Virus record (IMG/VR): IMGVR_UViG_3300042997_001027 | Coordinates: 1 to 42,197 of that record | DNA from: a virus | Taxonomy: Duplodnaviria > Caudoviricetes | Direction: 5' to 3' (one strand) | DNA length: 42,197 bases | Shown here: one piece after another, positions 1 to 42,197 of the stretch | Numbering within the stretch: the first letter of the stretch is position 1 | Layout of the letters: every line of letters begins with the position of its first letter | Made by a program: the position numbers and the translations under genes | The notes under the pieces: model-generated | Seen by the model: only the letters and a program-made list of their open reading frames with translations | The model's database searches: none | What the model was told of the DNA's origin: nothing

Positions 1-315
1 CACTGTGAAGCCTTGAGCGGCAGCGTAGCGTGCTGCCCATAAGGACGTTTCGTTCTTGGCTCTAGCGGCCTCATAGGCATCCTTAATGGCGAGCTGTCGG
101 GGCGAACCCTTGCCGATGATGCGACCATCCGGGCGGGACTTGCTGTTATTCAGCAGCCACGAGCTCAAGTCCTTGCGGTTCGTCTTGAACTGCTTGCACA
201 GGTCGTCCACGAGGATGTGCGTGTTCTTCTCCCAGAAGGCATAGGCCGCCTGAAGTGCCTGCTCCTTCCCCTCCGGGGTGAGGCGAGTTTTATTTGTTTT
301 CGTCTTCTTCGTCAT
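1..315 (-). CDS. hypothetical protein, possible HTH (3' end outside window)
   Basis: Not in the ORF track. ATG at 315 opens a stop-free frame to base 1: MTKKTKTNKTRLTPEGKEQALQAAYAFWEKNTHILVDDLCKQFKTNRKDLSSWL... Confidence 0.55.
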   Translation of the reverse strand, partial: MTKKTKTNKTRLTPEGKEQALQAAYAFWEKNTHILVDDLCKQFKTNRKDLSSWLLNNSKSRPDGRIIGKGSPRQLAIKDAYEAARAKNETSLWAARYAAAQGFTV

Positions 316-517
316 CGGGTTTGGATTTTGGTTTGATGCCTTTTGCTTTGGCGGCTTCTTCACGCTGCAAGGCAAGCCACTGGCGCTTTGCCTCCCATAG
401 CACAAGCTCAGAACGCCAAGCGGTGAACAGGGAGTGTGCTCCGACATAGAAGCACGCAAGGAAAAAGACCCCTCCTAACACGGTGGCGATGCGTATCGCC
501 CAATTGAGCCAGTCCAT
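290..517 (-). CDS. small membrane protein
   Basis: Start moved to MDWLNW at 517, which forms a TGATG overlap with the upstream stop; one hydrophobic segment then a charged tail. Confidence 0.6.
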   Translation of the reverse strand: MDWLNWAIRIATVLGGVFFLACFYVGAHSLFTAWRSELVLWEAKRQWLALQREEAAKAKGIKPKSKPDDEEDENK

Positions 518-756
518 CAGTCGGAGCGCTTGCGGGCGCGGGCAGAGACGGAAACGATTTCCTTTTTCGCTTCCTTGCGGTAAGCATCCCAACGCTTGTT
601 GACGGCAGCTCGGCAGACTTCGGACGGACGACGCTTGGCATCGCCTGTGCCGGCCATACCACCCAGGCGTCCAAGGATGCGTGCGGCATCTTTTACGGCT
701 TGGCGGGCTTCAGCCACGGCTTCATTTTTTTCTTGGTCGCGCAGTTTGGTTTTCAT
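517..756 (-). CDS. small basic hypothetical protein (GRLGG motif)
   Basis: 79 aa ORF, TTGACA upstream at 783-788, stop coupled to the next start. Confidence 0.6.
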   Translation of the reverse strand: MKTKLRDQEKNEAVAEARQAVKDAARILGRLGGMAGTGDAKRRPSEVCRAAVNKRWDAYRKEAKKEIVSVSARARKRSD

Positions 757-849
757 ATGGTTCTATGCAAGTGTTTGGGTTCTGTCAACCCACCCACCGG
801 CTATTAGGCCGACGGGCAAGAAGACTCCAAGCAGTCCTGCGGTGCGTTG

Positions 850-1101
850 TCAAGACTTGCGAGTGACCTCTTTCACAGCGTTGACCACGGCTTCACGGAG
901 GAAGACGGAGACGACACCGTGGCGGCGACCACGCAGGGCGTTGAGGAACGGAGCGACCTCATTGTATTCCTGCGAACCAGGAGTGAAGCTTACTGTCATG
1001 TTGAGTGACTTGGACTTCGCCTTGCGGATGCTGCGGGCATAGTGGATTGCAACGCTTTCAAGCTTCGTAGGCCGGCCGCGTTTACGTTTGATGTTTTTCA
1101 T
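850..1101 (-). CDS. putative DNA-binding protein (AT-hook-like plus ribbon-helix-helix-like)
   Basis: Start moved to MKNIKRKRGRP; C-terminal SVFLREAV helix. Confidence 0.5.
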   Translation of the reverse strand: MKNIKRKRGRPTKLESVAIHYARSIRKAKSKSLNMTVSFTPGSQEYNEVAPFLNALRGRRHGVVSVFLREAVVNAVKEVTRKS

Positions 1102-1123
1102 TTTTGGTTGTGGGTAGAAAGGA

Positions 1124-1411
1124 TTAAGAGCTCTTGTCCTGGTCGGTGTAAGCAGCCTCGATGCGCTTGTTCGAGTGAGCACAGGTGAGAGAGTTGTCCT
1201 CCCAATTGATGTCGCACCCGATGACCATCCATCCACCGGACTTGTCGTCGGTGTTGATGGCTTCTAGGATAAGGGCTTGGTTCGCTTGTGCGGACTCAAA
1301 GGACAGGGCTTCACCGTCAGCGGTGATGAAGTAGCGAGGGTAACCGCCAGGAAAGGCGTAAGCGCCGGCGGTGAGGTCCTTGATGAATTGGTCGTATTTA
1401 TATCGGGGCAT
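1124..1411 (-). CDS. hypothetical phage protein (AFPGGYP motif)
   Basis: 95 aa ORF with ATGACC-N17-CATAGT promoter-like element upstream. Confidence 0.65.
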   Translation of the reverse strand: MPRYKYDQFIKDLTAGAYAFPGGYPRYFITADGEALSFESAQANQALILEAINTDDKSGGWMVIGCDINWEDNSLTCAHSNKRIEAAYTDQDKSS

Positions 1412-1467
1412 AAGGTGTTAGGGGCGGTAAAAGAAGCCCACGACTATGACTGCAAGGCAGAAGGCGG

Positions 1468-1599
1468 TCATTCGACGTCGCGCTTCCAGGCGTTGCGGTC
1501 AGACTTCTGCTTCTGCTTCTTCGGGATGAAGACCGCAGAGGCTCGGCCACCGGTCTTGCGAACCGAGGCGAGGACTTCCTTGAAGGTAATCTTTTTCAT
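1468..1599 (-). CDS. small basic protein, probably leaderless (43 aa)
   Basis: TTGACA-N17-TCTACT-N6-ATG gives MKKITFKEVLASVRKTGG...; the longer 170 aa call overlaps the next gene. Confidence 0.6.
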   Translation of the reverse strand: MKKITFKEVLASVRKTGGRASAVFIPKKQKQKSDRNAWKRDVE

Positions 1600-1630
1600 G
1601 CGGGTAGTAGAACGCAGTCGCTTGCGTTTG

Positions 1631-2206
1631 TCAAGCGGAGATTTTGAACTTCTTTTTGGCTTCACTAAAGGAGGCGGCGGTGAGCTTCGAGCCGCGGTAT
1701 CCTGGCGAACCACCATTCGTGGCAGAGCAGAACAGGGCGCGGGCGATAACCTCGTTGTGGGCAAGCAGAGCCTTGGATTGGGCGTTGGTTTCCCGACCGG
1801 ACTCGTTGTAGTAGTGGCCAGCAGTGCCGTCCCAATAGATGGGCGAGGAGGGATTGAAAGGATGCCAGATGTTCGTCTGCTGACGGCTGCCGTGGTCTGC
1901 CCACAGGATGAGGCGACGGCCCTGCACGCCAGTCTTGTGGATTTCGACAGTCTTCTCGTTGGCGAGAAGGTCGAGAACAACGGTCACAAGGACCGGTCCA
2001 TTGAAGGACAGCGAGAGCGAGTGGTCGAGGACTTCAACGGAGAGGGACACCGGAGAGCCTTCAGAGACGTGGATGACCTCCTTGGTGGAGTCATCTTCAA
2101 TCGCCTTAATCCAGGCGACCTGCGCCTTCGTAGGACGGTTCGTGATGCGGTCCGTGGGAGCGGGACGCTTTTTCTGGGAAGCCATAGCCATCATCATTGG
2201 GTTCAT
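1631..2206 (-). CDS. hypothetical protein
   Basis: 191 aa ORF directly after TTGACT-N17-CAACTT-N6. Confidence 0.65.
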   Translation of the reverse strand: MNPMMMAMASQKKRPAPTDRITNRPTKAQVAWIKAIEDDSTKEVIHVSEGSPVSLSVEVLDHSLSLSFNGPVLVTVVLDLLANEKTVEIHKTGVQGRRLILWADHGSRQQTNIWHPFNPSSPIYWDGTAGHYYNESGRETNAQSKALLAHNEVIARALFCSATNGGSPGYRGSKLTAASFSEAKKKFKISA

Positions 2207-2247
2207 TTGGACAAGTTGGACAAGCGGTTGAGAATAGTCAAGAAGAA

Positions 2248-2949
2248 TTATTCAGCTCCCTTGAGGTAGAGGGCCGGCATCTCTGCCTTGGCCTTTTCAA
2301 ACTTCTCGTCGTTGATAGGTCGCACCTCGATGGTCGCAGCGAGCGACTCGGCGTTGCGAGCTACGCGCATAGCCACGCTGTTGCCCGCCTTGAGAACCAA
2401 GGTAGCGTTCACCCAATTGACTGCCTCATTAGAGGACCAGCGACCACGACCGTTGCGTCGGGTAGAGGAACGCCAATAGTCCTTCGTAGGAATAAGCGGA
2501 GTGCTGAAGCCGGGAGAGCAGGGGCAGGAGCATCCCGCCTTGCGTGCCCATCGGACACCCTTTGCCTTCTCCACATCAGCCATCGTGTAGCCAGGAGGGA
2601 GCTTTGCCATACCATTGGCGAGGACCTGCTTCATTACGGAAGCGAGGTGCTTGCGGTATTCAACAAAGCGTTCGTCGCCGTCCCACGACTCGCTGCCGCG
2701 GGTCATAAGGTTTTCTAGGACATTGAACTTTTCGTCGGCTTCCTTGCGGATGTCCAGGGCGATGATAAGGTTGCTGTGCCTGTCGGTCAGCGAGGACATT
2801 GAGAGGTCAGCGAGCTCGCACTTGGCGTTCGAGGCCGGCGTGATGTCCTTGGACACGGCGAGCTTGAAGTAGCGTCCGCTGTCACCGTCTTGGGTTGGCG
2901 TGAGCGTTGGTAGGCCGTTCACGAGGTCGAGTTCTGGTTGGGATGTCAT
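2248..2949 (-). CDS. hypothetical phage protein with KAGCSCPCSPGF motif
   Basis: 233 aa ORF tiling with its neighbours; Cys cluster. Confidence 0.7.
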   Translation of the reverse strand: MTSQPELDLVNGLPTLTPTQDGDSGRYFKLAVSKDITPASNAKCELADLSMSSLTDRHSNLIIALDIRKEADEKFNVLENLMTRGSESWDGDERFVEYRKHLASVMKQVLANGMAKLPPGYTMADVEKAKGVRWARKAGCSCPCSPGFSTPLIPTKDYWRSSTRRNGRGRWSSNEAVNWVNATLVLKAGNSVAMRVARNAESLAATIEVRPINDEKFEKAKAEMPALYLKGAE

Positions 2950-2953
2950 AGAA

Positions 2954-3205
2954 TTAGAGGTAGTAGCCGGGGGTAGAGGAACCCCAACAGTTGTCCGCCT
3001 TGATGCGGCTGATTTCTTCGCAGGCAGATGCCATCAGCTTGTAGTTTTCCTGCAAGGCGAGGCGGAGGCCGGCAACCATCGAGACGGCTTCGGGTGATAA
3101 GCCACTAGCGTCGAGCGTGATGATAGCACGCTTGAGGCGAGTTTCCGTTTCGATGCGGGCTGCGAGGTCGGCGCGGAGAGCGAGGATTTCTTCTTGAGGA
3201 GTCAT
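2954..3205 (-). CDS. hypothetical coiled-coil protein
   Basis: 83 aa ORF, TTGACA at 3243-3248. Confidence 0.6.
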   Translation of the reverse strand: MTPQEEILALRADLAARIETETRLKRAIITLDASGLSPEAVSMVAGLRLALQENYKLMASACEEISRIKADNCWGSSTPGYYL

Positions 3206-3244
3206 AGTGAGAGGGTGTCGTTGTGGAAGCGTTTGCGTAGAATG

Positions 3245-3628
3245 TCAAGCGACAACCTTGGGGGCTGCACGATTGATGGCGAACATCGGGCCGACACGCA
3301 TCAGAGTCTTCACCTTGGAGGCGAACTCTGCCGTGGTCATCGAGATGTCCTTGGAGTCACCGGTGCGGAGGTTGGTGCCGAGCAGGATGGCGTTACCCAT
3401 CAGCGGGCTGTCGTAGCCTTCGTAAGTGAAGCCGACGGTGGTGTCGTTAATCAGACCCTCGTCGTCAACGTAGAGCGTGTCGCCCTTGTCATTGACCTGG
3501 ACGGTCGTGAAGTAGTTGCAGCCGATGAGGCGGCTGATGTCGGAGAAGTCTTTGATGACAACTTCCGTGATGGTGTTCTCCTTGGCGTTGAGCAGGAGGG
3601 CGCAGTCGGCGCGGGTGTTCTTAGGCAT
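3245..3628 (-). CDS. DUF3846-like phage protein
   Basis: LIGC...LYVDDEGL...GNAILLG motifs; start moved to MPKNT. Confidence 0.65.
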   Translation of the reverse strand: MPKNTRADCALLLNAKENTITEVVIKDFSDISRLIGCNYFTTVQVNDKGDTLYVDDEGLINDTTVGFTYEGYDSPLMGNAILLGTNLRTGDSKDISMTTAEFASKVKTLMRVGPMFAINRAAPKVVA

Positions 3629-3722
3629 AGTCGTGTGATGAGAGTCCACACAACTTGGTCAACCGATTGCGTATTGTCGAGATTTATTTTCAGAAATCTT
3701 CCAGGCACCCTCCTGGCCGGTC

Positions 3723-3908
3723 TTACGACTGTGGCTTGAGCGTGTCCATCTCCGCTACGATAGCCGCGAGCATGTAAAGGTGAGCCTGCGTGGTCACGGG
3801 AGTGGCCTCCGAGCGTCGTAGGCGTGCCCCAAGCTCGTTCGCATAGATGAAGTCCTGTTCGAGCATAAAGAGGCGTGTAGAGACAGGGGAAGGAGTATCT
3901 TGAGGCAT
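3723..3908 (-). CDS. hypothetical protein
   Basis: Start moved to MPQDT, downstream of TTGACA (3942-3947) and TACGTT. Confidence 0.5.
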   Translation of the reverse strand: MPQDTPSPVSTRLFMLEQDFIYANELGARLRRSEATPVTTQAHLYMLAAIVAEMDTLKPQS

Positions 3909-4047
3909 AAAGGGAGTAACGTAGCGGGATGCGTTGCTGCCTGTCAATCCCTGCGCCCGGTTATTAGGATAAGACGGCTCGCAAAACTTTCTTATTGACT
4001 ACCGCTTGGGAAGTCATCAACCTCTATCTCGTTCCAATAACACAACT

Positions 4048-4320
4048 ATGCCCCGCAAACTATATTCCGTCGTCAGCGTCCTCCGGGCTGACACCTCTGA
4101 CCTCACCAAGCTCTCTGCCCAGCAGATTGTGAAGCGACTGCCTTACACGCTCGATGACGAAGCCGTCTACGGCGTGGGGGGCGCCTACCAGATGTATGCC
4201 GATATGTATGGCGAACAGGCGAGCGAGATGCGTGCCAATGAGATGAACCCCGGCACCTTCAAGCAGTGGCTCACCCGCCAGGTCAGCCGAGTCCGCTACC
4301 ACGCGGCTCGTCGGGCGTAA
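4048..4320 (+). CDS. hypothetical protein
   Basis: Start MPRKL after TTGACT-N17-CAACCT and an A/C-rich leader. Confidence 0.6.
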   Translation: MPRKLYSVVSVLRADTSDLTKLSAQQIVKRLPYTLDDEAVYGVGGAYQMYADMYGEQASEMRANEMNPGTFKQWLTRQVSRVRYHAARRA

Positions 4321-4363
4321 AGAACCGCTTGACTATTTCGCAACACCTGACCAGTCTGTTCTT

Positions 4364-4561
4364 ATGCAGATGAAACTCTTCAATCCTATCAAGGTAGATG
4401 CCCGCAAGGGCACGAAGCTTTACGTCACCACGACCAAAGGCATCTTGGACCTGTATGAGTCTGCGGTCAGCACCATCGTCATCGGCGACGCCCTGTTCAT
4501 TACAACGCTCCCCCGGTGGGCATGCGTTCGCTTCGGACTGTGGCACCTTGTCCGCAAATAA
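4364..4561 (+). CDS. hypothetical protein, probably leaderless
   Basis: TTGACT-N17-CAGTCT-N6-ATG. Confidence 0.55.
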   Translation: MQMKLFNPIKVDARKGTKLYVTTTKGILDLYESAVSTIVIGDALFITTLPRWACVRFGLWHLVRK

Positions 4562-4616
4562 ATCTTCTCTCACCCCCTTGCGCCTACCACATTGGTGGGC
4601 ATACCAATTCTCTCAC

Positions 4617-5066
4617 ATGCGCTACCCTGCCTCCAAATACGACCGTGTCACGCACCTCATCCTCGATGATGTTGAGCAGACGGAACTCACCCTCAAGGAG
4701 ATTGCTGTGAAGCACCAGGTCTCCCACGCCTTCGTAGCCAATCGCCTCAAGGACTACGGCATCAAACACGGACGCAAGTCCGGTGCGGCGCTCAAGCCTT
4801 CCGAAATCCAGCAAATCATCGTCCTGTCCAAACAGGGCGCTCACCCCAAGGACCTAGCAAATAAGTATAGCGTGACAGAGGCGAGCATCTACCGCCACCG
4901 CAAGTTGGCCGGCATCCCGGCGAGCGACGAGCGGGTCTATGTCCACATCAAGTGCAAGTTGTCCGCAGCAACGGAGGCGCGAAAGGTGGCATCCTTCTTT
5001 GGTATGCAGGCCTCCACGTTTGTGAGCGAGGCAATTGCCCACTACATCAAGCACCTCAAGTCGTGA
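4617..5066 (+). CDS. DNA-binding protein with two HTH motifs and an RHH-like C-terminus
   Basis: TLKEIAVKHQVSHAFVANRL; PKDLANKYSVTEASIYRH; ASTFVSEAIAHY; start moved to MRYPA. Confidence 0.7.
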   Translation: MRYPASKYDRVTHLILDDVEQTELTLKEIAVKHQVSHAFVANRLKDYGIKHGRKSGAALKPSEIQQIIVLSKQGAHPKDLANKYSVTEASIYRHRKLAGIPASDERVYVHIKCKLSAATEARKVASFFGMQASTFVSEAIAHYIKHLKS

Positions 5067-5398
5067 AGTCCCGCAACACCAGTCCGACCTTCTCTCCAGC
5101 GGAGGTGCCTAATACGCCGGTGGCTCTCCTCAACAAGGTCCGCACCGCCGGCGGGCTGCACAACATCGTGTCGGCTCTGAACACCACGCGCGAGGGCGAC
5201 CCCTTGGTTCGCTTCAGGCAGACCGACCATTGGGAAGTTTCTAGAGGAGTGCCTCGCTACTCTGTCCAGGTCTACGACCTAGCAAAGGATATGGAGACGC
5301 ACTCATACGACGTCGACACGCTCACGGAAGTCCGCGCGTTTCTGCTCGGCATCATCTCTCTCCGGCGCTTCAGAAAAAATCTAAAACCCAACGCTTGA
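5063..5398 (+). CDS. hypothetical protein
   Basis: GTGA overlap with the upstream stop. Confidence 0.5.
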   Translation: MKSRNTSPTFSPAEVPNTPVALLNKVRTAGGLHNIVSALNTTREGDPLVRFRQTDHWEVSRGVPRYSVQVYDLAKDMETHSYDVDTLTEVRAFLLGIISLRRFRKNLKPNA

Positions 5399-5438
5399 CT
5401 TTTCGCAACCGGTAGCCCACATTACTTTTCTCTCACCC

Positions 5439-5654
5439 ATGAACCGCAATAACATTAGCCCTAAGAACGTTGTGCGAGCCGAAGAAGACCTCCAGGTCGC
5501 TAAGCTCCGCCACGAGAACAACCGCACGCTCTCCACGCAACTCGCCCTTCACAAGGCCGAGAAGACTTTGGAGCGCCTCTACAAACAGGTCAACCCCCAC
5601 GCCCTTGCCGCCCACCGTCAGGTGCAGGCGAAGATGGCCGGCCTCGCCGAGTAA
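5439..5654 (+). CDS. hypothetical protein
   Basis: Follows TTGACT-N17-CACATT; first gene of a tightly packed run. Confidence 0.6.
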   Translation: MNRNNISPKNVVRAEEDLQVAKLRHENNRTLSTQLALHKAEKTLERLYKQVNPHALAAHRQVQAKMAGLAE

Positions 5655-5659
5655 TCACT

Positions 5660-5872
5660 ATGACCGACGCAAACTCCAAGCCGGTCGCAGGGACTGCCCG
5701 CCTAGCACGCCGTCGTGAGGAACGCCTCGCGCGTGAGGCCAAGCCCCGCCGCGAACCGCACAACATCTACTTGCTCCCGAAGCGGGAGAAGCCCACCGCC
5801 GAACAGTTGGGCACGCCCTCTCCCGAAATGGGTGACGTCGGCGGCTACGACCTCAACGGCAACCCTCTTTAA
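5660..5872 (+). CDS. hypothetical protein
   Basis: 70 aa ORF tiling with neighbours. Confidence 0.55.
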   Translation: MTDANSKPVAGTARLARRREERLAREAKPRREPHNIYLLPKREKPTAEQLGTPSPEMGDVGGYDLNGNPL

Positions 5873-5876
5873 TCCT

Positions 5877-6131
5877 ATGAGCGAAATCCAACTCAAAGCC
5901 CAAGTCATCGACTCTCTCTTCGAGGCAGCCCTTGCCTTGCGCGAGAAAGCTCGTGAGACGAGCCACACCGACCAGAACCACGCTGACGCTATGGAAGCCG
6001 GTGCGATGGCTCTCTGCGTCATCTGGTCCACCTGGAAAGAGAAGGCCGAGGACGAGACTCTTGACTTCCAGCGTCGTGCTATCGAGACTGCCTGCGCCCG
6101 ACTCAACCGCCTTACCCCCAAATCCAACTAA
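5877..6131 (+). CDS. hypothetical helical protein
   Basis: Start moved to MSEIQ, 4 nt after the upstream stop. Confidence 0.6.
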   Translation: MSEIQLKAQVIDSLFEAALALREKARETSHTDQNHADAMEAGAMALCVIWSTWKEKAEDETLDFQRRAIETACARLNRLTPKSN

Positions 6132-6132
6132 C

Positions 6133-6354
6133 ATGAACGCTGAAACCTACCACAAGATGCTGCTGGTTCGCTTCCAACGCCGGCTAGATAAAGCCAAGGG
6201 TGAACTTGCCGACGCCAAGGCTAACGGCCTCCACGGGCAAGCCAAGGTCCTTAAAGACGAGGTCTACGACCTTGACCGGGGACTCCAATACATTGAGGCG
6301 TGGACTCCTTGGTTCATTCAGGAGTTTGAGAAGCAGGAGGTGCCCAATGCCTAA
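6133..6354 (+). CDS. hypothetical protein
   Basis: Start moved to MNAET, 1 nt after the upstream stop. Confidence 0.6.
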   Translation: MNAETYHKMLLVRFQRRLDKAKGELADAKANGLHGQAKVLKDEVYDLDRGLQYIEAWTPWFIQEFEKQEVPNA

Positions 6355-6598
6355 CAAGACCAAGATACACGAGCTGCTCATCAAGTCAGGCCGGCCGGTT
6401 GAGATGGACTCCCGCATCTGCTTTGGCATCCACTTCTTCGACACCGAGGAGAAGGCCAAGGCGTATGGCGAGGCCATCAGGCTGCGAGGGGATGCCTATA
6501 ACGGCGGATACAATCACGGCCGGTCCTGTGGTCGGGATGAGTCTTGGGACTACGTCCGCAAGGACGGCGTGAAGCTTTACGGAGTCACCGTCGCATGA
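6347..6598 (+). CDS. hypothetical phage protein (YNGGYNHGRSCGRD motif)
   Basis: Start moved to MPNKT, 8 nt overlap with the upstream gene. Confidence 0.6.
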   Translation: MPNKTKIHELLIKSGRPVEMDSRICFGIHFFDTEEKAKAYGEAIRLRGDAYNGGYNHGRSCGRDESWDYVRKDGVKLYGVTVA

Positions 6599-6810
6599 GC
6601 CAGGAGCGGTCATACGACCTGGGCAGGGCTGACCGCCTGTGGGCTGCCATCCAACACTTGCGTCAGGACCTGGCTCTGAAGCAAACCAAGACTCCCGATG
6701 GCATCGACCGGGCGCACGCTATGATTGATAGGTATGAGGCAGAACTCTTCCTCATCTGCGCCAAGCACGACCTCAATCCAAGAGACTACGGATACAAAGC
6801 GGTTGACTAA
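6595..6810 (+). CDS. hypothetical protein
   Basis: ATGA overlap, start MSQER. Confidence 0.6.
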   Translation: MSQERSYDLGRADRLWAAIQHLRQDLALKQTKTPDGIDRAHAMIDRYEAELFLICAKHDLNPRDYGYKAVD

Positions 6811-6838
6811 TGCCCAAGGGTAAGAGTATCTAACCACA

Positions 6839-7159
6839 ATGAGCAGCAGACCCTCAACCAAAGCCGTCCACGATGCGTTCATGGCTACTGTGACCGCCGT
6901 AGAATACCTAACAGTCGTGAAGAAACACCTTATCGAGATGCACGTCGCTTCCGAGGAAGTGGATAACTCCACCTTCCTTGTGGAGAACCACCACCGGTGG
7001 GCTGCTCCCGATGCCGATACGCACGATGTCCTGTTTGCCCGGATGGAGAAAGCTAAGACGGACCTATCATCCCGATACGCAGGCAACGAACTCAATCTCC
7101 TTCGCGCTCAAATTGATGAAGCCGAGGTGATGCTACGCCAAGCCAAGGAGCTCCTCTAA
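6839..7159 (+). CDS. hypothetical protein
   Basis: 106 aa ORF, TTGACT upstream. Confidence 0.6.
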   Translation: MSSRPSTKAVHDAFMATVTAVEYLTVVKKHLIEMHVASEEVDNSTFLVENHHRWAAPDADTHDVLFARMEKAKTDLSSRYAGNELNLLRAQIDEAEVMLRQAKELL

Positions 7160-7165
7160 AAGACA

Positions 7166-7228
7166 GAAGCCAGACTGTTACATCTGGCTTCCACGGCTAA
7201 CAGCCGTTAGCGAGTAAGGGGTCCTCGC
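7166..7228 (+). other. three tandem hairpins (terminator, leader or small RNA)
   Basis: GAAGCCAGA/TCTGGCTTC, ACGGCT/AGCCGT, GCGAG/CTCGC followed by ATTTT. Confidence 0.45.
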
Positions 7229-7285
7229 ATTTTACCACATGACCAAACAACAACAACGACTCACCTTGACCAGTGTCAACCGACT

Positions 7286-7513
7286 ATGAACTTGGGCACA
7301 CCACCTAGTATCCGATGTCCCTTTAAGTGCGACAAAGGTTGGATTGGCGAACCAGAACTATCCGTCGATGGTAAGACCTGGACGGCAGAGAGCCAATGCG
7401 CCGGCTGTGGGGCTTACTCCATTTGGGACTTCAATCCTGACCGCCCGCTTCCCGAACAAAAGCTCTTCGTCAAGGAGTCCTTTGAAGGTTTCTGGGAAGG
7501 GCCGCAGTCTTAG
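7286..7513 (+). CDS. putative zinc-ribbon protein
   Basis: CPFKC ... CAGC; last plus-strand gene, converging on the late block. Confidence 0.55.
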   Translation: MNLGTPPSIRCPFKCDKGWIGEPELSVDGKTWTAESQCAGCGAYSIWDFNPDRPLPEQKLFVKESFEGFWEGPQS

Positions 7514-7875
7514 GTTCTACGCTGCGTGTAGTTGCGGATGATTAGCGAGGCTGCTATGCCTGTCCCGCCAACGACAACCGCCAAGCCAATGTCCTTCAGG
7601 TAGCCAAGCGTGCGCGTGGCTGCGGTTAGTTGACCCTCGAGCTTGGCATCGTCGCTCTTCACGCCGGCATCCGTAATGAGTAGGGCCATCGTCTGACTAT
7701 CCTGGAAGCCCGCAAGGACGTAGTCACAGGTCCACGCCGTGAACCCTGCGGCAAGCAGAGAGATGCACAGGAGGCCGAGCAACGCCCACATAAGGTTGAC
7801 CTCTCCAGCGCTCTTGGCGGGCGCGGTAGATGCCTTACTTGCGCTTCTTGGCTTTGCCTTTGGCTTTTTTGCCAC
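7510..7875 (-). CDS. two-TM membrane protein, lysis cassette
   Basis: Two hydrophobic segments; overlaps the holin-like gene. Confidence 0.6.
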   Translation of the reverse strand: MAKKPKAKPRSASKASTAPAKSAGEVNLMWALLGLLCISLLAAGFTAWTCDYVLAGFQDSQTMALLITDAGVKSDDAKLEGQLTAATRTLGYLKDIGLAVVVGGTGIAASLIIRNYTQRRT

Positions 7876-8230
7876 CGGTGACCTCCTTTAGTTTGGCCTC
7901 CCCCTTCGCTTTGACATAGCGGAGGAAGTAATCTGCCACTTCGGGAGCGGCGTAACCCGCACCGCCTACGCATGAGAGCCATAGTCCGGTGCTTGTAAAG
8001 TGGTCCTTGGTAGCCAGGCCGACAATAGCAGCCGTGATGGCAGCCGCGAGGAAGCGGCGCAACACAAAGCCAAAGCTGACCGGCTCCGTCGAAAGTAGGA
8101 TACGCGCCGTCATCGCAAACCCACCGAGGATTGAAGCGATGATGCTGTCCTTCACATACGGACCAAAGTCCACAGCAGCACGACCGGCGTCGCCTGCGGA
8201 GTTCGGGTCAGGTGAAGGAGGAGCGGTCAT
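7835..8230 (-). CDS. putative holin
   Basis: Three hydrophobic segments, GAGYAAPEV motif, very basic C-terminus. Confidence 0.65.
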   Translation of the reverse strand: MTAPPSPDPNSAGDAGRAAVDFGPYVKDSIIASILGGFAMTARILLSTEPVSFGFVLRRFLAAAITAAIVGLATKDHFTSTGLWLSCVGGAGYAAPEVADYFLRYVKAKGEAKLKEVTGGKKAKGKAKKRK

Positions 8231-9030
8231 TCAGCGGGTTTATCGTCCGGCTGGTTCTCGCAAACGAGCGTTGGCTTCTTTCTGAAGACCACACGTGCCA
8301 CTCCAATCGCCCCAAGTAGGGCAAAAACTCCAACTATGTAAGGGAAGTAAGGCGTCCCCCAGATGAACGGGAAGGAGGAGACGGCGAAACCAGCCGCAAG
8401 GAGCTGGAGGCCCATGACCTTCGGGCCGAAGATGAAGCACGCCACCCCAGCAAGGCAAATAAGTCCCCCCAGGTATAGGAACTTGTCCTTCCGCGCTTCT
8501 TCAGCTTCCAATACACGCATGGCTTTTTCTTGCGCCAACGCCTGCTCCCTTTCCAGGAGCTTCGCATTGAACTCCGCTTGTTTCTTCGCCTTCTCCGCTT
8601 CGTATTTAGCGTCAGCGTCGGACAGCTTTTTCTTGAGCGCCGTCGCTTCTTCCTGCTCCTTCTTATAGGCATCTGCCACCGGCATACCTCCCAAGACCGC
8701 CTCCACACGCTTCTTGGTTAACGCCCAGTCGATTGGGTCTGCATGTCCGGTCAAAGTCTTGGCAAGCTGAAGCTCGCTTCGGAGAACCAGGTTCGTCTTC
8801 TCGTCCTGCTCTCTTTGGGACAGGATGTAAGAGATGCCCACGGAGGCTGCCACCTTTGACAGGCGGTCCTGCGTAGCCTTGTCCAAGTCCTTCTCTGCGC
8901 CTGCAAGACCAGAGGTCGTTGCGGGTTCGGGAAGGGGCGGCAGTTCCTGCTTGGAGTCGAAGAGCGAGCATCCTGTTAGGATTGTCAGGGCTGTGAGCAA
9001 CCCTGTGAATAGTGTGAACGGTTTGCCCAT
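8227..9030 (-). CDS. lipoprotein with coiled coil and C-terminal TM helices (spanin-like)
   Basis: Signal peptide with lipobox LTGC, long helical region, about three C-terminal hydrophobic segments, next to the holin. Confidence 0.6.
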   Translation of the reverse strand: MGKPFTLFTGLLTALTILTGCSLFDSKQELPPLPEPATTSGLAGAEKDLDKATQDRLSKVAASVGISYILSQREQDEKTNLVLRSELQLAKTLTGHADPIDWALTKKRVEAVLGGMPVADAYKKEQEEATALKKKLSDADAKYEAEKAKKQAEFNAKLLEREQALAQEKAMRVLEAEEARKDKFLYLGGLICLAGVACFIFGPKVMGLQLLAAGFAVSSFPFIWGTPYFPYIVGVFALLGAIGVARVVFRKKPTLVCENQPDDKPAE

Positions 9031-9061
9031 CTAGTAGTGGACAAATTGTCCACCCTTGGGG

Positions 9062-9274
9062 TCAGGCAAACAACTTTTCAGACGTATTGTAGCCGGCGTC
9101 GATGCAGAGGGTCTTGAGAGCGGCCTTTGTCTCAGCAAACAGGACGGTCATCCCGACAACGTTGTAGATTTGGTTCGCCTTAACAGGAAACACATTGAGG
9201 ACATTCTTGTTGCCATCAGCAAGTAGGGCTGCGAAGCCGTCCTTCTCGTATCGTCTAGATAGATTTTGGGTCAT
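9062..9274 (-). CDS. small protein downstream of tail fibre (possible chaperone)
   Basis: TAATG coupling to the fibre gene. Confidence 0.55.
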   Translation of the reverse strand: MTQNLSRRYEKDGFAALLADGNKNVLNVFPVKANQIYNVVGMTVLFAETKAALKTLCIDAGYNTSEKLFA

Positions 9275-11334
9275 TAGTAAGTGTATGTAACAAGGGGAAT
9301 GGTTGCCTCTGCCGCTCCGTCAGAAAGGAAAATGGTTACCACATCTCCAGAGGCAGGCGAGCCGACTAGGGTGCCAGACGAATAGTAGTAGTTGTATGCG
9401 GCGTTGTCGGTGGAGTCGTATGTTCCGTTAATGTATAATTTAAAATCCACACCAGAGGCGTTAAGTTTGTTGTAGAACCAGCCCGCGCTCGTGTTCATAA
9501 AGCCGTAATACACACTCCAAGTCCCTCCGCTTTCGTAATAAGCAGGGTTTGCCGAGGAGGTCACAGTCAGCATATCCAGGTAGTTCATCGCCCCACTCGC
9601 GCCGTTTGTCCCGTTTGCCCCAGCCGCTCCTGTCGAACCGGCGTTCATCGGAGTCCAATTACTTATGTAAGTAGCCGGGTCATACCCAGCGCCACCAAGA
9701 GAGGTCGTCAGTTGGTAGATGGTGCTGTTGTATGTGACTTGGTCACCGACCTGATAGGTTATCGCACTATCGTATGCGTTGATGCGGTCATAGACCCAAG
9801 TAGCATCCTTGCGCGAGTATGCCTTGCCGTCAGAGGGAGCGTCTGCAATTGCCGCCGTGGACTGCGTAGTCAAATCTGGGAACGTAATTTCCGTGTGGGA
9901 AATCTCAATGCCAGTGCTTGTTGTGCCTTCCCAAACATTCAAGGTTGTGCCAGCACCGCTATCAATATAGATAGGCACAATGCTTGGAGTGCCGAGAAAC
10001 TGATTTGCAGTTAACCAGCCTGCCTGCCAGTTCAGCTCAAATCCGACAGCACATTTAAGCGATATGCCGTTGTAGCCGTATCGTGAAGAGTCAAAAGTGC
10101 CCTTGTCAATGCTCTGACCGCCGACTGCATCAAAGACGATACCACCCGTCATCGTGCCGCCCGCTAACGGAAGATATGACCCGCCGACAGTCGCCCAAAT
10201 TAAATCCGTTCCGTCATAGGTTAGCGATTGCCCGGAGGTTGGAGCTGTAGCGTTGAGCGTTGAGGTTGCCGCGTTGGAGAGCGTGCTAATGGTAAGTCCA
10301 CCGCCGCCGCTGACCGTTGCCCAGATAAGGTCGGTGCCGTCATAGGTCAAAGACTGCCCAGAGGTGGGAGCCGTTGCGTTAAGCGTAGAAGTCGCCGCAT
10401 TAGAGAGGTCGCTGATGGTCAGGCCTCCTCCACCGCCGCCGGTAGCAATCGCCCAGGCCCCGTCCAAGCGGACATACTCATCGCCATCAGAAGGAGCATC
10501 TGGGATGCCAGCGGTAGTCTGGGTGGTTGAGTCGGGAAAAGTTAAACCGCCGCCGTTAGTGGGTAGGAGAAGCCTTCCGTCTGCGTTGTTGAACGTGTGG
10601 TTATAATACGTCCCTGGACTTGTGCTGTTGAAAGTCTGAACAACAAAATTGTAGTCTGTTAGACTAGCAATTACATTAGTATAAATAGAATAACTCGAAG
10701 AAAAATAAAGGTTTCCAGTTAATGTCCCGCCTGCCAATGGCAAATAAGTTGAAGACGCTGTTCCCGGAGTAAGATAGGTTGAGGCCGCCGTTGCGGTAGT
10801 TAAGTAAGACCCAAGCTCTGTTGTTGTCGCCATCGTTTGCGTTGCTCCGTTAATACGAACAGCAAGCCCCGACGCCGATGTAGTCCAAATGTCTCCGTTT
10901 ACGGGAGAGGTCGGAGCAGCTCCGTGAGGAATGTTTAAACCAGCGTTAGCAGAAGCGGACGCAATCGTGCTTACCTTACCCGATGCGTTAATAAACGAAT
11001 AGGTGGTGTCAGCCGCAACATCCTTAAACTGAACCACGTCTCCAGCGCCATCTTGGACAATGACAAGGGCAGGCGATGCCGAATTGGTTGTAATCGTGAC
11101 ATTTCCGGTCAGCGCAGGGGAGGCCAAGGGCGCAAACCCCGAGATGGAAGCCCCTGCTGGGATGGTCACTGTTCCTGTAAATGTAGGACTCGCCGAGTTC
11201 AGCGCAACCACCGAACCGCCGTCGGTCTTCGTGAAGGCCGCGCCAGTAGTCGTGTTGATAGCAATCTCCCCAACTACGAGCTGCCCAGCAGTCGGCGTAG
11301 TCGTCCCCCTCTTGTGCTTAATCGTGTTAGCCAT
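9274..11334 (-). CDS. tail fibre / receptor-binding protein
   Basis: GEIAINT N-terminal motif, YLPLAGG repeats, two foldon-like motifs, CBM5/12-like segment (YDSAITYQVGDQVTYNSTIY...W), short collagen-like run. Confidence 0.85.
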   Translation of the reverse strand: MANTIKHKRGTTTPTAGQLVVGEIAINTTTGAAFTKTDGGSVVALNSASPTFTGTVTIPAGASISGFAPLASPALTGNVTITTNSASPALVIVQDGAGDVVQFKDVAADTTYSFINASGKVSTIASASANAGLNIPHGAAPTSPVNGDIWTTSASGLAVRINGATQTMATTTELGSYLTTATAASTYLTPGTASSTYLPLAGGTLTGNLYFSSSYSIYTNVIASLTDYNFVVQTFNSTSPGTYYNHTFNNADGRLLLPTNGGGLTFPDSTTQTTAGIPDAPSDGDEYVRLDGAWAIATGGGGGGLTISDLSNAATSTLNATAPTSGQSLTYDGTDLIWATVSGGGGLTISTLSNAATSTLNATAPTSGQSLTYDGTDLIWATVGGSYLPLAGGTMTGGIVFDAVGGQSIDKGTFDSSRYGYNGISLKCAVGFELNWQAGWLTANQFLGTPSIVPIYIDSGAGTTLNVWEGTTSTGIEISHTEITFPDLTTQSTAAIADAPSDGKAYSRKDATWVYDRINAYDSAITYQVGDQVTYNSTIYQLTTSLGGAGYDPATYISNWTPMNAGSTGAAGANGTNGASGAMNYLDMLTVTSSANPAYYESGGTWSVYYGFMNTSAGWFYNKLNASGVDFKLYINGTYDSTDNAAYNYYYSSGTLVGSPASGDVVTIFLSDGAAEATIPLVTYTY
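10186..10422 (-). repeat. 126-nt-period tandem duplication inside the fibre gene
   Basis: Two copies of LTISxLSNAATSTLNATAPTSGQSLTYDGTDLIWATV. Confidence 0.9.
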
Positions 11335-11352
11335 TGTTTTGGCTATCTGTCA

Positions 11353-12894
11353 TCAGAATGAGCCGCCGTCAATAGTAACCCCGTCGATTGTCCCGCCGGT
11401 AATGGAGACGGAAGAGGCAGCTTGGGTAGCCATTGTGCCCAACCCCAGGTTGGTTCGCGCCGTAGAGTTTGATGTCAGGTCCGATAAGTTGCTCGACTTA
11501 ACAAGCTTCTCCCCCAAGGACGTCGAAATCGTCGTAGCAAACGATGCGTCGTTACCGAGCGCCGTAGCCAACTCATTCAGGGTATCAAGAGCTGCCGACG
11601 CACCCCCGATTAGGTTGCTTACCGCCGTCGAGACGAAGGCCGTCGTAGCGACTTGGGTAGTATTAGTTCCCGCAGTTGCCGTGGGAGCGGCAGGCGTTCC
11701 AGTAAGGGTCGGAGAAGCGAGAGGAGCATAGCCGGAGATAGACGCCCCAGCAGGGATTGTGACTGTGCCGGTGAACGTCGGCGAGGCGAGCGGTGCATAG
11801 GATGTAAGAGAAGCTACTGTTGCAAGCTGAGCAGTCGCCGTATTGATTTGGGCGTAGACACCAGATGTCGTGGTCCAGATGTCGCCGTTCGTCGGAGACG
11901 TAGGCGCAGTGCCATGCGGGACATTGAGGCCAGCGGCGGCCGTGGCCGTGGCAACAGTATTGACCTTACCTGTGAAGGTAGCGCCAGCCAAAGCCGCGCG
12001 AGTCGTGTCAGAGATGTGAACGTGGTCAGCACGAGCATACTTCAAGGATGTGCCTGTTGCCGCAGTTCCGTTTGCCTCCGGTGTGGACGAGGAAGCCTGG
12101 CCAACGACAAATGCGGTGGTCGCAATCTGCGTTGTGTTGGTGTCCGCAGCTGCCGTAGTTGAAATGGGGGCGCCAGTGAACGTAGGACTCGCCAACGGAG
12201 CGAACCCGCTGATAGATGCGCCCGAAGGAATAGTCACCGTCCCCGTAAAGGTCGGGGAAGCCAAAGGAGCAAGCGTGGTGTCGGTCGGGTGAATGTGGTC
12301 CGCGCGGGCATATAGGTTTGATGTCCCTGCCGCCTGCGTGCCGTTCATCGCAATCGTGCCAGCCGTAGTATTGCCCTGTCCAAGGACAAAGGCAGTTGTG
12401 GCTACCTGTGTGGTGTTTGTATTTGCCGAAGCTGTCGGAGCCGCAGGAACACCCGTAAGGGTAGGGGATGCCAACGGAGCATAAGTGCTTGAGGCTGTGC
12501 CCGTTGTTAAGTAAGACTGCCCAATGACATAAGCCGTAGTCGCAACTTGTGTGGTATTGGTATCAGCAGCCGCTGTGGGAGCCACTGGAGTTCCCGTGAA
12601 GGTCGGGCTGGCAAGGGGAGCGAACCCAGAAATGGAAGCCCCAGACGGAATGGTAACTGTGCCCGTAAAGGTTGGAGACGCAAGAGGTGCATAGGTCGCT
12701 GCAGCCGTGGTCAGGTCGAGGAACGCGCCGGTGCCGCCAATAGCGACAATGCTTGTGGCAGAGCCACCCACGCCCCCCGTGCCAACCCCAATGAAGAGCT
12801 TGTTGCTTGCTTCGGAGTATGCGAGTTCGGCGTTAGCCAGGGTCGTAGGTGTGCTCGTTGATGTGGAGCGCTTGATGCGGACGGTGTTTGCCAT
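11353..12894 (-). CDS. tail fibre protein with APLASPTFTG repeats
   Basis: Seven APLASPT(F/L)TG units, four TNTTQ(V/I)ATTA units, two YARADHxH, ALDTLNELATALGND. Confidence 0.85.
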   Translation of the reverse strand: MANTVRIKRSTSTSTPTTLANAELAYSEASNKLFIGVGTGGVGGSATSIVAIGGTGAFLDLTTAAATYAPLASPTFTGTVTIPSGASISGFAPLASPTFTGTPVAPTAAADTNTTQVATTAYVIGQSYLTTGTASSTYAPLASPTLTGVPAAPTASANTNTTQVATTAFVLGQGNTTAGTIAMNGTQAAGTSNLYARADHIHPTDTTLAPLASPTFTGTVTIPSGASISGFAPLASPTFTGAPISTTAAADTNTTQIATTAFVVGQASSSTPEANGTAATGTSLKYARADHVHISDTTRAALAGATFTGKVNTVATATAAAGLNVPHGTAPTSPTNGDIWTTTSGVYAQINTATAQLATVASLTSYAPLASPTFTGTVTIPAGASISGYAPLASPTLTGTPAAPTATAGTNTTQVATTAFVSTAVSNLIGGASAALDTLNELATALGNDASFATTISTSLGEKLVKSSNLSDLTSNSTARTNLGLGTMATQAASSVSITGGTIDGVTIDGGSF

Positions 12895-12915
12895 TGGAGG
12901 GTATTATATTTTGGG

Positions 12916-13206
12916 TTAAAAATTACCTCCATCGGTAATGTCTTCGATGGGGGTGTTGCGGAACTTGTCCGCAGAGTAGACGATGGTGTCGCCGTCTTGG
13001 GGATTTGACAGCTCGACGTCGGTGAGTTGACCTAGAGTGCCAAAGACTGTGGCTCCCGCCGGGCCTGCTGGACCTGTGGGTCCTGGGATGCCCAAAAGGA
13101 AGGAGACATTGGTAACCGAACCCACGTTGACCGTGATGGTGGGCGGCCAAGCGTCCTCCATAAGGACGGTAAGCGAACCAATGCTGTTCAGTTGCGCGGT
13201 AATCAT
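12916..13206 (-). CDS. small collagen-like tail protein
   Basis: GIPGPTGPAGPAG; LGQLTDVE...DGD. Confidence 0.7.
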   Translation of the reverse strand: MITAQLNSIGSLTVLMEDAWPPTITVNVGSVTNVSFLLGIPGPTGPAGPAGATVFGTLGQLTDVELSNPQDGDTIVYSADKFRNTPIEDITDGGNF

Positions 13207-13520
13207 GCGGGTGTAGCCGGCTTGACAATGTTAAGCTCGATAGTGTCCGAGTAGAATACAACCCCATCACGGATGAACTTGATGTCCCAGGTTGCTGGGC
13301 CGAGATGCCATCTGTATGTATTGTCTCCCCGGAGGGAGAAGACCAAGCCGCTTGAGCTGGGAATGGTCACCGTCAGAGGATAGGCCAACCCGTGTGTATC
13401 TAGCACCGAGGACTGGATGGCTACACCAACAAGATTGGTCAAGGAACCCGTTGGCGTGATGGTTATCTGTGCCGAAAAGGTCGCGCCGCGCTTGAACTTT
13501 ACTTGATTGGAAATGCTCAT
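13203..13520 (-). CDS. tail-tip adaptor (BppU-N-like)
   Basis: FKRGATF...WDIKF beta-rich pattern; position between tail genes. Confidence 0.6.
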   Translation of the reverse strand: MSISNQVKFKRGATFSAQITITPTGSLTNLVGVAIQSSVLDTHGLAYPLTVTIPSSSGLVFSLRGDNTYRWHLGPATWDIKFIRDGVVFYSDTIELNIVKPATPA

Positions 13521-14801
13521 TTAGTATATTCCTCCGTCGATGACGGCGCTCCACGCTCCGTCTTTTCTCAAGTATGGGGTTCCGTCAACAGGTGCGTCGG
13601 TGATGCCTACATTGTCTTCGGGGATGAACACTTCCCAAGCTCCATCCCGGCGGGCGTAGAGCGAACCATCCACTGGAGCGTCGGAAAGCGACTCGTCGAA
13701 GGACAGAGGCGAGAAGGTCGACTGGTCTATTAGGTCATTCTTGATGGTGCAAGAGGTCTGCAAGACCGTCCACTTGTTCCCATCCAGGTCTTCTATCTCG
13801 ATTTCAAGGGGCGCGGATACCGAGGTTGCACCATCGAGAATGTATTCGATTTCAGCCGTGTTGAGGTCAACATACGCCTTCTTGCCCTTAAAGCCCACCA
13901 AGCCGTCTCCTGTGGCCGTAAATGGCATCGTGTAGCCTATTGGGGGAGCTTCGGGGCCAGACTTCAAGCTGAAGTCCCACACAAAGTTATCTACCTTTGT
14001 GACCGAGTATTGGTATCTTGAGAAATTGGTGTCCGTTTCGAGTGCGTAGATGCTGAAGCGCGAGGAATAATTCTCATCCCACCAATCAGGGTCTACCACC
14101 CCGCCGGCAGCTGACGTTTTGAAGACAAGGTCTTCTGTGCCGGTCAGCGACCAAGACCCCGCCTTGGGCTCTGGGGAAATAGAGACGCGCTTGGACTGGT
14201 TCGCCGCAAGCACCGTCACCGTAAGCGTAGGCAGCTCAATGTTTTCCCACACGTTCTGGAAGACGACCGGCGATTGCTTCAGCTTGATGAGGAACGACCC
14301 ATTCACAGACACGCTGCCCGCTCTCAAGATGACCAACCTCGACGCAGTCGGCGGCGAAAGTAGGCTACCATTCACCGACATCCCCAAGTTGACCCCAGGG
14401 TCATTGAAGTCAATCTTGATGAGGGCGTTGGATGTCTTCGACACCAAGACCCCACCCGCAGCCGTAATCGAGCTCAAGGCGTTAAGCGCCGTTTGGATTT
14501 GAGCCGCCGTCGCAGCATAGGACAACGTAATCGTATCCGAGCCGTATGTCAGGTCGAATGTCCCCGCTGTCGGCGCAGCCGAAATCTTACCAACAGCCAG
14601 TCTGACTGTGCATCCATCCGGGAATGGCACCTCTTCCATTAGGCGGTTCAAGCCCGATGAGAGGCGAACCAAGTGCAGCTCCACATTCAGGGCATCACCC
14701 TGAAGGAATACGAGAGGTTGCGCGGGCGTATTTGACCCAAATGTCTCGTAAAGATTGCCGGACTCGGCATCAATCCACAGTTTTATTCTGCTATTAGACA
14801 T
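13521..14801 (-). CDS. tail-tip / fibre anchor protein, paralogue of 14801-16585
   Basis: Aligns by eye with the upstream gene; two C-terminal foldon-like motifs. Confidence 0.75.
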   Translation of the reverse strand: MSNSRIKLWIDAESGNLYETFGSNTPAQPLVFLQGDALNVELHLVRLSSGLNRLMEEVPFPDGCTVRLAVGKISAAPTAGTFDLTYGSDTITLSYAATAAQIQTALNALSSITAAGGVLVSKTSNALIKIDFNDPGVNLGMSVNGSLLSPPTASRLVILRAGSVSVNGSFLIKLKQSPVVFQNVWENIELPTLTVTVLAANQSKRVSISPEPKAGSWSLTGTEDLVFKTSAAGGVVDPDWWDENYSSRFSIYALETDTNFSRYQYSVTKVDNFVWDFSLKSGPEAPPIGYTMPFTATGDGLVGFKGKKAYVDLNTAEIEYILDGATSVSAPLEIEIEDLDGNKWTVLQTSCTIKNDLIDQSTFSPLSFDESLSDAPVDGSLYARRDGAWEVFIPEDNVGITDAPVDGTPYLRKDGAWSAVIDGGIY

Positions 14802-16585
14802 TAGATGCGTGCTGGAACATAGTAGGTCGTCCCATTAACGACCAACTGTATTTCGTAAGGGTAGTTTGTGCCATTGTGCGTTCCGGTAATCGTGGTTGTG
14901 TTCACGACTGGGTTGTTTGTCATCGTGTTTGCGGCCACCCAATCCTGCGTTGCAAAGGGATTAACGCCGTTCGGCGACGATGCGTAAAGCATAGCGTCTG
15001 CCTGGTCAGGCGTCGGTAAGCCTGTGTGGGTATGCCCGACATCGGACTTGCCATCCAAAAGGGTTTGTAGACCCGTAACGTCAGCAACAACGTGCGTGTG
15101 AACGGCGTCTGCTTTCAGGGACAGGTCATCAAGCGTGTCCTGGAGGTTTGTGATGTCCGTTATGACGTGTCCGTGGGTCAGAGCTGCCTTGTCCGCTAGG
15201 GAGTCTGCCAACCCGGTAACATCCGTAATGATGTGCGTGTGGACCAGAGGGGCAAGGTCAGCAAGGTCGTCAGCGGTGGCAAAGACATTGGTCGCAGAGG
15301 GCGTGGCGGCCCCATTAATGGCATCCGCTATGTCCCCAATGACGGCAACGCCTTCAAGGGCAGATATGCGCACCTCTAACTCATTGTCCTTGGTCGTGTA
15401 TGGCACAAGGACATCAGAGCCGACGGCACCTATGTTGGTTCGGACTTGGAGCTTTTGACCGGTGGTTAGCGTCTGAACGGTGTCGTAGCGAACCACGCTA
15501 TCCGCCGGGATTACATCCCCCCACTCCTGAAGCGTGTAAGAGTCCGTGTCAATTAGGTCATTGTATATGGTTACGGAGTTTTGGACTAAGGTCTGCCTCT
15601 TACCGTCCATCTCCACTTCAATTTCCAGGGTGGCGCCAGCCGATGCAGCCCCAGCCAAGAGCAACTCCACGTCCAATGCGTTCATTGAGAGCTGCCCATA
15701 CTTCGACGAGTATGGGATAAGCCCCGCGGCATCCGCGCCAATCGCCGACACGTTCACATTAGGCTGAAACTCAATCTGCGACTGGCTGATTTCAAACTCA
15801 AAGTCATCCACCGCTGAGACGTTCATCTCTGTAGCCACCGAGATGGTGCTTGCCGACAGACCCGAGATGTTAATAGGTGCCGTCCAGTATACCTCCCCGT
15901 TGAGCGTTTTAGACAACCTGAATGTGCCTGCCTTGGGAGCCGGGTTGATGACCACGCGCCAAATGCGGAAGTCCCCGCTGTAAGCTGGGGCGTGCGTCTC
16001 CGTCACCGTGATTGTAGGTGTCGTCTGGTCTTCCCATACGGTGCATACGGCAACCGGCGCCTGCTTGAGGTGCAGTTGGGTAATTTGAGCTGCGGTCAAG
16101 CTGCCGGCTCGCGCAGTCCCAATCCCAATAGATGACGTAGGCGTCAGGTCGTTTTCATAGACCGTCAGAGTGCCCGAAGGCACACCCACCGAGTTCCAAG
16201 TCACCCGGATGGTCGTAGTGGCCTTAATGACCGTCACGCCACCATCAGTCGTAATGCCCGCCAAGGCGTTCAGGGCAGCCTGGATTTGAACCGCCGTAGC
16301 GTTGTAAGCCAAGTCCGTTGTCTGCGCCCCAGCGTATGCCAAGCGATAGACACCAGAAGTGGGGGCAGAGTCAATTCTGCCAATGGCAAGGGTGATGTTG
16401 GCGGCTGGAGGCCAAACGACCTCGCGCATAAGCGTGCCTGCACCCTGCTCAACCCAATGGAGCTCAATGCCGATGGTGTCCCCTTGGCGCAGATTAAGCG
16501 GACCGAGGTTGGAGTTCACTTGCCAGCCTGTGACAAGCTCTCCCCTGTTGGAGTCAGCCCATAGTGTCAGAGCGGGTAGAGGCAT
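14801..16585 (-). CDS. tail-tip / fibre protein with HxH repeats
   Basis: HTHIITDVTGL, HGHVITDITNL, HTHVVADVTGL; ATAVQIQAALNAL. Confidence 0.8.
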   Translation of the reverse strand: MPLPALTLWADSNRGELVTGWQVNSNLGPLNLRQGDTIGIELHWVEQGAGTLMREVVWPPAANITLAIGRIDSAPTSGVYRLAYAGAQTTDLAYNATAVQIQAALNALAGITTDGGVTVIKATTTIRVTWNSVGVPSGTLTVYENDLTPTSSIGIGTARAGSLTAAQITQLHLKQAPVAVCTVWEDQTTPTITVTETHAPAYSGDFRIWRVVINPAPKAGTFRLSKTLNGEVYWTAPINISGLSASTISVATEMNVSAVDDFEFEISQSQIEFQPNVNVSAIGADAAGLIPYSSKYGQLSMNALDVELLLAGAASAGATLEIEVEMDGKRQTLVQNSVTIYNDLIDTDSYTLQEWGDVIPADSVVRYDTVQTLTTGQKLQVRTNIGAVGSDVLVPYTTKDNELEVRISALEGVAVIGDIADAINGAATPSATNVFATADDLADLAPLVHTHIITDVTGLADSLADKAALTHGHVITDITNLQDTLDDLSLKADAVHTHVVADVTGLQTLLDGKSDVGHTHTGLPTPDQADAMLYASSPNGVNPFATQDWVAANTMTNNPVVNTTTITGTHNGTNYPYEIQLVVNGTTYYVPARI

Positions 16586-16603
16586 CGTAAGAGTGGCCTA
16601 ATG

Positions 16604-18208
16604 TCAATCCATCGCCCATTCGCCAAAGTAGAGGCCGAAACTGCGCTCGTTTGACTGAGCTAGCTCTGTGCTATCAAAGAAATCCTTCTCAGTATAAACG
16701 GCGACCTTGTTTGAGCCGTCATCAAAGTAGTTAGGAGCAGGGCCAAGGTTGAATGAAACTGCGTGCTGCTTCAATCCCATGTTCAGGGGGACTTCCGGAT
16801 AAGTGTAAATGTGCTGCTTGTCTTCAACGGCCTTAAATCTTTGGGGCGGGTTCGTTGGTGTATAGGGCGGGTAAGGCAAGTAAACCCACTTTGACGCTTC
16901 GCTCTCAATACCAACTTCATAGTGATACTTTGCTGTGCGCGTCCACACAAGCGGGTGGTGCATTATGTAAAACACGTCGTATTTCTGGGTGGTGTGATTT
17001 GAGTAAATGCTTCCGTTGATAGGGTCCGCAGTGTTAACGACCACAGGGTCGCCTGAAGGGAGGGTATACATATTGCCGACTATTGGCCCAGTGTCGTTGG
17101 TGTATTCGTAACGGAGGAAGCTGGTGTATCCACCAGGGTTTTTGTCTACAATGTGAGGCCAGCTAGCTTGAGCGGGTGTCTCCTCAACGGTTTCAACACG
17201 TGTTGTGTTAAACACAATTTGTTTTTGTGTATATGAGAATGGCGGCTCTAAAAGCTGCAAGACAGACGTTGAAACCTTCGTTTCGTATTGTTTCACTTTA
17301 ACCTTTTGCGACCAAAGGGTCAGGGAAATACCACTTCCATAGTTAACGTAGTCGTAGTAATTATATGGCATGTATGGAGAAGCTTCGGCGATTTGCTTAT
17401 CTGGCATAGCGCCGGTAATGCGGTCCCAGCCTATTGCAGCTGGCTTGCTTTTTGTCCCCGTAAACACTTTAATGCGTGGTTCTTTTGCGAGCTTGGTGGC
17501 TTCAGGGTCTTCCACATAAACAACCAAGTTGTGTGGCTTTGGGTAGTATTCCTCGATGCAGGATTTAGCGCCATCGCCGCCGGCGAGGTTGGGTCTGTTT
17601 GTCCATTCATTAAGGAACACTGGAATGAAGTTACGCCTATACTCATCGCCGTCGACGTTGAGTTCCGGGAAGGTTTCGCCAGCAGTGTGCTGCCAGCCAT
17701 TGTCATTCTCGCGCGAACCAAGACAACCCCAAGCTCTTATGGCGTGGCTTTGGTTCTTGCACCGGGTTTTCTTCACCGTGTTGACATACTGACCAATGTC
17801 GAACTTGATGCCCAAGGGGTCACCCACGGCAGCTTCGGCGATGTTGGGCTTCTTGCCTACTTGTGAGGAGGAGAGCCAAATGGTTGGCTGATAGTAGAGG
17901 CCGTTGTAGAGAACTTTCCAGCCGACTTGCGGGATAAGCTTTGGGTCTGAGTAGTCTAGAGTCTCCGACCACTCTGGCCAATAGTAGGTTGCGCTATACG
18001 GCAGGGTGAAGTCTTGAAGCTCCTCACCGGTAATTGGGTCTACCGTGTTCTCCCCGGCGGCGAGGGGCTGGCAGTCAAAGAAATCGGTAATTACGCAGTA
18101 AGGTTGGTCCCATCCGACAACACGCCCTAAACCAATCATAGAGCCAGGACCATACACCGTTTGGTGTAATTTCGGCGGCGGCGGAAGGCTCATGCAGACC
18201 AGCTCCAA
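16604..18208 (-). CDS. putative tail-tip protein
   Basis: 534 aa ORF in the tail module; function from position only. Confidence 0.55.
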   Translation of the reverse strand: MELVCMSLPPPPKLHQTVYGPGSMIGLGRVVGWDQPYCVITDFFDCQPLAAGENTVDPITGEELQDFTLPYSATYYWPEWSETLDYSDPKLIPQVGWKVLYNGLYYQPTIWLSSSQVGKKPNIAEAAVGDPLGIKFDIGQYVNTVKKTRCKNQSHAIRAWGCLGSRENDNGWQHTAGETFPELNVDGDEYRRNFIPVFLNEWTNRPNLAGGDGAKSCIEEYYPKPHNLVVYVEDPEATKLAKEPRIKVFTGTKSKPAAIGWDRITGAMPDKQIAEASPYMPYNYYDYVNYGSGISLTLWSQKVKVKQYETKVSTSVLQLLEPPFSYTQKQIVFNTTRVETVEETPAQASWPHIVDKNPGGYTSFLRYEYTNDTGPIVGNMYTLPSGDPVVVNTADPINGSIYSNHTTQKYDVFYIMHHPLVWTRTAKYHYEVGIESEASKWVYLPYPPYTPTNPPQRFKAVEDKQHIYTYPEVPLNMGLKQHAVSFNLGPAPNYFDDGSNKVAVYTEKDFFDSTELAQSNERSFGLYFGEWAMD

Positions 18209-19392
18209 TAAGCCCCCGCTGCGCCCATCTTGAAGCGGTTAACCAACCTGTTGCCGTATGCGAGCTGCGTCAAGGTGTAGGCATTATTGGCGAACGCTAG
18301 CATCGCAAGAGGCTGGTAGCCGTATTGCTCCGTATCGTCCGGGATGGTCGTGCCTGACTGAAAGATTACGTCCACGTTCCGTGGGAAGAACTTCTGCGAC
18401 TCATGCGTCACCCTGAGTAATAGGCGGCCCGTTCCGCTGACCGTCAAGAGCGGCACTGGAACTTCGTCAAGGTAGTTGCCACCCATCTTTGCCACCATCC
18501 CATTAACTAGTCCTGGGTAGACCGATACCTTGTATGCGCCCGCCACATTTGTTAGGTTCACCTCAAATGGCCGAGGCGGTGCGGCCACATGATAAATGTC
18601 CGAGCTTACCCCTTGGTAAATCTGCCAATTCTTTGACACCGTGGCGATGGGGTAGACGAACTGCTTGATTTCATACATCCCTGGGTATTCGATGCCTGCG
18701 ATAGTCTCCTTCTCAAAGGGAGCAAACTTGAAGATAGGCACAATCTTGCCCTTCATCCGGAGCGAGTAAGCGTTGAAGGTCGTAGCGGCAAGGTTAGCTG
18801 CCTGTAGCTGTGCTGAAGTCCCAGGAGTGGGGTATGGCGGGTTCATCTGCCTGCCGTTCCACGCGCTTACCTCGATGTAGTAGAGGCCACGCTTACGCTT
18901 GGTTCGCAAACCATCCGTAGAGACATAGAGCTGCTTGTTTGAGATGACGTTGCAGTCAGGGTCTTCAAAGAAGACTTCCGCGCCTCCCAGAAAGAATAGG
19001 TCTGTGGCGTTGGCATCGTTCCAACCAGGACCACCCGGAAGATAAGATTGATGCATCCATGCGTTTCGACTGCCCCCAAGTTTGGATGACATGACGGTAA
19101 CGAGATTTTCACCGCCCCCGCCCTGCCTGTTTGTGAAGAACTGCCCAGGCTCAATGTGTAGGTTCGTCCCATCTAAGTATACCTTCCACGGATGGCCGCC
19201 CTGCCCGCGCTTACTTATTGACAGAAAAGAACCGTTTGGAGTGTTCTGGACACTTGCTCCCATACCAAGCTTCGGAGCATTAGTTGCTACCGCATCAGAC
19301 AGCTTATTGACGAGCGATGGTGTCAGCGAGTCGCCCGGACCCACCTTCGGTAGGCCAAAGTTATTGCGCCCAGATGATTTTGCGTTCGACAT
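18190..19392 (-). CDS. putative tail-tip protein
   Basis: Start moved to MSNAK, 1 nt after the upstream stop; PGDSLTPSLVNKL and HPW/PF motifs. Confidence 0.6.
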   Translation of the reverse strand: MSNAKSSGRNNFGLPKVGPGDSLTPSLVNKLSDAVATNAPKLGMGASVQNTPNGSFLSISKRGQGGHPWKVYLDGTNLHIEPGQFFTNRQGGGGENLVTVMSSKLGGSRNAWMHQSYLPGGPGWNDANATDLFFLGGAEVFFEDPDCNVISNKQLYVSTDGLRTKRKRGLYYIEVSAWNGRQMNPPYPTPGTSAQLQAANLAATTFNAYSLRMKGKIVPIFKFAPFEKETIAGIEYPGMYEIKQFVYPIATVSKNWQIYQGVSSDIYHVAAPPRPFEVNLTNVAGAYKVSVYPGLVNGMVAKMGGNYLDEVPVPLLTVSGTGRLLLRVTHESQKFFPRNVDVIFQSGTTIPDDTEQYGYQPLAMLAFANNAYTLTQLAYGNRLVNRFKMGAAGAYWSWSA

Positions 19393-19393
19393 T

Positions 19394-20236
19394 TTAGAAC
19401 GTCCAAGAGGCCTTGATGGAATAATCGCCGCCAATAGCGTATGAAGGGACCTTCTTGCCCCCAGAGCCAAAGGCCCGGTAAAGCTTGTCCGTCCAAGTGT
19501 GACCCTGCTCTGACATCATCCATTCGGAGGATACCTTGTAGATAGTGCCATAGGTCGAAACCGAGGCGCTGGTTAGCAGGAAGTTGCCCCCCTTGGGGAG
19601 CGGACCATTGGCAAGGTATGGCGTATCAGCCGCAGTGCCGATGTTGGACAGCATCTTCTCCGCAGTGCCCAACGAAGCGGTGTAGAAGCTCACCCGGACG
19701 GTCGCCCTTGGCGCATAGTAGGACTCCACCCCTCGCAGACCTTCAGGGGCCTTGACCGCATCAAAGCGCTCAAAGTTAATACCATCGTCGTTCTGCGTTC
19801 GGACGTAAGGGTAGTATTGGAAGTTCTCTCCGTTGGCGTCGGGCGGCACCGCCATAGCGATGGTCTTGAAGTTTGGATGGAGCGGTATCGGGTTACCAGA
19901 TGTTGTCCCCGACGTCTCCGTCTCCGAGTAGGTCGGGTCTTGCTTCAGTCCAATGTAAGACGCCTGCACCGTAATAGTGCCACCTGAAGACATCGTTGAG
20001 CTTGACTTGTAGCACTTCAGCCTGGAGTCAAATGGGTGAATAGAGCCACGATTAGGGAAGACCGGCGTCCTTGGGTTATTTGGGTCACCTTGTGTATACT
20101 TGATGCTCAAATCGCCCTCAAGCAGACCGCGCGTATCCTCGCTCACGGTCCATCCTGGCTGGATGACGTTGTTCGTCAGCCCATGATTGATTATCTGCGA
20201 CGAGAGTGGGGCAATCGGTGTCGGTGGGTTACTCAT
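19394..20236 (-). CDS. putative distal tail / hub protein
   Basis: Directly after the tape measure gene; PIPLHPNF and GVESYY motifs. Confidence 0.6.
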   Translation of the reverse strand: MSNPPTPIAPLSSQIINHGLTNNVIQPGWTVSEDTRGLLEGDLSIKYTQGDPNNPRTPVFPNRGSIHPFDSRLKCYKSSSTMSSGGTITVQASYIGLKQDPTYSETETSGTTSGNPIPLHPNFKTIAMAVPPDANGENFQYYPYVRTQNDDGINFERFDAVKAPEGLRGVESYYAPRATVRVSFYTASLGTAEKMLSNIGTAADTPYLANGPLPKGGNFLLTSASVSTYGTIYKVSSEWMMSEQGHTWTDKLYRAFGSGGKKVPSYAIGGDYSIKASWTF

Positions 20237-20263
20237 GTGTGCTTATGGCAGCCTGTCCACACC

Positions 20264-22969
20264 TCACATAGGAACGTCTTCACCGAACAGGCCACCTTCC
20301 ATTTCCCTGTAAGTCTTCTCATCGGGCGTCTCAAAGGTCTTCAAGCTCTTGATGTTGCCGGTAGAGGTGTTCTTTTCAATGGCCTTCAGGAAGCTGTTGG
20401 ACTTGCGGATTTCGTCTATGGGGTTGTTGCCAAACTGGACGGCTGCGCCACCACCCATCTTGCCCAACTCGCTAACCACGGCCTGCGGCTTGAATTGGTC
20501 AAAGTCGTAAACCGCTTTCTCTAGGTCCTGCCGCCCCTTGTCCTTCTTCTCACGAGCTGCCTTTAAGGCTGCCGTCTCTTCGTCCGTGGCTTCACCCGCC
20601 TTGTAAGCATCAACATCGCCAGCGGCGAACGCATCGGCCACGCGCGCGGCTTGCTTGTCAGCAATCTCTGCTTCAAGCTTATCTTTTTCTGCGGACGCTT
20701 CGCCGTAACGCTTGAGTTCAAAGTTGTATTTTTCCTTCAGGATGTCGAGCTGCGACTTCCCGGACAGCTTCATGTTCTTGTATTTTAACTCCTGCATCTC
20801 TCGCTCATAGGCCTGGTCGTCTTCGTGCAAGTCCTTTGCTCTTGCCTTGTCTTTTGCCCACTCAGCTTCCTTTGCCTTCCGAAGTGCGTCTATCATAGCA
20901 ACCTCCTTGGCCTTTTCGCCATTCAACTTGGTTTGCAGCTCAAGCCGTTCTCCTTCCGTTTGTGAGATGAGTTTGCCTTCGCCCCGGATGGCACCATTAA
21001 GTTGAGCTATTTTTTCAGTATCTTCCTTGTTTAAATCATACTTTTTGCGGATGGCGGCCTCCTCATCGGCGGTCAACTTGGTGTTTTCTTTAGCAAGTTT
21101 TTTGTTCATTTCAGCGATGTGCAAAGCAGCCGCTTCGGCGCCAGCTTCTTTCTTTTCGCCCAATTTAACAAGTCCTTCTTCAGCGGCTTTAAGACGCTCC
21201 TTTGCCTTTTCAATTTCTTCAGTCTTATCTAAAATGTCTTCCTCAATAGGAAGCATGTCTCCACGCACATCCACGATTGCGGCTTCGGCTTTTTCAACAG
21301 GTTTGAGATTGCCCTCATTGAGATGCCGTTCGGATTTCTCCAAGGCTCGAGTTTGAGCCTTCTTTTTCTTCTTCGCCGCGGAGGCGGCTTTGGACTCCAT
21401 GAACTCCCCTGGACCCTTTTTAGAGTCGGCAGCTCGTTGACGCATCAACTCGTCATAGGCATCTCGGCTATACTCACGACCGGTTACCGTGTCATACTCG
21501 TTGCCACTCATGCGTGCGAGCGCTTGCTTCGCTGCATTGGCAGACTGCTCGGCGGCGGCAGATGCTGCTTTCTGCTGGGCTTGACCATCAGTAGTCATGT
21601 CTAAGGCAAGGTTGCTCAATCCAGATTTGTAACTGTAACCTTCCTCGTTTTCGGTTAGGTTCCCAGTCTGAACCAATCCATCTACAACCGATGAATTAGC
21701 ACTTGCAATCTGGAGTTCACGCAAAGCTTTCTTGGCGGTATCTTCATCAAGCTCTTTTAAAAGATGCCCGCCTTTGCCAAACGCCTGGCTTAAAAACTTT
21801 TGGTCGATTGACACTTCGGCTTCTACCTCTTTATCGTCCATCTTGCCGGTCGAGTCTAAAGGAACATAGGGGTTTTCGTCGCCAGAGGAGTTTTTTAGAT
21901 GGTCACCGCGCCGGCGTCTGTTTGCGCTCATGTCGGCTGCCTTTTGAAGTTGAATGGCTGCGTATTTCTCGACCCCGCCAGCTTTAACAACCTTGTCGTA
22001 TTCTATTCGGTCTTCCTTTGTGATGCCAAGCTCTTCGTCGGTTTGAAAACCTTCGCCTTCGCTATTACTTTCGATTTTTTTACGGGTTATGTCTGTTCTC
22101 ATAGCCAGGGCTCCAGTGTAATTTGAAACACCATAGACCCGTTTGCCGGCATCCTCCTTGGCCTTGCCCTTCTCCATTTTATCGGAGTTGGCCATCAATT
22201 CCAACTGAACCGACAAGGCATTAGAAAGGTAGGACACAAAGTTCATCGCCCAATTCAATGGTTTTGCGGCCCCTGCCATAAACTTGTCCCAACCTTCTGA
22301 CATCTCCGATTGTATGCGGGCGGCTTCCTTGTTGAGCTTAATCTGCTCATTGGTCATCGCATTGTTGTTCGACAGGAACTTGCCACGCGCTTCTTCATCA
22401 GTCCCCAGCTTCTCAAGTAGGGGCGAAATCTGTTGATACTGACGACCAAAGAGGAACGCGCCGGCAGCGGCACGCTCGTTTTCGTCGGCGATGCCTGCTA
22501 AAGCCACGGCAGCTTCAGGGAGATACTTCATAGGCTTCGCCTGCATCTCTGCTAGCTTCGCCGCATCTATGCCAAGCTGCTTCATGTTGTTGGCCGCATC
22601 CTTGTTGGATAGCGACTCCCCAGCGACCTTACCAAACTGCTTGGAAGCCATCATCAGCGACCGGATAGACACGCCTGCGTCGTCGGCCGCAATCTTCATC
22701 GAGTGAACCTGTGAGGGGTCTACGTTGAACTTGATGGCCAGGGACGATACTTGCTTGGCCGTAGCCATGTTCTTGGAGATGGACTGCTCCATCTTGCTGA
22801 AGGCCATGGTGCCTATTGCAACCGCGCCGAACATCTTGCCCAGCTTCGAGGTCAGGTCGGAGCTGAACTGTGCCCCAGCACGCCCCAAGACGTTCATCTG
22901 CCGGGCGACGTTCTCTGTTCCCAGGAACTCGGCGGTTACTGTTGTGGTTGCTCCTCCAGGAGTGGCCAT
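20264..22969 (-). CDS. tape measure protein
   Basis: 901 aa, helical and A/E/K-rich, AGAFLFGR motif, after tail tube and chaperone genes. Confidence 0.85.
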   Translation of the reverse strand: MATPGGATTTVTAEFLGTENVARQMNVLGRAGAQFSSDLTSKLGKMFGAVAIGTMAFSKMEQSISKNMATAKQVSSLAIKFNVDPSQVHSMKIAADDAGVSIRSLMMASKQFGKVAGESLSNKDAANNMKQLGIDAAKLAEMQAKPMKYLPEAAVALAGIADENERAAAGAFLFGRQYQQISPLLEKLGTDEEARGKFLSNNNAMTNEQIKLNKEAARIQSEMSEGWDKFMAGAAKPLNWAMNFVSYLSNALSVQLELMANSDKMEKGKAKEDAGKRVYGVSNYTGALAMRTDITRKKIESNSEGEGFQTDEELGITKEDRIEYDKVVKAGGVEKYAAIQLQKAADMSANRRRRGDHLKNSSGDENPYVPLDSTGKMDDKEVEAEVSIDQKFLSQAFGKGGHLLKELDEDTAKKALRELQIASANSSVVDGLVQTGNLTENEEGYSYKSGLSNLALDMTTDGQAQQKAASAAAEQSANAAKQALARMSGNEYDTVTGREYSRDAYDELMRQRAADSKKGPGEFMESKAASAAKKKKKAQTRALEKSERHLNEGNLKPVEKAEAAIVDVRGDMLPIEEDILDKTEEIEKAKERLKAAEEGLVKLGEKKEAGAEAAALHIAEMNKKLAKENTKLTADEEAAIRKKYDLNKEDTEKIAQLNGAIRGEGKLISQTEGERLELQTKLNGEKAKEVAMIDALRKAKEAEWAKDKARAKDLHEDDQAYEREMQELKYKNMKLSGKSQLDILKEKYNFELKRYGEASAEKDKLEAEIADKQAARVADAFAAGDVDAYKAGEATDEETAALKAAREKKDKGRQDLEKAVYDFDQFKPQAVVSELGKMGGGAAVQFGNNPIDEIRKSNSFLKAIEKNTSTGNIKSLKTFETPDEKTYREMEGGLFGEDVPM

Positions 22970-23577
22970 TAGTTTTTAACTCCTTTAAGTTTTGCGCGGG
23001 CGGCGGCTTGCAGCTTAGAAAGCATCGCTCTTTCAGCGTCCATCTTTTCCTCGTCCTGAGTGCTAAGTATCTTAACTTCAGCTCCCTCCCCAATTGAATA
23101 GGCCGTCAGATACCACACCGCCTGGCCAGATGTGCAATCCCACGCCTCATCTGCCGACATGTTCATCTTGGACATTAAAGAGGTCACCAAGCCAAGAACC
23201 ACCGGCACGTTTTGCTTCTTTTTTTCAGTATCGTCTGGCTTCGTATATGTGCTAGGCATCGTGTTGCAGTGCTTCATGTATCCGTTGATAGCCACCCACT
23301 GGTCGAAGTAATAAGACGTATCCCTTTCCATTCGGGTTTGGTTCCACCTGTCCATCAAAGAGGGCTTCTTGAGGGCCACAAAGGCGTTTTTTGACGAGCA
23401 GACGCGCAGGAATATAATGATGTCCTCTGGCGTAACCATTGACGCCTCTCCCACAATAATAGGCGACTCCAACGCCGTAAGGGTCATAGTGTGCCTCAAG
23501 CTAAAAGGCTTGAGTTCGTAACCCATAATCTCCCACTTTTCGGGCAGGATAAAGGCCGTTAGAAAACGACCATCCAT
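22969..23577 (-). CDS. putative tail assembly chaperone
   Basis: Between tail tube and tape measure; MSADEAWD motif. Confidence 0.65.
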   Translation of the reverse strand: MDGRFLTAFILPEKWEIMGYELKPFSLRHTMTLTALESPIIVGEASMVTPEDIIIFLRVCSSKNAFVALKKPSLMDRWNQTRMERDTSYYFDQWVAINGYMKHCNTMPSTYTKPDDTEKKKQNVPVVLGLVTSLMSKMNMSADEAWDCTSGQAVWYLTAYSIGEGAEVKILSTQDEEKMDAERAMLSKLQAAARAKLKGVKN

Positions 23578-23583
23578 GTTCGG

Positions 23584-24015
23584 TTATGTGGTTGAGGCGG
23601 TAATGACGCCCGAAGGGGCAAGAGCAAGGATGCCGGAGTAAGAGGTGCCAGAAATCGACAGGGAGTGGAAACCCTTGGCAGCGCCAGAATAGGACACACT
23701 ATTGATGACAATCTTATCGCCGTTGATAGTAAGGATGTCGCCCACCTTAACGGTGAAAGCTTGTGCAACGCCAGCCGCATCCTCTTCAATCACTCGACCA
23801 TCCACAGAGACATTGGCCCGGAAGTCCGTCATACGGACGCCAACCGTCACGCCAGCCTGGTTCTGCACTTCCTGCGTGTCAGCATACTGCTGGTCGCGCT
23901 TGTAGGAGTCGATGATGATACCCGTAACCGCAATATCCGGCAAGCCGTAGTGGACAACGACTCCGTATGTGATGGGCGAGGCGGAAGGCGTGAGGGGAAG
24001 AGGAGGGTTTGCCAT
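23584..24015 (-). CDS. putative major tail tube protein
   Basis: 143 aa, beta-rich, own upstream motif, expected position. Confidence 0.65.
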   Translation of the reverse strand: MANPPLPLTPSASPITYGVVVHYGLPDIAVTGIIIDSYKRDQQYADTQEVQNQAGVTVGVRMTDFRANVSVDGRVIEEDAAGVAQAFTVKVGDILTINGDKIVINSVSYSGAAKGFHSLSISGTSYSGILALAPSGVITASTT

Positions 24016-24055
24016 GTTGGTCGCTTATTGAGCGTGGGGTTTTGTCAACTATGGG

Positions 24056-24499
24056 TTAGATAGGCGTCTCCGGGATATAATTCACGATGGCCTCATAGTT
24101 CAGAACAGTCACCATACGCCGACCCTGGTTCTCCTGACCCACATTGGTGGGGATGATGTTGTAGAAGCGCAAACCCTGTATCTTGGAGTTCTTGCGAGCT
24201 GCGGGGGATTGGAGGATGCGGCCTACTTGGTGGGCAAGTTCAGAGTGGCTATCGACTGTCGTATCGTCAATGGAGGACATCACCGCTACCGTTATCGGCA
24301 GAGTGTAGTTACCGAAGGAGTCTGGAAGGTCATTGAAGGCGGGCGAGGCTACGCCTGCCATGATAACCACCCCTGGCATTGGGCGGTCTGAAATCCGGAG
24401 GGACTCTACGACCACGTGCGTCCAGCCGTTCGGCACAGACGGGACATAGGGGTCAAGCACAAGTTTGACGTGTGCTTCAATTGCTCTTCGGATGCTCAT
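24056..24499 (-). CDS. putative tail terminator
   Basis: Size and position before the tail tube gene. Confidence 0.55.
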   Translation of the reverse strand: MSIRRAIEAHVKLVLDPYVPSVPNGWTHVVVESLRISDRPMPGVVIMAGVASPAFNDLPDSFGNYTLPITVAVMSSIDDTTVDSHSELAHQVGRILQSPAARKNSKIQGLRFYNIIPTNVGQENQGRRMVTVLNYEAIVNYIPETPI

Positions 24500-25416
24500 G
24501 GTCTTGGTCTGCCGCGGTTACGCCTGTTGGGTGGGGGCTTCACCTTTGCCACCATGTCCACTAGCTCCTTGGTCTTCCTGCGAAAAGTGGCGTTGGTTTC
24601 CTGGATGACCTTTGCGATGGCATCGTCTGCCATTCCATTAGGGTTCCCATAAGCGTTGGTCAGGACATACTTTATGCCGGTAGCATCCCGCTTGATGTCT
24701 ACCGTCCCCAAGCCCTTCCCTGGCATCAGGGCGTTGATTTGGCCGCCGAGCTTCTTGATACAGTCTACCCAGCCGTTGGCGGAGCGACCTATGCTCTTCA
24801 TTTTCTGGGACAAGAAGGTTTGAATAGCTGCTCGACTGCGAACAGCGGTCTTGGTCCTGCCGTCCCACCGGCCGTTTCGCATCGACGATTGGTGGATTTC
24901 TTCGTTCGGCGTTTCGATGTAGTTCACCGTGTCTGCCGACACTTCGTTGAAGTTGGTCTTCTCAAGGTTCAGGTAGTCCGACTCGCCGGTATCAGTTCCC
25001 AGCGTCTGGAACGCCATGAATAGGATGTCCATGTCTTGAGCTTGCCAGGCTTTTTCGAGGTCTGGGTCTTGCCACTGTATCGGGTTGTCGATTTGGAAGA
25101 CGGCGCGGTTACGCATCCCCACAAGGTCCCTGACCGAATGGTTGCCGATGGGGTAGAACATCGAGTTGATGTCCTTGGTCAGGTTATACTGCCCCTGCTG
25201 ATAGGCTTCTGGCCCGCCTGAGTTCCCTTTGAGGGGGTCGTTGCCCGGAGCAGGGAAAGAGTGCTTGTAGAGCGCCGTAGCGTTCTCCAATGCCACCTCT
25301 GCCATCATCTTCTCGTATCCAGCCTTCCAAGCTGCCGCCTGAAGCTTGCATAGGTAATGGACCTGCATGCCATCACCACGCAACGTAACGCCAAAGCCTG
25401 GCTGGGGCGTGCTCAT
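24496..25416 (-). CDS. putative neck / tail-completion protein
   Basis: Position, ATGA coupling on both sides. Confidence 0.5.
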   Translation of the reverse strand: MSTPQPGFGVTLRGDGMQVHYLCKLQAAAWKAGYEKMMAEVALENATALYKHSFPAPGNDPLKGNSGGPEAYQQGQYNLTKDINSMFYPIGNHSVRDLVGMRNRAVFQIDNPIQWQDPDLEKAWQAQDMDILFMAFQTLGTDTGESDYLNLEKTNFNEVSADTVNYIETPNEEIHQSSMRNGRWDGRTKTAVRSRAAIQTFLSQKMKSIGRSANGWVDCIKKLGGQINALMPGKGLGTVDIKRDATGIKYVLTNAYGNPNGMADDAIAKVIQETNATFRRKTKELVDMVAKVKPPPNRRNRGRPRP

Positions 25417-25739
25417 ACCGTAGCGGCTGGGCCGACAAGGACATCAATCCAAGGGCTTGGCGGACGGGATGTGACGTTAAGGATGGTGCTGACCTTGCCG
25501 AACACTGTAATGCGCTCTCCGTGAGACGGAGGGGCTAAAGCGAGGGCGCTTCCAGTCGGAGCAAGGAAGCGTATCGACCACGAAGCGTTGTAGGTAAAAC
25601 CACCATCACCCAACATTTGGTCAATGGGAGCTCTGCTGATAAGCACCGACACAGTGGCCCCACGGAATGTGACAGGGCGGCCGAAAGTCTCTTGGAACTC
25701 CGGACCATCAGATGCCATCTCATCCCAAAGCGAACCCAT
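25413..25739 (-). CDS. putative head-closure protein (gpFII-like)
   Basis: 108 aa; FGRPVTFRG...GERITVFG pattern. Confidence 0.6.
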   Translation of the reverse strand: MGSLWDEMASDGPEFQETFGRPVTFRGATVSVLISRAPIDQMLGDGGFTYNASWSIRFLAPTGSALALAPPSHGERITVFGKVSTILNVTSRPPSPWIDVLVGPAATV

Positions 25740-25759
25740 TTGCTATGGGCGGGTGTCAA

Positions 25760-26359
25760 TCAAACGCCCTTTCCCTTGAGATACCTACGAACAGCGGTCA
25801 TGCCTTTTGAATGGTCGTTTTCGGAGGGCATCAGACCAGGATACTCCTTGTTGCCAAGACCCTGCGAAACGAAGAAGCCAGGAGTCCCTGCTGCCTTGTT
25901 GTAAACGTCTATGACCTTTTGGTCTTCTGGGTTCTTGTTACTGTCCTCAACCATGTAGAGGTCATCCATGATACGCTCGTAGCGCTTCTCCATACTACCA
26001 AGGTAGGTATCCGTTGCGATGGCGAGCTCTTCGTTTAACTTGCCCGGCTCAAATCCACCTTCTTCATCTGCCCTTTGGAAAAATCTGTCCACCGTTCCTC
26101 GAAGCTCATTGACCAACTCTGTTCGCTCCCTTGGAGCAAGATTGGCAACTGATTTAGCTCTTTCGAGTTTGGAGCGACTACCAAGAGACGTGATAGGATT
26201 GGCTGCAACAGACATCAATTTTTCAACATAGTCGTTGGCGCTGCCTTCGGGTCGCTTGGCCTTCTCTTCATCCTCCATCTTTTCGATAAACCCGCCAGGG
26301 AAGCCGAGAACACGGCGAGGGGCGAGCTCGCTGTTTGCTTTAGATGAACCTCTTGCCAT
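25760..26359 (-). CDS. hypothetical protein
   Basis: Start moved to MARGSS because the late motif precedes it and a terminator overlaps the longer call. Confidence 0.6.
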   Translation of the reverse strand: MARGSSKANSELAPRRVLGFPGGFIEKMEDEEKAKRPEGSANDYVEKLMSVAANPITSLGSRSKLERAKSVANLAPRERTELVNELRGTVDRFFQRADEEGGFEPGKLNEELAIATDTYLGSMEKRYERIMDDLYMVEDSNKNPEDQKVIDVYNKAAGTPGFFVSQGLGNKEYPGLMPSENDHSKGMTAVRRYLKGKGV

Positions 26360-26401
26360 TTGCTCTTGGGGTATGTCTACCCCTACTAATTTGTCAACAA
26401 C

Positions 26402-26430
26402 AAAAAAGGGCATCCGTTAAGATGCCCCTT
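26402..26430 (-). terminator. intrinsic terminator
   Basis: GGGCATC-TTAACG-GATGCCC followed by TTTTTT. Confidence 0.8.
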
Positions 26431-26453
26431 GAGGGAGAGAACCAGTCCTCCGC

Positions 26454-26666
26454 TTACTTGATTTCGTTAGAGACGATGTAAGCGACGGCAGCCTGCTCAA
26501 ACAAGAAGTCCGAGAAGGTGGTGTTAGCCATCACTTCGGGGCGCTCCGTGAGCTCCTGGGCGTAGACCTTCTTGGCTTCCTTCATCTCCGTAGCAGTCCA
26601 GCCAGCCTTGATGAGGTTGCCTTCGTCGTCACCCGCCACCGGGACATTAGGGTTTTTCTTGGCCAT
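26454..26666 (-). CDS. hypothetical protein
   Basis: Start moved to MAKKNP, 4 nt after the upstream stop. Confidence 0.6.
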   Translation of the reverse strand: MAKKNPNVPVAGDDEGNLIKAGWTATEMKEAKKVYAQELTERPEVMANTTFSDFLFEQAAVAYIVSNEIK

Positions 26667-26670
26667 AGTC

Positions 26671-26820
26671 TTACTTCTTGAAGTTCTTGATGGCGAGGCC
26701 AGCCTTGTCAGCCACGGCCTCCGTCTTTTGGACGAGAGCTTCGGCTTTCTTGGCGTTGTTCCGGAATACGAGAGCACCGGCGATAAAGCCGATGACAAGA
26801 CCGATGATGAGCGTAATCAT
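26671..26820 (-). CDS. 49 aa single-pass membrane protein
   Basis: Not in the ORF track: MITLIIGLVIGFIAGALVFRNNAKKAEALVQKTEAVADKAGLAIKNFKK, with an A/C-rich leader. Confidence 0.7.
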   Translation of the reverse strand: MITLIIGLVIGFIAGALVFRNNAKKAEALVQKTEAVADKAGLAIKNFKK

Positions 26821-26844
26821 TGTGTTTTATTGGGTTGGTTAAAA

Positions 26845-27207
26845 TTACATATCGATGGCAACGTCGGTAGACACGCCTTCGATTTTGTTTCTGCTTGCGG
26901 CCTTCATTCTGTCGGCAGTTTTCTTCGCAACTGCGGGATTAAGAATAGTGTTAGGAGTATTGTCTACTGCCGGTGTGCTGTCAGGCACCTTGCCGTTTTC
27001 ATCACGCAGGCCAAGCGTAGCGATGACCTGGTCGGCGCTCTTCGAGCGACGGTCAGCAACAGGATGCTGGAAGAAGTATGCTTCCTTCTCCTCATTACGC
27101 AGACGCACGAAATGCTGGTGAGCTTCTTGTGCATCCGTTTTTAGGTAAGCCGTTGCAACAGGCTTCCCACTCTTCATTTCAATGACAATAGCGAACTTAT
27201 GACTCAT
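26845..27207 (-). CDS. hypothetical protein
   Basis: 120 aa ORF, TTGACA at 27239-27244. Confidence 0.6.
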   Translation of the reverse strand: MSHKFAIVIEMKSGKPVATAYLKTDAQEAHQHFVRLRNEEKEAYFFQHPVADRRSKSADQVIATLGLRDENGKVPDSTPAVDNTPNTILNPAVAKKTADRMKAASRNKIEGVSTDVAIDM

Positions 27208-27253
27208 AGTGAGGCAAGGATGCCTTGGCCAACTGTTGTGTCAACAGGGATTT

Positions 27254-27508
27254 TTAGTCGGTAATCTCGCCGCCGGCAGCGTTGCGAGTCACGCCAAATG
27301 CGTCAACGAAAGTGCCGCTCACCTTTGTGTTCACCAACGACTTCGTAGGCATCGCTTCAAGATAAAGGAAGCAGGGGGACGAGTTGCTGTCTTGCTGTGC
27401 GTAGTCCGCTTGAGCGGCTTCGGCAGAGGTGTAGACATAGACATTTTGGTTGTTAGCACCAGCGCGGGTGACGAGGAACGAAAGGGCTTTGGGACCGGAA
27501 AGGCTCAT
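27254..27508 (-). CDS. hypothetical protein
   Basis: 84 aa ORF preceded by the late motif. Confidence 0.6.
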   Translation of the reverse strand: MSLSGPKALSFLVTRAGANNQNVYVYTSAEAAQADYAQQDSNSSPCFLYLEAMPTKSLVNTKVSGTFVDAFGVTRNAAGGEITD

Positions 27509-27562
27509 AGTGTCATTGGGCTGTTGTCAACTTGTGAATTAGTGAGCCTATGTAATGGGCAC

Positions 27563-27593
27563 AAAAAAAGACCCCATCCGAAGATGAGGTCTT
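27563..27593 (-). terminator. intrinsic terminator after major capsid gene
   Basis: GACCTCATC-TTCG-GATGGGGTC followed by TTTTTTT. Confidence 0.85.
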
Positions 27594-27618
27594 GTTGGAG
27601 CGGCTTATGCCGCTTCGC

Positions 27619-28548
27619 TTACGAGGCGATAATCTTGGTGAGGCAAGAAGCGTTACCGACAGTCACACCGTAAAGGATGGACATCGAGAGCTTCTGCTCG
27701 CCAGCGTCACCATCATACCACTCACGAACCTGGATGGAGAGGCCAGACTCCGCATCAGTAGCGGTAGCGACGTTACCATACCAATTGGTCGGGGTAGCAG
27801 GGAGACGAGCCGCGATAAGGATGGCTTCCGGCGAGACAGCAATACCCTTGAGGTTGTTGTCGAGAACCGAGAAGTCGATGCCGTTAACAGTGCCCATCGA
27901 GCCATTAGGCAGCGCCGTATACTGGTTCACCTCAAAGCCGTGGATACGGGGGAGGAGATTTTCAGTCAGAGGAGCGTTAGTGCCCGAAGCATACTGCGCC
28001 TGGATGCTGTTATCCTTGGCGAGGGATGTGTAGAGGGAAGGACGAACGATGAGCGTGCGGCCAGCCATCGGGACGTTGGCATCCGTCAGGGACTGCGAGA
28101 TGTCAGCGACAGCGTCAGCATCGAAAGCAGCGACGGTACCATTGTAACCGGTAGCCGAGAAGTTGCCGTTCGTAGCAAGTAGGAACACGTCATCCATAAC
28201 CGCCTTGACGACAGCGTGAGCTGCCGGGCGGATAAAGGTGCGACGCAGGACGTCGTAGCCACCCTTGGCGACTTCGCCATCAGAGAAGCCCATCACGAAG
28301 CCCTTATGCTTGTCTAGGGTAACAGTCTTGGCGGTAGAGGCGACGTTCGAGCGAACATAGCCAGAAGCACCAATGTTGGTAGCCGCAACGCCAGAGGCGA
28401 TACGGGTGGTGACAGACTCGCCACGCTGGAGGATGTCGCCACCAAAGTCCGTAGTGAACTTGTTGACGAGGGGGAATTGAGCAAGAAGCGTTGTAAGCGA
28501 GTCCTGCGCGATGACTTGGAGGTTAATGCCTCCCAGAGTATTTGCCAT
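27619..28548 (-). CDS. major capsid protein
   Basis: 309 aa; GESVTTRI, VTLDKHK, LTDANVP..GRTLIV.P, GFEVNQY and ILYGV patterns typical of HK97-fold coats; strong terminator after it. Confidence 0.85.
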   Translation of the reverse strand: MANTLGGINLQVIAQDSLTTLLAQFPLVNKFTTDFGGDILQRGESVTTRIASGVAATNIGASGYVRSNVASTAKTVTLDKHKGFVMGFSDGEVAKGGYDVLRRTFIRPAAHAVVKAVMDDVFLLATNGNFSATGYNGTVAAFDADAVADISQSLTDANVPMAGRTLIVRPSLYTSLAKDNSIQAQYASGTNAPLTENLLPRIHGFEVNQYTALPNGSMGTVNGIDFSVLDNNLKGIAVSPEAILIAARLPATPTNWYGNVATATDAESGLSIQVREWYDGDAGEQKLSMSILYGVTVGNASCLTKIIAS

Positions 28549-28599
28549 AGGTTATTTTATATTTGAGGGTTAAAGTGTTCTGCTTGGAAAGTTGTCAAC

Positions 28600-29370
28600 T
28601 TATGCCGTTTCCTTCGGCTTGCGTTCAAGGCCAGCTGCGGTGCGACCAGCAGCGTCATCGCCTGCGCGGTAGACTGTGCCGGTTTCAGCAAACGCATTGT
28701 TGATTGCCTGAATAGTGGTGCGGTTGTAGCCAGCCTTCGACATGTCGGCTTCAAGGCGCTTGGCGAGGGGCGAACCAGCAGGGATACGGATAACGCCGTC
28801 CTTGCCCATCAGACGATAGGCCGCAGCACGGATTTCCTTGTTCGGGATAGCCTTCGGGTTGATGGAGAAGCCGTTCACGTTACCAGCCTTATCCATACGG
28901 ATACCACGGAGAGCGGGAGGAATAGTGACGCTAATCACGCCATCCTTTTGGTTCTTGGTCACGTCCACACGAGTGCGGGCGATGACATAGTTCATCTTGC
29001 CAACTTGGACAGACTGAACACCGCCAGGACCCACGCTAACCGTAGCGTTAGGAGCATTGGTAGTTGTGCCGTCCGGCTTGATGATAGAGACGCCTTCACC
29101 ACCAAAGCGACCATTCTGAACGAGAATAGAGCCGTCTTCGGCCTGGGCAATACCACGGGAAGTAGTGCCAAGAGCGTCAGCGAGCTTTTCGCCCGACACC
29201 TTGATGTCACCGCCGCCAGCGTTCTGCGTGCGACCAATGGCTTCTGTGACGTCGCCACCGCCTGCGACAGCGCGGTTAGCAGCGTTCACTTCAGCGTCAC
29301 GACGGACACCGCCTGTGCCACCGGCATAACCTGTGGCGTATGTGGAAGCTCCTGCTCCGTAAGTAGGCAT
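28600..29370 (-). CDS. hypothetical virion-associated protein
   Basis: Start moved to MPTYGA after an A/C-rich leader; between scaffold and capsid genes. Confidence 0.6.
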   Translation of the reverse strand: MPTYGAGASTYATGYAGGTGGVRRDAEVNAANRAVAGGGDVTEAIGRTQNAGGGDIKVSGEKLADALGTTSRGIAQAEDGSILVQNGRFGGEGVSIIKPDGTTTNAPNATVSVGPGGVQSVQVGKMNYVIARTRVDVTKNQKDGVISVTIPPALRGIRMDKAGNVNGFSINPKAIPNKEIRAAAYRLMGKDGVIRIPAGSPLAKRLEADMSKAGYNRTTIQAINNAFAETGTVYRAGDDAAGRTAAGLERKPKETA

Positions 29371-29395
29371 ATTAGTATTTGGGTTAGTGGTTAGA

Positions 29396-31054
29396 TTAAG
29401 CGCGAGGACGACCCTTGAGGTTCGCGGCGGCGGCGCGGCTAATAGCAGCGGCGTTCGTCTTGAAGAACTTGTTCTGCTCACGCTTGTCGGCGATGGCTTC
29501 AAACTGGGCGAGGAACTCGGAGTCGGTCTTCGGGGCTTCGCTCTGCATCTCGGCGTTAACCGGTTCAGAAGCGGAAGCGGCGACAATCTTAGCGGCCTTG
29601 GCCTCTAGGGTGTTGTCCGCTGCTTCAGCCTTGGCGAGCTTGCTCATCATGGCTTCAAACTTGGCTTGGAGCTGGGCGATAGCGGTGAGCGCTTCGTCCT
29701 TGGCCTTCGTTTCAAAGGCGAGGGTTTCGCCCTGCTTGGCGAGTTGGGCTTCGACGACTTGCTTGGCCTTGGCGACCGTAGCGAGGCGTTCCACAGCGAC
29801 GTCCACAACGGAGTCGAGGGAGGCAGAGGCGAGCGGAGCAAGGTCACCAACCAGAGTGGTGTTACCCTTGGTCGGAGCGCAGCCGTCTTCGTGAACCTTG
29901 GTGTCATCGGCACAGTTGTCCTTTGCCTTCTTGCCCTTCTTGGCGTCCTTCTTTTCTAGGGTAGACTCTTCGTCGTCCTGGTCAGGCTGACCAACAACAT
30001 CCTGCTTGTTCATACCGGGGAGGGAGTTTGCGGCCTTCTTGGACTTGGCAGTCTTTTCTTCGTCCACAATCTGCTGAAGGTATTCCATCAGGGCAGGCGG
30101 GATTTCGTCAGAGTCTTCAGAGCTGTGCTTGGCGGCGATGGCTTCGAGAGCGAGCTCGGAGGCCTTCTTTGCGCCCTTGCCCGGCTTCGATAGGGTTGTC
30201 TCGTGTTCATGTTCTTCGCCTTCGTTCTTCTGAACGTCAGGGGACTCCATGATTTCTTCCACGTCGGTTTCGCCCTTCTTGGAGGCCTTGGAAGCAAGCT
30301 TCTTGTTAAGCGTAGGAGAGGTCGTGTTGTCCTCGTTCACGTTGTTCTTGTTCGGGTCAAGACCCGGCTGAGGGATGATGTCGCCGAAATCCTTCTTCTC
30401 TTCCTTGAGAGGAGACTTGAGGTTCGAGTCGGCCTTCTTCGCCTTGGCTTTGCAAGCCTGGCGGTATTCCTTGAGCATTTCGAGCTCGTCTTCGGTCAGA
30501 CCTTCGGACTCTTCGTCGCAATAGGTGGCCTTGGCAGCCTTGGCCTTACCCTTCTTCGGGGCGCAGTCTTCAGCTTCTTCTTCGCCTTCTTCACGCTCTT
30601 CAATCTTGTCCTTAATAAAGTCAGGCATTTCAGCCTTCTTGCCCTTCTTGCCGGCATCACGATGCTGCTTTTCAGCAGGGGTGTTGCCTTCTTCGCCGTC
30701 TTCAACGCGCTGCTTCACGTATTCGTTGAGGTCGGCCTTCGAGGCGGCTTCCTTACCCACCTTAGTGGCATAGGCAATCGCAGCGTCGGTCTTGGCAGAA
30801 AGTTCTTTCATCGCCTTGGCGGTCAGTTCGCGCTCGGCGAGCAGTTCGCCCAGCTTGGCGATAACCAAGGGGTCAACAGCGACCGGCTCGGAAGCCTTCG
30901 GGGAAGATAGGCTCGACTCGATTTCGGCGAGGCGCTTGGAGATGGTATCCTTCTCCAGGGCAAGGGCCGAAACCTGTTCGGAGAGGGCGAGGGTCTGCTT
31001 GGAGGCTTCAATGGCCTCCTTGAGCTGCTGTTCAACGGACTTGGTATTGCTCAT
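29396..31054 (-). CDS. putative capsid scaffolding protein, unusually long
   Basis: After the protease; coiled-coil termini, highly charged middle. Confidence 0.65.
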   Translation of the reverse strand: MSNTKSVEQQLKEAIEASKQTLALSEQVSALALEKDTISKRLAEIESSLSSPKASEPVAVDPLVIAKLGELLAERELTAKAMKELSAKTDAAIAYATKVGKEAASKADLNEYVKQRVEDGEEGNTPAEKQHRDAGKKGKKAEMPDFIKDKIEEREEGEEEAEDCAPKKGKAKAAKATYCDEESEGLTEDELEMLKEYRQACKAKAKKADSNLKSPLKEEKKDFGDIIPQPGLDPNKNNVNEDNTTSPTLNKKLASKASKKGETDVEEIMESPDVQKNEGEEHEHETTLSKPGKGAKKASELALEAIAAKHSSEDSDEIPPALMEYLQQIVDEEKTAKSKKAANSLPGMNKQDVVGQPDQDDEESTLEKKDAKKGKKAKDNCADDTKVHEDGCAPTKGNTTLVGDLAPLASASLDSVVDVAVERLATVAKAKQVVEAQLAKQGETLAFETKAKDEALTAIAQLQAKFEAMMSKLAKAEAADNTLEAKAAKIVAASASEPVNAEMQSEAPKTDSEFLAQFEAIADKREQNKFFKTNAAAISRAAAANLKGRPRA

Positions 31055-31084
31055 AATGAGTGTGATGTTAGTGTTTATGAAATG

Positions 31085-32086
31085 TCAACCAATGTAGCTC
31101 CCGCCCTCGAACGACATAGGCATCGCAGGCTGGGAATACATCTGGGGTAAAGTGGTTCGCTGGGCGTGGCGTCGAGTGGACTTAATGTCCTCAACAAGGG
31201 CTTCAAAGGAGTCTACGACCCCGGTGGTCAGACCACGCTGTGCCGCCTTGTCTCCGTAGAACGACTGCCCTTGTAGGTCTGCTAGTTGGGCGTAGAGGCG
31301 AACAGCCTGGACGTCCCGGATGAACCGAGCGTGCAGCTCGTCAACTTCGTCTTGAAGGGAATTAATTTGGTCAGGGGAGAGCGAGGTGCCCTCCACGCCG
31401 GCCGCCTTATACTTGCCGGATTTGATAACCACGACCTCCTTGCCCTCCTTCTCGAACTTCTTACGCTCGTCGGTCATCGTGATGTAGACGCCGCAAGCAC
31501 CTATGGAGGCGCTAGAGGTCGCTACAAAGCGTTTGCACTGCGAGGCTATCCAGAAGGCAGCCGAACCGCAATCAGAGTCTGTAAAGGAAATGGTTGGCTT
31601 ATCGAAGCCGCGGATTTGCTTGGCTAGCTCTTCAAGACCGGTCGTAGAACCGCCACCCGAGTCTACCCGTAGGACCACCTCAAACACCGTGTCGTCTTTA
31701 TCCCAGGCCTTGAGGGTGTCCGAGATGACGTCGATGTCTGCGCAACCAAGCATGGCCTCTAGAGGGCTAAGGCACTTGCCGATGACCCCCTTCACCGGAA
31801 TAATCCCGATGCCGTCACGGATGTATGGGCGGGATGCCGTAGCAATTCCCGAAGCCATAGCTTGTAGGTCCATATCCTCATCGTCCGCTTGAGGGACGAA
31901 ACGCTTCGCCTTCGGACCGACCTCTTGCTTCTCTGCCTTGGGCATCATGTATGCCGAGAGCTGGTAAGCAATTTCCGGGTTGGACAGAATAGTGTCCGCG
32001 CCCTTCAGAAACGCCTGAACCTTGAGTGGGTCAATAAGGAGGGGTCGTCCAGCCTTCAGGGCGTAAGTTAGGTCGCTTCTAATCAT
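31085..32086 (-). CDS. S49-family (SppA / lambda gpC-like) head maturation protease
   Basis: VDSGGG, CGSAAFWIAS, IGACGV, IKSGKYK motifs. Confidence 0.9.
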   Translation of the reverse strand: MIRSDLTYALKAGRPLLIDPLKVQAFLKGADTILSNPEIAYQLSAYMMPKAEKQEVGPKAKRFVPQADDEDMDLQAMASGIATASRPYIRDGIGIIPVKGVIGKCLSPLEAMLGCADIDVISDTLKAWDKDDTVFEVVLRVDSGGGSTTGLEELAKQIRGFDKPTISFTDSDCGSAAFWIASQCKRFVATSSASIGACGVYITMTDERKKFEKEGKEVVVIKSGKYKAAGVEGTSLSPDQINSLQDEVDELHARFIRDVQAVRLYAQLADLQGQSFYGDKAAQRGLTTGVVDSFEALVEDIKSTRRHAQRTTLPQMYSQPAMPMSFEGGSYIG

Positions 32087-33813
32087 CGAGAGAATGGCTG
32101 TTCCCGATTACGGGAAAGGCCGGGATTTTGTTTTGGCAGGGTGTCAACAGAGGTTTCCATCTGCGACGCCGGCTCGGCGGCGGGAGTTCTCTGCGGAGGG
32201 GAGAGCTGTGGTTCGCTGTTCGTGAGCGCGTCGCCAGGCATTTGGTCCGCAGGCTGACCCATGATTTGGTCAATAGGAACAATCTGCGGCTGACCATCTG
32301 GACCTGGCATAACCACACCCAACGCTCCTTCAGGGATGGTGTTCGGAGCAGGCGCAGCACCACCCGCACCGCCCGCGCCGCCAGAAGGCGACTTGCGCCA
32401 AAGCTTGTCCTCGGGGACACCGGTTTCCTTCGACACTCTCTGAATGTAGGCAAAGTCTCTTGCCGACTTGCGGATGGTTTTCTCGAAACCATAGCCACGC
32501 GCCCCAAAGTCATCAGACGGCGGGATGCGTCCCATGTCCAGGTCAGCTCGTTCATTCGCACCTTCCCGGCCGGCATCCACAGTCACCGACTTGCAACACA
32601 CCCATTCTGTCTTCCACCAATTACGTGCATTAGGTATATTCTTGCGGTCAATCATAAGCCCGCACCAAAATTGGAAGTAGTCCTGGAGGAAACGATTGAT
32701 GAGCACCGTCTGGCGATGCGAGAAGAAGCGTCCTGCCTTCGCAACTACGAGGCGAACGGCACTTCCGCCTGCCCGAGTCGGGTCGGCCACGAACTCGTAA
32801 GGTAGGCCGCCCATAATGGAGTCGCGGCGCAAATGGTCGATGAAGCCGGCGAAAGCTGCTGAAGGACGTGCTGAAGCGTAAGAGACAAGGGACTCATTGT
32901 TTTGGAGAACAGCGGTCACACCACCAAGGATGCGGTTAAGTGAGTCTGGGTCGGTATTAGCGGTAGCGGAATTGCCCTCGCCCAAGGGCTGACCAAGGCC
33001 CAAGTCCCCAGAGTCCATCCGGGTGTCCTCGACCTTTAGGATGCGGCTTGTGCGGGAGTTGTCCTTAACTGCGACCTTCTCCATAGCCAGGAGGTCCATC
33101 TCGTCGCGCATGTGGTTGATAGCATGCTGATGAGGAGGGAACGCTCGGCTCTGCGAGGCGTATTCAACATCGTAGATGTGCATCATCGATGCCGCCTTAA
33201 TAGGTTCGTATTTGCCGTCCCCTTGCTTGACGTAGTAGAAGGTTGGTCTGCCCAGCTTGTCGAAACGGATGCCGTCAAAGATGTCCGGCAGGGACATGCC
33301 ATCTGGCGGTGTCTCCACTCGGTGAGCTTCAATGATTTGGAACTTAGGCTGCCCCTTCTTATCCTTGCACTTGATGACAAAGATTTCGCCGTCTCGGTCC
33401 AGGGCCTCACAGATAATGAACAAGCTCTCCACCATCGAGAAGCGGCCAGACACCTCCGGGCGGATGCACTCCTGCTCCCACTCGGCTTCCACCAAGTTTT
33501 GCCAATCGTAATCGCCACCCAAGCACTGAAGACCGATGCCCTCCCCAATAGAGTAGATGGCCGTGTCCTTAATCATCTGTTTGTATAGGCCGTTGTTCTT
33601 TTCTAGCCAGCGGGAAAGGCGAACCATCTCACGACGAGTAGCCCCCGTCATCTCCATCCGGAAGTCCGTCGGCTGCGGCGCGTCAATGCGCGTGCGGTGG
33701 ACGGAGTAGCGGGTAGACTCAAACGCCCCCTGATAAGCCTTTGGCTTCAGGAGGTTAGACAGAGACATGCGGACCCGGTCAACGAGTCCTGGCTTCTTCG
33801 GTTCGGGAGGCAT
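32083..33813 (-). CDS. portal protein, lambda family
   Basis: SRWLEKNN, DRDGEIF, QIIEAHRV, DGIRFDKLGRP..Y motifs. Confidence 0.9.
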   Translation of the reverse strand: MPPEPKKPGLVDRVRMSLSNLLKPKAYQGAFESTRYSVHRTRIDAPQPTDFRMEMTGATRREMVRLSRWLEKNNGLYKQMIKDTAIYSIGEGIGLQCLGGDYDWQNLVEAEWEQECIRPEVSGRFSMVESLFIICEALDRDGEIFVIKCKDKKGQPKFQIIEAHRVETPPDGMSLPDIFDGIRFDKLGRPTFYYVKQGDGKYEPIKAASMMHIYDVEYASQSRAFPPHQHAINHMRDEMDLLAMEKVAVKDNSRTSRILKVEDTRMDSGDLGLGQPLGEGNSATANTDPDSLNRILGGVTAVLQNNESLVSYASARPSAAFAGFIDHLRRDSIMGGLPYEFVADPTRAGGSAVRLVVAKAGRFFSHRQTVLINRFLQDYFQFWCGLMIDRKNIPNARNWWKTEWVCCKSVTVDAGREGANERADLDMGRIPPSDDFGARGYGFEKTIRKSARDFAYIQRVSKETGVPEDKLWRKSPSGGAGGAGGAAPAPNTIPEGALGVVMPGPDGQPQIVPIDQIMGQPADQMPGDALTNSEPQLSPPQRTPAAEPASQMETSVDTLPKQNPGLSRNREQPFSR

Positions 33814-34058
33814 CAGCGGTCAACCAAGCGGTTGTAATTCGTGTAGAGGCCCCTGACTCTGCCATCGAGCTTCTGGAGAGCGTAGTTAGCCTCCTGGAGC
33901 ATCTGTTGCGGTGGTAGGGCAAAGGACTTGCTGGCGTTCGTGGCCCCATCTCCGTAACTCATGATGGTCTTGCCCTCCAGTATAAGCTGGACGGCCTTGT
34001 CACGGATTGCCTCGACTGTTTCACGAGGAAGTCCGACAAATAGTCCGTTGGCTGGCAT
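33813..34058 (-). CDS. gpW-like head completion protein
   Basis: 81 aa between terL and portal, TGATG-coupled to the portal. Confidence 0.6.
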   Translation of the reverse strand: MPANGLFVGLPRETVEAIRDKAVQLILEGKTIMSYGDGATNASKSFALPPQQMLQEANYALQKLDGRVRGLYTNYNRLVDR

Positions 34059-34080
34059 CGTGCTTTTGGCACGCTGTCAA
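34059..34080 (-). promoter_or_regulatory. late-gene motif (type example)
   Basis: TTGACA-gcgt-GCCA-aaagcacg-ATG; related copies precede about ten late genes. Confidence 0.65.
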
Positions 34081-34111
34081 CGGGCTATCGGTAATTCGTT
34101 CACAAAGGGAA

Positions 34112-34215
34112 TGGTTCGCTGTATGACCCCTTTAACCCCATTGTAGGACGACCCGTGGGTCTTCCGCACATTGATGCCGCCTCTCTCGATGCGCGGTCTT
34201 TCATCAGCCGAACCA
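34112..34215 (-). ncRNA. structured RNA unit M
   Basis: TGGTTCG(G)CTGATGA pairs with TCAT(A)CAGCGAACCA; inner CCGCGCAT/ATGTGCGG and GACC/GGTC stems. Confidence 0.55.
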
Positions 34216-34223
34216 AAAGTAAA

Positions 34224-34446
34224 GGAGCTCCAGGACTTTTGTAGGCGGGAACCTTTCGGTCTATACCCCGACCACGCTGTCTGTCCTGGCATCTTGGCTT
34301 GCTTGTTTCCAAAGAGGTTGCCCTCCGGTGTGGAACCGACGCCCCGCATCTCCCCAGGTTTGGACCCCAGTAATTGCTTGAGCGACGTGTTAGTAGCAAG
34401 TCGCAGCACCACCCTGCTTTCGCAGGACCGCCGGTTTCCCGACGGC
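34224..34446 (-). ncRNA. structured RNA unit L
   Basis: Five GNRA-capped stems, CCAGGAC/GTCCTGG helix, possible pseudoknot. Confidence 0.6.
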
Positions 34447-34508
34447 AAAGTTTTAAAGAACGAAGATGTTGTCTTCTAGTGTTAGGTATTTGTCAACACT
34501 TTTTTTAG

Positions 34509-34623
34509 AGTCGCCGAGGAGGAGTTGAACCTCCGTCCCCGAGTCTTTTCAGGAGACCTGGGTCTTGCGAACCAAGCCACCGCCAATCAAGGCGGCTTCC
34601 AAGGACAGCACCACGCTACGGCT
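34509..34623 (-). ncRNA. T-arm-containing RNA unit K
   Basis: GGAGG-TTCAACT-CCTCC; GTCCTTG/CGGGGAC helix enclosing three hairpins. Confidence 0.6.
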
Positions 34624-34633
34624 GTAAAGGGGT

Positions 34634-34795
34634 TGGGGATGAAGGGATTTGAACCCTTACTGCTGTCGGTTGCACTCCGACTGCGTAGCCAAACGACCTT
34701 CTTGGGAGCAACCCCAAGGATTATCGTCTCTGCGTTGCCAGATTAGACAATTGCTTGTCCCACTTTGATTGGCTTCAAAATGACGCTACATCCCC
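34634..34795 (-). ncRNA. enlarged tRNA-like RNA unit J (162 nt)
   Basis: GGGGATG/CATCCCC acceptor, GCGT/ACGC D-stem, AAGGG-TTCAAAT-CCCTT T-arm. Confidence 0.75.
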
Positions 34796-34806
34796 GTAAA
34801 GTATTC

Positions 34807-35071
34807 GGCAACCGACAGCACTCCCTTGTCTCCCCCGCGGCTTATTGCGGTTTCTATCCAGGAGCTCCGTGTCAGAGTTGTGGACCTTTCGGCTACCCAC
34901 GCCTGTTGCCCGCCAACTTCCAGACGTCCCACGAAAAAGGTGGGCAATCCCTGGTGCAAGAATACTCCCTGTGTAGACAGGGCTTGTCTGGTTCGCTTGC
35001 GGCACTTTTCAGATGCCGACGGTTGATAGGCCGTCCCTCCTTGCGGAGCTGTGCGAGCAGTTTGCGTGGCG
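34807..35071 (-). ncRNA. large structured RNA unit I
   Basis: Two abutting domains closed by CGCCA/TGGCG and GGCAAC/GTTGCC, with many internal stems. Confidence 0.6.
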
Positions 35072-35097
35072 TTGAAATGTCAAGAGAACGGAAAAGT

Positions 35098-35231
35098 TGG
35101 TGGATACGGCGGGGGTCGAACCCGCAACTTTCACTTGGCTTTCCTTCGTGGGGACTGCCAATAGCCCACTCTTTTCGTGTCACGATAACACTACTTCCGA
35201 GTGGATAACTCGACCGATGAGTATCGTATCC
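35098..35231 (-). ncRNA. enlarged tRNA-like RNA unit H (134 nt, encoded CCA)
   Basis: GGATACG/CGTATCC+ACCA, ACTC/GAGT D-stem, GCGGG-TTCGACC-CCCGC T-arm. Confidence 0.75.
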
Positions 35232-35239
35232 ATAAGTTC

Positions 35240-35331
35240 ATCAAGTTTGCTTACGGGCCTGATAGTCTCTCCCCCTTTCGGGGGTTGTAGGCGCGCACAT
35301 GCGCCTCGTTGTTCGAGCTTTCGCTCTACAA
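35240..35331 (-). ncRNA. structured RNA unit G
   Basis: TTGTAG/CTACAA, GAGC-GAAA-GCTC, CCCCC-GAAA-GGGGG, ATCAGG/CTTGAT. Confidence 0.5.
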
Positions 35332-35338
35332 AATCAGA

Positions 35339-35412
35339 TGACCCAGGATGGACTCGAACCATCGACCTCACCCATTTTCAGGGTGCGCTCTAACCAACTG
35401 AGCTACCGGGTC
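35339..35412 (-). tRNA. tRNA with non-canonical anticodon loop (UGAAAAU; Phe-like or undetermined)
   Basis: Full cloverleaf GACCCGG-TA-GCTCAGTTGGTTAGAGC-G-CACCC-TGAAAAT-GGGTG-AGGTC-GATGGTTCGAGTCCATC-CTGGGTC-A; no encoded CCA. Confidence 0.85.
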
Positions 35413-35417
35413 GTAAG

Positions 35418-35478
35418 GACTCTTCTGACTAGCGACGCTCTTATCGCAGAGCGGGCGTTGGTCGGTGCCTGAAGAGTC
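35418..35478 (-). ncRNA. long hairpin unit E
   Basis: GACTCTTC/GAAGAGTC base and CGCTCT/AGAGCG apex. Confidence 0.5.
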
Positions 35479-35505
35479 TAACTTGAATGTCAAAAGAACT
35501 GAAAG

Positions 35506-35580
35506 TGGAGTCGGCGGGTCCGTTTTTACGGCCCTCCCACACACGGTGGGATTGCGCAGCTCGGTCATTCGAGCGCCGAC
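35506..35580 (-). ncRNA. 75-nt cloverleaf ending in TCCA (tRNA mimic, unit D)
   Basis: GTCGGCG/CGCCGAC 7-bp stem plus TCCA, three internal hairpins, no TTC loop. Confidence 0.65.
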
Positions 35581-35585
35581 AAAAG

Positions 35586-35662
35586 TGAAACCGGGTAGCA
35601 AATCCACGCCTCTTTCTGGACGCTTATGCGGATGCTTGCGGGGCTTCTCAACCCCTCCCGGC
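35586..35662 (-). ncRNA. structured RNA unit C
   Basis: GCCGGG/CCCGGT closing stem; GGGGTT-GAGA-AGCCCC. Confidence 0.5.
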
Positions 35663-35673
35663 ACTAAAGGTAT

Positions 35674-35746
35674 TGGCGGTCCATTCATCAAGAGGCATAC
35701 GGTGCGTGCTTTGAGGTGAAGGGGTTTGTTCCAACCCCACCCGCCA
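35674..35746 (-). ncRNA. structured RNA unit B
   Basis: TGGCGG/CCGCCA closing stem; GGGGTT-GGAACA-AACCCC. Confidence 0.5.
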
Positions 35747-35750
35747 GATG

Positions 35751-35863
35751 TGGAGAGTCGCCTTTAGTCTTTTCGCTCACGTCCAGGCAGTTGTTGCTGT
35801 TTGGCTGTGGTTCACTGCCCCGGCGTGTGGCCGAGGACTTACGGTAGATTTATCGGGCGACTC
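35751..35863 (-). ncRNA. structured RNA unit A ending in TCCA
   Basis: GAGTCGCC/GGCGACTC 8-bp stem plus TCCA; inner GTCC/GGAC, TCGGC/GCCGG and GGCAGT/ACTGCC. Confidence 0.6.
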
Positions 35864-35960
35864 AAAGAACAGCAGGGTAGTTAACCCTGACTCGAACATA
35901 CAATCAGATGCCCAAGCGTTTGACAAGATAAATCTGCAAATAAACGAAAATAGTTTTTAC
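35862..35960 (-). promoter_or_regulatory. putative promoter and boxB/boxA-like leader of the RNA operon
   Basis: AT-rich tract, TTGTCA, TGTATGTT, hairpin CAGGGT/ACCCTG, then TGTTCTTTGA. Confidence 0.55.
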
Positions 35961-36014
35961 CCCCCATTTTCATTGGGGTTTTCGGGGTATTCCGAACTAC
36001 TGTGCGTCCAGGAC

Positions 36015-37856
36015 CTATGAGGCAGGAGGGGCCTCGGAAGGCTGCTCCACAGGCTTTTCCTCTGGGGGAGGGGGCGGTGGAGGAGCCAGGAAGCCAAACG
36101 CCAACGCCGGCACGAACTGCATTACCTCGCAGTCCCACAAGTGATTAGCTCGCTTACCAATTCGCTTCCACTCTGGCTTGCCTGCCAGGTTCTTCGTGCG
36201 CACCTCCGACTCCATCTGGTCAATGTAGTCCTGGCCGCTGTCCGCAGATGTCGTGTGCTTACCAACCTTACGCATACGAGAGAGCTGGTCCTTCAACGCC
36301 AAGTTGGAGAAGTGATGGACTCGAACAGGCCCTGTCCCAACATTCACCATACGCGCGGGAGCGTAGACTTTGCCAACCGGCTTACGACCCTTTGGTGTCT
36401 CCACCATCCAAGTAAACTCGTAGCGAGCATCCCCTCGTAGGGCCGTCCACTTATTGATACCACACTGACGGATGACGTCGTCGAACTGGTCACCACAGTC
36501 AACATATGTCAAAGCTGGATGAACCTCGTAAGTCTTCCCCATCGAGATTACGTCTTCCCAAGTCTGCACATACCTCCACTTTATTAGGCGGCTATCCCCG
36601 CCCTCTGCCCATCCACGGACAAGGCAAAAGAAGCCCTCGCGCTGCACGTCCACGGACATGAACCGAGCTCGTATCTGCTTCTCCCGCTTGTGGTCGGTGT
36701 GTATCTTGCGCGAACCAGGGTCGATGCGGGCTTCCTTGTCCCACTCTTCACCCATCTTGTAGTCCCCAATCGTTTGTAGGCTTCCGAAATCATCAGGGGC
36801 ATCCGACCAAAAGTGCGCCAACTGCTTCTGTTTGAAAATCTGCATCGCTTTTGCGTCCCCATTGACGTCTAGCATAAGCTTCGCCCGGACATACATCTCT
36901 GCCATAGAGCCCCAGGAACGGGCCGCCAAGCCACTCCAAGTGTAGCCGTGGTTCGCAGGGTCGGCCGAGGGGGATGTAATGGCGTAGAAGCCCGTAGCGT
37001 TGAAGTCATCACGGTTGGAGCGGGTATCCGCAAACTGCTTCTTGCACCCCTCGCACTCATACTTGGTTTCTCGCTTGATGAGGCCGTAGTCAAAGTCCCC
37101 GTCTCGTTGCATGGCGTCGGGTATCTTGACTTGGTCCCAATTCCAAGGCTGCCTATGACCGCAGGAAGGACAGGCGAACGACCACACCCTCTGGTCCGTA
37201 GTCTTCCAAACGCCCTCCGTATCGTCGCCCACAAAGCTACCCTGCGACATGAAGATGCGCTTACCCAACCAACCGAATGAGGTCACACGCGCGGAAGCTT
37301 CCGCAAGATGCCCCGCCGGCCAGAGCCAGGTCTCATCACCCACCAACCATCGAATAGACCGCCGTTGTAGGTTCTTCTCATTGAACGCCCCCAAACACCA
37401 AAAGGTCATGTCCTCCGTCTGCACCGTCCCCGACTTCTTCCCTGTTTCGTCCTTCTGAAGCTTGGCGATAACCGGTGGCACGTTCTCCCAAAGCACCCGC
37501 AAGCGGGACTGCATCCAGTCCGCAGCGTTAGAGTCCTGGTCGTTCAGGTAGAGCGTAGGCGCCGGCTGCCGCGCAATAATAAAGCACGACAGCATCTCCG
37601 CCATCAAGCTCTTGCCCGACTGAATGGGCGCGATGGTCACGACAAGCCTGACCTCCGGGTCCGCACACGCTCGGAGCGGCTCCGCCAACCAAGGCGTCTC
37701 CTGCACCCGAAACCCCGAAGGCATCGGCGAGAAAGGTATCTGCCTGATGTTCTCCTCCAACCAAGTAACGATGTCCCCACCCTCATCCGGGCGGAACACC
37801 CTCCTGATGCGGGACTCCAACTGGTCGGCTATAGCCTCCTTTTGAGCAGGGGTCAT
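36015..37856 (-). CDS. terL: terminase large subunit, GpA family
   Basis: APIQSGKS Walker A, LVGDE Walker B, CPSC/CEGC, SVDVQ and NHLWDCE nuclease motifs. Confidence 0.93.
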   Translation of the reverse strand: MTPAQKEAIADQLESRIRRVFRPDEGGDIVTWLEENIRQIPFSPMPSGFRVQETPWLAEPLRACADPEVRLVVTIAPIQSGKSLMAEMLSCFIIARQPAPTLYLNDQDSNAADWMQSRLRVLWENVPPVIAKLQKDETGKKSGTVQTEDMTFWCLGAFNEKNLQRRSIRWLVGDETWLWPAGHLAEASARVTSFGWLGKRIFMSQGSFVGDDTEGVWKTTDQRVWSFACPSCGHRQPWNWDQVKIPDAMQRDGDFDYGLIKRETKYECEGCKKQFADTRSNRDDFNATGFYAITSPSADPANHGYTWSGLAARSWGSMAEMYVRAKLMLDVNGDAKAMQIFKQKQLAHFWSDAPDDFGSLQTIGDYKMGEEWDKEARIDPGSRKIHTDHKREKQIRARFMSVDVQREGFFCLVRGWAEGGDSRLIKWRYVQTWEDVISMGKTYEVHPALTYVDCGDQFDDVIRQCGINKWTALRGDARYEFTWMVETPKGRKPVGKVYAPARMVNVGTGPVRVHHFSNLALKDQLSRMRKVGKHTTSADSGQDYIDQMESEVRTKNLAGKPEWKRIGKRANHLWDCEVMQFVPALAFGFLAPPPPPPPEEKPVEQPSEAPPAS

Positions 37857-38632
37857 TTCTCGTCCTCCATCTCCCCAAGGGTATCGTCCGTAAAGTCCTC
37901 AAGCGAACCACCCTCCTGCGGTGTGTCCTCATCTTCTAGGTCTTTCACCACCCCAAAGAACGCCGCGTTAGCAGGCGCCGCCGGCTTAATCCCAATCTCA
38001 TCCTCCCCAATCCCAGGCGAACGGTCACGCACATCTGGACTGTATTCCGAAATCTTCCGAAAAAGGTCATCCCGAAAATCTCTAAACGCCTTCAAAGCTT
38101 TTGGGGGGTTATCAGGATTTGCCTTGGGGGCCACCGTTAACTCCGCCCGCTCTATTAGGTTTCTTAACTGACCCATCACCTTCGCAAAACGCATAGCCGC
38201 CACCTCCGCATCAATCAACTTACCCTCCTCCTGGATACGGATAAACCGCTCCTTCTCCAAACGCAATAGGGTAGCCACCGCCCGGTCATAGTTCGCATAC
38301 AGCTTCCCCTGCGCAGGGTCACCCGACTGCAACGCCTGCATAAAAACCTGTCTCGTCAATGAGCACAACTCCGTCTGCTCGCTCACGCGCGTATCCATCT
38401 CCGAGTTTCCTGTCTCCCCCGTAACCGACTTCAGGATACTATCCAAGTCCCCAAGGTTCAACGGCTGCACCGGCTGACTGATGTGCCCCTTGCTCTGCAT
38501 CTCAATCTTCCGACGGTCACGCCACGCCCGAGCCTCCTCTATCGAGTCTCCAGGCATACCCTCCTTAACGAGCTGTGATACTCGCCCCTTCGTCAGCCCA
38601 AGGGCCGCTGCTATTTCGCTTTGTGATGCCAT
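37853..38632 (-). CDS. terS: terminase small subunit (Nu1-like)
   Basis: N-terminal HTH SQSEIAAALGLTKGRVSQLVKEGMP; ATGA overlap with terL. Confidence 0.8.
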   Translation of the reverse strand: MASQSEIAAALGLTKGRVSQLVKEGMPGDSIEEARAWRDRRKIEMQSKGHISQPVQPLNLGDLDSILKSVTGETGNSEMDTRVSEQTELCSLTRQVFMQALQSGDPAQGKLYANYDRAVATLLRLEKERFIRIQEEGKLIDAEVAAMRFAKVMGQLRNLIERAELTVAPKANPDNPPKALKAFRDFRDDLFRKISEYSPDVRDRSPGIGEDEIGIKPAAPANAAFFGVVKDLEDEDTPQEGGSLEDFTDDTLGEMEDEK

Positions 38633-38674
38633 TTATCTTTATGAGTGTTTTCAGCCAAATCTAAACTTGCCGGG

Positions 38675-39433
38675 TCAAAGTGCGGTGTCACAAGACCCCG
38701 AGTCCCCCCCTTTTTGAATAATAGATTTCTTGACCGGGGGTGGGGGGGTGGGGGGGGTATGGTGGCTGGGAAGTTTATTATGTTTAATGGGTGTTAAGGT
38801 CTGTTGGGCTCCTAATCCCATTTGGAGTTGTTGGATTGGTGTGGCTTGCGTGGCTTGGGTTCTGGGACGCTTTGATGGCTTGGCAGAGCGCTTGGTAGCG
38901 TTGCGTTGCCAGGCGTCGGCGTAAGCCTTGCAGGCGGCCTCGCTACGCATGTATTGGGACGGTGAGAGGTTGAAGAGTTGTTGGATACGCTTGACCTTCT
39001 TTGATACGAATTGGCGTGAGCAGTCACGCTGCTTGGCGAGCTCTGTCTCGGATGGGGGGTCCCCGATGCCGAAGGCTATGAGGATGCAGCGTGCTTGGAA
39101 GAGGCAGTCCGGGCTCTCTGACAGTTGCATGGCCATGACTACGCGGCGTATGACCTCTTGCACTTCATCGTCTGTGTATGTGCGCATGGGGGTGAGGTCG
39201 GGTGGGTCGATGGCTATCTCCTCCTCGTATGAGAAGGCTATGTGGTCGGCCTTGACCTCGAAGGTGTAGTTACCGTCCCCCTCACGTAGCTCTGGGCCGA
39301 GGCCTTGGGCTATGAGGTTGCGTTGGGTATCTGCTGCTTGGTTGGAGAACCAGTGAGCATACGCATCTATGCCTGTCTTGTTGTATGGCATAGTGACCTC
39401 TCTGTATTGGCTATCAGGGGGTTGTGCGTCCAT
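38675..39433 (-). CDS. HTH protein, sigma-region-4-like (start may be 39391)
   Basis: SETELAKQRDCSRQFVSKKVKRI; low-complexity C-terminal tail. Confidence 0.6.
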   Translation of the reverse strand: MDAQPPDSQYREVTMPYNKTGIDAYAHWFSNQAADTQRNLIAQGLGPELREGDGNYTFEVKADHIAFSYEEEIAIDPPDLTPMRTYTDDEVQEVIRRVVMAMQLSESPDCLFQARCILIAFGIGDPPSETELAKQRDCSRQFVSKKVKRIQQLFNLSPSQYMRSEAACKAYADAWQRNATKRSAKPSKRPRTQATQATPIQQLQMGLGAQQTLTPIKHNKLPSHHTPPTPPPPVKKSIIQKGGDSGSCDTAL

Positions 39434-39714
39434 TAGACAAGGGGTTGGGATTTGTCATCCCCACAGGGGGAGCACTGGTTCGCATGAGGCATACTTATGA
39501 GTGTGTTGGAAAGGACGTATTCCGCTTGACGAGGGCTTCCTAGCCCCACATAGAGAGCAATCGAACTGCTGCCATTTGAGTATTCGATTATCGCATCGCG
39601 CTGACGCGCTCGCTCATCACCGGTTTGAGAGTCCGATTTGAGATGCGTGAGATGTTCAAATGCTGCGTCCATTGGGATTAGGAGTCTTTTGCGAGCTCGT
39701 TCAGAATGGTTCAT
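39433..39714 (-). CDS. hypothetical protein
   Basis: Start moved to MNHSER; fills the gap between neighbours. Confidence 0.4.
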   Translation of the reverse strand: MNHSERARKRLLIPMDAAFEHLTHLKSDSQTGDERARQRDAIIEYSNGSSSIALYVGLGSPRQAEYVLSNTLISMPHANQCSPCGDDKSQPLV

Positions 39715-41767
39715 TGGAGAGCGTAGTGATGGCAGCGTCCGTCCACTTGACGCCATGCCACACGCCCCTGCGGTGGTCCCAGATGATGACCGGGTTCGAG
39801 TTGGATAGACGGATGAGGTGATTGGCCACATCGCCTGCGGTAGCGGTTCCTACGCCCAATTTGTGGGCTATGTAGCGAACCAGGTTGCTGTGCTCTGGGT
39901 CGTTGTGGTGCTCCGTTGGCGGCATGTCTATCATCTTGGTCAAGTCCTTCATCGAGAAGTTGGTCAGGACGTTCTCGTCGTTGACCTCCCAAAGGATGCG
40001 TCCCTCTGCGTGTCGGAGGTTTACGAACGCTGTGGGCTTGCCGTCCTTGTCGAGGATGCCGGCACGCTTACCCCGCTTGGTGAGAACCAGCTCAAAGAAT
40101 GGGCGTATCTTATCGGTGCGTCTCAATACGGCGACCTCACGCGCCCAGTTCACGAGCTCACTGGAACCAATACCGCTGTATGCGAGGTCGGAAACCGTCG
40201 CTGCCGAGCTCTCTTCCTTCGCTCTGGGCTTTCCCGTGTGGTGTAGGAACACCCAGACCACGTTTGTTTCCATCAGGACTGGCGTAATCCAATTGCGGAG
40301 AAACTGAGACGCATACGCTTGGTCGCTAATCGCGCCGCCGGCGAACGCCAGAAGAGGGTCTGCAAAGAAGAAGTCGGCCTTGTTGTGGACGATAAGCTTG
40401 CGTGCCTGCTTGACGAACTCTAGCCCGACCTTGACCGTTTCCCGGTAGAACTTCACGTTCGTGCGCAATAGGGTCTTCTCTTTGTCCGTCAGGGACATGC
40501 TGCCCACGATGCCCTTGAAGGCCTCGGCCAAATCTCCAGTGTCGTTCTCGGCCTGCATTACGATGCACTTGTATGGGCGCGTGACCTGAATGTTGAAGAA
40601 GGGTCGGCCAATGGCCAACATGATTGCCATTTGCATCAGGAAGCTGGACTTGCCTATGCCAGACTGGCCGATGACGCACAATGAACCGCCTTGGCAGAGC
40701 CAGCGATTGCCGAGCACTGTGGTCGGGTCGTTGTCCGTGTCATACTCCATCAGCTGGTCGACGGTGAGCTCGTCCGGGACTTCGCTGTTCTCAAGGTATG
40801 CGAGCCAGTCATCCCAATTGGATTGGCCGACATTGAGCGCAACGATGCGTTGCTCGTGTTCGCCGCGGAAGACGCCGCCGAGCCTAGACCACCTTGAAGG
40901 GTTCTTGGTCATCTCATCTGGCTCGTAGTCGGAGAGGTAATCGAAGACCTGTTGCCGCCGGACCTTCCAGTCCTCGTAGTCCTTGGCGTCCACGCGCACC
41001 CATGCGTGCAAGCTCTTGCCGCCAGAGTCAATGATGGCTGATATAGGCAGCTGCGACTGCTTGAAGATGGCGAACTGTTCGTCCTTCGGGCGCGTGTCAA
41101 ACTCGACCAGGACGTGACGGAAGATAGCAACGCTATCGTCTCGGCCAGCAAAGTCGCCTGGCTTGATGGGATTGATGCGGACCCACGCCCCCTGCGGGCG
41201 GTCACGGAACATCGCCCTGTCCGAGGGATTAGGACCAAAGAAGTTGTCCAACCACCACTTGACGGTCTGGAACGTTCCCTTGCTCGCTGGGAAGTAGCGG
41301 CCGTCGTCGTCCTCGCCGGCTTCGTTCGTGATGCAGATGACCTCGTCGTCCTTGAAACAGTTTTCGAGTAGCTGAGCCGTCGTGAAGCGCTCTCTGTCTG
41401 GCACTTGCGATAGGCTTCCCAAGTCCACCTTGAACTTACCCGACTGCGTGACGTTGGTGATGGGTTGATGCTTGCGCGGTCCCAAGTCGCGCGGGTTGTC
41501 GGTGAGCAGCCAGCCGCGAGGCTTGCTATGGGTCTTCGCCATAGCATCCTTCATCTTGTGCCGGAGGTCGCTCTCGCCCCAAGGCGGTGAGCACTTCATG
41601 TTGTATGCTTGAAGAAGCATCCAAGCTTCCTGCTCTGATAGGTTAAAGCCGTGGTAGAGAGAGATGGCGAGCGAGTAAGTCTGTCCGTGTCCATCCTGTC
41701 CTGCTACCGCCGGCGGGGTTGCAGCCATGTAACGGGCCGCGCGTTCGTAAGGGGTCGTCGTGGTCAT
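39701..41767 (-). CDS. primase-helicase (PriCT-like + AEP/RepB-like primase + AAA_25 RecA-type helicase)
   Basis: CSPPW..DL..K; LVEFD and DSGGKSLHAW; GQSGIGKS, FFADP, HHTGK; start moved to MTTTT. Confidence 0.85.
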   Translation of the reverse strand: MTTTTPYERAARYMAATPPAVAGQDGHGQTYSLAISLYHGFNLSEQEAWMLLQAYNMKCSPPWGESDLRHKMKDAMAKTHSKPRGWLLTDNPRDLGPRKHQPITNVTQSGKFKVDLGSLSQVPDRERFTTAQLLENCFKDDEVICITNEAGEDDDGRYFPASKGTFQTVKWWLDNFFGPNPSDRAMFRDRPQGAWVRINPIKPGDFAGRDDSVAIFRHVLVEFDTRPKDEQFAIFKQSQLPISAIIDSGGKSLHAWVRVDAKDYEDWKVRRQQVFDYLSDYEPDEMTKNPSRWSRLGGVFRGEHEQRIVALNVGQSNWDDWLAYLENSEVPDELTVDQLMEYDTDNDPTTVLGNRWLCQGGSLCVIGQSGIGKSSFLMQMAIMLAIGRPFFNIQVTRPYKCIVMQAENDTGDLAEAFKGIVGSMSLTDKEKTLLRTNVKFYRETVKVGLEFVKQARKLIVHNKADFFFADPLLAFAGGAISDQAYASQFLRNWITPVLMETNVVWVFLHHTGKPRAKEESSAATVSDLAYSGIGSSELVNWAREVAVLRRTDKIRPFFELVLTKRGKRAGILDKDGKPTAFVNLRHAEGRILWEVNDENVLTNFSMKDLTKMIDMPPTEHHNDPEHSNLVRYIAHKLGVGTATAGDVANHLIRLSNSNPVIIWDHRRGVWHGVKWTDAAITTLSNEPF

Positions 41768-41826
41768 TGGCGATGATAACCTTTGACCGCTATTCATCGG
41801 TGTCAACCACCATCACGAAAGTTTCT

Positions 41827-42147
41827 TCAACTTTCCATCTCGAACAGCGAACCATCCTCATCGTCTTTCTTTCGGCTCTTCTTGGCGTGCGTCTCTGCAA
41901 GACCCTTGCTCATGCCCTCACGGACGAGGAGCATCGCTTTGGCAAAGGAGGCGGCGACTGGTTCGCCCGGTATGCCTGATGCCTCTGCCATCTGTGCGTG
42001 CAGTGCCTGCTGCGCGTGTATCCAGGGATTGATGTGGTGCATCTTCACATCGGACTTGTAAGAGAAGGCCGAGCTGATGGTGGTGTATTTATCCCGCATC
42101 CGCATTTGTGCGTGGACGGTGATGAGCTTCTCGCTCGCCTTGACCAC
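41827..42147 (-). CDS. hypothetical protein (may begin outside the window)
   Basis: 106 aa ORF on the same strand as its neighbours. Confidence 0.45.
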   Translation of the reverse strand: MVKASEKLITVHAQMRMRDKYTTISSAFSYKSDVKMHHINPWIHAQQALHAQMAEASGIPGEPVAASFAKAMLLVREGMSKGLAETHAKKSRKKDDEDGSLFEMES

Positions 42148-42197
42148 GGACTGATAGATGATGGTGACCGCTTGGTCGCCGTTGGTCGCCTCAATGG

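What the first reader, a model, noticed from the sequence alone, without database searches (positions are those of the whole stretch)
34112..35960. A ~1.8 kb operon of about 12 tandem structured RNAs, many tRNA-like, between terL and gpW
Seen: this interval has no credible CDS in an otherwise tightly packed genome. On the minus strand it divides into consecutive self-closing folds (A, B, C, D, E, tRNA, G, H, I, J, K, L, M). They are separated by short pyrimidine spacers: CCTTAC before the tRNA, CTTAT before H, CTTTAC before J and K, CTTTT before D and M. G-U pairs and GNRA loops make sense on the minus strand. Three units end in stem+NCCA and four carry a T-arm, yet only one is a normal-sized tRNA. 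Known: phages carry tRNA arrays and large RNAs such as GOLLD and ROOL near tRNAs, but I do not recognise these units as any family. Inference: one precursor is cut by RNase P/E-type processing into a set of tRNA mimics and other RNAs. One possible role is as decoys or inhibitors of tRNA-targeting defences (anticodon nucleases such as PrrC or PARIS AriB; CCA-modifying toxins such as CapRel or MenT).
Basis: partly seen in the sequence, partly recalled or inferred. Interest (0 to 1): 0.93.

Follow-up and report, generated by a model that had tools for sequence, protein, structure and literature searches.

The report
Mix-and-match phage non-coding RNA operon
Between two head-assembly genes, a family of uncultured phages carries a gene-free string of about thirteen folded RNAs that match no Rfam family beyond tRNA and are gained, lost and reordered between relatives; the string is likely cut apart by the host's tRNA-processing enzymes, and the pieces possibly act as RNA decoys against bacterial defences.

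Summary
The 1,960-nt terL-gpW gap is non-coding: 0 of 8 overlapping ORFs are conserved, against 10 of 10 for the gpW-like gene. It holds 14 modules (about 13 RNAs) on the minus strand. Related phages carry versions of up to about 3 kb in the same slot, with units gained, lost and reordered (about 30 shared classes). Most units show compensatory base changes (A 14 pairs, I1 24, L 19, J 21, D 12, H 9; coding controls 0-6). Two promoter-like sites and four boxA-like motifs give an rRNA-operon-like layout, so there are at least two precursors. Four units are tRNA scaffolds without a working anticodon; the one normal-sized tRNA has a tRNA-Ile body lacking U33. Ordinary tRNA clusters lie elsewhere in related genomes. 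Nine modules are not tRNA-like. Unit G, a pseudoknotted RNA absent from Rfam, matches an estimated 350 viral stretches and often starts exactly after a tRNA discriminator base. Lake RNA-library contigs cover parts of the array; one coincides with unit I (weak). Function is untested; decoy against RNA-targeting defence is my best guess. Closest precedent: T4 RNA C/D.

The parts
36015..37856 (-). terminase large subunit (upstream flank, context)
   Evidence: PHROG 15, E 9.5e-53
35898..35926 (-). promoter-like site P1 (-35-like TTGTCA at 35926; weak -10)
   Evidence: position and -35 box kept in relatives; below the consensus scan threshold (0 sites); inferred
35860..35889 (-). leader hairpin followed directly by boxA-like motif 1 (35870)
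   Evidence: same layout as B. subtilis rrn leaders (PMC13753749 section 5)
35755..35861 (-). unit A, multi-way junction RNA, no Rfam family
   Evidence: 14 two-sided pairs, n=10; HMM hit in 12 of 19 clade loci; the pattern scan found it only in this clade
35674..35746 (-). unit B, three-way junction
   Evidence: 4 two-sided pairs, n=6, 92% canonical; within the range of coding controls
35590..35662 (-). unit C, three-way junction
   Evidence: 4 two-sided pairs, n=4, 99% canonical; within the range of controls
35506..35580 (-). unit D, CCA-ended cloverleaf without a T-loop consensus
   Evidence: 7 two-sided pairs, n=5; 12 in the wider family, n=13
35488..35499 (-). boxA-like motif 2
35418..35478 (-). 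unit E, long bulged hairpin
   Evidence: 6 two-sided pairs, n=4, after realignment; 0 in the first alignment
35339..35412 (-). unit F, normal-sized tRNA with a tRNA-Ile body and a loop lacking U33 (anticodon AAA); the same slot holds 150-220-nt tRNA scaffolds (F' family) in relatives
   Evidence: Rfam 57.7 bits; best E. coli match tRNA-Ile, about 90% over 58 nt; F' family 22 two-sided pairs, n=11
35248..35338 (-). unit G, pseudoknotted four-way junction beginning right after the tRNA discriminator; widespread in unrelated phages
   Evidence: no Rfam hit
35098..35231 (-). unit H, tRNA scaffold (acceptor, D-arm, T-arm, ACCA) with an approximately 75-nt two-hairpin domain in place of the anticodon arm
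   Evidence: 9 two-sided pairs of 28, n=6
35078..35089 (-). boxA-like motif 3
34806..35072 (-). unit I (modules I1 35072-34910 and I2 34910-34806), largest RNA, about 270 nt
   Evidence: 24 and 7 two-sided pairs; a 272-nt RNA-library contig spans 34807-35078 with no loose end (weak hint)
34632..34795 (-). unit J, tRNA scaffold with an inflated D-loop and a replaced anticodon arm
   Evidence: J family 21 two-sided pairs, n=12
34510..34622 (-). unit K, T-arm-bearing multi-branch RNA (ARAGORN calls its 3' part tRNA-Ser)
   Evidence: 7 two-sided pairs, n=7
34450..34496 (-). internal promoter-like site P2 (TTGACA at 34496) and boxA-like motif 4 (34461)
   Evidence: -35 box, spacing and boxA kept while the spacer varies; inferred
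34224..34446 (-). unit L (two small leading hairpins plus a multi-domain RNA)
   Evidence: 19 two-sided pairs, n=13; HMM hit in 14 of 19 loci
34113..34214 (-). unit M, three-way junction on a long bulged stem; the most widely kept unit of the slot
   Evidence: 7 two-sided pairs, n=11; M-like fold in 16 of 19 intervals examined, including distant L042, L044, L046
33813..34058 (-). small conserved ORF between the array and portal (gpW by position only; context)
   Evidence: kept in 10 of 10 relatives; no PHROG or Pfam hit

Best explanation
This is a non-coding, modular array of about thirteen structured RNAs under selection for their folds, likely transcribed by host polymerase from two promoters with boxA antitermination, likely cut into separate stable RNAs by host tRNA-processing enzymes, and most likely serving as an exchangeable set of RNA decoys that bind host RNA-surveillance or anti-phage proteins. 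Shown: non-coding status, unit boundaries, covariation, unit exchange between relatives, boxA-like and promoter-like motifs, tRNA scaffolds without working anticodons. Inferred: Nus-factor antitermination; RNase P cutting at the 5' ends of the tRNA-shaped units; RNase Z- or RNase E-type cutting at discriminator and U-rich linkers; CCA ends on D and H. In this reading the tRNA-shaped units keep only what processing enzymes and 'top-half' readers see (acceptor stem, D/T elbow). They act both as punctuation that frees neighbours such as G and as stable carriers for swappable payload domains. The decoy step is a guess from the gain-and-loss pattern and the neighbourhood; no target was identified.
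For: Non-coding. Covariation above a tree-based null for A, D, H, I1, K, L (0 of 60), I2 (1 of 60), J and F' (0 of 40), and above the 0-6 pairs seen in 10 portal-gene controls. Modularity: 32 piece classes shared by more than one of 18 arrays (crude splitting); order changes in L011, L015 and L360. boxA-like motifs: 38 in 31,132 nt of arrays against 3 in 149,153 nt of flanks; hairpin-then-boxA leader as in B. subtilis rrn (PMC13753749 section 5). Linkers: YCA before CUUU in 48 of 212 array contexts against 11 of 481 flank contexts; 24 of 51 post-linker G starts close a stem next to another linker, against 85 of 680 random G starts. Not a tRNA supply: ordinary clusters of 13, 11 and at least 3 tRNAs lie elsewhere in G003, G002 and G001, and F lacks U33. 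Pressure from RNA cutting: RtcB in the same slot in L044 and elsewhere in G003 (1 of 5). The slot also takes unrelated protein cargo. RNA-library contigs from four runs cover parts of the array.
Against: No target protein, ligand or defence system was identified, and the host is unknown. Nine of 14 modules have no tRNA features, so tRNA mimicry cannot explain them. The null model is lenient: 2 of 10 coding controls beat it, and B, C, E and M (4-7 pairs) are not clearly above the controls. The consensus promoter scan found 0 sites. The RNA evidence is from assembled contigs only; these also cover terL and other genes, may include DNA, give no strand or ends, and break at strain branch points, which coincide with module borders. 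RtcB is absent from 4 of 5 clade genomes searched (three of them are incomplete). M persists across distant relatives (16 of 19), which looks more like a core function than arms-race cargo.
Confidence: 0.45

Rival explanations
1. Same operon and processing, but the RNAs would reprogramme housekeeping machinery rather than defences: sponges or adaptors for ribosomes, elongation factors, RNA polymerase or RNA chaperones that favour phage gene expression.
For: M is kept in 16 of 19 intervals, down to relatives with 56-59% portal identity. Conserved single-stranded motifs in A, I, L and M look like protein-binding sites. A unit found in 8 relatives carries an anti-Shine-Dalgarno-like CCUCC stretch (cluster 6; motif meaning recalled).
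Against: No Rfam match to 6S, tmRNA (only T-arm fragments), SRP or CsrB-type RNAs. No conserved tag ORF. No antisense match to phage genes beyond tRNA similarity. Rapid unit turnover is less expected for housekeeping targets.
Confidence: 0.25
2. Unit G would be a new class of self-cleaving ribozyme that cuts itself off the upstream tRNA-shaped RNA at the discriminator (the theta-ribozyme role with a different fold); the array would be partly self-processing.
For: In 46 of 56 distinct G loci with an upstream T-arm, G starts with GC exactly after the discriminator. It has invariant junction bases and a covarying loop-tail pseudoknot (second pair formed in 27 of 31 sequences against 43% in shuffles, 0 of 5000). 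Theta ribozymes sit at the same place (PMC10879173, passages).
Against: The strand order is not HDV-like (P1 closes the whole domain). G also occurs standalone and its core hairpin is found inside other scaffolds. F' scaffolds occur without G (L009, L015, L360). In this window +1 is U, not G. A non-C at +1 equally suits RNase Z release (recalled).
Confidence: 0.2
3. One or more units (M above all) would have a virion role: a pRNA-like part of the packaging motor, or cargo packaged with internal head proteins and injected at infection.
For: Fixed position between terL and portal. One RNA-library contig runs from L through M and the gpW-like gene into portal (33720-34426). The slot also carries proteins with a shared short N-terminal leader that resemble processed internal head proteins (resemblance recalled). 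T4 RNA C/D are late RNAs (PMC9697503, passage).
Against: M is missing from L003 and L038, and the whole array from L020. The phage has its own terS. A contig across genes shows no single transcript. L009, L015 and L044 have terminator-like hairpins after the array.
Confidence: 0.08
4. A decaying tRNA cluster or neutral junk shuffled by recombination.
For: F has a dead anticodon loop. Several J-family acceptor stems are mismatched. Blind folding z-scores are modest.
Against: Heavy compensatory change inside the inserted domains. Nine modules are unrelated to tRNA. Promoters, boxA motifs and linkers are conserved. Intact tRNA clusters lie elsewhere.
Confidence: 0.02

Closest known systems
Bacteriophage T4 RNA C and RNA D (species 1 and 2; rnaC, rnaD)
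   Same: Small stable phage RNAs (139 and 119 nt) of unknown function with tRNA-type ends: rnaC has a T-arm before its 3' end, rnaD ends in CCA ('RNAs of yet unknown functions', PMC9697503 passage).
   Different: T4 has two such RNAs inside its ordinary tRNA cluster. Here about 13 per genome and about 30 classes in the clade form a separate operon with its own promoters and repeated boxA, mostly not tRNA-shaped. No sequence match to T4.
Theta ribozymes (HDV-like, tRNA-associated)
   Same: Unit G occupies the same position, starting at the tRNA 3' end (PMC10879173 passages).
   Different: Different strand order, no Rfam HDV-type hit, also found standalone; cleavage untested.
GOLLD and ROOL RNAs
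   Same: Ornate phage-associated RNAs near tRNAs (PMC5737381 passages; PMC12286853 search listing only).
   Different: Those are single large RNAs. This is a string of 60-270-nt self-closing units that move independently. No Rfam match.
Allo-tRNAs and polycistrons of irregular tRNAs (Mukai 2017, as reviewed in PMC7609411)
   Same: Polycistronic irregular tRNA-like RNAs, some not used in translation (passages).
   Different: Those have 8/4 or 9/3 acceptor domains and tRNA size. F, H and J here are 7/5 with 50-150-nt replacement domains, among many non-tRNA units.
Y RNA / YrlA tRNA mimics with Ro60 (TROVE)
   Same: tRNA-mimicking non-coding RNAs in bacteria and phages (recalled); a TROVE-linked array was seen in phage CcrColossus.
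   Different: No TROVE gene in 0 of 5 clade records (three incomplete). Acceptor stems here are open-ended, not permuted.
rRNA operon and CRISPR-array boxA antitermination
   Same: Leader hairpin plus boxA ahead of a long untranslated transcript (PMC13753749 section 5).
   Different: Used here by a phage, up to five times per array, for novel RNAs; Nus binding not tested.

Membership tests
tRNA gene cluster (decoding tRNAs) | cloverleafs with a 7-nt anticodon loop and U33 | tested here: not met
   F has G33; H, J and K have replaced anticodon arms. Ordinary tRNAs do occur at the 3' end of three related arrays (L017, L019, L360).
T4 RNA C/D-like stable phage RNAs | tRNA-type acceptor, T-arm or CCA end with an enlarged body | tested here: met
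   H, J, K and the F' and N families; T4 comparison
T4 RNA C/D-like stable phage RNAs | accumulate as discrete stable RNAs during infection | tested here: inconclusive
   only assembled RNA contigs available; one matches the borders of unit I
T4 RNA C/D-like stable phage RNAs | lie within the tRNA gene cluster | tested here: not met
   tRNA clusters are elsewhere in G001-G003
tmRNA | G3-U70 acceptor pair and a conserved tag ORF | tested here: not met
   no G3-U70 in the scaffolds listed; only relaxed-threshold ARAGORN calls and T-arm fragments in Rfam; no conserved ORF
Theta / HDV-like ribozyme (unit G) | start at the tRNA 3' end | tested here: met
   46 of 56
Theta / HDV-like ribozyme (unit G) | nested double pseudoknot with P1 3' strand right after P3 (recalled) | tested here: not met
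   P1 closes the whole domain; one loop-tail pseudoknot; no Rfam hit
Theta / HDV-like ribozyme (unit G) | self-cleavage | not testable with these tools
   needs an in vitro assay
GOLLD / ROOL | match to the Rfam model; one RNA of 500-800 nt | tested here: not met
GOLLD / ROOL | oligomerisation through loop-loop contacts | tested here: inconclusive
   self-complementary hexamers at hairpin apices are depleted (29 against 52.5 expected); heterologous loop pairing not tested
Y RNA / YrlA | linked Ro60 (TROVE) gene | tested here: not met
   0 of 5 records, three incomplete
boxA-antiterminated operon | boxA-like motif just after a promoter or leader hairpin | tested here: met
   L042 and L044 carry a near E. 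coli-consensus copy
boxA-antiterminated operon | NusB/S10 binding and Rho resistance | not testable with these tools
   needs biochemistry

The most novel reading that the evidence does not exclude
Phages keep an RNA-only counter-defence arsenal: an rRNA-style operon of mix-and-match structured RNAs, in which tRNA bodies are natural scaffolds for swappable payload domains, and unit G is a new, widespread class of self-cleaving ribozyme or protein-binding RNA that caps or releases them at tRNA position 74.
Probability: 0.27. Interest if true: 0.96.

Novelty: new variant of a known kind. Interest (0 to 1): 0.85.

Why it matters
T4 RNA C and D have had no function for about fifty years. This locus shows the same design at roughly ten times the scale and in comparative depth: about 30 RNA classes absent from Rfam, with covariation-backed structures and natural presence/absence variation. 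That makes 'what do phage stable RNAs do' testable unit by unit. If the units are decoys, anti-defence is as much an RNA repertoire as a protein one. Unit G alone is a small, widespread, sharply defined ribozyme candidate that one in vitro assay can settle. The tRNA-with-payload units are natural counterparts of engineered tRNA scaffolds (recalled).

Tried and rejected
Rfam at gathering and E-value thresholds on the window, 14 clade loci, 20 G loci and 8 array loci: only tRNA and tmRNA T-arm fragments. blastn of the array against 50,697 annotated phage records: only tRNA F matches. blastn of two G variants against the same set: only short core matches, none followed to a full G (H115 lies inside an annotated gene). 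Palindromic kissing-loop idea rejected: 29 observed against 52.5 expected. First pseudoknot test for G used the wrong register and gave nothing; corrected. Antisense to phage genes: only tRNA similarity. Hammerhead reading of M's CUGAUGA rejected: it is paired with compensatory change. Pattern hits for units I, L and D outside the clade were chance matches. Host: no informative prophage in GTDB (two 25%-identity hits); capsid homologues carry no organism names; the cluster-member look-up could not be made, so the host stays open. Array parts without RNA-contig cover (for example 35092-35178) and contig depths were not used as evidence. The 20 runs with word shares under 0.2 were not used, except X5, which was laid. 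Literature searches that found no description of this array or of G. Papers seen: passages of PMC10879173, PMC5737381, PMC10690425, PMC10085705, PMC9697503, PMC7609411; passages and section 5 of PMC13753749; a term search of PMC13096335 (nothing relevant); search listings only for PMC12286853 and PMC12851939. The supplements of PMC10690425 (10,006 candidate viral RNAs from IMG/VR) gave no hit for five motifs in 6 files, but files 1, 2 and 4 were not searched, so some units may be listed there unnamed.
Full report
SETTING. The window is a phage fragment (42,197 nt, 48% complete by CheckV) with a lambda-type head module on the minus strand: terS 37853-38632, terL 36015-37856, a 1,960-nt gap, an 81-aa ORF (gpW by position only), portal, head protease and major capsid protein. 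Relatives were collected with terL and portal from IMG/VR (20 and 29 loci) and metagenomes (19 loci). No cultured relative is close (terL under 26% identity). The host is unknown.

THE OBSERVATION. Rfam recognises only F. ARAGORN adds a Ser call that is the 3' part of K. None of 8 overlapping ORFs is kept in more than 1 of 10 relatives; the gpW-like ORF is kept in 10 of 10. Four T-arms occur in the gap on the minus strand and none on the plus strand. Blind folding tiles are only mildly stable. Units folded at my chosen borders give z -1.1 to -5.0, which is biased by the choice of borders.

COVARIATION. I aligned each unit with its homologues (near-duplicates at 98% or more removed), predicted a consensus with RNAalifold and counted pairs changed on both sides. 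The null re-deals each column's substitutions over the tree and refolds. Results (two-sided pairs, n): A 14 (10), B 4 (6), C 4 (4), D 7 (5), H 9 (6), I1 24 (10), I2 7 (10), K 7 (7), L 19 (13), M 5 (6); null means 0.8-3.8. J family 21 (12), F' family 22 (11), E 6 (4). Wider D family 12 (13), M 7 (11). Ten portal-gene windows gave 0-6 and two beat the null, so the null is lenient. A, D, H, I1, J, L and F' are far above it; I2 and K are just above; B, C, E and M are suggestive only. fold_alignment confirmed 9 of 28 pairs for H.

MODULARITY. Relatives keep the slot (gaps of 1.2-5.4 kb, part of it protein cargo) but differ in content. HMMs of the window's units hit 3 to 14 of 19 clade loci, with changed order in L011, L015 and L360. 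Crude splitting of 18 arrays gave 211 pieces in 90 clusters, 32 shared by more than one phage; about 30 classes is a rough figure. L360 carries an array of about 3 kb. Distant relatives L042, L044 and L046 keep a minimal version: a promoter-like site and an M-like RNA, with a boxA, one further RNA and a terminator-like hairpin in L042 and L044. An M-like fold was found in 16 of 19 intervals; it is absent or degenerate in L003, L014 and L020. Pattern scans for A, F', I, L and D found them only in this clade.

EXPRESSION SIGNALS. boxA-like motifs occur four times in the gap and nowhere else in the window; 38 in 31,132 nt of 14 arrays against 3 in 149,153 nt of flanks. The first follows a leader hairpin, as in B. 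subtilis rrn operons (PMC13753749, section 5 read). Two promoter-like sites are conserved in -35 box and spacing while the spacer varies: P1 at 35926 and P2 at 34496. The consensus scan scored neither. So there are likely at least two precursors. Linkers are U-rich and preceded by YCA in 48 of 212 cases against 11 of 481 in flanks. Twenty-four runs hold words of the gap, 22 on record as RNA. In the five runs laid, contigs of close strains cover head genes and parts of the array. One 272-nt contig spans 34807-35078, the borders of I1+I2, without loose ends, and contigs from two other studies stay inside that unit. This is a weak hint: no DNA run was laid, and strain branch points fall at the same borders.

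THE tRNA-SHAPED UNITS. F has a tRNA-Ile body (about 90% over 58 nt to E. coli tRNA-Ile), but its loop lacks U33 and reads AAA. In relatives the same slot holds 150-220-nt RNAs with acceptor stem, short D-arm and T-arm around a large inserted domain (F' family). H is the same design with ACCA. The J family inflates the D-loop and often has a mismatched acceptor. No G3-U70 pair or shared discriminator appears, so there is no common charging identity. Ordinary clusters of 13, 11 and at least 3 tRNAs lie elsewhere in G003, G002 and G001, so the array is not the tRNA supply. What is conserved is what RNase P, RNase Z and CCA-adding enzyme read (established knowledge); what varies is the anticodon side.

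Of 111 distinct matches, 56 have a T-arm just upstream, and in 46 of these G begins with GC immediately after the discriminator. The upstream RNAs are mostly tRNA bodies with 35-150-nt inserts that ARAGORN misses. G has a closing helix, an optional bulged-G hairpin, a sequence-conserved hairpin, a variable hairpin and a loop-to-tail pseudoknot. The second pseudoknot pair forms in 27 of 31 sequences (49 rows; 6 dropped for a poor closing helix, 12 as duplicates) against 43% in shuffles, with four Watson-Crick pair types. Relatedness inflates this, and the core itself was the search pattern. A covariance model finds held-out copies, none in T4 or CcrColossus, and G in the window and 7 clade arrays. 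Rfam has nothing. G also stands alone, and its core is embedded in other scaffolds. It is therefore either a theta-like processing ribozyme of a new fold or a payload released by RNase Z.

NEIGHBOURHOOD. The slot also carries RtcB (L044; similar ORFs in L041 and L042) and proteins sharing only a short N-terminal leader. RtcB is in 1 of 5 clade genomes searched, TROVE in 0 of 5. Pfam scans of 148 of 176 ORFs from parts of three relatives showed no other RNA-processing partner.

MECHANISM. Best reading (0.45): antiterminated transcription by host polymerase, cutting at tRNA-shaped units and U-rich linkers, release of about 13 stable RNAs, which act as exchangeable decoys for host RNA-surveillance or defence proteins. 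I put the operon-and-processing half at about 0.8 and the decoy half at about even odds given that. Rivals: reprogramming of housekeeping machinery (0.25), self-processing by a G ribozyme (0.2, compatible with the best reading), a virion role (0.08), decay (0.02).

COMPARISON AND NOVELTY. The kind has a precedent in T4 RNA C and D, stable RNAs of unknown function with tRNA-type ends, and in polycistrons of irregular tRNAs (PMC7609411 passages). Membership tests fail for tRNA clusters, tmRNA, GOLLD/ROOL, Y RNA and HDV-like ribozymes. Nine literature searches found no description of this array or of G; unread supplement files of PMC10690425 may list some units. Earlier notes of this scan describe similar scaffold arrays in unrelated phages; they are unchecked leads, and none matched this sequence. 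Verdict: a real, strongly selected, new variant of a known but unexplained kind, with many uncatalogued RNA classes and one widespread ribozyme candidate. Interest 0.85.

Noticed in passing
L008:6354-7460, L014:2623-5619, L017:8298-9683, L044:4643-5503, L048:227-3325, L231:109-12792, L225:10635-15792, L224:17542-19490: Dozens of 180-480-aa proteins, almost all without Pfam hits (one has pentapeptide repeats), share only a 10-15-residue N-terminal leader ending in Ser-Glu or Ser-Asp and lie in tandem runs. They resemble protease-processed internal (ejected) head proteins with a capsid-targeting leader (resemblance recalled).
   Followed up: partly
window 34080, 31088, 28598, 27530, 27244, 25759, 24048, 16607 (minus strand): TTGACA lies 20-40 nt before the start codon of many structural genes, too close for a -35 box with a normal leader; possibly a late-promoter or translation signal.
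   Followed up: no
L071-L189 (for example L087, L121, L134, L165): A widespread family of tRNA bodies with 35-150-nt inserts in place of the anticodon loop lies upstream of unit G in unrelated phages; most are missed by ARAGORN.
   Followed up: partly
L002:8974-9148 and seven other arrays (cluster 6): A unit absent from the window carries CCUCC followed by an A-run (anti-Shine-Dalgarno-like, recalled) and shares an internal motif with the F' payload.
   Followed up: no
L012:3458-3985, L013:2604-3107, L018:8178-8618: A conserved protein gene of about 146 aa without a Pfam hit sits inside the RNA array, followed by a hairpin and a promoter-boxA restart; a candidate partner protein.
   Followed up: partly
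window 35098-35231 (unit H) and a variant in L360: The two payload hairpin loops of H are complementary over five invariant bases (possible kissing loop). L360 has the same payload in a scaffold with a degenerate T-loop.
   Followed up: no
L234:780-1960 (phage CcrColossus): An unannotated array of repeated scaffolded RNAs and tRNA fragments lies just upstream of the TROVE-like gene.
   Followed up: no
L044:3360-4580; G003:C1:2696-3787: Phage-encoded RtcB RNA ligase.
   Followed up: partly
arrays of W, L003-L005, L009, L011, L013, L015, L019: Palindromic hexamers are depleted 2- to 18-fold relative to shuffles, as expected from restriction-site avoidance.
   Followed up: no

Follow-up and report, generated by a model that had tools for sequence, protein, structure and literature searches.

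A conserved tRNA-sized RNA fold in reshuffled RNA arrays between the terminase and portal genes of freshwater phages

An RNA Array Between Terminase and Portal

The window, by which we mean the whole stretch of DNA analyzed (42,197 nt), corresponds to a virus record of 42 kb that is 48% complete and whose minus strand encodes lambda-type terminase, portal, protease, and capsid proteins. All 24 sequencing runs listed as containing its sequence came from lakes or other freshwater, and the best bit scores among the matches listed were to the terminase and portal of Verrucomicrobia phage P8625, at only 22–27% identity. Between the terminase gene and a small gene ahead of the portal gene lies an array of RNA cassettes, which we lettered in the direction of the array strand. 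The features of the locus are as follows.

36015..37856, minus strand: terminase large subunit, upstream boundary
34059..36014, minus strand: RNA array of ~13 cassettes, 1.95 kb, from the terminase to the small pre-portal gene
35863..35926, minus strand: promoter-like TTGTCA (35926-35921) and first boxA-like motif (35870-35863)
35751..35863, minus strand: cassette A, 8-bp terminal stem and UCCA (z −2.73)
35674..35747, minus strand: cassette B (array comparison, motif count, folding)
35590..35662, minus strand: cassette C, upstream neighbor of D (z −3.35)
35506..35580, minus strand: cassette D, 75-nt four-way-junction RNA (fold, 14 distinct homologs, covariation)
35418..35478, minus strand: cassette E, downstream neighbor of D (z −3.08)
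35339..35412, minus strand: gene called as tRNA-Phe (anticodon AAA according to ARAGORN), CCA not encoded (ARAGORN, Rfam)
35242..35329, minus strand: cassette G (array comparison, motif count)
35098..35231, minus strand: cassette H, a tRNA shell with a 7-bp stem, D-like arm, T arm, and ACCA around a large insert
34809..35074, minus strand: cassette I, 266 nt, covered by RNA-library contigs
34631..34795, minus strand: cassette J, a tRNA shell with a T arm and large inserts
34511..34624, minus strand: cassette K, a T-arm RNA partly called as tRNA-Ser by ARAGORN
34455..34496, minus strand: second promoter-like TTGACA (34496-34491) and boxA-like motif (34461-34455)
34113..34446, minus strand: cassettes L and M (array comparison, motif count, folding)
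32083..34058, minus strand: 81-aa small gene and portal gene, downstream boundary

An earlier note on this DNA had described cassette D as a single element. The element proved real, but the array around it had been missed: cassette D is one cassette of a shuffled RNA array. The array holds one tRNA and three T-arm RNAs, two of which are shells; the others belong to no known family. In relatives, the cassettes recur in other orders and combinations (for example, L157 2740-5844, L096 1690-4661, and L169 8800-11900). The terminase–portal slot spans 1.4–6.2 kb in the 22 loci with both ends present and a terminase identity of at least 68%, whereas it measures 5–197 nt in 50 of 53 loci at or below 57% identity. 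Across the window and its relatives, array cassettes other than the true tRNAs matched no Rfam family, and the reshuffled arrays likely hold dozens of undescribed RNA families.

In the tRNA-Phe gene, ARAGORN reads AAA because the anticodon loop as framed has no U at position 33; a one-base shift would give the anticodon GAA. In L004, L005, and others, a shell occupies the position of this tRNA. The shells of the window (H and J) and of relatives (also L005 ~8650-8860 and L157 ~4098-4317) keep an acceptor stem and D-like and T arms, with a folded insert of 60–150 nt replacing the anticodon arm.

We counted short motifs over 16 arrays (38,679 nt), which are related and so not independent. On the array strand, there were 57 U-rich spacers (opposite strand 8, shuffles 5.2), 52 copies of the motif GUUCUUY (opposite strand 9, shuffles 5.0), and 374 GNRA motifs (opposite strand 173). 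GUUCUUY often lies 35–38 nt behind a TTGACA-type hexamer, and we tentatively read it, like its GUUCUUU form, as resembling an rRNA-type antitermination boxA. Its enrichment is a property of the 16 arrays; in the window alone, the boxA-like counts were not significant (7 vs. 9.2 expected and 10 vs. 6.4 expected). The promoter-like sites (34496-34455 and those of relatives) combine a good TTGACA with an unusual second hexamer that, judged by eye, often ends in AAC, and such hexamers could help to identify the host. A sigma-70 consensus scan returned no site at the TTGTCA of 35863..35926.

Fold and Anatomy of Cassette D

The earlier note had drawn a 75-nt cloverleaf with a 7-bp acceptor stem and a TCCA end, giving no strand. 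The 75-mer it described is the reverse complement of 35506-35580, which places cassette D on the minus strand, and it folds as drawn: the cloverleaf is both the minimum-energy and the centroid structure (−37.6 kcal/mol, 74% of the ensemble), with a stability z of −3.97 and none of 200 shuffles as stable. The parts are as follows.

35581..35586, minus strand: U-rich leader, likely a processing spacer (homolog rows, array motif count)
35574..35580, minus strand: P1 5′ strand, acceptor-like, G1 and G4 invariant (covariation, homolog alignment)
35560..35573, minus strand: P2 hairpin, 4 bp in the window copy, with the 6-nt loop ANUGAC, invariant except N
35552..35559, minus strand: 8-nt junction linker CUGYGMAA, six positions invariant (homolog alignment)
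35535..35551, minus strand: 6-bp P3 hairpin whose two basal C-G pairs are invariant (covariation, homolog alignment)
35517..35534, minus strand: P4 hairpin, 6 steps, 6–8-nt loop ending in AA, invariant G-C closing pair, no UUC
35510..35516, minus strand: P1 3′ strand (fold, covariation)
35506..35509, minus strand: discriminator U and CCA (homolog alignment)
35492..35505, minus strand: CUUU spacer followed by the boxA-like motif GUUCUUU (motif counts)

P4, the last hairpin stem, carries a G-A mismatch at its third pair, and P2 has 5 bp in 10 of the 14 homologs. The leader reads CUUUAU or AUUUAU in the 14 representative rows and ACUUUU in the window. The 8-nt linker separates the first and second arms instead of lying at the variable-loop position of a tRNA, and the P1/P2, P3/P4, and P4/P1 joins hold no unpaired bases. 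Because these three joins are closed, the junction differs from that of a tRNA even when the loops are set aside.

Several other features were sought and rejected. Inspection by eye found no pairing between the P2 and P4 loops. A T-loop-like motif in P4 is not universal, its first U being absent in one homolog. The linker resembles the consensus of an anticodon loop, a weak lead; its flanks are unable to pair, which rules it out as a hairpin loop. Resemblances of cassette D to the SRP Alu domain and the hammerhead had no Rfam support. Open reading frames overlap the element on both strands, yet its homologs are 74, 75, 76, 78, 79, or 93 nt long; therefore no reading frame is kept, and we rejected a coding reading. 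The element is absent from the output of the terminator scan, which speaks against a terminator.

Homologs, Covariation, and Exchange Between Phages

Matches were collected by searching from terminase and portal genes, by five pattern scans, and with a covariance model; they total 29 in 45 sources, and 14 are distinct in core and tail. The homologs belong to a single clade of uncultured freshwater phages and lie between terminase and portal, one copy each in 12 of 27 whole records. A model built from them scores the window copy at 73.5 bits, a figure high by construction since that copy is itself inside the model, and the next best place in the window at 8.6 bits. Pattern hits were true in 16 of 19, 10 of 11, and 6 of 6 viral cases and in 17 of 50 metagenome cases, false hits being dropped after inspection; 15 hits among 185,579 bacterial genomes were all due to chance. 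A further 68 terminase loci gave only two copies, both already known. By blastn, cassette D had no match in 50,697 records of named phages, which the region as a whole matched through its tRNA only. In the parts of the literature consulted, we found no description of this RNA or of the array; an unnamed candidate may sit among the 10,006 viral RNAs of PMC10690425. Cassette D is a conserved and apparently undescribed RNA fold, compact in form, that escapes both tRNA finders and Rfam.

The homologs bear out the fold, for which covariation had been proposed as a check. Compensatory changes occur in all four stems, and 16 of the 24 pairs change on both sides, which argues for ongoing selection rather than decay. 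Over 16 distinct rows, 96.2% of 373 cells are paired, compared with 69.3% in shuffles and 33–46% in slid controls, counts that lean toward structure because the rows are related and were aligned by fitting them to the model. RNAalifold on the same alignment returned 23 pairs of the same fold. The homologs show eight G-U cells and no A-C cells, from which we assigned cassette D to the array (minus) strand.

Invariant columns number 26. Three lie in the acceptor end (G1, G4, and U73). The core accounts for the other 23, which are found in the P2 loop and the pair that closes it, in the linker, in P3 (one G of the loop and both basal C-G pairs), at the first position of P4, and in the pair closing P4 together with the AA of its loop.

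Across phages, cassette D has about nine different upstream and eight different downstream neighbors (counted by eye), and these neighbors also occur without it. Its subtypes are scattered over a terminase tree of 27 loci, and a 94%-identical relative that is 97% complete has no copy. The single copy, varying neighbors, and scattered subtypes indicate that cassette D works as a unit; together with its absence from so close a relative, they mark it as autonomous, exchangeable, and accessory.

Relation to tRNAs and Known Stable RNAs

We then compared cassette D with tRNA. As the earlier note had predicted, tRNA finders miss it: ARAGORN made no call at default settings and, with -ps, called none of the 14 homologs. 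Rfam searches at gathering thresholds and at E ≤ 10 placed no tRNA and no fitting family on the element; the tRNA model (RF00005) matched neither strand, and no riboswitch, ribozyme, SRP, or tmRNA covariance model gave a fitting match at E ≤ 10. Cassette D shares with canonical tRNA (RF00005, including tRNA-Sec) its size, four helices, a 7-bp terminal stem, G1, and a discriminator followed by CCA; the stem has 7 bp in 13 of 14 homologs, and UCCA follows in 10 of 14, including the window copy. The invariant features that the earlier note had reported missing are missing from the homologs too. In place of the 5-bp T stem and 7-nt UUCRANY loop, P4 has 6 steps and a 6–8-nt loop without UUC (14/14). 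There is no D-loop GG and no U8/A9 connector, the corresponding loop being ANUGAC with P1 and P2 directly joined, and the P3 loop of 4, 5, or 19 nt leaves no 7-nt anticodon loop with U33. The 8-nt linker behind the first arm is likewise unlike tRNA. With three defining features failing, cassette D is no tRNA.

One way to account for the partial likeness is a decayed or inverted tRNA gene, or an RNA from the opposite strand, where the arm order is more tRNA-like. At very relaxed thresholds, ARAGORN does call the opposite strand in all 14 homologs; that strand puts the 8-nt linker at the variable-loop position and, in 8 of 14, shows UGG in the D-position loop. The G-U cells nevertheless favor the array strand, the motifs of the array all point the same way, and the loop C(UGCG)G, presumably of the UNCG type, stands on the array strand in 6 of 14. 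Rfam found no tRNA on either strand, and the compensatory changes speak of selection at work, not of decay. We therefore consider this explanation very unlikely, although an ancient origin of cassette D by inversion is conceivable.

A closer parallel is found among the stable RNAs of large phages. T4 rnaC and rnaD are the small stable RNAs known as species 1 and 2, and T5 RNA1, RNA2, and RNA3 are annotated as tRNA-like stable RNAs whose functions are unknown (record annotation; excerpts of PMC3014915 and PMC9697503). What these RNAs share with cassette D is a fold that does not decode, a place among phage tRNAs, a terminal stem, and a tRNA-like end; cassette D is a non-decoding folded RNA gene within a phage operon that contains a tRNA. 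When the T4 and T5 regions were searched with the cassette D model and filters off, the best hits were ordinary tRNAs, the highest being a tRNA-Asp at 18.2 bits. Moreover, T4 rnaC and T5 RNA1 and RNA2 keep a T arm, whereas cassette D has none; in the clade studied here, non-tRNA cassettes far outnumber tRNAs, and they lie in a small lambda-type phage, between terminase and portal. Cassette D is thus of the same kind as T4 rnaC/rnaD and T5 RNA1–3, but it is not homologous to them.

Other tRNA-like or tRNA-associated RNAs fit less well. YrlA, as portrayed in an excerpt of PMC4201824, has D and T arms around a closed acceptor stem, a GNCGAA motif, and Ro60 beside it; cassette D, unlike YrlA and other Y RNAs, has no T arm, GNCGAA motif, Rfam match, or adjacent Ro60, and no Ro60/TROVE gene was present in 13 records, five of them at least 90% complete. 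GOLLD and ROOL are, in the partial accounts consulted, ornate noncoding RNAs near phage tRNAs, as here; they are single large RNAs, whereas the units here are small and reshuffled, and neither had an Rfam match in the window or in 20 loci.

Acceptor-Like End and Conserved Core

The earlier note took the terminal stem for an acceptor-end mimic and held that a CCA not conserved in homologs would refute it. The mimicry holds in part. G1 and U73 are present in 14 of 14 homologs, and P1 and P4 together make 13 steps in 13 of 14, with free variation in P3. The tail reads UCCA in 10, UCCU in 2, and UCCC in 1 and is lost in 1, so that CC is kept in 13 of 14 and CCA in 10 of 14, with CCA absent from four. 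The less favorable side is that identity varies, that CCA also occurs at spacers, and that the core holds most of the invariants. Among T-arm cassettes of the same arrays, NCCA is found at 8 of 41 distinct ends, a loose pattern in which the 41 include a few false or shifted rows. Among the triplets that precede U-rich spacers in the arrays, CCA ranks second (30 of 304), and at spacers it was observed 39 times against 5.4 expected. The CCA of cassette D therefore has an exact register and is commoner than in the T-arm RNAs (10/14 vs. 8/41), yet may in part be a generic spacer signal (30/304).

The acceptor stem falls into five sequence types with no single amino-acid identity. The bacterial glycine acceptor set, given as U73, G1-C72, C2-G71, and G3-C70 in Table 1 of PMC9976931, is complete in 7 of the 14 homologs, and the abstract of PMC13219725 describes how phage Mu Mom uses Gly-tRNA-Gly to modify DNA. 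A glycine-charged cassette D could accordingly serve as a nonribosomal amino-acid donor or as a synthetase sponge. The window copy and six others lack the set, however, three of the seven copies with it have no encoded CCA, and the anticodon determinants for glycine are absent. Among 146 proteins from parts of three relatives, we found no Mom- or GNAT-like Pfam match, a weak argument since most of these proteins have no family. We hold this explanation to be quite unlikely.

Enzymes that read the acceptor end offer a different connection. According to passages of PMC11559606, FaRel2 depends on G1-C72, C2-G71, G4-C69, and purine5-pyrimidine68 and can modify an acceptor minihelix by itself or even the pentamer CACCA, and the mark that toxSAS leave on tRNA ends is taken off by a phage hydrolase. 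No homolog has the full FaRel2 set, and the window copy has three of the four determinants; other toxSAS read other stems.

These observations bear on a reading in which cassette D is a decoy for a host defense enzyme that binds or attacks tRNA. Genuine tRNAs and T-arm shells elsewhere in these arrays provide a fitting context for it; the missing T-loop, the four homologs without CCA, and the FaRel2 result tell against it. So does the distribution of invariants, 23 of 26 of which lie in the core, away from the acceptor end. The same distribution, in loops, linker, and junction-side pairs while the acceptor sequence varies, suggests the closest rival, namely that the conserved core is the working surface, a protein- or small-molecule-binding four-way junction, and that the stem and CCA are a tRNA-style handle for release and stability. 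A terminal stem followed by a YCA-CUUU-type tail also closes many cassettes that have no T arm, and the arrays use tRNA shells as carriers of large inserts. On the other hand, a mere handle would not account well for the exact N-CCA register in the tail, for a U73 that never changes, or for the fixed 13 steps of P1 and P4, and no Rfam riboswitch or ribozyme model matched at E ≤ 10. We regard this rival as possible, if doubtful.

Presence in RNA Libraries

Six RNA runs contained part of the region, and five of these were compared as assembled contigs. A contig of run X21 covers 35420-35578 without differences, and one of run X20 covers 35546-35581 and continues into the upstream cassette of a sister variant. 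Such contigs show presence in RNA libraries and are blind to ends and strand; since the same runs also cover terminase and portal, DNA or transcription of the whole phage may lie behind them.

Contigs that span both boundaries of cassette D, together with its position between spacers, would also suit a role in cis, as punctuation for processing or folding that lets host nucleases separate neighboring cassettes. Against such a role, each array has a single copy although it holds a dozen or more cassettes, the neighbors are unrelated between phages and are also found without cassette D, and the invariant loop bases exceed what a cut site needs. A purely cis-acting element is, in our view, unlikely.

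In cassette I, contig depth in the RNA runs was 11–41 compared with 2–6 elsewhere, and both ends of one contig (34807-35078) fall no more than 4 nt from the predicted boundaries. This hints at a discrete RNA of 270 nt; beyond such a hint, contig depths and uncovered stretches were given no weight.

A Tentative Decoy Model

We tentatively favor the decoy reading, at a probability of roughly 0.35: cassette D would be a swappable RNA cassette, processed to a stable 75-nt RNA with a CCA end, that acts during infection as a decoy for a host defense enzyme binding or attacking tRNA. The array would be transcribed from the promoter-like sites and boxA-like motifs as long, probably antiterminated RNAs. 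That long transcripts are cut at the U-rich spacers and matured like tRNA is the likelier part of the model, and we think it probable. The host's tRNA-processing enzymes would release cassette D by cutting in the spacers, cleaving at G1 in the manner of RNase P, and trimming the 3′ end, and CCA repair could complete the UCCU and UCCC variants. Both RNase P and the CCA enzyme normally use the T-loop, which is missing here. The invariant core (P2 loop, linker, P3 base, and P4 loop) would hold a compact shape presenting a helix of 12–13 steps that ends in U-CCA. Having neither T-loop nor anticodon, cassette D would stay outside translation, and enzymes that read only acceptor ends, such as the toxSAS/CapRel pyrophosphokinases, would be spent on it.

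For decades, no function has been known for the stable RNAs encoded in the tRNA regions of T4 and T5. A small phage clade turns out to have an expanded, reshuffled version of them: its arrays comprise dozens of cassette types on which structural selection is visible, and they sit where sister phages have RtcB, the tRNA repair ligase. Cassette D is the simplest member to make and test, and because natural variants exist with and without CCA and with five acceptor types, it lends itself to a direct test of whether phages answer tRNA-attacking defenses with RNA decoys instead of spare tRNAs or proteins. The array as a whole merits more attention than cassette D alone.

Genes for RNA Repair and Possible Alarmone Hydrolysis

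Finally, we looked at the genes that accompany the arrays in relatives.

L158 3360-4580, L159 5400-6620, L160 6953-8173, and L174 2502-3767, minus strand: RtcB RNA ligase in the terminase–portal slot
L232 2654-3868, minus strand: RtcB RNA ligase
L235 3478-4032, plus strand: alarmone hydrolase-like protein P0122
L232 6624-7136, minus strand: alarmone hydrolase-like protein P0121

Of the 27 records, 7 encode RtcB, and two of these 7 also carry cassette D; the ligase occupies the terminase–portal slot in the four sister loci scanned (Pfam E ~1e-80). An alarmone-hydrolase-like gene is found in 3 of 27 records, all of them carriers, and two of the copies are identical. Its product, a small HD protein, has a (p)ppApp hydrolase as its best solved match (E 4e-15) and may therefore act on nucleotides rather than on tRNA. 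The phage hydrolase that takes off the toxSAS mark (PMC11559606) is of a similar type. Such enzymes degrade alarmones as well. One of three complete carriers has neither RtcB nor the hydrolase, and neither was found in the window record, which is 48% complete. The gene context points to a conflict over tRNA, without tying that conflict to cassette D.

A wider proposal extends the decoy reading to the whole slot, as a shuffled library of RNA decoys against tRNA-targeting immunity. Cassette D would then be the first natural acceptor-end sponge without a T-loop, taking the pyrophosphate or other mark that CapRel-type toxins would otherwise place on the CCA ends of tRNAs; its acceptor stems would follow toxin specificity, and the phage alarmone hydrolase would recycle it. 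Taken as a whole, we consider this proposal rather unlikely.

In two RtcB-bearing sisters, the array is reduced to two RNA cassettes with the same promoter and boxA-like motif (L158 ~1970-2190, L159 ~2040-2250), and the RtcB gene of L158 lies near a P-loop kinase gene. P0122 and P0121 begin with a MARG...S leader, as do several paralogous pre-portal proteins of unknown function, four of them in L014; in that relative, a pentapeptide-repeat protein with a MARG leader (2623-3504, plus strand) stands directly behind the RNA array. The leader may be a capsid-loading signal for injected proteins. A gene with a PAPS-reductase domain occurs in three relatives (L232 7828-8910, minus strand; L235 1736-2818, plus strand; L239 16038-17201, minus strand), in two of them near a ParB-like gene, and DNA methylases occur in G001; these genes possibly serve DNA modification.
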